DNA from: Felis catus
Taxonomy: Eukaryota
DNA: 64,000 nt
Assembly: GCF_018350175.1 (NCBI RefSeq)
Contig: NC_058374.1
Span: 41,974,001 to 42,038,000, forward strand
Reading direction: 5' to 3'
Part shown: one piece after another, positions 1-64,000 of the stretch
Layout of the letters: each line of letters starts with the position of its first letter
Position numbering within the stretch: position 1 is the stretch's first letter
Notes under the pieces: model-generated
What the model saw: the letters and a program-made list of their open reading frames with translations, nothing else
What the model was told of the DNA's origin: nothing
Database searches by the model: none
Made by a program: the position numbers and the translations under genes

Positions 1-1530
1 CACAGGACCGGGGAGCTTCCCACTTGCAGTGCAGCCTCGCCAGCTGTCTCCCCTTGCGTTTCCTGCTGGGCTCCTGGGCCTGCGGACCAGATGAATGTAG
101 CAGACCCCAACATTTCCGGCTGTCTCCTGCTCTCTTTGTCCACGCTTGGCCATTGGCTCTCCTCTTGCAGAGGCTTACACCATTTCCTCCCCATTTCCTT
201 TGCATCAAGCCTAGCCCTGATCCATGATTTCTTCCCAGCTCCCTCCCCCATTGCCTCCTGGGCCCAGGGAACCACATGGGCCGTACCTGGCATGGAGGGC
301 AAGGGTGGGTGTCTGAAGCATGAAGCATAGGGCTGCCATTTTATTGGACAGGACCTTGGGACCAGAGGGGACAGGCACTAGCCGGAGATCACACAGCCAG
401 TCAAGGGCACATCCAGATCAAAAGCCTCCTGACTGCTAGTGTCCACTGCTCCATTCTCCCCGCTTCCTCACTCTGTTTTGGCAGGGCACGGACTCACATC
501 CTGACCTGTGCACAAACAGGCACCGCTGGACACAAACCCATGTACATAGCCCACCCTTGTGCACAGACACAATTCCTTCATCACCCAAGCAGTATGTCTC
601 AGTTTATGAGCCAGTCTCACATCCTTTGTCTGTTTAAACCTTATGAAACTCTTACGGAGCTAGTACTGACAGGACCAAGATTAGCATCTCCAGCTTATAG
701 ACCGGAAATGGAACTCAGAGAGGTCAGATGATTGCCCAAGGTCACACAGCTAGTACGTGCCAGAGTCAGGACTAGCACAGGTCTCCTAACCCCTAGTTCC
801 GTGGCTGTTTCCTGAACACAGACACAAACACCACGCAAATCTCTGCATCTGGTTAGTCACTGATGCCCAGTACCCACCTTTGGATTCATAAAAGCACACC
901 ACCCCACTCAGGGTCTGCCTCAGAGAGTTCAGAAACACAGAAGAGGGCCTCCCTGCCTAAAATCCCTCTCTCTCACCTGCTGGTGGCAGAATCCTGTTAC
1001 CAGCGGACAAAAGCTGGCAGTTCTCCTAATCAGAGCACAGGCTGGGAACACAGGCCCTGTGGGAGAGAGTGCCCAGTGACCTACCACTCACCCTGTTGCG
1101 GAACCTTCTGGAAGGTGAGCTTTGCCAGGGGGAGGGGGCGAGGAGCTGGCTGGAGAGAGAATACTCTGAGAGGACCTCGTGGAAGGGTTCAGTCCCCCTG
1201 CCCTGCACTTTCCTTCATCCCTCCTCCAAACCATTCAGGAAGCAGGAAAACTGGGGTTACAAGTATTTTTCCTCCTCTTCTTGAACCATCTCTCTCAGGA
1301 ACCCTCCGCCTCCTCTGCCTTTCCTTCCCTTCCTTTCTCACCACCTGTGTCAGTCCCTACCCCCTTTCCCTTGTCTTCTCTTTCCAGCTCGCCCCTTCCA
1401 GGGAGGAGGACACCTAGTTGACACCAAGGCTCCCCACTGATTGCTTCGTATCCCTGCCTGCTCCCGCCCCTGCCTCCCTGAGCTGACAGAAAAATACAAT
1501 AAACTTACTGTAAAGAAGATGTTCTTCTTT
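1..1530 (+). other. Probable 3' UTR / 3' end of the upstream gene (CD4 by synteny), with poly(A) signal AATAAA at 1498-1503
   Basis: AATAAA followed by a GT-rich tract (1528-1548). No coding exon is visible. CD4 identity is inferred only from the known CD4-GPR162-P3H3-GNB3 gene order. Confidence 0.45.
660..812 (+). mobile_element. MIR SINE fragment
   Basis: MIR core-like sequence ggaaatggaactcagagaggtcagatgattgcccaaggtcacacagctagt. Confidence 0.7.
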
Positions 1531-2149
1531 GTGTGTATGTGTGTGTGAGAGAGAGACAGACAGACAGCCACAGACAGACTCGTCTCTGGGGACCTACCTG
1601 GATCTCCCAATCTTTGGGATCAGACAGACCCAGAGGAGAGGTGCCAGGCTTCCAGGGAAAGGAGATGAAGTCCCCCCCTCCCCCGGAGGGAAAAATTCTC
1701 TGGAGGCCCATCACCCACCTGCCCACCCCACAGGGCCTTGTGTGTGCAGGAGGCCAAGACCTTGTAATCCTGTGCGTGTGATGTACTGAGAGGGACAGGC
1801 CGCAGGGGTTGTGTGTGCTCTACACATGCATGTGCGTGGTGGGAAAAAAGGACCAAGAGAAACTGTAATGTGTGCAGCTAATGGTGTGCATCCCCAACAG
1901 AAGTGTGAGTTTGTGTTCCAGGAGAAGGAAGCGGAATGTGTGTGGGGGGAGGTGGGGGGGTGGATATATTCTTTTAGACCTGTGTCCACCAGCCCCGCCC
2001 CCAGCAGCCCCCGCTCCATCACAGCCTCCAGCACATACCCCACTGAGCTACACCCAGGGCGCAGCCCTCACGGATACACACAGTGACACACGCTTCCTCC
2101 GCCCGAACAGCCAGCTCCTCAGTCCCCGAACACCACCAGCTGCCTCTCT

Positions 2150-2790
2150 GAGCCTGTGTTCGTGCGGAAAACCGGGGTGGGGTGGGGGCAGGACACGAAC
2201 CGTCTCACCAATGAAGCCGGTTCCCCGCCAGCGTCCTCGCCCCCTCCCTGCCGGCGCCTTCCTTGCCCCTCCCCCTCCAAGTCACCGCCGTCCAGTTCCC
2301 CGCCCCGCACTCGCCCCCGCGCCCCCCGAGCCGCTTCCCTGCCGGACCCGGACCCGGGGCTCACGGGCGGCATGCCTCCGGGAGAGGGGGGCTTGGACAG
2401 ATCTGGGGGGGGCAGAGACTGAGTGAGCGGCGGACCGAGCCCGGGAGGCTGGGACCGAGGAGGGGGAGGGAGGCCCGGAGGGAAGGAGGGAGGGAAGGAG
2501 GAGGGCGGGCGAGCTGGAGCCGGCGGGCGGCGGGAGCCCGGGCGAGCCGCGTCGGGAGTGCGGTCTCCATGGCAGTGCCGGGCGCAGCCAGAGGTAAGAC
2601 GACCCCTGCCCTGTCCCCCGCGGCCCCCTCCTCTCCTCCCCCCAGCCGCCTTCTCTCCCCTCCGGCCGGCCCCTCCTCCCCAGCCACCTGCTGTCACTGC
2701 CCTGGAGAACACGGTGGGTGGCAGGAGGGAGGAGTCGCCTGACCTTACCCCTTCACCCCGAAGGGCGAGGGACCCCTGACAGCGGTGGAG
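2150..2790 (+). promoter_or_regulatory. GPR162: CpG island / GPR162 promoter and first exon (donor AG|GTAAGA after 2593)
   Basis: CpG- and GC-box-rich segment with a consensus 5' splice site at 2594, upstream of the GPR162 coding exon. Confidence 0.7.
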
Positions 2791-4629
2791 TCCCCCAGAT
2801 CCTCCCTCCCACCTTCCTCTGATCTTTCTCTGTCCTTCACCTCCTCTCTGTCCTTCACATCCTTCCTCCCTCCCTCCCTCTCTGACTCCCCATCTCTTTT
2901 TTCCTAAACCCACCCGCTGGGCCTGGGTGAGGGTAGGTGGGAAGGGGTGCCAGGCTGTAGGGGAGAGTAGTGGGGGGGGGGAGCGCTTCTGACCAATTCC
3001 TTCCACCTCCCTCTGGCTGGCCATTGCCATGGCAACTAGGGTATACTGGGCTCCGGAGGGAACAAAGGTGGGGGGCGGACTAGGACCTCTCAGGGAGGGC
3101 TAGGATCTGAGATTCTTCCACAGGAAGTAGACCCTCTCACTTCTGTGCCCCATTTTTACCCCTATTTGCCCCCAAAGCCATTAGCTCATCCTTCTTGCCT
3201 CCACTCTGTTCAGGGTTTCATCTGATTTCCTCTTAGTCCCCTCCCAAGGGCTCACTGAAGCTCAGCTTCAGGAAATTCAGGACTATCCTCCTTCCCATCA
3301 GAGGGAAACTGAGGCTGGGGCATGGGAGGAAAGAGTGGAGGTCTACCAGTGGGATGCTGCACCTTATTCAACGTTGGGCTTTTTCCTATTTCCTGCTCCC
3401 TCGTTCCATGCAACCCCTCTTCCCTCATAAGCCTTCTTGTGAAGGGTCTCTGGGGTTTTCCTTCTATTTTCAGATACTATCACTTTGCCCCTTCTTTCTC
3501 TTCTGCTCAAACTCTCCTCCTTCCCCCTAGTTCCCCATCTTTCCATTTCTGGATGCTTCTGATGTCAGCGGTTTCCCCGCCTTCGGGTTCCCTAGCCCCC
3601 CCCCCCTCGGTCCCTGGCTTCCTTTCTCCCATCTTCCCAGGTCCCTAGTGAGCTAGAGGGGGATCATGCAGGCTTGGGGGAAATGGGGCTGAGCACCAAG
3701 AGCCCTGGGCCCAGGAGCTGGAGCATCGGGGAGGAGCTGTATTAGCACACATATCCCAGTTTACCATGAACCCTCAAGAAGAAACAAGTCATGTATCTGC
3801 CATCAGTAGCCCTGAAGAGAGATTTAGGGACATGAAGATAGGGATTGAATACTACTGAGCAGAGGATATAAGAAGGGACCAGGGAATGACAGAGGGAGGA
3901 AAAAGGGCTGAAAAAGGGTAGGAGACAGGAGATCAGAATATCTTCTTTCCCTGAAGGTCTGGAAAGCAGGGCTCTTACCTGTGTGGGCTATGTGATTGGC
4001 CATCTGGTTTAAGGCAGGAGAATGTTCTGAATGACCCTATGACCCCTAGTAATAGGTTGTTTGCGTATACTTTCCAGAGAAGGGGGCACAGGAAGTCAGC
4101 TGGAGACCAGCCCAAGCCCTACCTTTGCCCTCCCCCCCACCACATGTCATTTCTCCCTTGCAGTTTGTCCAGGTGGCTGAGCCTTACCCCCACACCCCTT
4201 GGGGTGCCCAGAAGATCCCAGGCTGGTCAAGAACCAGAGGAAGAAGAGAACTGGAAGTCCCGGCATGGGGACCAGAGCTCCTCAGCCAGCCTCATAGTTG
4301 GGAAAGCAGTCAGCTTGCTCCTCCCGCTCCTCCTCCCCCTCCCCCTCCCCCTTCCCCTCAATTACAGGGATACTTCAGGAAGGGCCCCACCCAGTATGGA
4401 GGCTGAGGATCACCTCTGCTGACCCTCAGTCTCCTCCCCTGCCCTCCACACCTGACTTTAGCTGGGTCGGTCATGCAATGCTGAGCAGGAAGGTAGGCCT
4501 AGCCGTGGCCTGCTTCACTACAGGGCAAGGATTGTACGCATAATGGGTGTGTGTGTGAGTGGGGCTCCAGGGTGAGACCTAGCCCCCACCCCCAGGAGTT
4601 CAAGGGGGGGTGGGGGGACCGAGGATAGG

Positions 4630-7600
4630 ATGGCTCGGGGCGGGGCAGGGGCAGAGGAGGCCTCCCTGCGCTCAAACGCATTGTCCTGGCTGGCCTGTGG
4701 GCTCCTGGCCCTGCTGGCCAACGCCTGGATCATCCTCAGCATCTCGGCCAAGCAGCAAAAGCACAAGCCGCTGGAGTTACTGCTCTGCTTCCTGGCGGGC
4801 ACACACATACTCATGGCGGCTGTGCCCCTCACCACCTTCGCCGTGGTGCAGCTACGGCGGCAGGCTTCTTCTGACTATGACTGGAACGAGAGCATCTGCA
4901 AGGTCTTTGTGTCCACCTACNNNNNNNNNNNNNNNNNNNNNNNNNNNNNNNNNNNNNNNNNNNNNNNNNNNNNNNNNNNNNNNNNNNNNNNNNNNNNNNN
5001 NNNNNNNNNNNNNNNNNNNNNNNNNNNNNNNNNNNNNNNNNNNNNNNNNNNNNNNNNNNNNNNNNNNNNNNNNNNNNNNNNNNNNNNNNNNNGCTGGCAC
5101 AACAACGGCGAGCGGTACTACGCCCGTGGCTGCCAGTTCATAGTCTCCAAGATTGGCCTGGGCTTTGGCGTCTGCTTCAGCCTCTTGCTCCTTGGGGGCA
5201 TTGTCATGGGGCTGGTCTGTGTGGCCATCACCTTCTACCAGACGTTGTGGGCCCGGCCCCGGAGGGCTCGGCTGGCCCGGAGAGCGGGGGTTGGGGGTGG
5301 GGCCAAGGGGGGTGGGCCAGGGGGTTTGGGTACCCGGCCAGCTTTTGAGGTGCCAGCCATTGTGGTGGAGGATGCCAGAGGCAAGCGGCGGTCCTCGCTG
5401 GACGGCTCTGAGTCGGCCAAGACATCCCTGCAGGTCACCAACTTGGTCAGCGCCATCGTCTTTCTCTATGACTCACTCACAGGGGTGCCCATCTTGGTGA
5501 GATTGGGGTCCCCCACCTGCTATCCCTAATATCCAGGCCCCAGCACAACCACCTGACCTCGAAGTCATCAGCCATACAGCAGCTCCGCCGTCCACCTTCC
5601 TCTTTTCTGCCCACCCCTGCCACATTTGTGAGCCCCCCACCTCTGTCATCCGTCTCCTGGTTCCCGTCACCCCCAGCCTCATCATCTGTTTCCCGGTTGC
5701 TGCTGCTCAACCCTGTCATCCGTCCTTTACTGCCTCCACCTATCTTCCAGTTCCACCATGTACCCTGTGTCTCCCTGCTTCAGCCCCTGGACCTCCATTC
5801 TCCATTCCCTGCCACTCTCGGGTTACCACAGGGCCTCTCAGCACTCTGGGTGGAAACCCCAGAGAGCTCACCCCACCACCCCAACTTTTTGCATCCCCAT
5901 CTAGTCCCTCTTCCTGAATTTCTCTCTGTGTTCAAGTTTTCTCTACCACCTCTGCTTCTCCCCCAACCGCTCGGGGGCTTTATCTTCACTCCTTGCCCCT
6001 GATCTTCCTCTGAATCAGTCCCTTCCCCTCTGTTCATCCCATTCCACCTCCAAACTTTGCCTCTGTCACGATCCTCTGTGAACCGGGCCATCCTTTCCTT
6101 CTTGTCCACCCACTGCACTAGGATATTGGATCTGGGGTCAAGTGGGACCTCTGAGCTCTGGGTCGTGACCCCGCGCCATTCCCCATCCTCCCGCTAGGTG
6201 GTGAGCTTCTTCTCCCTTAAGTCGGACTCGGCTCCGCCGTGGATGGTGCTGGCTGTGCTGTGGTGCTCCATGGCGCAGACGCTGCTGCTGCCCTCCTTCA
6301 TCTGGTCCTGCGAGCGCTACCGTGCCGACGTGCGCACTGTGTGGGAGCAGTGCGTGGCCATCATGTCGGAGGAGGATGGCGACGACGGTCAGAGGAGGGA
6401 CCGGGCTTTGGCTTTCCCGGGGGCTTGGACTCCCTCTTCTGCCCATTTCTACCAGCCCTTCTCCGTGTGGGGATGGGCTACCCTTGAGTGCCCCCTGCTG
6501 GACGGAACCCGCGCCACCCTTGGGCTGACTCCAGGCTCCCTTTTCCCTAATCACGCAACCCGATGTGCGCCCGCCCATTGCTTCCTTCTGTACTGGGAGC
6601 TCCCTCCACTGGGCGTCGGTTCCCCCCTGGAAGCCCACACTACCCAGCTTTGCCTCCACTCTCCAGGAAGAGTGCCTGAGAAACAGGCCAGAGTCCTAAC
6701 ACAACCATAAAGGAAGGCTGTGGAATTAAGGGGAGGTTAGCCTCCCTGAGACACACCCCCAGCTACAGGGACAGTTGTTGGGGGTGGGCTTGTAACTGTT
6801 CAATAAATACGTCTGTGCGTATGAAGCACTAGGGACTAAGCACTGAATGCAACAGATGTTAGACGCTCCTGCTTTTCCTCTTGGAGCTTACAGACTAGTG
6901 TGAACAGAAGGATTCTCTGGGGAGCTTAAAAAGGGGGCAGGAAGTTTTAAGGGGGGGGGGAGAGGAGGGGAGTGGGTATTCCCTGCCTGTAACCACTCTG
7001 CCCCTTTTCTCTCCTAGATGGCGGCTGTGATGACTATGCAGATGGCCGAGTGTGCAAAGTTCGTTTTGATGCTAATGGTGCCACAGGACCAGGGGGCAGG
7101 GACCCCACCCAGGTGAAGCTATTGCCTGGAAGGCACATGCTGTTTCCCCCTCTTGAGAGGGTCCACTACTTACAGGTATGGGACTAGGGAATGAACCTCC
7201 TATTCTGGGTATCCCCGTTCTTCTTGTGTCCAGTCTCTGAGAGCCATCCTGACTCCCCATTCCCTAGCCCTGGCCTGCAGGGCACCTAAGGGGTAGGTGA
7301 AAGAAAAGTGTGGCAAGAGAGGCTTCCCTTCAGACCTCTCAGAACCAGGTTTGCCCGTCAGAGGATTTTTTTTTTTGTTAAGTTTATTTTTGAGAGAGAG
7401 CAGGGGAGGGGCAGAGAGACAGGCAGAGAGAGAATCCCAAAATCCCAAGTAGACTGCACACTGTCAGCGGAGAGCCGGATGCGTGGCTCCAACTCACAGA
7501 CCCGGAGATCAAGACCTGAGCTGAAATCAAGAGTCTAACGCTTAACCGGCTGAGCCACCCAGCAGCCCCCAGAGGATGTTTTGCAAAAGTTTAAGGGGGT

Positions 7601-8241
7601 GAAGCCATCTTGCAGCGTCCCCACTTAGGTTCCTGCCTTTACCCCCTTTGTCCCTATAGCCCCTCTGGGTCTACTTGCTCCTCTCCCCAGGTCCCCCTGT
7701 CCCGCCGTCTGTCCCATGATGAGACCAACATCTTCTCTACACCTCGGGCACCAGGCTCCATCCTACATAAGTGGTCATCCTCTGATGACATCCGGGTCCT
7801 CCCAGCCCAGAGCCGAGCCCTGGGGGGCCCTCCTGAGTACCTGGGACGAAGACAAAGGCTGGAGGATGAGGAGGATGAGGAGGAAGCTGAAGGTGGGGGC
7901 TGGCCAGCCTTCGCCAGTTCCTGGAGGGTGGGATGTTGGGGTCAGGTGGGGGACCCCCACGGGGTCCTGGCTTCTTCCGGGAAGAGATCACCACCTTCAT
8001 TGATGAGACACCTCTGCCTTCTCCAACTGCTTCGCCGGGGCCCTCTCCTCGCCGGCCCAGGCCCCTGGGCCTCTCACCCCGCAGGCTTTCCCTTGGGTCC
8101 CCTGACAGCAGAGCCGCTGGACTTCCTTTGGGCTTAAGTGCAGGGAGACGCTGCTCCCTGACAGGAGGTGAGGGGAGTGCAAGACCTTGGGGAGGATCCT
8201 GGGGCCCAGGTAATCCCATTTTCCCCCAGCTGACGCTGTGA
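4630..8241 (+). CDS. GPR162: Orphan class A GPCR GPR162; apparent 1-nt frameshift in the last exon
   Basis: Coding exons 4630-5496, 6198-6387, 7018-7175, 7691-8241, all GT-AG with compatible phases. Protein runs [24 protein letters not shown]...[10 protein letters not shown]. 4921-5092 is N-masked. One G is missing from the run at 7895-7899; restoring it gives 588 aa. Confidence 0.95.
7367..7569 (-). mobile_element. CAN-SINE (SINEC) in GPR162 intron
   Basis: Poly-T, (GA)n and reverse tRNA-derived head (gagccaccc); flanked by cagaggat direct repeat. Confidence 0.85.
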
Positions 8242-8428
8242 GCCCAAGTGGGCCTGCAGGACTCAGATGAGGGGCCCTGAGTATCACCTGTTCTGGCCCT
8301 GAGCCTAGGGCAGCTGCCTCCAGACTCCGGGGAGATGGGCGCTGGATCTGGGGCCCGGAGCCCCCGCTGTCTCCTATCTCGATGACCAGAGATGTCCTAC
8401 TCACCTTCCATCATCCTTAGCAAATTGT

Positions 8429-8434
8429 ATTAAA
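8429..8434 (+). terminator. GPR162 poly(A) signal ATTAAA
   Basis: ATTAAA about 190 nt after the stop codon. Confidence 0.65.
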
Positions 8435-9365
8435 GCCTGAAGTGTTGCCATGGAAACCTTGGTGTCCATTGTACTAGAGTGGTAAAGGATATGATTGGAG
8501 GCTGGGCGGTGGAATGGCTCAGCGAGGACAAAATAGAGCAGGGGCTGTGGACAGAGGCACAGAAATACACCCGGAGAAGGACAAACTCAAACATGAAGAC
8601 ATCCACAGGGACGGGCATATAAGAGCATCTTGTGCTGGGCATGGGGGGACACTTGAGTGTGCTGGTTTGGGGCGTGAAGGATCTTTGTTCAGATTGGTGG
8701 AAGGTGGTTTCAGGGTGTGATTCCATCTGCCATGCTCCAGCTCTCCTCCTTCCCCCAGATCCACCTAAGGCCTCACTTTCTGGGCAGGAAAGGATTTGGG
8801 CCTGACTTGGTATCACAGGCCTGCATCCCATGTTGCATTTTAAAGGTCTTTTTCCAAAAGTGTGTGTGGGTAGGTGTATGGGAGGCTTCCACACTCCTCG
8901 TCCTGGACTCAACAGTGTGTGGGCGGGGGTGGGCGGGGCACAGAGTGGAGGGGAACACAGCTGCGGTACGTACATTCACCCCGTGGGCCTCAGGGTTGGA
9001 GTCGAGGGTCCTAAGAGGCTCCCCATGCTGTTTTCCAAAGCACCGGTCCCGCTCCAGTTCCAGCCCTTTGCCATCTGCTCTTCACGGCCCGCCTGTTTCT
9101 CGGCCTCCCACACTACCCTTCGTCTTAAAGACTGCTTTCTCCACTCGCTGCCAGGCTTCCGGACTTCTCTGGCTCTCATAGTGGCCAATATGGGTTGAAT
9201 CTGGGCTCCATCAGCACTCCTTGGCCCCGCTCATTCCTTCTCTCTTCCTCTCCTCCCTCCTCTCCCTCTCTCCTTCCTTTCCCCTCCCTCTCCCATCCCC
9301 CTATCCTCTCTCTCCCTCTGGGCTCCCGCATTCCGCTTCGGCAGCCGGCCGGCGCCTCCGGCACC

Positions 9366-12300
9366 ATGCTCCGGCTCCTCCGGTTGCTGCTGCTACTGCT
9401 GCTGCTGCCTCCGCCGGGGTCCCCCGAGCCCCCAGGCCTGGCCCGGCTGTCCCCGGGTGCGCCCCCCCAGGCCCCGGACTTGCTCTACGCGGACGGGCTG
9501 CGCGCCTACGCGGCCGGGGCTTGGGCGCCGGCCGTGGCGCTGCTGCGGGAGGCGCTGCGGAGCCAGGCGGCCCTGGGCCGCGCGCGGCGGGACTGCGGGG
9601 CGCGCTGTGCGGCCGAACCGGGGGCCGCACTCCCCGCCGTGCTGCTCGACGCCCCGGACTCCGGGCCCGGCCCGGCGCAGGGGGCCTGGGAGCGGCTGCT
9701 GCTTCGCGCCGCGCTCCGACGGGCCGAGTGCCTGACCCAGTGCGGGGTGCAGAGGCTGGGCCCCGGGGGCGCGGCGCGGCTCCGCGTGGGGAGCGCGCTC
9801 CGGGACGCCTTCCGCCGCCGGGAGCCCTACAACTACCTGCAGAGGGCCTACTACCAGGTGCGGGAGCCGCCCGGGCCCTTTCCGGGTGCCTGCCCCGCCC
9901 CGCGCTGCGCTGCTACTTGGAGCTCGCCAGGAGAGGGCGGAAAGCCGGCGCCCGGGACTCCGGGTGGGGCTGGGGGGGGGGGGGGGGGAGGGCGGTCAAT
10001 GGACCTCTCCTTTTGAGCAGGTCCCATGAAAACCACGTCAAGTACCTGTTGCGGTCGCCGAGGGACAGCCTAAGGGAGAGTGGGAGCAAAGTTGGAGCGG
10101 GGCTGGGTGGGTTCCTGAGACAGGGTGGAAATAGATCGGAGACGGAGGGAAGGGGCCTGGAATGTTAGGTCTTTCTGAGACCTACGTGGGGTGATAGCAG
10201 CCTCTTCCTAGGAGCGAAGCGGAGGGGATGGGGGGAAACCCCACCGTTGGACTGGAAGTATTGGCGGGGGGGGGGGGGGGCGGTGCGTTGAGTGTGAGCC
10301 TTTGCCTGGCAGGGGCAAAGCTGAGGAGCGGTGAGGCCGGACGTCTGGGGGGCGGGCCGCAGCTACTAGTTCAGTAGCTAATGCCTACGTGGCTGGGGAG
10401 AGGGGGGCGCTGGTCCCACACACCTCAGCTCAGGGTCCTAGAGACCTGCGGGTTTTACTGGCCGCTCAGGTCTCCCCCACTTCCCTACCGCACTTAGCCA
10501 TCACTTGCACCTTATCTCCCAAACTGAGGCCCTGAGGTCCCTCTGCCCGTATCGCACCCGCTCCAAAGTCTTGAAACCCCTCTTTCCTTAGCAACCGGAC
10601 TCCTGAACTTCCCCAGAATACTGGTTTCTAGGGGGTCTGGAGGTTGAGAGATGGACAAGTCTTCCAGATGGTCTCGGGGCAGTTCCTGCTGTGCGTGTGG
10701 AATAGGAAGGCCAGTGAGGGGGCAGAGAGAGAGGTCTGACCCCAATACCTGAGGGCACTAACTTCCTCATCCTTCCCACTTCTCAGCTGAAGAAGCTGGA
10801 CCTGGCAGCCGCCGCAGCACACACCTTCTTTGTAGCAAACCCAACACACCTCCAGATGCGGGAGGACATGGCCAAGTACAGACGTATGTCTAGGGTGCGG
10901 CCCCAGAGCTTCCGGGACCTGGAGACTCCCCCATACTGGGTGAGACCCTTTGACTGGCTGGGTCCATGGGGCTCACTGGGCTCTGACCTGTGTAGCTCAG
11001 GTGTCAGGAGATGCGTGTCCTCAGTAACCCTGGATGGAGAGTCCCTCATCTGGGACTTAGCTTTCTTCCTGAGGATCACTCAAGTCCCGTGTTCTACCAT
11101 TCCGATCCTGAGACCCACCCTATATTCCCCAAGGTGAAGTGGGGTCTGGAGTCCATGCCCCAAATGAGACCAACGCCCCGCCCCTTCTTTCTACCCCCCA
11201 ATCTTGTTTGGCACCCTGCCCCCAGGATCTCGGGTGACCGCCACCCCCCCTCCCCGACAGGCAGCCTATGACGATGGCCTGGAGCTACTGGGGCGGCAGG
11301 AAGCAGGACTGGCACTGCCCCGGCTAGAGGAGGCCCTGCAGGAGAGCCTGGCCCAGGTGGAGAGCTGCCGGGCTGGCTGCGAGGGGCCTGAGGAGCAGCA
11401 AAGGGAGGAAGAGGAGGAGGAAGGGACTGGAGGCCAGGGGGGCCTCTATGAGACCATTGCAGGTAAGGAGCTGGGGTTTCGTGGTGCCACGGAGAGAGGC
11501 ATCACAAGCTGAATGGTTCACCTGTGTCCTCTGCAGGGCGCTGGATTCGGGTCCTGCAGTGCCGGCAGCGCTGTGTGGGGGACACAGCCACACGTCCTGG
11601 CCGCAGCTTCCCTGTCCCTGACTTCCTTCCCAGCCAGCTGAGGCGGCTGCACGAGGCCCATGCTCAGGGTCAGTTGGGGAAGGGTGACTGGGGTTGGAAA
11701 CAGGGGAAGTGAAGGTTTGCCTCTGATGGTATCCTGAGCCCCATCTCTGCATCCCTCCCATCTGTCTCTGGATCTCTAGTCGGTCAGGGCTCCGTGGGGA
11801 CCATCACTTCAGGAGAACTCTCGTTTGCTCTCCTTTGGCGCTGTTGTGGAAAGCTCGGGAGATGGGTCACAGGGCTCCTTCTGCCCTTGCTGCTTCTCAC
11901 CTTCCTTTAATCTCTCCTCTCTTCCTCCCCTTTGAACTCTGCCTGTACAGCTCAGGTATGTTTGAGTAAGCTTTGGAAAGAAGCAATGGATGAGTGTGCC
12001 TGCCAGGGGGAATGGGGGCTCTGGAGTTGTTTGGCATTGGGAGACCACCTTCTCTGGCTCGGCCTCTGTCCCCCCCCCCCCCCCCCCCCCCCCCCCGTCT
12101 TCTCTGCCTCTGCCCAGGGATCACTGCCCTTCTCAGTCTCTGGGCCCCGCCCCCACCCTCTTGCTCTGTCTCCAGTGGGGAATCTGTCCCAGGCTATGGA
12201 AAATGTCCTGAGTGTCCTGCTCTTCTACCCGGAAGATGAGGCTGCCAAGAAGGCTCTGAACCAGTATCAGGCCCAGCTGGGAGAGCCGAGACCTGGCCTC

Positions 12301-13910
12301 GGGCCAAGAGAGGTAACCCCCTGCTCCATCCTTACTCTGTGAAGTAACCCGAAATCAAATATACCTGCGGAGTCACCCGGACTCTGTCTCCCCATCTGGT
12401 CCACTACAGGCAACCCCAGATCCGCATCGGACTTGTCTCCACTCCCTGCTCCCCACTTCAGACTCTCCTTCCCGAGTCCATGTGCCAGCCATTCCCCTTC
12501 CCTGAACTTCACCACTCCTTGCCCCTGCCTTATGTGTCCTCCTATGCGCGCACACAGATGCGCGCGCACACACACACTCCTCCCCCCACCATCCTCCAGC
12601 CTTAACTTCCCTGCCCCACTCTCCTTGTCTCACCCCCTTCTCCCTGCTGCCCACCCTGCCTCAGGACATCCGGCAATTCATCCTTCGATCCTTGGGGGAG
12701 AAGAGACAGCTCTACTACGCCATGGAGCACCTGGGGACCAGCTTCAAGGATCCTGTGAGTATCTCCCCTTCTCTCCATCCTACCCTTCAGTGCGCCCCCA
12801 GGAGGAGGAGAACAGTGATGCCCTCCATTTGTTTCCCACCCTCCCTGGGAGGCTTGGAGAGGAGTCTGCATTCCCAGATTTTCAGGGACAGAGGCAGGTA
12901 CCTGTAGTAGAGGGCAGCTTTGGGGTCATGCAGGCCTAGGTGTTGGTCTCTTCTCTGCCATAAACAAGCTCTGAACCCTCACTCGCCTCAGCCTCAATTT
13001 CCTTACCTGTGAAATGGGAACATCACACCTGTCTCATGGGACTCTTGAAACCATAGCACTAGCTAGAAATTAGAGAAAGTTCTGTTGCTGCTGCTTTCGT
13101 TACTATTCTTTTTATTGTAGTCATACGAGGAAACGAAAGGGCAGAGTTTTGTTCATTGCTAGGATGATAGCACAAAGCAGGTTTTCTCAACCTTCTTGGC
13201 ACCATTGACTTTTTTGACTTGATAATTCTTTGTAGGGGAGCAGAAGGGGGCTTTCCTAGGCATTGTAGAATGTTCAGCAGCTCCCTTGGCCTCTACCCAA
13301 TGGATGTCAATAGCACTTTCTGAGTCATGACCATCAAAAATGTTTCCAGACATTGCCAAATGCCCCTGTGGGGCAGAATCTCCTTGTTTGAGATCCTCTG
13401 GTTCAAAGCATAGCCTCTAAAGCTAGTTTAGTATGTATGGATGGATGGATGGATGGATTTTAAGAAGGCTCCACACCCAACATGGGGCTGGACCTCAGGA
13501 CCCCAAGATCAAGAGTCGCATGCTTTACTGACTGAGCCACTAGGTGCCCCTCTAAAGCTAGTTTGAGTCTCAACTCTGTCACCGACTAGCTGTGTGATCT
13601 TGGGCATGTTACTCTACTTCTCTGTGTCTTAGAGTCTTTTTTTTTTTTTTAATGTTTGTTTATTTTTGAGAGAGAGACAGAGAGACAGACACAGAGCATG
13701 AGCAGGGGAGGGGCAGAGAGAGAGGGAGACACAGAATCTGAAGCAAGCTCCAGGCTCTGAGCTGTCAGCACAGAGCCCGACTCAGGGCTCAAACCCACGA
13801 ACCTCAAGATCATGGCCTGAGCTGAAGTTGGACACTCAACTGACTGAGCCACCCAGGTGCTCCTGTCTTTTTTTTTTTTTTTAAGTTTTATTATTTATTT
13901 TGAGAGAGAC

Positions 13911-13948
<38 letters not shown>

Positions 13949-16900
13949 CCCATGAGCAGGGGAGGGGCAGAGAGAATCCGAAACAGGCTCCACACTGTCA
14001 GTGCAGAGCCCAATGTGGGGCTCAAACTCAAGAACCGTGAGATCGGGGCGCCTGGGTGGCGCAGTCGGTTAAGCATCCGACTTCAGCCAGGTCACGATCT
14101 CGCGGTCCGTGAGTTCGAGCCCCGCGTCAGGCTCTGGGCTGATGGCTCAGAGCCTGGAACCTGTTCCCGATTCTGTGTCTCCCTCTCTCTCTGCCCCTCC
14201 CCTGTTCATGCTGTGTCTCTCTCTGTCCCAAAAATAAATAAACATTGAAAAAAAAATTAAAAAAAAAAGAACCGTGAGATCATGACCTGAGCTGAAATCA
14301 GGAGTCGGGACACTGAACTGGCTGAGCCACCTAGACACTCCTTAGAGTCTTCAACTGTAAAATGGGCACATTAAGACAGGGTGTTTCATAAGATTGGAGC
14401 ACCAGGGTGGCTCAGTCGGTTGAGCATCTGACTTCGGCTTGGGTCATGATCTCACGGTTTGTGAGTTTGGGCCCTGTGTCGGGCTCTGCTGACAGCTTAG
14501 AGCCTGGAGCCTGCTTCGGATTCTGTGTCTCCCTCTCTCTCTGCCCCTCCCCTGTTCACGTTTTGTCTCTCTCTCTCGCTCGCTCTCTCAAAAACGAATA
14601 AATGTTAAAAAAAATGTTTTTAATAAAAGGTGTTTCATAAGACTATTGTGGACATTAAACAATAAAGTTTCATGTAGTCCACTTTTGTGTATAAAGTTGT
14701 TAGAACAGCATCTGACAAATAGTTCTATGTAAGCAGTTGTTGTTGTTACAGAGTTTGGCCCAGCACCCAGGGCTCCTGACAATGAGTCTGGGGCTTTTCT
14801 CACCTCTACCTTCCTCTCTGAAAGTTCAGAGTCTAATGTCAGGGGTTCAGGCTGGATGTGGTGGGTGATGGTGCTTTTCCTAACTGTCCCAGGATTCCTG
14901 GACCCCAGCAGCTGTCATCCCAGAGGCACTCAGAGAAAAGCTCAGGTAGGAGATGCCCTGTGGTGGGAGTGGCCTGGCCTGAGCTGGAAGGTGAGGGAGG
15001 GGTCCTGGAAGGTCTGGATTGGCCTGTGCATCCACTGAGTATGTCTCTCACCCCTGAGAGAGGATCAAGAGAAGAGGCCTTGGGACCATGAGCCGCCACA
15101 GCCAAAGCCCTTGACCCACTGGAAGGGTAAGTTCCCGGGAGAGCAGGAAGCAGGAGCTGAGAGGGCCCGGGGGCCGCCAGCTACTGCTGGGTCTGCCCCC
15201 AGGGGGCGCTCAACGCTCTCTGTCCTGTTCCTTCTCCTGCAGATGTCCTCCTCCTGGAGGGAGTCACCCTGACCCAGGATGCAAGACAGCTGAATGGGTC
15301 AGAACGGGCCGTGTTGGATGGGCTGCTCACCCCAGCTGAGTGTGGGCTGCTGCTGCAGCTGGCCAAGGTAAGAAGACCTGTGAGTAGGCACTGTTGGCTA
15401 GTTAGGGACCTCAGGCTCCGCACACCCAGCCTGCCCCCTGTTCTGCCATCTCTGGTTCTCCAGGGGCCCTGCGCCTGCCACTACCTCGCCGCCGTGGACA
15501 AGTTCCCTTCCTCTTAGCTGAGGTGGGGTGGGTGGACACTCTTTACAAAGGAATTTTGCTAGAAATTGATAGGAAGAACAAAACAAAAACCATGAAGGGA
15601 TAAAAAAGGGTGAGTGTGCGGGCGAGGATTCCTTGATTAGCCGAGAGTTTAATTATCGGCTTGGCTGATAGCTTAGCAGACGCACAGGCGTCTTCTTCCA
15701 TCCATTGTATCCCCTGCTCGTTTGGGTTCAATGATCCATATTCACCAGGTTGAGTCTCAGTGTGCCTTCCACACACACTCATTGAGTATCTGCTGTGCAC
15801 TCGGAACTACTGGGTTACAGGGGGAGGTAGATGAACGTGGACCTGCCTTCAGGACCTCACTGCATAGAGAAAGAATCAGACACAGAGACACATAATTAGA
15901 GCAAGGGGTAAGTTTGCTACATGTACCCATCCAAACAGAAGCACCAAAATGCAAAGTCACAGAAGGCTTACTGGGCGGAGGGAGGTGGGCTGGCATTTGA
16001 GCTCAGTCTTAAGGATGAGTTAACAAGCAGAGAAGGGGAAGAAAGCCAGGCTGGAAGGGCGAAGGACAGGGGGTACTCTGGCAAGTGCAGTAGAGCACGG
16101 GAGTTAAGAGCATGGGACAGTGATTACCTGGGTGAGCTCACGCAGTGTATTTTAATGTCTCTGAGCCTAGTTTCTTGAGCTGTAAAACAGGGATAAAGGC
16201 AGTGGTTCTTTTAGGGTTGTTGTGAGGTAGTACATGGGAAAGGTGTTAGAAGAATATAAAAAGTGCTTAGGGTTAGCCATTATCTATTATCTATCTATTA
16301 TCTATTATCGCTATTATCATCAGGCTGTGGATCATCCAGAAGAGGTCCAGGGGAGAGAACCCAAAGGTGGAGGTACGGAAGAGATGGCGAAGGGCCTCCT
16401 GTACCCTACCAGGGAGTTTGTAGGTGGTGGACAGCTTATTGGAGAATTTAAGGAGGGGGTTGAGCAGGGTCCTGAGTCACCATCCTGCAGAATTGGTAGA
16501 TCCCTCTAGTGGCACTGTGGAGAATGCAGTGGGCGAGGAAAGTAAGGGGAGAGGCTTCTGGGGTGATGCAAGCATGCCACTGCCTTAGGTTAGATCTTCA
16601 TTGCAAGGAAATGGAGAGAGGGGACAGATGAGAAAATATTTAGAAAGTCAAAGATAGAGAAGTTCAGGACTAAAGGATAGAGTCAGGGATAACTCCCAAG
16701 TATCGGACTTTCTTTCTGTTCCTTCATCACACTATATTCATTCAGGCCTCAGGACCTTTGCACTTACTATTTCTGCAGCCTGGAACATTTTCTCTCTCAC
16801 ATGTTGAAGCGGCTCCTTCATACCATTTGCTTTTTTTTTTTTAATTTTTTTTTAATGTTTATTTATTTTTGAGACAGAGAGAGACAGAGCATAAATGGGG

Positions 16901-19900
16901 GAGGGGCAGAGAGAGAGGGAGACACAGAATTGGAAGCAGGCTCCAGGCTCTGAGCCATCAGCCCAGAGCCTGACGCGGGGCTCAAACTCACGAACCGTGA
17001 GATCGCGACCTGAGCTGAAGTCGGACGCTCAACCGACTGAGCCACCCAGGCGCCCCATACCATTTGCTTTCAATTTGGATGTCACCTCATCAATTAGCTG
17101 TCCCCTAACCACTGCCTGGGTACTCTCAAGGTTGAAACCCCGTTTTAATTTTCTTTTCTTTCTTTTTTTTTTTTAATTTTTTAATGTTTATTTTATTTTT
17201 GAGGGAGAGAGAGACAGAGCATGCACAGAAGAGGGGCAGAGAGAGAGAGAGTCACAGAATCGGAAGCAGGCTTCAGGCTCTGAGCTGTCAGCACAGAGCC
17301 CAACACAGGGCTTGAACTCACAAACTATGAGATTGTGACCTGAGCCAAAGCTGACGCTTAACCGACTGGGCCACATAGATGCCTCCGTTTTTTTCTTTAT
17401 ACCACTTGCCACCATCTGAATTGATCTGGCTTGTTTATTCATTTATTATCTCAACATATGAACTGCATGAGAGCAGGGACCTTTTCATGTTCACAGTTGT
17501 GTACTCAGTGCCTAGAACAGTGCCTGACATATAGTAAGCACTCAGTACAAATTTGTTGAATGAATAAATACAAGGAGAGAAGGTTAGATGGCTTGGGTGA
17601 CCATGGAGTTTATATGCAGGGTTACAGGTAGTGGTTTCAAAAAGCAACCAAAAGAATAGGTGTCAGGAAAAGGACATCCAAATACCGGGAGACCCCCAGG
17701 TAATGAGACTCGCATAGGTGGTTGGGTAATTGGGACTCAGCATCAAGGGTCCTCACGTTCTCCAAGAGTGTGTCAGGTGGGAAAAGGTCAGAGACCTGCT
17801 GTCTCCCCACCTTGAGCTGGTTGGGACCTTGCCTGACTATCAAACCTCCTGTTAGGGCCTTGTTTCTGGAGAGACTCCTGTATTATTAGCTCATCAGGAG
17901 TGAATGCTCAAGCCCTTCCTGCCCCGCTTCCCCAACAGCCCTTAGCCTCTCAGAGGCCCCTTCCCCACTGTAGGAAGCTCTCCAGCGTTCTGGGCATAGA
18001 AGCCCCGGTGAGTGGGATTCCATATCTTTACCAGAGAGTGACAATACAGACATGAAGATAGTCATTCTGCATGAAGGGCAGCAGCTCAGGGAGGGGGGCC
18101 ACCAGAGAACCTTGGGGCTTCTAGCTTCTTGCAGGAAGCGGGAGGATTGGAGGAAGGTCTTGTATCCCTGTGGGCAGTGAGGTGGGAGATAGCCTGGGAC
18201 CCAGGGAGTATGACTCCACAGCCGACTCTCTCCCTCCACAGGATGCCGCTGAGGCTGGAGCCAGGTCTGGCTATCGTGGCCGCCGCTCCCCTCACACCCC
18301 CCACGAACGCTTTGAGGGGCTCACAGTGCTCAAGGCTGCACAGGTGAGAGGAAGCCCCCCTGCCCTGGTCTGAAGCCCAGAACCGGAGAAGAGGGTACGC
18401 AGGAGGCTGGGAACCCGGGCCTGGGCCTCTCCTGTGGAAGGGCTCTCCGGGGACCGAGAGTACCCGAGTCCTCTGCCTAGAGTTGGGGGTGGGGTAGGCG
18501 TTCTGAGACGTAGGGACCTGGGTTATGGTCACAGAGCCAATGGAAGGGGCAGTTTGGGCTGATGGACAGAGCCGGTTGCTGAGACTCCAAACCCGTGGGT
18601 GGAGAGCAATGGAAGTAGGGCAGGGGCTGGGTCTGGGCTGTCCTTCCATGGTCCCCTCCTTTCCCGCCCTTCCTTTCTCCGCTTGCAGCTGGCCCGGGCC
18701 GGGGCCGTGGGCAGTCAGGGGGCTAAGCTGCTTCTGGAGGTGAGCGAGCGCGTCCGGACGTTGACACAGGCCTACTTTTCCCCGGAGCGGCCCCTGCATC
18801 TTTCCTTCACCCACCTGGTGTGCCGGAGTGCCATAGAAGGTAATCGCCAGGGACCCCAGCTGTTCCTCCCCAACCTCGAGCCCCTGTTGGGCACTGCACA
18901 CCCTCAGCAGCCCCCGCACTCTGTGGGTTTTCTGACTCCCCTGCCCCGGTGAGGGCCTGGCTGCTCGGCCCGGCAGTGATCCCCCGAAGCCTCAGGGTGG
19001 GTGTGGATGGCAGTGGATGGGCCCCGGGGGTGTTCACCAGGCCCCTTTGCTTCCCAGGAGAGCAAGAGCAGCGCATGGACCTGAGTCACCCGGTGCACGC
19101 AGACAATTGCGTGCTGGACCCCGACACTGGGGAGTGCTGGAGGGAGCCCCCGGCCTACACCTATCGTGACTACAGGTGGGCGCCCCCCACCCCCAGGGGT
19201 CAGGCAGGTGGGCCTGGGTTGGGGGGTCTCACTGCCTGCTGTCTCCTTCCCTTTCCAGTGGGCTCCTCTACCTCAATGATGACTTCCATGGTGGGGACCT
19301 GTTCTTCACAGAGCCTAACGCCCTCACGGTCACAGTAAGCGGGGTAGGGGGTGTGGGGGTGTCACAGGGAGCCCAGCTGTGGACTCAGGATTCAAAACAG
19401 AAGGTTCCCAGAGGCAAATGCAGGGAAATGGCCTGGGGCCACCTTAACCCTTTCCTTTCCTGGCCTCCCCAGCCCTTTCCACCACTGGTCTGTGTTCAGG
19501 GGCTCTCTTAGAGGTTGATTACCCCTCCTCAGGGGATCTCGAGTGGCCCCTCCACACCCTGCCTTCAGTGTTTGCCTCACCTCCTTAGGTAGAGTGGGTA
19601 AAGCACAGGACCCCCAACCCTATTCCAGGCATAAACCAGGGGCTAGAATTGGGCAGAAGGAGAGGGGCAGTGAGTTTTCATCATTTATTCCTCCATTTTA
19701 CCCACTTAGCTTCTTCTCCACTAATGCCAGCTACTGATGATCCAAGGCCTCCTTGAGGTGGAAAAATGTCCCCAAGATCCTTATCCCCAGTACCCAGAGT
19801 CTGGTACTGCATTCGCACCCTCAGATTGCATCACCCTGGGTCCAAAGGGTTGGGCAGGGGTTGGGAAGGGACTGGCAGGAGGCCCTCCATGGAGGCCCCT

Positions 19901-20576
19901 TTTCTTTAGCTCCCAACTCCTCTAGCCTTGGTCTGGCACTTGTGCTCCTCAGGTTGAGGCCGATTTCTCATTTCCCCCAAGATAGGCCCTGAATTCAGGA
20001 ATGGGAAGTGATGGGTAGGAGAGCTGAACATTTTGTGCCCCTGCCCCCATCCTGCTCTAGGCAGTCGGGGCCAAGTTCTCTGAGAGCACCTATCCCTGGA
20101 GCTGAACCTGCCCTCACCCCCCAGGCTCAGGTTCGTCCTCGCTGTGGACGCCTCGTGGCCTTCAGCTCCGGTGGGGAGAATCCCCACGGTGTGTGGGCTG
20201 TGACGCGGGGACGGCGCTGCGCCCTGGCACTGTGGCACACCTGGGCACCTGAGCACAGGGAGCAGGTGAGGAGGAGCAGGAGCAGGAAGGGATGGCCCTC
20301 CTGGTGTGTGAAGGATGAGGGGCAGGGGCTGAGATGCCCCAGGGAGGGTCCTGGGGGCAAGGCGATGCAGGGGATTGGGCCAGACTCTCCTCCCCCACTC
20401 CCTAGGAGTGGACAGAAGCCAAAGAGCTACTGAAGGAGCCAGAGGAGGAAGAGGAGGAGGAGGAGGAAGAGGAAGAAACGCCAAGCAGAGACCCTTCCCC
20501 AGAACCCCCCAGCCGCAGGCTTCAGCGGGTCCAGGACAGAGTTGGGAAACCACCTCGGGTCCGAGAGGAGCTGTGA
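9366..20576 (+). CDS. P3H3: Prolyl 3-hydroxylase 3 (leprecan-like 2), 736 aa
   Basis: 15 exons: 9366-9857, 10787-10939, 11261-11462, 11537-11668, 12176-12312, 12665-12754, 14893-14945, 15059-15126, 15243-15367, 18242-18343, 18689-18839, 19058-19175, 19259-19334, 20125-20265, 20406-20576 (2211 nt, open). Leu-rich signal peptide, CxxxC motifs, 2OG-Fe(II) HAD...PHG motifs, C-terminal ER-retention REEL. Confidence 0.97.
13178..13400 (-). mobile_element. MER20-like hAT-Charlie DNA transposon fossil
   Basis: aaaaatgtttccagacattgccaaatgcccct core with ttctcaac/tttgaga termini resembles the MER20 consensus as I recall it. Confidence 0.7.
13455..14625. mobile_element. Cluster of about 5 CAN-SINEs in P3H3 intron 6 in both orientations, including a nested SINEC_Fc at 14045-14267 (+)
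   Basis: SINEC heads (ggggcgcctgggtggcgcagtcggttaag), (CT)n and poly-A tails. The nested copy has a 15-bp TSD AAGAACCGTGAGATC. Confidence 0.9.
16830..17385 (-). mobile_element. Two CAN-SINEs in P3H3 intron 9 (16830-17056 and about 17160-17385)
   Basis: Reverse-strand SINEC bodies; the first is flanked by TSD ataccatttgcttt. Confidence 0.9.
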
Positions 20577-20906
20577 GGGACTGAGCCAGCTCCTTGGGGA
20601 GGTGGCCACTTGACTTGTGAAGGGCCACCTTGATGCCAGGACCCACGAGAAGCCCCCATGTGATGAGAGCAGAACAGCGAGCTCTCTGTCCCTGCACCCC
20701 TACTCCCTTGGGGATCACGAGGGCTGTCCAGCCCTGGACTCAGAGGACAGTGCACAGACGAGCCTAGAGCTCACGAGGCCTGGCTGATGGACCTCCAGCC
20801 CTAGGACACTATGCCTCCCTGGAAAGAAATGGCAGGGATAGGACCCGACTGCTTCCAATGTGGAGGATGAGAGGGAGGATAGCCCCAGTGCCCTGTCCCA
20901 GCCTAT

Positions 20907-20912
20907 AATAAA
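20907..20912 (+). terminator. P3H3 poly(A) signal AATAAA
   Basis: AATAAA about 330 nt after the stop codon. Confidence 0.75.
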
Positions 20913-21409
20913 GAGCTGAAGACCCCTCAGCCAGGGCCCGATGGAGTGTATCACAGTTTCTCTGGTGTCTGCAGAGGGGAGTGGCTGTGGCTGGCCTGGG
21001 AGGAGACAGGTGTCTTTGGGCCTCCCAGAGGCGGGGCCACTCAAAGCCTGTGATTTGTCAGGGAAATCTCGGCCACCTGCTCCCCGCATGCAAATGGACC
21101 TAAACCCCTGACAGCTGCTCCTTGGGCCTCCAACTCTAAGCCCCGTCTTCCCTCTCTGGGCTTGACCGAGACATAGGGCAGCCTGATCCCTCTGGTTCCA
21201 GCCTTCACAGCCCCAGCAGGACTCCGTGAGTCATGGGGGCAAGGAGTGGGCCAAACCCCAGATGGGAGCGGGGTCGGGGTTGCTCCCCGCTTCCCACCCT
21301 TGGTCCACTCAAAGCAGGGACAGGCCCGTCCATCTTCCTCTCTGGATCCCCTGTGCCTTTCCCCACCCCCCAGGATCAGACCCAGGGGCAGCTGGTTGGG
21401 GTTTGTTGA

Positions 21410-22146
21410 GAAGAAGGATTATCCAGATCAGTCCCTTCTAATCTCAGCTCCTGCCTGCACCCTCCCCATATTCACCGTAACCCTCTTACCCCCCTTCCCC
21501 ACAACTCTCAACTAAGAGTCAAAATCTTGGGCATTGACGATGAGCCACCTCTCACCCTCCTATTCTGGCTCCTGGACTGGTTGCTAGGCAGGCCCTGCCT
21601 GCCACGATCATCAGCGTTGGTGGGGGCAAGGGCCTGGCGGGGTGGGGGGTGGGGGGGCTGGAGCTGTGGTTGCTTCTGCTCTTCTGCCCCCCTCCCAAAC
21701 CCCAAACTTTAATCCTCACAGCTTTGCTCTAATCCCATGGGGCCTGATGCTCTTATCTCTGCCTACAGGGAGACTGGCCCAGGAAGCACCCCTCGGCCCC
21801 TCTTCCCTCCAGGGCTTGTGAGGGGCTGCTCCTCTCTATAGCCCCACATCCCTGTTCCCACCTACCCACCGCCCCAGGCTGGGCCCAAGTCTCTCTGGAA
21901 GCCGCACACCTCCCTTCCTGCCCTCTCCCCACACCGTTGCCAGCTGATTTCATTTGCCTGACGTCGTCGTTGTCGTTGCCCTACCCTTCTCTGTCAGTGC
22001 TCCCCCTGACCCCCCCCCCCCCAGAGTTGGGGCCAGGCCAGGCCAGCTCCTCTGGCAGCAGAGCCGGGGCAGGTGACGGGTTGGCGTCGCAGCTGAGAGG
22101 GTGAGGAAGCGCCTGGAAACCTGGGAGAGGTCCAGTCAGAGTCCAA
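21410..22146 (+). promoter_or_regulatory. GNB3: GNB3 promoter region with K50 homeodomain (CRX/OTX2) sites, E-box, CRE-like site and probable non-coding exon 1 (donor at 22147)
   Basis: GGATTA 21416-21421, TAATCT 21439-21444, TAATCC 21710-21715, CTAATCCC 21729-21736, CAGCTG 21941-21946, TGACGTCG 21959-21966, AA|GTAAGA at 22147. Confidence 0.6.
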
Positions 22147-22420
22147 GTAAGAGGGGGCTGGCCTGGCTCGGCTGTCTGGGGCTGGGGGCTGCAGGGAGGG
22201 CTCGGGCAGGGCTGGGCTTGGCTGTGCAGGGCTCCAAACGTGAAGGGGCTGGTGGGGCGGTGGTGCAGGCCACCCAGTCGTCTCTCAATTTCTTGTAGTG
22301 GGTTCCAGCCCCTGAGTCAGGTGTGGGGGAGAGGACAGAAACGTGGCCTGGTGGGGACCCCCCCCTACGCTTACCCCTTGTTCCCGACAGGAGCCGGAGC
22401 TACCCCTCAACCTGTCAGCC

Positions 22421-27308
<4,888 letters not shown>

Positions 27309-27796
27309 GGAGGCTGGAGGAGGGGAGGTAAAAGGCCACGAAGACACAGCTGCCCCTCCCCTGCCCAATTTTTTTCTAAGGTTTCTTTAAGTTTTCTCTT
27401 CTATACCCTAGCTGCCATTCCCACCCAGCTTTGTCCCTTGAGGGCGGTGGGGAAAAATGGGGAGTCTGCCTTTGGGAGGCATTATCAGGGACATGGGGGC
27501 AAAGAACTGCCCCATCTCCTCCCATGGTCTCCCCTCTCCACGGTCCTGCGGCTTCTCCCTTAATAAGCAAGGACAACTGACCCCTCCCCAGCCCTTGGCA
27601 AGCCTAACAGGCTTCCAGTCTGAGGCCCCAGGCCCTAGAATTCCTCCCCCCAGAGCGACTACCTTTATCCAGATCTGGGTGGCAGAGAGCACTCAGCCCT
27701 GTGACTATGGCTCTGGCACCACTAAGATCCTGTCCCTTGTCTCCTTCATGATCTCTCCCTTTTCTACCTTCTTTATTTCTCTCCTAAAGCACCTGC

Positions 27797-27802
27797 AATA
27801 AA
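27797..27802 (+). terminator. GNB3 poly(A) signal AATAAA
   Basis: AATAAA about 490 nt after the stop codon. Confidence 0.75.
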
Positions 27803-28209
27803 GTGTACAGGCCTGGGATGTCTGGCTTCTGCCCCACTTCTGTTCCAAAAAGATGCAGGTCTAACTCAAGTAATAAAGCATTATAGGTGCAGGGATGAAG
27901 GTTGGGTACCAGACAGCTTGTGGGCAGAGTAGGGTGGAGGCAGAAGCCCAAGCCTCACAGAGAAGGCCTGAGACAGGTCAGGTGGAGAAGGTGCTCACCA
28001 GGTGGCTGGGGGAGCATACACACAATAGTTGACTACAACCTGCCTATGGTGCGTCTCTACAGGAAGGTTATGTTGAGAAGGAATGGGGTTATAAAAGACC
28101 CTGAATGCCAGGCTAGGGTGTAGACTTTATCCTAAGGGCAATGGGGAACAACTGAAGAGTTTTGAGTAGAGTAGTTTCACGGTCATGTGCTTCTCAGAAA
28201 GGTCACCCC

Positions 28210-28442
28210 TCAGGCGCCTGGGTGGCTCAGTCGGTTAAGCGGTCGACTCTTGATTTCAGCTCAGGTGGTGATCTCACATTTCGTGAGTTTGAGGCCCACA
28301 TCAGGCTCTGTGCTGACAGCGAGGAGCCTGCTTGGGATTCTCCCTCTCTCCCTCCCTCTGCCCCTCCCCTGCTCACGCTCTGTCTGTCTCTCAAAATAAA
28401 TAAATACCACTTAAAAAAAAAAAAAAACTAAAAAAAAAAAAG
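28210..28442 (+). mobile_element. CAN-SINE between GNB3 and CDCA3
   Basis: ggcgcctgggtggctcagtcggttaag head, poly-A tail, agaaaggt TSD. Confidence 0.88.
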
Positions 28443-29254
28443 AAAGGTTGCCCTAGCAGCAGTGTAGGTTGATGAAAAGGTGAGAGTCGAGACTGGAGAG
28501 AAACAGGCAGGAGGTAGATGGCAAGAAATGCAAGAGCCATAGGACAGGGGGCAGGGAAAAGGATGGGGAAGAGGTTAAAGAATACAGAATCACCAGGATT
28601 GAGTGCCAAGTGCCAGGATATGGGATGTTAAGAGGAAAGGATTCAAGATAATGGCCAAGGTTCAGGTTTGGGCAACTGGGTGGATAACGCGGTTATTTAC
28701 AGGGATAGAGAGCAGGGGATGAAGAATAGCTTTGGGGGCGGCAGGGGCAGGGAGGGCGGATTACAAATTCAACTTGTAGACAAACTACCTGTGAAGTGCC
28801 TGGGGCACTTGGATAAAGGTCAGGGTTAGAGAGATCCGGAAGTTACTAGAGTATAAGAAAGTGATACCTAAATCCCTAGAAGTGAACACCTAGAGAGAGC
28901 AAGAGGAAAAGGCCAAGGACAGAGCCCCGGGGGAACACTAGGATTTAAGGGAAGTGTATAGAAGAGGCCTGGAGGACGGGGAACACAAGTTTCTCAGGCT
29001 GCTTTTCTACATACAGAAGCCCAGCACAAGGTTTAGGCATAACACTTAAAAGCATAATTTAAAATCACTTTCTTTAATATACAAGAAACACACGAGACAC
29101 AAATAAAGCCTAAGAAAGTGCTCGGTCCCCCAAGCTGGTAGTTCAGGGGGAGTGGAAGACAACGAGCCTTTCCAGTCTCCCAGGGAAAGAAGGGGCTGTG
29201 AGGACACAACATCACCAGGCCCCTGGTGAACCCGGTGCTGGGGCCACGCACGGC

Positions 29255-30845
29255 CTAGTTCTCCACCAAGTTTGGAAAGTGCTGATTTTCCTTGTCCTGG
29301 TCCTGGCCCTGCTCCCACACTCGGCCTCCGGTTTCCAGAAGTCGTCCAGTTCCCAGAATGGCCCCTTCCTTTAGTGCCCTAGCATTTTCACTCAGGGGAG
29401 GAGGCCGCTTACCCTGCCAAAAGCAGTGTGTGAGTTGGAGGAGGGAGGGGGGTTGTTCAGGACAGGGAAGATTGGGTAGCAAGGACTCCCACCCTCTACC
29501 TCTCTATCCTGGGGTTCCTAGTAACAGCTTTCACCCTCTCTCCTTTTACCTGTCGTGGTGTCAGAGTTCCGGGGGAGTTGTCATCCTGTAGGATGGTGAG
29601 GGGAGATCTCCCTAGTACCTTGCCATTTCCTTTCCGTCTATTGTGCTTAGAACCTAGGGTGGGTAAGGAGTTAAAGCCAAAACCCAAATTAGGGGTTTAC
29701 AGTTTCTTCCTCCTACACTCATCCGTGGACATTATCCCAGTTTCTCTTCCCTATCCTTGCCCTTAGGTTCTGTACCTGAAGATCGGGGAGTCTCAGGGTC
29801 TCTTAAGGGCTTGTCTGAGCCCTGGCTGGCCGTGGGGGGTTGTGAGGGCTGTCCTGCTTCCTCCTTGGAGGACACCTGCTTGGAGGGGAGCTCAGTCTGG
29901 CTCCAGAGTGGCATCCGGTCCTCAAGGGAAAACTGGGTGCCCAGAGGCAAGTTCAATTCGGAAGGTGAAGTTGCCTCTAGGGGCAGAACAAGCTCCGGAG
30001 GACGATTCAATTTGGAGGCTTCTTTCTCAAAGACTTCATTCAGCTGTTTCGCCAGTGGGCTTGGGGGCTCTAAACAGAAGTCAAGTGAGATAGTGACCCT
30101 ATGATACAAATCATTCAGCAAGAAGAATACATATAGGAACTTTAGGACTCATGCTCTAGTGGGTGAGGGATTGATTGGGAAGAGAGAAATCGAGGGAGAA
30201 AATGTTGAGAGAAGAGTGAGATTGGCTCAATCAAAAGAATGGAGGCTCCTTTGAGCAGGAGCTCTGGGAAAATGGCTTCATTGGCCCAACCCAAGGGTGC
30301 TAGGTGACAGCCTTACCAAAATTCCCTGGGCCCACCATTTACCTCCGCTGCTGGTCTTCATAGGAGTCCGTGCAATGCCAAGGGTAGGAGAGCGGGGATC
30401 TGAGTCTTGGGCCTCATTAGGACACTCCAACTGCTCCCCTGCTGGTAGGGTTGGCTGTGGAGAGCTCTCCACCTGGCAGAACCAAAAGCTAAAACAAGTC
30501 TGGACCCCGACTCTTCTTCCCTCCCAGGTCTCTAGCCCCAGGTTGATATTCCAGGCAGGTATTGCCAGGGCCCTCAGGCATTCAGCCTACCCCAACCGGA
30601 TTAAGAAAGTGGAAAATAAGGTGTCAAATTAGAGGGAGGAGAAGGGTGTGAGGGCTTTCTCAGAATCAGGTTAGGCAGAGGCCCAAGAATTCAGACTCTG
30701 CCCCCGCCCCTCCGCCCCAGAGTACCTGGATGGGAGTGCGCAAGATGCCGGCACTAGGTGAACGGGGGTCCGCCACTCGAGCCAGAAGCTTGTTGTGCGG
30801 CGGAGGCCGCGCCGGAGTGACCGGGGAGCTCTTGGCTGAGCCCAT
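29255..30845 (-). CDS. CDCA3: Cell division cycle-associated 3 (TOME-1), 268 aa
   Basis: Minus-strand exons 30845-30726, 30472-30343, 30069-29776, 29653-29550, 29413-29255 (807 nt). MGSAKSSPVTPARPP..., two DPRSP motifs, RSPLTILQDDNSP, C-terminal KEN box (DKENQ). Candidate ATTAAA at 29078-29073. Confidence 0.96.
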
Positions 30846-31099
30846 CTCAACCAGGAGAAAGAAGGTGGGGCGGGGCCCGGCCCGGGGCGAGGAGGGGACG
30901 CCTGTGAGAAATGACTCAGGTCTCAGCCATTACCGCGACCGCGACCGCGTCCGATCTCTTGCCTCCAGACCACCCGATCTTCCCTGCTCCCAGCTCAGGA
31001 ACCTCCCCGCCGCTGGGCCAGAGGCCTCTGTGGAAACAACGACTGTTGCAGCTGACAAGCCAGCTCCTTGCGAGCCTGCTGGGCCCTCTAACTTATTAA

Positions 31100-32700
31100 T
31101 TTATTCCAATCACTTACCGGGCCCCAATTCCTCTTTGGGATGCACAGAAGCTCGAGCCTCAACTCCCGACGCCGAGTTTCAAACCTCCCGCCACGCCCCC
31201 TGCCTTGACTCTATTGGTTGAGCCGACGCAGACGCCAATAGGCCCCCTATATGAGACCCGCCTCCTGTGAGGAGGCCATTGGGCTCGGAGGACGTCCGTC
31301 ATGAGGGCAGTGGGGCCAATGAGCAGCGGCCTGGCTTGCTCAGGGGTGACACCTCCCTGAATACGGGACTTTTGTTCCGCCACCGGCGAGTTGTCCATCG
31401 TGAGACTCTGAGGAGTGCCAGTCTTCGGTTTCCAGACCCCCAGTTTCAGAACCAAATGATTTTATTTAAAAAATAGAATCATGAATTATGACGCTATTAT
31501 GTACATATCTGGCTGGCGCTGTAGTTATGAGGGTTTTTCTGAGGCGAGATGGTAATCCGTATTGGTCGACGGAGTTATCAATCACTCGACACTAACCCTC
31601 TCAAACTCCGCCTCATTGGACAGCCCCTTTTCAAATAAAAAGACTACAACTGCCCTTCTATTTTCCGATTGGACAAGACCCAGGAAAGTTTCTGGGATTG
31701 ATTGGTTTAAACAACCGTCAGTTTCTGCTCTGATAGAAGGCACGCGAAAGGACTGTAGGGGTCCCAGAGTACAAGCGTCCAAAAACTCCCGGACCCACCT
31801 CGCTGCTCTACATGCGCTCTGCCCTGGAAGAGTGGGATTGGTTCTTCCGACCATCGGTTGCATTAGAAGCGCTTTTCATTGGCGTTACTCAAGAGTAGGG
31901 CAGAGGGCGGAGCACTAGTAGGCAGGCTGCGTCCAACTGCCATTCTCGCGCGTCCTCCTTTTAGCGCATGCACCTAACGAGTAGAGCTCATTGGACGGCC
32001 AGACTAGGGGGTGGGGGACTGGGAACGGTGGGAGCCGCNNNNNNNNNNNNNNNNNNNNNNNNNNNNNNNNNNNNNNNNNNNNNNNNNNNNNNNNNNNNNN
32101 NNNNNNNNNNNNNNNNNNNNNNNNNNNNNNNNNNNNNNNNNNNNNNNNNNNNNNNNNNNNNNNNNNNNNNNNNNNNNNNNNNNNNNTTCCNNNNNNNNNN
32201 NNNNNNNNNNNNNNNNNNNNNNNNNNNNNNNNNNNNNNNNNNNNNNNNNNNNNNNNNNNNNNNNNNNNNNNNNNNNNNNNNNNNNNNNNNNNNNNNNNNN
32301 NNNNNNNNNNNNNNNNNNNNNNTTTAATTAGCTGGCGCTGTCGTGTGACTACCACTCCCGGAAGCCTCCGCGCCCGCCCCACCCGTTCCCCGTCTCGTGG
32401 AGCATTGTGGGGATCGTAGTCGCTCACTCCCCTCATTGCCGTTCCAAGGTAGAGGCGCATCCCGCTCGCTGGACTACATCCCCCAAGTGGACCCCTGCGA
32501 AAGCCTGGGAGTTGGCCTTGCCTGCCGCGCGCGGCTCTCCGGGTTTTGTAGTCTCGTGTGGGAGGGATGGGGCGACCCTGCACTGTTCTGGGCCGGGGTT
32601 TGGGTTGAAGGGTGGGGATTGCAGTTCCTGGGCGCCTAGTAGTCTGGAAGTGACCATGAAGAAGGGCGGTTCTGAGAAAGGCCGACTTAGACTCCACCCA
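31100..32700. promoter_or_regulatory. Bidirectional CDCA3/USP5 CpG-island promoter
   Basis: Head-to-head genes. CDE/CHR at 31178-31193 (-), about 11 CCAAT/ATTGG boxes, several ACTACA-type ZNF143 motifs. Confidence 0.85.
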
Positions 32701-35700
32701 TGGTTAATGTGGACAGGGGGCGGGGAGGTGGGTCATTGGTGGTAGGGAGGAGAGGAAAGAAGGGAGGAAAGCTCTAGTCGTTTCTCCTTTGAGGTGAACT
32801 ATGGCCGCAGCCCCCCTTTTCCCGCCCATCACAGAGAGCACAGGGAACCCTTTTAAAAGTATTCCCAGAGAGATGGTGTCTTTCGTGGAGGATACTAAGA
32901 CCCTTTTCCCATCCCGCTCCCACTCTTGACTAGTTAGACAAAGCCTCCACCCACACCATGCTTCACGTTTTGTAGGCTCCACCCGGAACCTCCCTTCCTG
33001 CAGTTCTGCCTTCCTGTGTCACCGTCAAGCAGAGACTAGCCTTTGGCCTGGCCAGAGCCTGAGCTGAGAAGGCAACAGCAGCCTGGTTGGGATCCGCCCC
33101 CCTTACCACCCCTCCCGTCAAGCGGTCGCTGGGCCCTGCCCAGGGTGTTCAGCCAGACCAGCTCGTGGCAGGGAAAACTGCAAGTCAGAGTGGAAAGGCT
33201 TCATTAATGCATCGCCAGTGCTGAGTATAGCAGCATGATCTAAGGCCCAGTTCAGGATCATCACTGTGATTTGTGGTTTGCTTGGTTTGCTAGGCTTTGA
33301 TCTGGGCCTCAGACAATGTGCTGCTTCTCTGGAGTCTGGCTTTGGCAGAGCCAAAAGAGGACTGACTGCTCAGAGCAGAGCTCCAGGGCTCCCAAGGCTT
33401 GGGGAAACCCAGCATTTTTATTTCCAGCAGAGGAGTTTGGTTACTGCAGAGCTCCTGCATGCCATCTAGTTCATCAAGTGCATGGCTTGGTCCTGTCTTT
33501 CTCAGGAGAGAAAGGTTTCTCTTAATTACCAACAGATGGTAGAAGTCAGTGGCTCCCTCTTCACACTCCTGTCTGCCTCTCCTTAGTAACTGCTTCGAAT
33601 AATCCAAATGGTGTTTTTGTAAGCTTATTATACTTTGCTTCTTTTATCCCAAGTCAAGAGATCTCCAATGTGGCCTTGTTGCTTTCCTGACCAACTTCCA
33701 GCATGTTTGATTATCTTCAAATTCAATTCATGGTAGAAAGCCTGTTTGACCCTTGTGATGAAAAATGCTCCATTTGCCCATGAACATTGTAATCCACACT
33801 GTTCTAGGGAGTGGTACAGAGCAATCTATGGGACCAAGAACTGCCTTAGACGGTGCCCTATTTTTCATATCGCAGCAGAGAATTTTTCAAGGCCACTGAG
33901 GCGTTTATTCGAGGAAGAAGATGCCTGTCGTTGCTTGGATCTGAAGGAAGACTGTTGTTTTCTCCGGTTACCTCCTCTACCTTATCCATCACTATTCACA
34001 AAGACACTGGGAGACTTGCTCAGTGTTCGAGAAGCTCATCCTCCCTCCTTAGCTGTGATTTAGGGTGGACCCTTCTCTCCTTGTTTTCTCCCTGCGTTAT
34101 ATGTGTTTCAGTTGTCTCAGCAGGTATTGCTAGATTATTCTAGAGAGGGATTGGCTTTGAGGTTGGCAGTTGATGGACTTCAGTGCGGGATTTAGTTATT
34201 GGTCAGAGGGGAGGCAGCAGGGCAGTGGCTGGAGAATGCTGGTCTTTGTGTCCCTGCCGAACCAGGTCCAGGTATAACAGTGAGCCCCAGACAAGGCACT
34301 GTTAGCCTGGCTCCAGGCTTTAGCAGGAGAGGAGGGAGAGGACTCAGCATGGACCAGGATTTGACGACCTAGTAGGATGTTGTAAAGGAGAAGTCTGGTC
34401 TTCCTGGCAGGCTCAGGAGCTGGGTGTATTGTTCAGGTGCTAGAATCTTTGCTCCTCCAGTCTGGAAAGTTTTCTGAATCCTGGAGATTAGGCAGGGTTT
34501 GTCGTGTGTGGGGAGTAGGTTCAGTGTCTGACATGCAGGTCTTTCCTCTCCCGGGAAAGGACCCCTTTTCCCTCTGAATGTAAGCACTGGCCCTGGAAGT
34601 CCATGGTATTTGATTCCCATCGGCCTCGTAAAGGGAGTTCTCTGCAATTGATTGGAAGGCTCCAAAGCCCAAAGAAGGAGCGAGAAGAAAGAGGAATGGT
34701 GATTGACAGGTGTTGCTTAGCTCCTGGTGTCCTTGTTGGTTGGTATCAAAGTCATAGGAGAATGGGGAGAATCTTAGCCATGTACCAGGTCCCAAAAGGC
34801 TAAATGACTTGCCAACAGCCACATGGTGGTAGAGAACAGAGCCTTTCTTGTGGAAACCAGTTTCTGACCCCAGGTCTTGGTTTCCCCACCTAGCCAGGCT
34901 TCATCCTCCCTGTGTCTCCTCCCCTACCTGTTGCACTGCAGGAGTCTGAGGGTGGCCTCTACATCTGCATGAACACATTCCTGGGCTTTGGGAAACAGTA
35001 TGTGGAGAGACATTTCAACAAGACCGGCCAGCGCGTCTACCTGCACCTCCGGAGGACCCGGCGCCCGGTAGGCATGAAGCTGGGGCAAGGCCTGGGACTT
35101 TCAGGCACATCCCACTGGTCTTCATTTTGAATCTGTCTCTTCTGTTCTGACCTCCCAGAGGCTGCATTTCCCCCTCTCGCCTGTTTCTGTTGGTATCATT
35201 AAAACTCAGCACACATGTTTTATTTAGCTTCACTCCCTTCTGAGATTAACCCACCCTGTCCTGTCCATCTTCCCCATTTGTCCCTTCCCTGGCACTCACT
35301 GCTGATCCTGCCCTTCCTGCCTCGTTGCAGAAAGAGGAGGACACCACGACAGGCACTGGAGACCCCCCCCGAAAGAAGCCCACCCGGCTGGCTATTGGTG
35401 AGCACGATTTCAGCCCTGTTCTTCCCGAGCTGGTCTTTCCTGGCCTCAGAGGCACTCGAAAGGCCCCCAAAGAATGGGCCTGACCAGTGGCCCTAGAGCT
35501 CTGGAGGGGACAAAACGAGATGCCGTTTGGGAGGAGGGACATTTACCCATGGTGGCTGTCCTACCCTCCTCCTTCTTCCCTCCCTCACCAGGTGTTGAAG
35601 GCGGGTTTGACCTCAGCGAGGAGAAGTATGAATATGATGAGGATGTGAAGATTGTTATTTTGCCGGATTACCTGGAGATTGCCCGAGATGGGTTGGGGGG

Positions 35701-38700
35701 ACTGCCTGACATTGTCAGAGACCGGGTACGAATGCCTTCCTGCCCTGCCGGGGACTCTGGGGCAGGCAGGTCCAGAGCAGTGACGTCTTGGGCAAGCATT
35801 GAGAAAGCTGGAGACTGAGGGGCTAGAGGGACTAGAGGGTGGGGGGTTGGGTCCCATCTCTGACCCTCTGCTTCCCCCAGGTGACCAGTGCGGTGGAGGC
35901 CCTACTGTCAGCCGACTCGGCCTCCCGCAAGCAGGAGGTGCAGGCCTGGGATGGGGAAGTACGGCAGGTGTCTAAGCATGCCTTCAACCTCAAGCAGCTG
36001 GACAACCCTGCTCGAATCCCTCCCTGGTGAGGCCTGGCCCCTCCACCTTGGGGCACCACCCCCAGAGCAGGGGCAAAGAGGCCACCCTCCTGGGGGATCT
36101 GGTGGGAGAGAGCATCGGGAGCAGGCTAAGGCGGGGGGCGCTGAGGGAGATGAACTCAGCCAGGGGCCGTCCAGAGGAGAGGAGCAGAGAGAGCTCTCAC
36201 ACTGGAGAGGCCAATCCCATATACCCCCCTCCCCATAGTTCAGCATATTTTCTTCTCCCTGGTTAGCGGCTGGAAGTGTTCCAAGTGTGACATGAGAGAG
36301 AACCTGTGGCTCAACCTGACAGACGGCTCCATTCTCTGTGGCCGCCGCTACTTCGATGGCAGTGGGGGCAACAACCACGCCGTGGAACACTACAGAGAGA
36401 CCAACTACCCGCTGGCCGTCAAGCTGGGCACCATCACACCTGATGGAGCCGGTACTCCCTCCCCTCCTCCAGCCGCCTCCACGCTAGAGTGGGCTTTAAC
36501 CGTTACTCGGGGAGCACGGGAATACCTCCTCTTGATAAACAATGAGAATGTTGCAGACGAGACTAGAGCTTCAGCTAAACCCCCCAAATACGAGTCCCCC
36601 TCCTTAGAGGTTACCAAGATAATCTGTGTAGTGAGTATCCTTCCCAAACCATCTGACCCCAGCACCTTATCCTGGGGGTGGGCCCCCAAGTAACGCCAGC
36701 CCTTGGCCTCTTTTCACCCCATCTTCTCTGACAGCCAGTCTCAGAAGGGCTTGTGACCTCACCAATAGTCAGGGAAGCCAAGAGGGTTACCCTTACAGGC
36801 TCATCCTTCTGTCCCACCAGCGCTCCACCCCCCCCCCCCCCCGAACCTGGGGCAAGGAGTGGGACTGGTGGTCAGGCCAGAGCCACTGCTTCTGACGATA
36901 CCCCTGCCTCCTGCCCTAGATGTGTACTCCTATGATGAGGATGACATGGTCCTGGACCCCAACCTGGCTGAGCACCTGTCCCACTTCGGCATCGACATGC
37001 TGAAGATGCAGAAGGTGAGACCCCTACGGCTTCAGATTCTTCTCGTCCCTGCCCACCAGGCCCTGCCTCGCCTGAGGCTGAAGCAGCGCGTTGGAGCGAG
37101 CTGCCACGGTTATCCCGGTCCCCGACACATGTGGGCTTCCTTTGGAAAGGTTTCTAGAATCCATTATTCATTCATCGACCACTACTGAGTACTTGCTCTG
37201 TGCTAGTCACTGCGTGAATAAGACAGGTGTGGCCTTTCAGGGACTTAAACTCTAGATGGAAAGGCAGATGTTAATCACATGCTCAGGCACATGAGTGAAT
37301 GAACACAAACCGAAGGGCGCTGTGAAAGAGACAGAGAGGGTGCTGCAGTAGCTTATGGCAGGAAGACCTGGAGCGGAGACCTGAAGGGTCAGAAGGGGCA
37401 GCTTCGGAATGGAAAAAAACACTTCAAGTGGAAGGACTCGCATTCATTTCTTCCTCTCCCCCAGGCAGAGGCCTGACCACTAAACCGCCTCCGGGACGAT
37501 CGCGCAAGGCCTTCTGGAACTTGGACTGGAAATAGCTAGTGCGTCTCCCATGTTAGAGGCCATAATTGAACACATTCTGAGCTCCAGCAGGGTAGCGTCC
37601 CGGACCCTGTGAAGGATCAGTGTAAAAAATTCAGGGCTGAGTGTCTCGCCCTGTCTGAAGCGTCCCTTCCCTTGCAGACGGACAAGACCATGACTGAGTT
37701 GGAGATAGATATGAACCAGCGGATTGGCGAATGGGAGCTGATCCAGGAGTCGAGTGTGCCACTGAAGCCCCTGTTTGGGCCTGGCTACACGGGCATCCGG
37801 AACCTGGGTAACAGCTGCTACCTCAACTCCGTGGTCCAGGTCCTCTTCAGCATCCCCGACTTCCAGAGGAAGTGAGTGGCGCCCGCTCCCCATGACTGGC
37901 CCCTTGGCCCTGTACCCCTGACCCCGCAGCTCTCCTCCTGGACGCCAGCCTCTAGGCACACTCCTCCTTCAGCCACCCTCAGTACCTCTGTGTGCTAGCT
38001 CCGTCTTTGTTCCTGTTACACTGTGGCTGGCGCTCTCCCATTAGTTCTAGAACCACCCCACTGTCACCCAGCCACACAAGCCCCACTGGGAGCAGAACAC
38101 CGAATCCTGGGGCTCTCCCTGGCTTCCTGACTACTCAAGGGTGGGGTGGTGGTCTTTACTTGAGGCCAGTGACATCAGATGAGTACCTGACATGGACGTG
38201 TAGCACTTGGGGAAGGGGAGGGCTTGGGACACTAAGGTACCAAAACGGCAGATTCTGAGCATAAGTGAGCCTGCTTTCTAATTGAGAAGGACTTGACGCA
38301 CATGTGAAAACTTAGCAATGTGGTGACACGTTCTGTTCCAGGCAACTTTCTCCCTTCCCCTGGCTCACTCCTGGGGAGGAGGCCGGGGGGAAAAAAATGC
38401 ATCAGGGTACACTGCATGCTGGCGTAGTTGAGAAGGGGAGGAAAGGCAGGTTGCTGGAAAGAAATGGACTCCCGTGTTTTAACCACATGACTCCCTACTC
38501 TGAAGGTTGCTTGTTCCCCCAATCTAATGGATAATAGTCCCCTTTTCCTTGGAACCCATGCCAGAGCACCTCCAATTATCCTTCTCTTGGCTCTTAGGTA
38601 TGTGGACAAGCTGGAGAAGATCTTTCAGAATGCCCCGACGGACCCTACCCAGGACTTCAGCACCCAGGTGTATGTAGCCAGGTCCTGTGTACAGCCTCGC

Positions 38701-41700
38701 AGCCTGTATGCCTTCGTTCTCCTCCATGACCACCTGGAGTGGGCAGCAGTTCAGGACGTTTGCCTCTGGCCATGCTGTCTGCCCTGAGTTGGGTTCCTGG
38801 GGAATCTCAGGTTTTTCACATTCTAGAGAGTTGTCTGAGGTCTATATGCCGGGGTTGAGTTGGGGAGGAAAAGGCACAGATAGATGTCAGACGATCAGCA
38901 GTTGACTGAAGCTTAAGTGGTTCTCTTGGATGTCAATGCAGGGCCAAACTGGGCCATGGCCTTCTCTCGGGAGAATATTCCAAGCCAGCACCGGAGTCAG
39001 GCGATGGGGAGCAGGTGCCAGAACAAAAGGTGAGTCTGGGACTCTATCCCTTTCAGGCTCTGGAATTATGGGGAAACTGAGGTCTGGGAGATGTCTAAAG
39101 AAGGCCCCTTGGTGGCCTACTTGAGCCCCAGCTGAATCGCTGCCCTGGCTGTGCCTAGGAAGTTCAAGATGGCATTGCCCCTCGGATGTTCAAGGCCCTC
39201 ATTGGCAAGGGTCACCCCGAGTTCTCCACCAACCGGCAGCAGGATGCCCAGGAGTTCTTTCTTCACCTCATCAACATGGTGGAGGTAAGGGCCGGGAAGA
39301 TGGCAAGGCAGGGCACTCCACGCTCCCTCCATCTGCCCGTGGTTCTCTCCCTTCTGCCTCCTGCTCATTCTTTCCCCTCAGCCCCCACCAGCCCCACCCC
39401 TGGAACCCGGCGGCGGGCATGCACTGGGCCTTCCCTGTGAGTAGCAGTTGCCCCTGGGGAGGACAGTAATGCCAAGCAGTGATCCTTACACTGGATGGGC
39501 TTGCGGCCTGATGAAGGATGCACCCAAGAAACTGATAGGGAGATGCCTGTTGCTTATAAAGAAAAATCCCAGCGTGTTCCACCGCAGTCTCCCAGTGCCA
39601 TGAAGACGCCAGAGTCGGAGAGGGGGAGCTAATTAGGGAAGGGTTCTACTCTTGAGTCCCGAGAGCCTCCTAGTGGTAGACTCCCTTCTGCTCCTCTCTC
39701 TCTCTCCCTGAGCCCCTAGTGACCCTTTCAGGCCCCCATCTCGCTCCCTGGCCGCCNNNNNNNNNNNNNNNNNNNNNNNNNNNNNNNNNNNNNNNNNNNN
39801 NNNNNNNNNNNNNNNNNNNNNNNNNNNNNNNNNNNNNNNNNNNNNNNNNNNNNNNNNNNNNNNNNNNNNNNNNNNNNNNNNNNNNNNNNNNNNNNNNNNN
39901 NNNNNNNNNNNNNNNNNNNNNNNNNNNNNNNNNNNNCAAAGGCAGGTTGCCCTCAGAGAGGCCTGGGTGCAGTGGGGCTCCAGGGTGTAGGAGTGTTTGG
40001 GCCCCTTAATGGGAGTGGAGCCCACAGTATGCCCTGCTCCCCCAGCCAGAGGGCCGAAGCTGGGGCATCTCGGGGAGGTAGGATCACCTTTGCTTGTCAG
40101 AGCTGTGCTGGGGAAGAGAGGCAAGATCCTATGTGGATGTGTGTCAGGTGGATTTGGGGAGAGTGGAGGAGCCCAAGTGGTCACGGACAGAGAGCCAGTC
40201 TGGCAGGGCTAAGGAGGGAAAGAGGCGGTGCCCTCTGAAGGGTTCACCTGTCAATTCTGTCCCCAGAGGAGCTTCTGGAGTATGAGGAAAAGAAGCGGCA
40301 AGCCGAAGAGGAGAAGCTGCCACTACCAGAACTGGTTCGGGCCCAGGTGCCCTTCAGCTCCTGCCTGGAGGCCTATGGGGCCCCCGAGCAGGTGGACGAC
40401 TTTTGGAGCACTGCCCTGCAGGCCAAATCGGTAGCCGTCAAGTAAGTCTTGTAAGCCGTCAAGTAAGCGCCCAAGGTTGCGGGCCAATGTCAGGGTAATC
40501 CCAGAGACTCTGTCTGCCTCTCTCCCATCCTTCTGTCCCTTTGTGGTTGGATTCTCAGGGCTAGCATCAGTTGGGGCTGGTAATCTGGCCCCGAGGGAAT
40601 CAAGAGGCCCTGGCAGGAATAGACTCGGACGATGGACCGTATTACCTTGTCCTGCCCCTTCCGGAGATTCCTGCTTCTCTTGTGGTATGGGGTCACATTT
40701 TAGTGCACCTTTTGTCCACTCAGTCAGGGCGAAAGCACGTAGTGTCCGTTGTGGACAGAATTTGGATTTCTAGCAAATGGACTTAGTTTGGGCCTAATTG
40801 TGTCATGAGCATAAGCTTGGGATCTGAAGGAGGGCTTTGGTTCCAAGGGATTTCAGCCATTCCCACCCCCACCCCACCCCCACCCCCTACCCTTTGACAG
40901 GCCCCTGGCTTCTGCTGCTCCTTGTCTGCAGATGCTCTGATGCCTGCCAAGGGCAAGATAAGAATGTGGAGTATCTTCTGGGGATCAGGGCTTCTACCGG
41001 GGAGAGGCTGAACCTCAGGGTGGGGGTTTTAGGAGAGGAGGACTTTGGGATTCTTTGGGTACTAGGACATTCTCTTTTCCCCAGGACCACACGATTTGCC
41101 TCTTTCCCTGACTACCTGGTCATCCAGATCAAGAAGTTCACCTTTGGCTTGGACTGGGTGCCCAAGAAACTGGGTATGGTGGCTGGGACGAATGAGGGAG
41201 GTGAAGCAGAAAATGCTAGAAAAAGAAGGGACCTTAACGTGTATAAACGAGCGTTTCTCCAACTTTCCTCTGAAGGAGGAAAACATTACCCCAAATGTTT
41301 CAAGATAAGGCACGTTTGAAAAGCGTAGACTAAAACCGTGAAAGCACTTGATTGTCATAGCAGTGATTTCCAACTCAAAGTGATTTTCGTAGTTTTACGT
41401 TTACACTTGGGAAGATGTTGTCATTTAGATAATCTTGAAACAGTTCTCATGAGTCTTACAGCCCCTGCCGACTTGGAGAGCTGCTAATTGAACTTCATTT
41501 CCTTAGATCAGTTGAGCCTGCAGAGATAGGAAGTCTTCCTGTTGTACATGTGGGAAGCCCCCATCCTTGTCCATAGCTCATGTGTGGTAGATCTAGGACT
41601 AGAATCCAGGTCTCCGGATTCCCAGGCCCACCACTGTATTACACCAGGACCCCTAAGACTTGTGCTGCTCTGAGCAGCAACTTATTACAGAGCAGGGCCA

Positions 41701-44580
41701 AGGTATGGGGCAGGGCTTTGAGATTCCCGAAGTGCTTTTTCAGGGAGGGCCCCAGGGAGCTGCTGAAGTGACCCTTTTCCTGCCATGCCAATTACAGATG
41801 TGTCCATTGAGATGCCCGAGGAACTAGACATCTCCCANNNNNNNNNNNNNNNNNNNNNNNNNNNNNNNNNNNNNNNNNNNNNNNNNNNNNNNNNNNNNNN
41901 NNNNNNNNNNNNNNNNNNNNNNNNNNNNNNNNNNNNNNNNNNNNNNNNNNNNNNNNNNNNNNNNNNNNNNNNNNNNNNNNNNNNNNNNNNNNNNNNNNNN
42001 NNNNNNNNNNNNNNNNNNNNNNNNNNNNNNNNNGGGTCTTCTCTGCCTGCCTCCCCTTGACCCTGTCCTTCGTATTTTCTCCTGTCCTCCCTTTCCAATT
42101 TCCCCTGCCCTCTTTTGATGGATGTGAGGACCGAGTAGAGCGCTCCCAGCCACATTGTCTGTGTGGACGGCAGCAGCACTGGCTAACTGCCTCTCTACTT
42201 CGTTACCTCATTGCTTGGGGATGGGGCGAGGCATCATACTCCAGAAACAGGGCCCATTCTGTGAGAAACGGCAAGATCTCCATGGGAGATCTTTAGCCTC
42301 AGTTCTGTATCTTCAGTACTGCTGGACCCGCGTTATGTCATGCTGTCATTTAGGTTCTGGAGTAAGGTGCCACCCCATGGAAGAAAAATGCATGGAACGG
42401 GGGGTGGGGGGGGGGAGTGGTGGTTGGGAGAGGGCCGGGGGACTGCACTGTGGGAGGGAGGAGGAGCAGATCGTGGCCCAAGGAGTCGGGTCACCGTGGC
42501 CTTGCTTCTGCCCCCAACAGCACCCATGTTGGACGAGTCCGTCATTATCCAGCTGGTGGAGATGGGCTTCCCTATGGACGCCTGCCGCAAAGCCGTCTAC
42601 TACACAGGCAACAGTGGGGCTGAGGCCGCCATGAACTGGGTCATGTCACACATGGACGATCCAGGTAGGCGGGGGTGGGTAGCAGGGCGGAACAGGGCCA
42701 CCGTCCTCCCCCACACACTTCAACCCCTTCAACCCCCGCAGATTTCGCAAACCCCCTCATCCTGCCTGGCTCCAGCGGGCCTGGCTCCACCAGTGCGGCA
42801 GCTGACCCCCCGCCGGAAGACTGCGTGAGCACCATCGTCTCCATGGGCTTCTCCCGGGACCAGGCCCTGAAAGCTCTTCGGGCCACGGTATGGGCTGTCT
42901 CCCGGCTGAGGACTGGGGGGCCTGTGGGGAAGAAGGGGGTGCGGGTGAGGTTCCATCTTTTGTCAACAAGACCGAGGGCAACCGGTGTGGTACGGCCAGG
43001 GCTGAGGCACCACCCTTTGGTGGCCGTGGTGAAGGAGCTGAGCCGTTCACTGGTGCTTTTCTTACCCTGAACTTGTTGGAAAGAGCAATGCTTCCCTCCT
43101 CTCCAAGAACAATAGTTTAGAAAGGGCTGTGGACTGGATCTTCAGTCACATTGATGACCTGGATGCGGAAGCCGCCATGGACATCTCGGAGGGCCGCTCG
43201 GCTGCTGACTCCATCTCCGAGTCTGTACCAGTGGGACCTAAAGTCCGGGATGGCCCTGGAAGTGAGTGTCCTTGGGAAACAGGCCAGTGGTATCTAGCCA
43301 GTCAGCTACCAGATCCTCATTCCAAGGCAGCTCTGCCTCCGGTGGGGGCGGGGGGCCGGGGGGGGCGGGGGAGGGCAGAAGCTTCTTTCTGCTGACATGG
43401 CTTCTGAAGGGGGGATTCTGGGAGTCGGAGACAGACTTGTGACTCAGTACATGCCCCACCTTCCCTGAAACTTGCGTCCTGAGTTTGAGCTGTTGGATGT
43501 ACCTTTGGATGTCGCTCGAGGATTCCTCTCAGTGTCTTCTCTGCACCCCCCTTCTCTAGAGTATCAGCTCTTTGCCTTCATCAGCCACATGGGCACCTCT
43601 ACCATGTGTGGTCACTATGTCTGCCACATCAAGAAGGAAGGCAGGTGAGGGGCTGGCCGTGTACCTTCCAAACTGGGGAGCGGTGGTGAGAATGAGTGGG
43701 AGCATCCTTGGAGCCCTTAGAATATTTGCAGGAGAAGACAAAGGCCTGCTGGGTGGGGGGCACAGATACACCACATATTTTTAGAATGTTTGACAGCAGG
43801 GATCGGCAAACTACGGCCCAAGTGCTGCATCTGGCCACCTGCTTTTGTAAATAAAGGGTTTATTTTTATTTTTAAGTTTTATTTTTGAGAGAGAGAGAGA
43901 GTGCATGAGCAGGGGGGAGGGGCAGAGAGAGAGGGAGAGAGAGAATCCCAAGCAGGCTCTGTGCTGTCAGTGCAGAGCTGGACACGGGACTCCAACTCAT
44001 GAACTGTGAGATCATGACCCGAGCCGAAATCAAGAGTCAGACGCTTAACTGACTGAGCCACCCAGGAGCCCCAGAAATAAAGTTTTAATGAACGTAACCG
44101 CACTTAACTCACATACGTTTCATTTGTGGCTGTTTTCATGCTGCAACAGGAGAGTTGAGTCATTGTGTCGGAGACCGGATGGCCTCCAAAACCTGAACTA
44201 TTTACTGTGCAGTCCTTTACAGAAAAAGTTTGTGGATCTGACGGGGGCCTGGCAGGACTGGGTGGGGGTGGCTGTAGAGATACTGGAGGATTTGAAGGCT
44301 GGGAGTAGGGAATGAGAACGGGATGCCCCCTTCAGGCAGGTAGCAGCTAGACTGTAGGTTGTGGGGGCCCAGGCTGAGAATGTTGGGAACCTGTGCTCCA
44401 GAATCAGCAGGACCAAGACCAGGGGCTATGTCAGAGACTAAGCTAATGCAGAGTGGATGCCCTGTCTGTTCATCCTTCTNNNNNNNNNNNNNNNNNNNNN
44501 NNNNNNNNNNNNNNNNNNNNNNNNNNNNNNNNNNNNNNNNNNNNNNNNNNNNNNNNNNNNNNNNNNNNNNNNNNNNNNNN
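32067..44580 (+). CDS. USP5: Ubiquitin-specific peptidase 5 (isopeptidase T); start and stop lie in N-masked tracts, so the end coordinates are estimates
   Basis: Visible exons: 34942-35067, 35331-35397, 35592-35725, 35881-36026, 36267-36451, 36920-37014, 37678-37871, 38598-38669, 38942-39029, 39159-39284, 40267-40441, 41085-41173, 41798-(masked), 42521-42664, 42742-42887, 43108-43261, 43560-43644. Exons 1, 12 and 20 are masked. ZnF-UBP ([15 protein letters not shown]), Cys box [10 protein letters not shown], two UBA domains (MGF), His box GHYVCHI. Confidence 0.96.
43793..44240 (+). mobile_element. MER58-like hAT-Charlie element interrupted by a CAN-SINE (about 43860-44072, -)
   Basis: cagggatcggcaaactacggccc start and cctttacagaaaaagtttg end; SINE flanked by aaataaag. 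Confidence 0.7.
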
Positions 44581-45133
44581 NNNNNNNNNNNNNNNNNNNN
44601 NNNNNNNNNNNNNNNNNACTGAGGACAGGGGACAGACCATCTGGCATGCGGGACAGGGGCTGAGGAATGGACTTCAGCCCCACCCCTGCTCTGTTCCCTT
44701 TTTTCTTTTTGTCCTCAGCAGCAGGGAAGAAGCTAGAGGCCATAGGAGAATGGCCAGGCAAAGCGGGGGACACTCCAGAGACTTTGGGGATAGGGCAGGA
44801 AGGGGATGGGAGGGGCTGGCCACCTGTCAGTGAGGAGACTTTGTTGCTTTCCCCCGCCCCTTGAACCCACAGTGCTCTGCTTCTCTGTGTAATCCTGCCG
44901 GCCCCTGGTGTGGAGGGGGGCTTGTTTGTGTGTGCGCGTGGGTGTAGCTTTGTGCAGCCTCTTCCACAGGAGGGGGCGTCTGTGCCTCCCCTCCCCCTTT
45001 GTGTTTGCTCCCTGTGTGGTCAGGCAAGGAGGGCTGGGAGGGAAATGGGGATCCCCCTCGCCCTCCCGCCTGTCTTTCCCCCACCCTGTCTCTTCCCTGC
45101 CCTTCTCTGGAAAATGCCAAAATACACGATGTG

Positions 45134-45139
45134 AATAAA
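45134..45139 (+). terminator. USP5 poly(A) signal AATAAA
   Basis: AATAAA followed by a GT-rich downstream element. Confidence 0.8.
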
Positions 45140-45792
45140 AGTACAATGGCTAAGTTGTGTCCTGTTTGATACCTTAAGGGAGATTAGCAGGTGAGTGGGT
45201 CTGCCAGGTTCCCACCCCCACCCCCACCCCACGCACACTGTCCTGCCCCTTGCCGCCTCCGTTGGCAGTTCTCAACTTTTCACTAGTTCTAGAGCTCTTG
45301 GGAAATTGGGTGTGAGACGAGGTGAAGTGAGCACTGGGGCAAAAGAAGACAGCGGAGGGGTGGGGGCTGTCAGAGCAAAGATGGGGGGTGAAGAGCCCTG
45401 CTTTCCTTCCGGCAGTCTCCCTGGGAGGGGGCCCAAGTGGGTATTTCCCAAGTGTCCCAGCTCCGCTAGGCCCTGCGGTGTGTTGGGTTGGCCAGCTGGA
45501 GCAGGGAGTGGGACACCCGGAGGAGGAGGGGTGGGGGGGTTCTGAACTGCTTCCCTCTTAGCGGCCCAGTTTTTTAGCCAATGTGGGCGGTCCTTCCCCC
45601 TTTGACAGGGGAAGGGAGGGCTTTTTCTCAGAGTTGGAGAGGTGCCCCTCACAGCTCCCTCAGTCCAGCGAGCAATGTGAGCTCAGGCCACCTCTGGCCC
45701 TCTGGGAGACTGTAGTCGTGAAGCGGGGGCTCTAATGAGTGCAGGTTCTCGCCTTCTCCCAAAAGTCACGCAATGGATGCTGAAGCCACTGA

Positions 45793-49033
<3,241 letters not shown>

Positions 49034-49507
49034 GCCCATCCGTCTCCCCTCCTCTTCCCGCTAAGCCAGGGACTAGGTAGCTCAGAAGCCCAGTGACTGT
49101 GCTCCTATCCCCCCACACACATCCCCACCCCGCACATGCTTCTGATGGTGTCACCTGCCCCCCTCGTGGCCAAACTATACCTCTTCCTTACTGTTTACAC
49201 CTTACCCTGTAATGGTTGGGACCAGGCCAATCCCTTCTCCACTGACTATAGTGGTTGGAACTAAACAGGTCACCAAGGTGGCTCCTCCTTGGCTGAGAGG
49301 TGGAAGGGGTGGAATTTGCTCATGGGTCCCCGCTCGGTCCCCAGTGAGGGCAGGAGAGAGAAGCCATCCTCCTCTCCCATCTCCCGCCATGAGGCCAAGG
49401 GCTGAGAGAAAGTCCTGTTCTCCCCTCAGAGGCCAGGGGTGCTGTTCTCTCCCATGGTGCCAACGCCTGTGTGTGTTGTATATGTGAGCAGTCCCACGTG
49501 TGGGGGA

Positions 49508-49513
49508 AATAAA
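49508..49513 (+). terminator. TPI1 poly(A) signal AATAAA
   Basis: AATAAA followed by a GT-rich element (tgtggtgtgt). Confidence 0.85.
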
Positions 49514-49907
49514 CACCTGGCACTAAGCCTTGTGGTGTGTCCTTCTTCACCGTCCTTGCCCACATCCCCTCTTTTTCCTTTCTGAGGCAGCCGTAGGACA
49601 CTTGTGCACAAAACAAAAAAAAAAAACACAAACAGGTTTCTACGACAGCACATCTCTTACTGTTTTTACTTGAAAAAATGTCCTGCACACCAGGCCCAGG
49701 CCGCCATAGCCTCCCCTTCTGCCCCTCGGGAAGGCTCTAGGGCCGTAGGGCTCCCCAGAGCTAGGGTTGGGGGAGGGGCCCAGCCTCACCTCCCCCCACC
49801 CCACCTCCTGGCTTTAAGTAGCTGGTCTAGGCCAGCGGTGCCTCCTCCCCACTCCCCAGGGGAGGGATGGTTTTAAGGCCCCAGCACAATCTGTGGTATC
49901 TCAGGGG

Positions 49908-51597
49908 TCACTGGTAGAGCAGGTAGCGCTTCATGGCAGGGGGCAAGGGCAGAGCAGATACCTGGCCAAGCCGGGTATCCCCCAGGGCGTGGCGCACACA
50001 CAGGCGGCTCAGGTGCAGAAGGGAGTGTGGCTCCGCTGGGAGAGAGAAGGAGGGGAAGGTAAGTAGGGGTGCAGCCACTGGCCCGACCTCCTCAAACTAT
50101 GGGGTCCTGCCCAAGTTCTCTTCTGCTTTCCTGCCCTGAGTCTTGGTTGAGAGGGAGATCTAAGGCCCCCGGGGCTGGGAGGCTCTGCAGACTTCACACA
50201 TCCCGGGCAGCTGGGGGTGAAGCTCTAGCTAAGGCCCTCCAAGCAACAGGCCAGGCAAGTTCTGACAGTGGTGGAGCTGGTCTAGGTTTTGATTCCGTAA
50301 AAGCCTTGGAGCTGGGGCTGATGAGCCCTCCCTCCTCCACTCTACAACAGCTGGCCATGGGTGACCGGAGGAGCAGTACTCTGCAACTTGCAGAGAACAG
50401 TTCAACCAGCCCCAAGCTCTGGCCCCAACCCCTTCTAGAGGAGGCCCCTCCCCTGAAGTCCCCTCCCAGGGCCCTGCCTCTTTGGGTGTTCTCCTTCCAG
50501 GTGCCCAGGGCCCCAAAGGCCCCTTACTGGGGTTTGAGGAGGGAAGTAGCACAGACAGATCAGAACCCAGGGAATCTGGTACACACCCTGGGCGTCTGGC
50601 ACTGCCAGTTCTCTTCTACACCTCGCCCAGCACCCATTTAACCCTGTGCACCTCTTGCTCCGGAAGCTGATATCTGTGGTGAATCCCTAATCCCTGGAGC
50701 GCCTCCCTCTGTTCTGAGGACTCACCACTTACTAGCAAGTTGCTTTCCCAAGCCTCACTTTCACCTCTATTGCTGCTGGGACAATTAGGTAACATGCGTG
50801 AAGACCCTTAGCCATTCTCCACACTGGAGGCAGGTCAAGCTATTCCCTCTGCTCTTGTAAAGTGATGAGCTTCCATCCCAAACCACAGCCACCAGTAACA
50901 GAACACTCTCCCCACACCTGCCCCAGGCCTCACCTCTCCTTCCGNNNNNNNNNNNNNNNNNNNNNNNNNNNNNNNNNNNNNNNNNNNNNNNNNNNNNNNN
51001 NNNNNNNNNNNNNNNNNNNNNNNNNNNNNNNNNNNNNNNNNNNNNNNNNNNNNNNNNNNNNNNNNNNNNNNNNNNNNNNNNNNNNNNNNNNNNNNNNNNN
51101 NNNNNNNNCACCTCCAGCTGCTCACCCTGAGGTCTGGCTGGATACTGGGGGGCCCCGAACCCCTTGCTCTGATGGTACAGCTTCCCCCGCCCGATGTCCC
51201 AGCCCCACGACTCGCTGTTGCTGCCCAGCAGCGCCGCATAGTGGTCAACCTGCAGCGGGGCCAGGGCCGTGGCCACGCCCACCACGGCGTGGGTACCCCT
51301 CTGCTCCCGGGGCCAGCTGATCTCCCAGGCGTGCAGGCCCCTCGAGTAGCCCTTCTTACCCCGGGCCCCATCAGTGCTCTGGGCCACGGGCCGCCGCTCG
51401 AAGCATAACCCCCCTTCCTTGACCTCGATGTTCTCCGAGCAGTCCTTGGGGTTCCAGCCGTGGCGCTGTTGGGCTCCCAGATCAGGAGGGGGAGCAGACA
51501 GCAGCTCCTCCAAGCCCTCGGGACAGGAGAGGTCAGGGTACAAGGTCTGTGGGGTGGGGGTGCTGCTGCCGCCCCCTGCCAGGGCCGTCTGGCCCAT
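49908..51597 (-). CDS. SPSB2: SPRY domain-containing SOCS box protein 2, 263 aa
   Basis: Minus-strand exons 51597-50934 (50945-51108 masked) and 50035-49908 (792 nt). MGQTALAGG...RRPVAQSTDGARGK (SPRY) and SOCS box PHSLLHLSRLCVRH...LPLPPAMKRYLLYQ*. Confidence 0.96.
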
Positions 51598-51819
51598 GGA
51601 GGTGAGGAGCTTGGAGGACTCCCCGAATCTTGCTGGGGCGCCTCTCTTCTGAAAGTTGATCCTCCGGCTCGGGATTGACCTGGAGAGGACTTGGGAGAGA
51701 AGAGGGTGTAAAGGGCGGGATCCTGGCGGGGATCCCTCACCCAGGCGTCTCATCTTTTCATGCATGTTTGCCCACCACCGCTCCACTCCCTCTTCGCCCC
51801 CCACCCCCTTCCAAAGCTC

Positions 51820-52460
51820 TTAGGCCCATCACCCTGCCCTCGCCCATCTGTCCCGGTCTCCCGAGACTCTCGCGGGTTCACCCCCTTTGGATCTCTCCAG
51901 GGGTCGTCCCCTCTGCCCACCCCGTGCCCCGTCACCGCCCCCGCACCTCGCTTGGCTTTCCAGGCCGGGAGTCACAGGCCGTCAGGAGGAACCCCGCCGA
52001 AGATAGCCGAACGGCGCAGGGCGCAGACTGCCGGCCGCTTCCGCCTCCAGCACCTCCCTCGGCCTCGCCTCGCCCCGCCCCCAGGCCCCGCCCCCACGGG
52101 GCCCTCCGGGGCGGTTAACCCTCTCGTCGCCGCCCCAGGTCGCGCCCCGCCCCGTGGCCACCCCCCTGCGGGGCTCCTCGCGGGAGGTTTACACTCCACT
52201 CGGGTCGCTGCTGCGGAGGGCACGCCCCGCCCCGAGGACCCGCCCCCCCAGGACCCATCCCCGGATGGTTACCCTCTGGCGCCCGCCCCGAGGTCCCGCC
52301 CCGCGTGGAGACCCTCCTGGGTGGTTAACCCTCCTTGGCAGCCACGGAGTCTGCACCAGGCTGTCGAGGCTCAGAATGAACTCTGACGGGATCACCGCTT
52401 TGGGATCCCAGGAAGTGCGTTCGCCATCGTCAAGACCTTTGAGCCGCTTGAGCCGCTCAA
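51820..52460 (-). promoter_or_regulatory. SPSB2: SPSB2 CpG-island promoter / non-coding exon 1
   Basis: CpG-rich with many GC boxes (CCCCGCCC); candidate donor AG|GTGCGG near 51946 on the minus strand. Confidence 0.7.
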
Positions 52461-52699
52461 CTCCTGAGCCCCTAGAGATGAGGGGCATGGGGTCAAGGAG
52501 GGGCTTTCGTTGTGCTGGCATCTATTTCTATGTCCTTTTGATTCTGGGTCACTGTTTCTGGACCGGTCGCTTTCTGCCCCACTTGTAAGGGAGTCTGTTT
52601 TATGCCTGAGGCTTTGAACTATGTTTTCAGAGGTAGGTGTCCTAGGTCTAGTCTTCATCTTGGATGTCAATCCATTCCTGAGCTGTTGGTCTCAAATGG

Positions 52700-54420
52700 T
52701 GGAATATAGTGGTTAAGACTGGTTGTGAGTGAAGCTATGTCACTCATTAGCTCTATGACCTTGCGGAGGTTGCCAGACTTCTCTAAACCTGTTTTTTCTT
52801 ATGTAAAATGGGAATAATGATAGTAGTCACCTCATAGGGTCGTTGTGGAGTTGAAATAGTCCAGGTAAAGCACTTAGCACAGAGCCTCGTGCGTATTCAT
52901 GCAGTCACTAAGCATAATTATTATTGTTAACACTTACTGAGTGTCCACTCTATAGAAAGGCAATGTAATATAGTGATGACAGATGCCAAATGTGGAGCCA
53001 GGCTAACTGGGGGTGAATACCTGAAACCCAGTATGCACATGACCTTGGGCAAATTACTTAACCTGCCTGTTTCTTCTTCTGTAAGTTGGAGATACTGTTG
53101 GTATCTACTGCAAAGGGCATTGTGAGGATTCAGTGAGGTTATATATATGTAAACTCAGAGGAGCTTCTGGTTCAAATTTAATCATTTGTGCTAAGCACTG
53201 AAGATGCAGCAGTGAATCCCAAGGAGGTTACAGGGACATTTATAAAACAGTTTATCATGTAGTAGATGAAATTATGGAGATACAAAGAAAGTATTATGGG
53301 ACTCAAAAGGATGGAACTCCTAACCAAGGATCAAGCAGTTAGGCAAGTGTCCTGGAGGAAGTTAACACTGGGCTGAATCTTAAAGAATGACTAGGAATTG
53401 GCTTGAGAGGTGGTTCTGCAGGATGGGGGCTAGGTTTGGGGTGCTGCATGGAGAAGACATTCTCCAGACAGAGGGGTCAGCATGAAAAAAGCCAGAAGCA
53501 GTAGATGAGAAGCCTTTGGTGTCCCTGCAACTAGAAAGGAAGCAGGAGAGACAAGCCTAGAAAAGTCAGTGCCGGATGACAGTGACCTTGTAGATCAAGC
53601 TAAAGAATGCAAACGTTCTCTTGTTGGACAGGCCAGTAATGGGGAGACACATAGGAGGGAAGCAGGAGGGGAATATAGTCAGATACTCGTTTTAGAAAAG
53701 CCCTCCTGGGAGTGCCTGGCTCGCTCAGTCAGTAGACCATGAGACACTTAATCTTGGGCTCGGGTCAAGCTCCATATGGGGTGAAGAGATTATTAAAAAA
53801 AAAAAAATCATTAGAAAAACCACCCTGGCATAGCAAATGTAGAGGAGGCGTCAAGGGAAATACGATGAGAAGCAAAGAGACCAGTTACAGCAGCCCAGGT
53901 GACAAGTGGCAAGAGCCTGAAATAAGGCAGTAGAAATAAGGAAGAAAAGAATTCAAGAAACACTGATGAAACTGCAAGATTTGGTGGCTGATAAATGCTG
54001 AGGCGAGAGAAAGGGAGGTTTCTAGCCTGGAAGACTGTTGGAAAGTGGTACCGCTAATGCAGAAAGAAAAGCAATTGGAACGGGGCAGGGGGGTGGGGGG
54101 AAGATGAATGCACTTTAGGACATGTTTTTGAGGTGCACGACCTGAGCCACAACCAGATAGAACCATTCAGAACACATGTGAAAACTGCAGGTCTGAAGGG
54201 TAGTAAGAGGCCTGGGCTGGAGATATAAATTTGGGAGGTGATGCAGCCTTCAGCCAGAGGCTGAACTGTGGAGAATCAGTGAGGGGACCCAGAGACAGTG
54301 TGTAGAGAGAGAAGAGGGTTAAGGAGGACACAGTGAGCAGAAAATGCAAGCTTGATCACTCACAAGAATTTTTTGGTCATTAGCAACTTTGGTGAGAGAG
54401 CACATGTGGGAGGTGGGAGT
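52700..54420. mobile_element. Degraded MIR and L2-like fragments plus a short SINEC (about 53708-53810)
   Basis: MIR motifs (tgtaaaatgggaataatgatagta...taaagcacttagcacag; tgaccttgggcaaattacttaacct) and purine-rich L2-like sequence. Confidence 0.55.
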
Positions 54421-55286
54421 CTAGGTTGAAGAGGCTGACTTGGCATTTTCTGTAGGTCAGGTGCTGTTGTGCTACAAGCTTCACATTTTGGGGGGATAGA
54501 GAGTTGGGAGAGATAGGGTGACAATCATGTCTCGTCGTCAAAATTACCCTTGAAAATCCCTTACCTACCCCATCTATTAGATACAGCGTATGTTAGTTTT
54601 GTGTAAAACACAGTATGTGGCAGTATTCTACAATGATGTATGAATAAAATTGTATAATTTTAATTGAAGACAAAGAAGAAAACATATTAAAAGGAAAGAT
54701 GTGATCCTGAATACCTGTCATCCACCTAACCTAGATAATCTTGCCAGTGTGATGACAAAAATAATGACATCATGACCATGGATAATGGCCTATGATAAAT
54801 GTTAGTGCAGGAGCTGTGTGATAACTGCGTGGTTGAAGGCTTAGGGGACAAAGAGCAAGCCTCGGTCATGATGAGTCTAGTTCAGGTTCAGAAGTGCACC
54901 TGCTCAGCTGCTCGTTGTTTAATACATGGTATTCACCAGTTGTCACCCCAGAATCTTGAACTGCTCAAACATTTGGGGTGTGTGTGTGTGTGTGTGTTTT
55001 AACGAGAGAGCACAAGTGGGGGAGAGGGACAGAAGGAGAGAGAAAAATCTCAAGCAGGCTCCACACTCAGCACCAAGCCCGAGGTTGGGCTCAACCCACA
55101 GCCCTGGGATCATGACCTGAGCCAAAATCAAGACTGGGTCGCTCAACCAACTGAGCCACCCAGGCCCCCCTCAAATGTATTGATAATAGCTCAAATATTA
55201 CATAATGCTACATTTTATCTTTTTACTTTTTATTGAAATGTAGCATATGTAATCTTTAAAAATTTTTTTAACGTTTATTCATTTTT

Positions 55287-55809
55287 TTAAATATGAAATT
55301 TATTGTCAAATTGGTTTCCATACAACACCCAGTGCTCATCCCAAAAGGTGCCCTCCTTAATACCCATCACCCACCCTCCCCTCCCTCCCCCCCCCCCCCC
55401 CCATCAACCCTCAGTTTGTTCTCAGTTTTTAAGAGTCTCTTATTCTTTGGCTCTCTCCCTCTCTAACCTCTTTTTTTTTTTTCCTTCCCCTCCCCCATGG
55501 ACTTCTGTTAAGTTTCTCAGGATCCACATAAGAGTGAAAACATATGGTATCTGTCTTTCTCTGTATGACTTATTTCACTTAGCACAACACTCTCCAGTTC
55601 CAACCACGTTGCTACAAAAGGCCATATTTCATTCTTTCTCATCACCATATAGTATTCCATTGTGTATATAAACCACAATTTCTTTATCCATTCGTCAGTT
55701 GATGGACATTTAGGCTCTTTCCATAATTTGGCTATTGTTGAGAGTGCTGCTATAAACATTGGGGTACAAGTGCCCCTATGCATCAGCACTCCTGTATCCC
55801 TTGGGTAAA
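55287..55809 (-). mobile_element. Young 5'-truncated felid LINE-1 (ORF2 C-terminus plus 3' UTR)
   Basis: Uninterrupted ORF2 tail ...CTPMFIAALSTIAKLWKEPKCPSTDEWIKK...HMFSLLCGS*; 14-bp TSD GTTTATTCATTTTT (55273-55286 and 55810-55823). Confidence 0.93.
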
Positions 55810-55999
55810 GTTTATTCATTTTTGAGAGACAGAGAGAGATGAGTGCAAGCAGGGGTGGGGCAGAGAGAGAGGGAGACACAGAATCTGAAGCAGGTGCCAG
55901 GCTCTGAGCTGTCAGCACAGAGCCTGATGCAGGGGCTCGAACTCACGAACCATGAGATCATGACCTGAGCTTAACTGACTGAGCCATCCAGACGCCCCA

Positions 56000-56480
56000 G
56001 ATATGTAATCTTAAATTCAATGAATTTTTATGTATGCTGAATGACCGTCATCAAAAGGATCAAGAACATTTCTAGCATCCCAGAAGTCTCCTTCTTGCCT
56101 TTTCCTTGACACTGCACCTGTAAAGGTAACTCTTATTTGACCTCTATCCGTATAGATTTGTTTTGTCTGTTCAATTTCATATGATACCATATATTATATA
56201 TATGGTATAGTCTATTCTTTTGTGTCTGACTTATTTTTCTCAGCATGATGACTGTCATCTACCTTGTTGCATGAAATGGTAACTCATTATTTTCATTGTT
56301 ATACATTAATCCACCCTATGGACATACCACAATTTATTCTACCTTTGATGGCCATTTGTTTCCAGTTGTTAGCTATTATAAAGCTACTATGTACAGTATT
56401 GTATAAGTTTTTAGTGGACCTAGGCACTCACTTTTGTTGGGTGCATACTTACATGCAGAATTGCTGAGTTATAAGGAATA
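56000..56480 (-). mobile_element. Old L1M-type 3' fragment (its distal piece is at about 55225-55255)
   Basis: Degraded L1M 3'-end motifs (aagaacatttctagcatcccagaag; ataccacaatttatt; tttccagttgttagctattat; gaattgctgagt). Confidence 0.65.
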
Positions 56481-56707
56481 TAATGTTAACCACATGTGAT
56501 TTTCCAGTTTCCCTCCATAGAGATTTTATTCAGAAATTAAATCAGTCAGGTATTTCAGCATTTTTGCAGCAACTTCAATCTACTTACGATTTGATCTGGT
56601 CATCCCTTCCTGTTCATCGTATTTTTGTCTTCTGGGATGATTTTATCAGTTCCTCAAGCTTTTTCTTAGCGTTTCTCAGTGGCTCTCAAGAAGTTCTTCA
56701 CCAATGA

Positions 56708-57439
56708 CTGGGTGGCTCAGTTGGTTAAGCATCTGACTCCTGATTTCAGCTCAGATCATGATCTCTTGTCTCAGTTTGTGCGTGCAAGCCCCGTGTCTGG
56801 TTCTCGCGTGGAGCCTCCTTGGGGTTCTCTCCCTCTGTCTCTGCCCCTCCCCTGTGCTGTTTGTCTCTCTCTCAAAATAAACTTCAAAAAAAAATTTTAA
56901 TAAAAAAAATTCTTAAATTTCTTTTAAAAATTTTTTCTTAATGTTTATTCATTTTTTGAGAGAAAGAGAGACAGAGTGCAAGTGGGGGAGCAGCAGAGAG
57001 AGAGAGAGGGAGACACAGAATCCAAAGCAGAGTCCAGGCTCTGAGCTGTCAGCACAGAGCCTGATGCAGGGCTTGAACCCATGAACTGAGAGATCATGAC
57101 CTGAGCCAAAGTTGGCCACTCAACTGACTGAGCCACCCTGGCACCCCTTCAATTTCTTTCACAAAGCCAACATGACCCACTTGTTAGGCCATTTTAACAA
57201 TGTGTTTCACTTTTTTTTTTTTAAGTTCATTTATTTTGAGAGACAGAGAGAGCAAGCAGGGGAAAGGCAGAGAGGGAGGGGGAGAGAATCCCAAGCAGGC
57301 TCCACACTGTCAGCAGGGAGTCCAATGCAGGGCTAGAACCCATGACCATGAGATCATGACCTGAGCCGAAATCAAGAGTCATATGCTTAACCAGTTGAGC
57401 CACCCAGGTGCCCCTTTTAAAATTTTAAATGTTTATTTT

Positions 57440-57473
<34 letters not shown>

Positions 57474-57600
57474 ATGAATCCCAAGCAGGCTCCATGATCA
57501 GTTTACAGCTCGATGTGGGGCTTGGTCCACAACCGTGCAATCATGACCTGAATGGAAATCAAGAGTCAGACACTTAACCGACTGAGTCACCCAGGCACTC
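56708..57600. mobile_element. Four CAN-SINEs (56708-56910 +; 56925-57147 -; 57211-57414 -; 57425-57600 -) inside the Tigger fossil
   Basis: SINEC heads and tails; the last two share the outer TSD tgtgtttcactt (57201 and 57604). Confidence 0.85.
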
Positions 57601-59049
57601 CAGTGTGTTTCACTTCCCTGTCAATAGAAAACCCTTAAAATCCTAAACACATTCTTCCCAACACGCATGGCCTGTTTTAAGCTTGATTGTTGCCATGACT
57701 GTTCAATAGAAGTGTTGTAACCGGCAAGACTGAAGAATGTCCAACTCTTCCAACCTTACCACATTTAGATTAGGGTCAGCATTCATGGCTCTGAGAGTCA
57801 GAGTCTGGAATCTCAGCCTCGTGGATGTGACTGAAAAATCATGCTTAGGTCAGCAAACTGATGGACAGCGGTGATGTTGGGAAAGGTAGTCTTCGATGAC
57901 TCTAGGAGCACGTTCATAAAGAGTGTGGTACATCAGATGATATGCCAAGGTCTTCCTCTATGAGGTCTTACTTGACTTGTAGAATGTAGAACTGTAAATC
58001 CCAGCTGTGGAAAGTGCTGCGGTCACCTAGCGGTTTGCATGTGATTGCTGGAGTACAAGCTTCTTGTTTGGTTTTGCTTTGTGTTTTAGGGCACTGGATC
58101 TGTATCCCTGTAGAACACGTCTGGTTTTATTAAAGAAAGGGCTACACTGCCACCATGACAGAGGAGGAGAATGGTGGTCACAAGGCCATTAATGATTTTC
58201 AATCCAGGGCCTTGTGTTTCTAGTTTGGAAATATAAAAGCAGTTGGGCATTCCCCCCCACCCCCAAGATACCAACCTCGTTATATTCTAAAAGATAGCCA
58301 TTTGGCCAGCAATTGTTTTTAGTAGCTCTGGGTGGCTTTTACTCTCTGTTCTACACAGACACAGCCTCACTAAGGTTTGCTGGTTTTAAAAGAAGTGGTT
58401 TCTGAACGTTAGGCCATCCTTGCCTGGTTTTGAAATCCTTCCATCTGAAGCTCTCTTCTCTGGCAAGCGGTTGAACTAGGCCTTGAGACCAAGAGCTCCC
58501 CCCCCCCCCCGCCCCGTTTTTGTTTTTTGGTGTTTTTGTTTTTTGTTTTTGCCACGTATCGCCATTGTTAGGCTCATATATTTGGTTCCTTTCTTCCAGG
58601 AATAAATTTGTGCTCTTTGAGTCTGCATTAAAGGTTCATCACACTTACTTTGGTGTCGCTCTAGCAGTTACGCAAGAACTTGAAGACCTCCTACCTGGCC
58701 TCACAGATTTGTTGAATCTTGACCGCTCATGTGAATTTCTTGAGGTTCTATTTATGTGCCAGCTCGGAGGTGGACATAACCACCCCTTGGTAAAATGGTT
58801 GGCTTGCCTTCACATGGGTCGTGTTATATGGAAAAGAGGCATCTGTTCTGGAGTCTAGTTCTAAAAACGAAACACTGGAGTCGCAGTCAGCCTCCTAAGA
58901 CACAGGCACGGAGGAGCCAAAGAGAACATGACCTAGTCTCCCATCTGACACTGGCGCGGAACGGTGGCGGGCAACCTTCCGCCCCCTATTTAAGAAGTTC
59001 GCTGTTAAGTGCGTCTATGATTAAAACCCCATCCTATCTCATTAAGTCC

Positions 59050-59640
59050 TCACACTGAAGATACCCCAATTTTTACAGATTCGGAAACCGCGGCTCGGAG
59101 AGGTTAAGCGACCCGCCCAAGACTACAGGGCTGGTAAACGACAGCGTCAAGGATTTAAAAACGGGAAGCCACTCGCAAAACACCAGGGCGGCGACGAAAT
59201 GGCGACCGCAGAAAACCTGTGAGCCCGGGCGAGACGCCCCGCCCCGCCCTCCGCTGCCGCCCCGGGCGCTCGTTTCGTAACCGCGGCGGAGGGCGGGGCG
59301 CTGACTCCCGGCCCGCCGGCGGTCACGTGGGGGGTCACGTGGGCGGGCCGCCAGAGCGGGGGCTCGCACGCCCCCCAGCGGCCGCACCCGTTGCCGGGCG
59401 CTCCTCGCGTCCCACCTGCCTGCCCCGACGGAGGTAGGAGCCCTCAAGCTAGCGCCCGCCCCGGCACTGCAGCTCCCGCCCCCGCCACCCGCCTTCCGGA
59501 GCGTCTCGAACGTTCTGCGGAACAAAGGCCCCAGGGCGGAAGCGAGGGCCTGAAGCTTGAAAGGCTAGGGCCTCTTAAGCCGGCCGCTGAGGGGCGGCTC
59601 CAGTCCACGGCTCCAGAGGCGAGTGGAAGGGACCGGTGCT
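59050..59640. promoter_or_regulatory. Orphan CpG island with promoter motifs
   Basis: CpG-dense; tandem GGTCACGTGG (E-boxes 59324-59329 and 59336-59341), YY1-like AAATGGCG 59197-59204, several GC boxes; no adjacent coding exon. Confidence 0.75.
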
Positions 59641-59988
59641 TCTGCCAGTTTCCAATTCGAGGCTTACATCTTTACAAGTAAAGGGCCCACTTCCTCCATC
59701 CCTCAAAAAAATTTTCCTTTGCATCTCCTTCTCTCTTCCTTCAGCGTAGTAAGTAACGTCTGGGGGCCCTCCACAGGAGAGAATCTTTTTGTTCACCTTG
59801 GAAGAGGGAGATCAGAAGTAGGAGACACACAGGTTATGTTAGAAACTAGTATAAAGGAGCACACCTATTATAATAACCACAACCTCTTCAGCTCTGCAAA
59901 CCTCACCAAGATTAGGCAGTCATCAAATGTCTTGCTTGCCAAATATACCCTTTTGTTTATGTGTGCTAATTTAAAAAATACTGACTTT

Positions 59989-61779
59989 GGGGCGCCTGGG
60001 TGGCGCAGTCGGTTAAGCGTCCGACTTCAGCCAGGTCACGATCTCGCGGTCGGTGAGTTCGAGCCCCACGTCAGGCTCTGGGCTGATGGCTCGGAGCCTG
60101 TTTCCGATTCTGTGTCTCCCTCTCTCTCTGCCCCTCCCCCGTTCATGCTCTGTCTCTCTCTGTCCCAAAAATGAATAAACGTTGAAAAAAAATTTTTTTT
60201 TTAAAAAATAAAAAATAAAAAAAAAATACTGACTTTTTCTAATTTTCCTTCCACCTTTATATCTTTCAGGGCCTCTACTCCTTCCAGTGAATCCTTTTTT
60301 CTTTCTCTTTTTTAATGTTTATTTATTTTTGAGAGAGACAGACTGCAAGTGGGAAGGGGCAGAGAAAGAGGGAGACACAGAATCCAAGGCAGGCTCCAGG
60401 CTCTGAGCTGTCAGCACAGAGCCCGAAGCAGGGCTCCGGCCCACAAACCATGAGATCATGACCTGAGCTGAAGTTGGACGCTTAACCGACTGAGCTACCC
60501 AGGTGCTCCTCCTTCTAGTGAATCCTAATTGGGTGTCTCCCAGGCTTGTCCTTGGTTCATTCCTCCTCACTGATTCTCAAAAGTGGAAGCCTTGAGGAGA
60601 TAAGGACGTTTCAACTATAGGTACAAATCCAAACTGAGGGAAGAGTGTCCTCGATTACTTTTCTTTAATGTTTATTTTATTTTTGAGAGAGAGAGAGAGA
60701 CACAGAATGCGAGTTGGGGAGGGTCAGAGAGGAAGAGACAGAATCCAAAGCAGGCACCAGGCTCTAATCTGTCAGCACAGAGCCCAATGTGGGGCTCGGA
60801 CCCACAAACTGTGAGATCATGACCTGAGTTGAAGTTGGATGCTTACCCGACTGAGCTACCCAGGCGCCCCTGTCCTTGATTACTTTAAAAAAAAAAAAAA
60901 ACCCAAAAAACAAAAAAAACGTTTTTAATGTGTACTTATTTTGAGAGAGAGAGAGAGAAAGAGAGCATGAGCAGGGGAGGGGCAGAGAGAGAGGGAGACA
61001 CAGAATCCAAAGCAGGCTCCAGGCTCTGAGCTGTCAGCACAGAGCCTGACACGGGGCTCCAACCCACAAACTGTGAGATCGTGACCTGAGCTGAAGTAGG
61101 ATGCTTACCGGACTGAGCCACCCAGGCGCCCCTGTCCTTGATTACTTTTTAAAAGCACATTTAATATTCATTCAGTCAGGGTGGCTTAGTGGGTTAAGGG
61201 TATGACTCTTGATTTCAGCACAGGTCCTGATCTCCCATTTGGTGAGATTGAGCCCCCATCAGTCTCTGTGCTGACAGCATGGAGCCTGCTTGGATTTCTC
61301 TACCTCTCTCTCTGCTCCTCCCCGACTTGCGCATGTGCATGCACGTGCTCTCTCTCTCTCAAACCCCCTCCCGCCCCCCCAAGACAAAAACAACTTTTAA
61401 AAAACTGATTCAGCCAGTACTTATTAAGCACTTTTTATGTGGCATGCACTGTGCCAGGCAGCAGGATGCAGAGTGAAACTCAAGGTCTGCTGGAGTTGGA
61501 AGAAGCCAACTTAGAAGTCCTTGATGACATCTAGACTGGCGCAAACCTGATGATTTTTTTTTTTTAATTTTTTTTTCAACTTTTATTTATTTTTGGGACA
61601 GAGAGAGACAGAGCATGAACGGGGGAGGGGCAGAGAGAGAGGGAGACACAGAATCAGAGACAGGCTCCAGGCTCTGAGCCATCAGCCCAGAGCCTGACGC
61701 GGGGCTCGAACTCCCGGACCGCGAGATCGTGACCTGGCTGAAGTCGGACGCTTAACCGACTGCGCCACCCAGGCGCCCC
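59989..61779. mobile_element. Dense CAN-SINE cluster (59989-60225 +, 60300-60508 -, 60662-60870 -, 60920-61132 -, 61178-61400 +, 61556-61779 -)
   Basis: SINEC/SINEC_Fc bodies with TSDs such as aaaaatactgacttt and aaacctgatgatt. Confidence 0.9.
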
Positions 61780-62384
61780 AAACCTGATGATTAAGGCAAA
61801 TTGTGTTTACTGCTATCCAGGAAAGGCAGGGAACTGTAAGAGGGGATCCTACTTTGGATTCCAGATCAGGAAAGACCTTTCTGAGGCCTGGACGATGAGC
61901 AGGAGCTGGTGAAAAGTTCCACACAGAAGAAAAGAGTAGAAGTGAAAGCCCTGAAGGAGGAAGGGGCTTCGTGGTGGGAAGAACTGAAGAGAGGGCTATG
62001 TGGTCCAAGTGTGGCTTGGGCCCAAAAGTGAAGGTCAGAGAGGTGTCACAGCAGCTGGAGAGAAGCAGATGTATTCAAGATACATTTGGAGGTAGACTGG
62101 ATCGCACTCTGTGATATGTTCACTGGGAGGCCAGTGGGGAAAAGTGTCACCGAGGGTGAAAATAATGACAAGGATGACCCCGAGGTTCCTGCTTTGAACA
62201 TCTGAATGGTGATATAAGGAGCGCTGAAGAAAAGCAGAGGTAGGGGGAAAGATACAGGATTTGTTCGGGGGATGTGTTTGGTTGGAGATGTCTGTGAGTT
62301 ACATAAATGGAGAAGTAGGAGGTTAGCTATGTCAGCCTGGCACTGAGTAAAGAGTTCTTGGTTGGAAATAGAAATTTGGAACTC

Positions 62385-63570
62385 AGCGGGATACGTGCTG
62401 GTGTGCCGAAACTCGGTTGTAGGGGCTTGTGACAGCCGATGGTTTTTCATGAATTCCGTAAGCTAAGCCAGTTGTTAAAGGCTGCCATTATGTTTTTAAA
62501 AAGTGCGTAGACACAAATTTAAATAAATTATGTTTTATTTTATTATTTTTTTGAGATTTTAGTTTAAAAAAAAATTTTTTTTAAACGTTTTATTTATTTT
62601 TGAGATAGGGAGAGACAGAGCATGAACAGGGGAGGGTCAGAGAGAGAGGGAGACACAGAATCTGAAACAGGCTCCGGGCTGTCAGCACAGAGCCCGACGC
62701 GGGGCTCGAACTCACGGACTGCGAGATCATGACCTGAGCCGAAGTCGGCCGCTTAACCGACTGAGCCACCCAGGCGCCCTGAGATTTTAGTTTTTAAGTA
62801 ATCTCCACACCCAATGGAGGGCTCAAACTCACAGCCCCAAGATGAAGAGTGGCATGCTCTACCGACTAAACCATCCAGGCACCCCTAAATAAATTGAATT
62901 TTTCTTAAAAAAGGTTAAAAGGTACTTACAAGTCTTTGGAGCCAGAAGTCCAAGAGCAAGGTGTCAGTAGGTTTGGTTTCTTCTGAGGCCTTTCTTGCAG
63001 AAAAGGTGCTTTCTCATGTCCTCATACAGTCTTTTTCTCTGTGCCCAAATTTCGTCTTCTTAAACCGACAGCAGTCAGATTGGATTTGGGCCCACCCTAA
63101 AGGTCTCATTTTATTTTTTATTTTTTTAATTAATTAATTAGTTTATTTATTTTTGAGAGAGAGAGACAGAGCATGAGCAGGGGAAGGGCCAAGAGAGAGA
63201 GGGAGACACAGAATCCGAAGCAGGCTCCGGGCTCTGAGATCATGACCTGAGCCAAAGTTGGATGCTTAACCGACTGAGCCACCCAGGCGCCCAATAAAGG
63301 TCTCATTTTAATGTCACTATCACTTTACAGGGCCTATTTCCAAACATAGTCACATTCAGAGGTACTGGGAGTTAGGACTTCAAAATATGGATGAGGGAGC
63401 AAATTCAGCCCCTAACAATGTTACTGTTATGTATGCTCTTGAAGTTATTTACCTTGTGAAGTCAGCCATGGTGGGAGTGTTTACACCAGAGAAATTGGCA
63501 AATGCTAAAAATTAAGGCTTTTTGTTATCCCTGGAGCAGCTGTTGTTAGACATTTACCAACACACCACAC
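62385..63570. mobile_element. hAT (MER63/Blackjack-like) fossil interrupted by nested SINECs and an MLT1-like LTR (about 62930-63420)
   Basis: Ends gtgctggtg... and ...tgttagacatttaccaacacaccac; MLT1-like ggagccagaagtccaagagcaaggtgtcagtagg; SINEs at 62575-62780 and 63110-63292. Confidence 0.5.
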
Positions 63571-63627
63571 ATCATAACTATAGGTGTTACTTAGTCTCTA
63601 GAGTATAATTTGAATCTGAAAAATGTG

Positions 63628-63630
<3 letters not shown>

Positions 63631-63669
<39 letters not shown>

Positions 63670-63680
63670 CACACACACAC
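63631..63680. repeat. (CA)n microsatellite
   Basis: About 18 perfect CA units plus an imperfect tail. Confidence 0.95.
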
Positions 63681-64000
63681 CACTATTTTGCTGAAGTATT
63701 TTAAGCTATGACTGGTACAGATACAGAGAAAGTCTTCTCTGTGTCAGTGATTCGCAAAGAGAAGTGTATCAAGATGCTTTCCACTGAGTCACAGAAACTC
63801 TGACCAAGTGGTATTAAAGGACATTTCATAAAGACATTTGTTATTTCACATAAAAATAAATCCAGGGGTAGTGGGGGCTTCTGGAAAAGAGGGTTCCTTA
63901 CTCTCAAGAGAAAGCAGCAGTAAGGAACTCTGGCAGAATGTGAATGGCTTCACTCGGGTCATTGATTGCTACCTGCAGCCATCACATGACTATGGGAAGA

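What the first reader, a model, noticed from the sequence alone, without database searches (positions are those of the whole stretch)
54458..59640. Hidden near-full-length Tigger/pogo transposase fossil directly beside an orphan CpG-island promoter
Seen: once SINE/L1 insertions are removed, the minus strand from about 58860 to 54900 carries, in order, degraded versions of motifs typical of Tigger/TIGD (CENP-B/pogo family) transposases. These are the HTH region (NLFLEERNQ..NGD, FKTRQGW, SEAVS), the DDE-domain start (MPNCFYISK..GPGLK..TILLLC..IKP..YR), CWEECV*DFKGF, VKHIVKMA*QVG..GF, EELLESH..LEELIKSS, SMEGNWKIT and MFEQFK..QL.NTM. The ORF track shows only two scraps (58086-58274 and the tail of 54943-55146). 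Its 5' end abuts a CpG island with no gene attached. Known: pogo/Tigger transposases were domesticated several times in mammals (CENPB, JRK, TIGD genes) as single-exon ORFs. Inference: either an unusually complete ancient autonomous element, or a dead (unitary pseudogene) TIGD-like gene whose promoter survives and may now drive non-coding or SPSB2 upstream transcripts.
Basis: partly seen in the sequence, partly recalled or inferred. Interest (0 to 1): 0.7.

Follow-up and report, generated by a model that had tools for sequence, protein, structure and literature searches.

The report
Ancient dead Tigger transposase beside promoter
Upstream of the SPSB2 gene in a cat genome lies a long, badly broken copy of a Tigger jumping-gene enzyme that likely died before today's mammal groups split, and the CpG island touching its front end is likely a host promoter rather than the relic of a lost gene, though a brief past as a host gene is not excluded.

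Summary
The fossil is real. With four SINEs, a SINE-plus-young-L1 insert and an old L1 fragment excised (target-site duplications), 1,515 native bases on the minus strand remain. They align in order to Tigger-clade transposases: score 120 against 41±4 for shuffles. Four core segments and one C-terminal segment... in all 4 of 6 segments beat 200 of 200 shuffles; the N-terminal HTH and the last C-terminal motifs do not. Plain Pfam misses it.

It is long dead. Unnamed orthologous peptides share its frameshifts and the loss of the first catalytic motif. It is more decayed than 12 of 12 Tigger2-type fossils, and an old L1 fragment interrupts it. No terminal inverted repeats were found, but the control also failed.

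The island (59051-59700) is real and has no coding first exon nearby. Islands flank 8 of 18 intact pogo ORFs and 0 of 57 fossils, which keeps a once-domesticated gene possible (about 25%). Transcription was not shown.

Verdict: an old, probably neutral Tigger fossil of unassigned family; modest interest.

The parts
59051..59700 (.). CpG island with no coding first exon nearby; two GTCACGTG E-boxes (59322, 59334), 10 GC-box words in 58979-59592, a YY1-like word (59197, + strand), an ETS-like word (59493); factor names recalled
   Evidence: CpG-rich shore extends into 58500-59050 (o/e 0.64) while the fossil body is depleted (0.27)
58580..58780 (-). Probable N-terminal psq/HTH region, heavily decayed; holds a donor-like site AAA|GTAAGT (last exon base 58649)
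   Evidence: collinear but not above shuffles, 71 of 200; donor word
58497..58550 (-). A-rich/G-rich microsatellite inside the HTH-coding part; its length differs among orthologous peptides
58245..58440 (-). End of HTH_Tnp_Tc5-like region to start of DDE domain; first catalytic motif shortened by about 4 codons with D read as N
   Evidence: 0 of 200 shuffles
57628..58259 (-). DDE domain, broken by many frameshifts and stops; the second catalytic motif falls in a gap of about 11 codons, the third D aligns at about 57850
   Evidence: both halves 0 of 200 shuffles; alignment
57198..57600 (-). Two nested carnivore SINEs; 15-nt target-site duplication 57615-57601 / 57212-57198
57147..57197 (-). Native transposase piece (VKMA*QVG..GF)
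56912..57146 (-). SINE with 15-nt target-site duplication
56696..56911 (+). SINE in the opposite orientation; duplication 8-9 of 10-11 nt, boundary less sure
56478..56695 (-). Native C-terminal piece (EELLESH to KIT)
   Evidence: 0 of 200 shuffles for 57197-56520; 0 of 60 with L005 alone
55200..56477 (-). Old L1 3' fragment inserted in the ORF (9 of 11 nt duplication; L1M label recalled), itself interrupted at about 55245-56000 by a SINE and a young L1 3' end (15-nt duplication)
   Evidence: best paralogues only short patches, E>=1.7e-10
54962..55170 (-). SINE with CA tail, degenerate duplication
54925..54961 (-). Probable last codons of the transposase (with the native piece 55171-55199)
   Evidence: seen; not significant, 194 of 200
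54458..54924 (-). AT-rich 3' tail with ATTAAA at 54923 and 54664; no terminal inverted repeat identified

Best explanation
This is the broken remnant of a Tigger-clade pogo transposase gene that likely came in as an autonomous cut-and-paste element next to a host CpG island and likely decayed without selection from before the Tigger2 wave onward. Shown: homology and order of the domains, the insertions, loss of catalytic motifs, lesions shared with orthologues. Inferred: the element landed in open chromatin beside the island with its 5' end facing it; frameshifts and an old L1 insertion killed the ORF early; carnivore SINEs and a young L1 were added later. The island is predicted to be a housekeeping-type, two-way promoter or enhancer kept for host reasons (SPSB2, LRRC23 or non-coding RNA). 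A minus-strand transcript would run into the fossil and could splice from the donor-like site at 58649 to the SPSB2 acceptor at 51679; this is untested. No transposase is made.
For: Homology. Tree: inside the Tigger clade (100/100), sister to Tigger2-type fossils (96/90), end branch 1.96 against 0.24-0.33 for those fossils. Orthologues: P0003 and P0009 find this locus as best or only hit in the genome (E 1e-31, next 1e-7 at 30%). Shared lesions: P0001 and P0003 cross the HPELLK-to-GYLLE frame change with no indel against the window; P0001, P0003, P0005 and P0006 cross the EQRVK-to-HPELLK change, and P0006 ends at the same stop; P0003 and P0009 cross the VTAAL-to-FHSW change; P0001 reads YNE at the first catalytic motif as the window does. 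Frames are equally conserved among five orthologues, 169/210 shifted and 174/220 ancestral. Age: 29 of 56 invariant columns kept, against 33-42 in 12 Tigger2-type and a mean of 0.75 in 10 Tigger1-type fossils; breaks per 100 codons 6.9, 4.3 and 2.2, so both measures move together. The old L1 insert has only short paralogous matches. PMC1914374 (passages) places Tigger1/2/5 near the split of primates and rodents from carnivores and names earlier Tigger families. About 9% of this gene-dense window lies within 500 nt of an island, so chance adjacency is possible.
Against: Island adjacency is a trait of intact pogo ORFs (8 of 18) and of none of 57 fossils; PMC2777200 (parts 1-2 of 5 read) reports 8 of 13 human Tigger-derived genes at two-way CpG islands. 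No paralogous copies were found, whereas a Tigger2-type query of equal length gave 2,149 candidates; at this age that test is weak. No terminal inverted repeat pair was found (control failed). P0003 against the window is more alike in ancestral-frame stretches (70/95) than in shifted ones (41/70), though the shifted class holds the indel-rich parts. The tree placement is biased, because the fossil was read through with the Tigger2-type profile.
Confidence: 0.65

Rival explanations
1. A once-domesticated, single-exon TIGD-like gene: the Tigger ORF was captured by the island, served as a host gene for a while, and was lost before the sampled mammals split; the island outlived it.
For: 5' end faces the island and the CpG-rich shore covers it; islands beside 8 of 18 intact ORFs and 0 of 57 fossils; no paralogues and no inverted repeats found; the model of PMC2777200; PMC7386202 (section 9) records lost and pseudogenised TIGD genes.
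Against: No full-length homologue in three protein searches with single-frame or fragment queries (weak). All six distinct orthologous peptides are broken. Motif loss is no greater than the break count predicts, so no long spell of drift with the frame kept is visible. The fossil controls are younger and were picked by score, and the window is island-dense.
Confidence: 0.25
2. The island itself grew out of the element's 5' end, that is, the transposon donated the promoter.
For: The island abuts the presumed start, and CpG o/e falls smoothly from 1.1 to 0.2 across 59400-58200.
Against: No transposase-like reading above chance in 59300-58560; no terminal repeat at or beyond the island; none of 57 Tigger fossils shows an island.
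Confidence: 0.07
3. Chance motifs in repeat-rich DNA.
For: Pfam and plain tblastn find nothing.
Against: Four segments at 0 of 200 shuffles, in order, on one strand; orthologue P0003 links the locus to the TIGD1 ORF at E 2.7e-6.
Confidence: 0.01

Closest known systems
Tigger2-type pogo fossils of this genome (family label recalled; loci L071-L106)
   Same: Domain order; 103 of 294 aligned residues match the profile; sister group in the tree.
   Different: DNA similarity limited to one 83-nt patch at 69%; no copies found; more decayed; so a different, older family.
TIGD1, TIGD1-like and CENPBD1 ORFs (L005, L009, L011, L013, L014, L018; names)
   Same: Same clade, best single-protein scores 61-103; L011 and L018 (CENPBD1) also sit just behind a CpG island.
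   Different: Those are intact ORFs with named orthologues; this one has at least 16 frameshifts and 3 stops in 275 core columns and no intact orthologue found.
Early Tigger families such as Tigger6a, Tigger8 and the parent of MER46c (PMC1914374)
   Same: Age class older than Tigger1/2.
   Different: Family membership not testable without Dfam or Repbase.
CENPB, JRK, JRKL, TIGD2-7
   Same: pogo HTH plus DDE_1 architecture.
   Different: Other clade (100/100). TIGD7 (L022) scores 75; the others score at shuffle level. Names other than TIGD2, TIGD6 and TIGD7 are recalled.

Membership tests
pogo/Tigger transposase | DDE_1-type catalytic domain homology | tested here: met
   Frameshift-aware alignment, both halves 0 of 200 shuffles; direct Pfam scan negative
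pogo/Tigger transposase | HTH_Tnp_Tc5 region before the DDE domain | tested here: met
   C-terminal end of the HTH to DDE start, 0 of 200
pogo/Tigger transposase | N-terminal CENP-B_N/psq HTH | tested here: inconclusive
   71 of 200 shuffles reach the score
pogo/Tigger transposase | Intact catalytic triad | tested here: not met
   First motif shortened with D read as N, second in a gap, third aligns; expected of a fossil
Autonomous Tigger element | Terminal inverted repeats and TA duplication | tested here: inconclusive
   Best pair 18 of 24, shuffles up to 19; the control on 12 Tigger2-type loci found no clear pair either
Tigger1 or Tigger2 family | DNA identity of 70-90% to many genomic copies | tested here: not met
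   3 candidates against 2,149 for a Tigger2-type control
Named older Tigger family (Dfam/Repbase) | Match to the family consensus | not testable with these tools
   No repeat library is held
Domesticated TIGD-type gene (criteria of PMC7386202) | Intact ORF conserved across species | tested here: not met
   Broken here and in 6 of 6 distinct orthologous peptides
Domesticated TIGD-type gene (criteria of PMC7386202) | Ka/Ks below 1 | not testable with these tools
   No orthologous DNA obtained; peptide proxy 0.80 vs 0.79 among orthologues, 0.74 vs 0.59 against the window
Domesticated TIGD-type gene | Single copy | tested here: inconclusive
   No paralogue found, but search power is low at this age
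Domesticated TIGD-type gene (PMC2777200) | CpG-island promoter at the 5' end | tested here: met
Unitary pseudogene | Functional orthologue in an outgroup | not testable with these tools
   No other mammal genomes are held; protein searches negative but weak
Active orphan-island promoter | Transcription start and strand | not testable with these tools

The most novel reading that the evidence does not exclude
The locus is an extinct mammalian gene: a Tigger transposase domesticated under this CpG island in early mammals and lost before the placental orders split, whose promoter survives as an orphan island and now feeds SPSB2 through a splice donor inside the dead HTH-coding sequence.
Probability: 0.2. 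Interest if true: 0.6.

Novelty: new member of a known kind. Interest (0 to 1): 0.3.

Why it matters
As a neutral fossil it is a rare long coding copy of an early Tigger family, useful for repeat libraries and for dating, and it shows how much ancient transposase sequence hides from Pfam. If it was once a host gene, it would be a worked case of an orphan CpG island explained by gene loss, and an addition to the list of pogo domestications. The island lies in the SPSB2-LRRC23 interval, where a human variant is linked to SPSB2 expression and exhaled nitric oxide (PMC8593164, passages); whether that variant lies near the orthologous island was not checked.

Tried and rejected
Pfam on 12 single-frame translations and on P0001/P0002: no pogo family. 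Plain tblastn and blastn against fetched loci: nothing useful. A profile of 8 intact ORFs scored only 68 and covered one stretch. phmmer over 1.84 billion representatives: 1 hit, an orthologous fragment. Search for longer relatives of P0003: 0 of 437 candidates. Metagenome scans for orthologous DNA: 0 of 146 and 0 of 153 pattern matches confirmed. The protein atlas gave no answer. Inverted-repeat scans: only SINE pairs or chance-level pairs. Rfam over 50000-64000: 8 matches, all below gathering score, 7 of them on SINEs. Absence of paralogues was rejected as strong evidence for domestication, because an old L1 fragment from a very large family also gives only 23 short hits. Earlier scan notes: nothing. 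Literature searches found no description of this locus (listings only); supplements of PMC2777200 and PMC7386202 were not read and may bear on that claim.
Full report
Setting. The window is G000:C16:41974001-42038000. It holds USP5, TPI1 and SPSB2 exons, and LRRC23 and ENO2 follow to the right; these gene names are recalled from the translations. Intact ORFs elsewhere in G000 are identical to named felid records. The finding lies between the SPSB2 island (51751-52450) and the island before LRRC23 (about 7.3 kb past the window end).

Anatomy. Target-site duplications delimit the insertions: a nested SINE pair (57198-57600), two SINEs of opposite orientation (56696-57146), an old L1 3' fragment (55200-56477) that itself holds a SINE and a young L1 end, and a SINE at 54962-55170. 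Removing 2,341 inserted bases leaves 1,515 native bases between 58780 and 54925. Two of the duplications are degenerate (8-10 of 10-11 nt), so those boundaries are good to a few bases only.

Homology. Pfam found no pogo family in 12 of 12 single-frame translations. I therefore fetched pogo-family loci from the genome (150 DDE_1 and 139 HTH_Tnp_Tc5 matches scored, 30 loci each) and used a frameshift-aware aligner with dinucleotide shuffles. Eight of 18 intact ORFs score above every shuffle against the excised element; the best are TIGD1 (103), a TIGD1-like ORF (95) and CENPBD1 (89). A profile of 19 Tigger2-type fossils (20 read, 1 duplicate dropped; family label recalled) aligns 58437-56667 with score 120 against 41±4 and 103 of 294 identities. 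Four of six segments beat 200 of 200 shuffles; the N-terminus and the last C-terminal motifs do not. A 25-row tree puts the fossil in the Tigger clade as sister to Tigger2-type copies, on a long branch of 1.96; that placement is unsure because of branch length and because the read-through used the Tigger2-type profile.

Orthologues. Protein searches returned six distinct unnamed peptides (P0001, P0002/3, P0005, P0006, P0007/9, P0008) besides the window's own. P0003 and P0009, the two tested, find this locus as best or only hit in G000. The six are 57-70% identical to the window's translation, which by simulation means about 15-23% base differences. They are 67-95% alike in a shared 43-residue block, so five of them may come from one clade; their species are unknown. 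They cross three of the window's frame changes without an indel against it, one ends at the same stop, and one shows the same shortened first catalytic motif. The ORF was therefore already broken in the common ancestor. Longer open stretches such as the 179 aa of P0003 alternate ancestral and shifted frames, with compensating indels at different places in different peptides; gene callers report only such lucky stretches. Among five orthologues the shifted frame is as conserved as the ancestral one (169/210 and 174/220). P0003 against the window gives 41/70 and 70/95, a result in the other direction that is confounded by indel-rich parts.

Age. At 56 columns invariant in seven intact Tigger-clade proteins, the fossil keeps 29; eight shuffles keep 15-25 of 46-56. 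Twelve of 19 Tigger2-type fossils were tested and keep 33-42; ten of 15 further DDE fossils (Tigger1-type, whose family is in the profile) keep 0.75 on average. Breaks per 100 codons are 6.9, 4.3 and 2.2. Simulated decay matches the window near 0.3 substitutions per site, with a wide range (0.2-0.4). The L1 fragment inside the ORF has only 23 short paralogous hits, unlike Tigger2-type copies, which match over about 1 kb at 70-75%. PMC1914374 (passages) places Tigger1/2/5 near the divergence of primates and rodents from carnivores and artiodactyls. Death of this ORF before the placental orders split is thus inferred, not shown.

The island. 59051-59700 has GC 0.67 and CpG o/e 0.97, two GTCACGTG words, GC boxes, and YY1-like and ETS-like words (factor names recalled). 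Its CpG-rich shore reaches about 500 nt into the fossil, whose body is as depleted as other fossils. Among fetched loci, 8 of 18 intact pogo ORFs and 0 of 57 fossils (21 duplicate loci dropped first) have an island within about 1.5 kb of the matched domain. This is the best argument for past domestication and agrees with PMC2777200 (parts 1-2 of 5 read). Donor-like words lie at 58649 on the minus strand and 59218 on the plus strand; the SPSB2 second exon starts at 51679. That human gene models give SPSB2 a far-upstream first exon is recalled and was not checked.

Copy number and ends. DNA and protein searches found no paralogue, so the element is not Tigger1 or Tigger2; an older low-copy family would escape these searches. 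No terminal repeat pair rose above shuffles, and the same test failed on 12 control loci.

Verdict. Homology and early death are well supported. Neutral fossil beside a host island 0.65; lost domesticated gene 0.25; island donated by the element 0.07. Five literature searches (listings only) found no account of the locus, but repeat libraries and paper supplements were not seen. PMC7386202 was read as passages and section 9, PMC5753468 and PMC8593164 as passages. New member of a known kind; interest 0.3.

Noticed in passing
L009:937-2712, L011:832-2610, L014:877-2736: Intact TIGD1-like ORFs whose 90% clusters hold bear, seal, dog or (L009) horse proteins. PMC7386202 set TIGD1-like sequences aside as pseudogene-like, yet these look conserved across carnivores or beyond and may be unrecognised domesticated genes.
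   Followed up: no
L044:1237-2238: A 334-aa, internally deleted Tigger2-type ORF that keeps the HTH part; its cluster members are named 'transmembrane protein 186 isoform X1' in several cats, a possible transposase-capture exon.
   Followed up: no
L013 and L015: Two near-intact ORFs (584 and 548 aa) of a third Tigger family, with felid and hyena cluster members for L013.
   Followed up: no
window 52090-52340: Three degenerate direct repeats of about 60-100 nt, each with a GGT(T)AACC word followed by GC boxes, in the SPSB2 island; seen by eye.
   Followed up: no
window 55245-56000: A SINE joined directly to a young L1 3' end within one 15-nt target-site duplication, suggesting a single chimeric retrotransposition event.
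   Followed up: partly
window 52189-52521 (-): 110-aa ORF overlapping the SPSB2 island edge; probably chance in GC-rich DNA.
   Followed up: no
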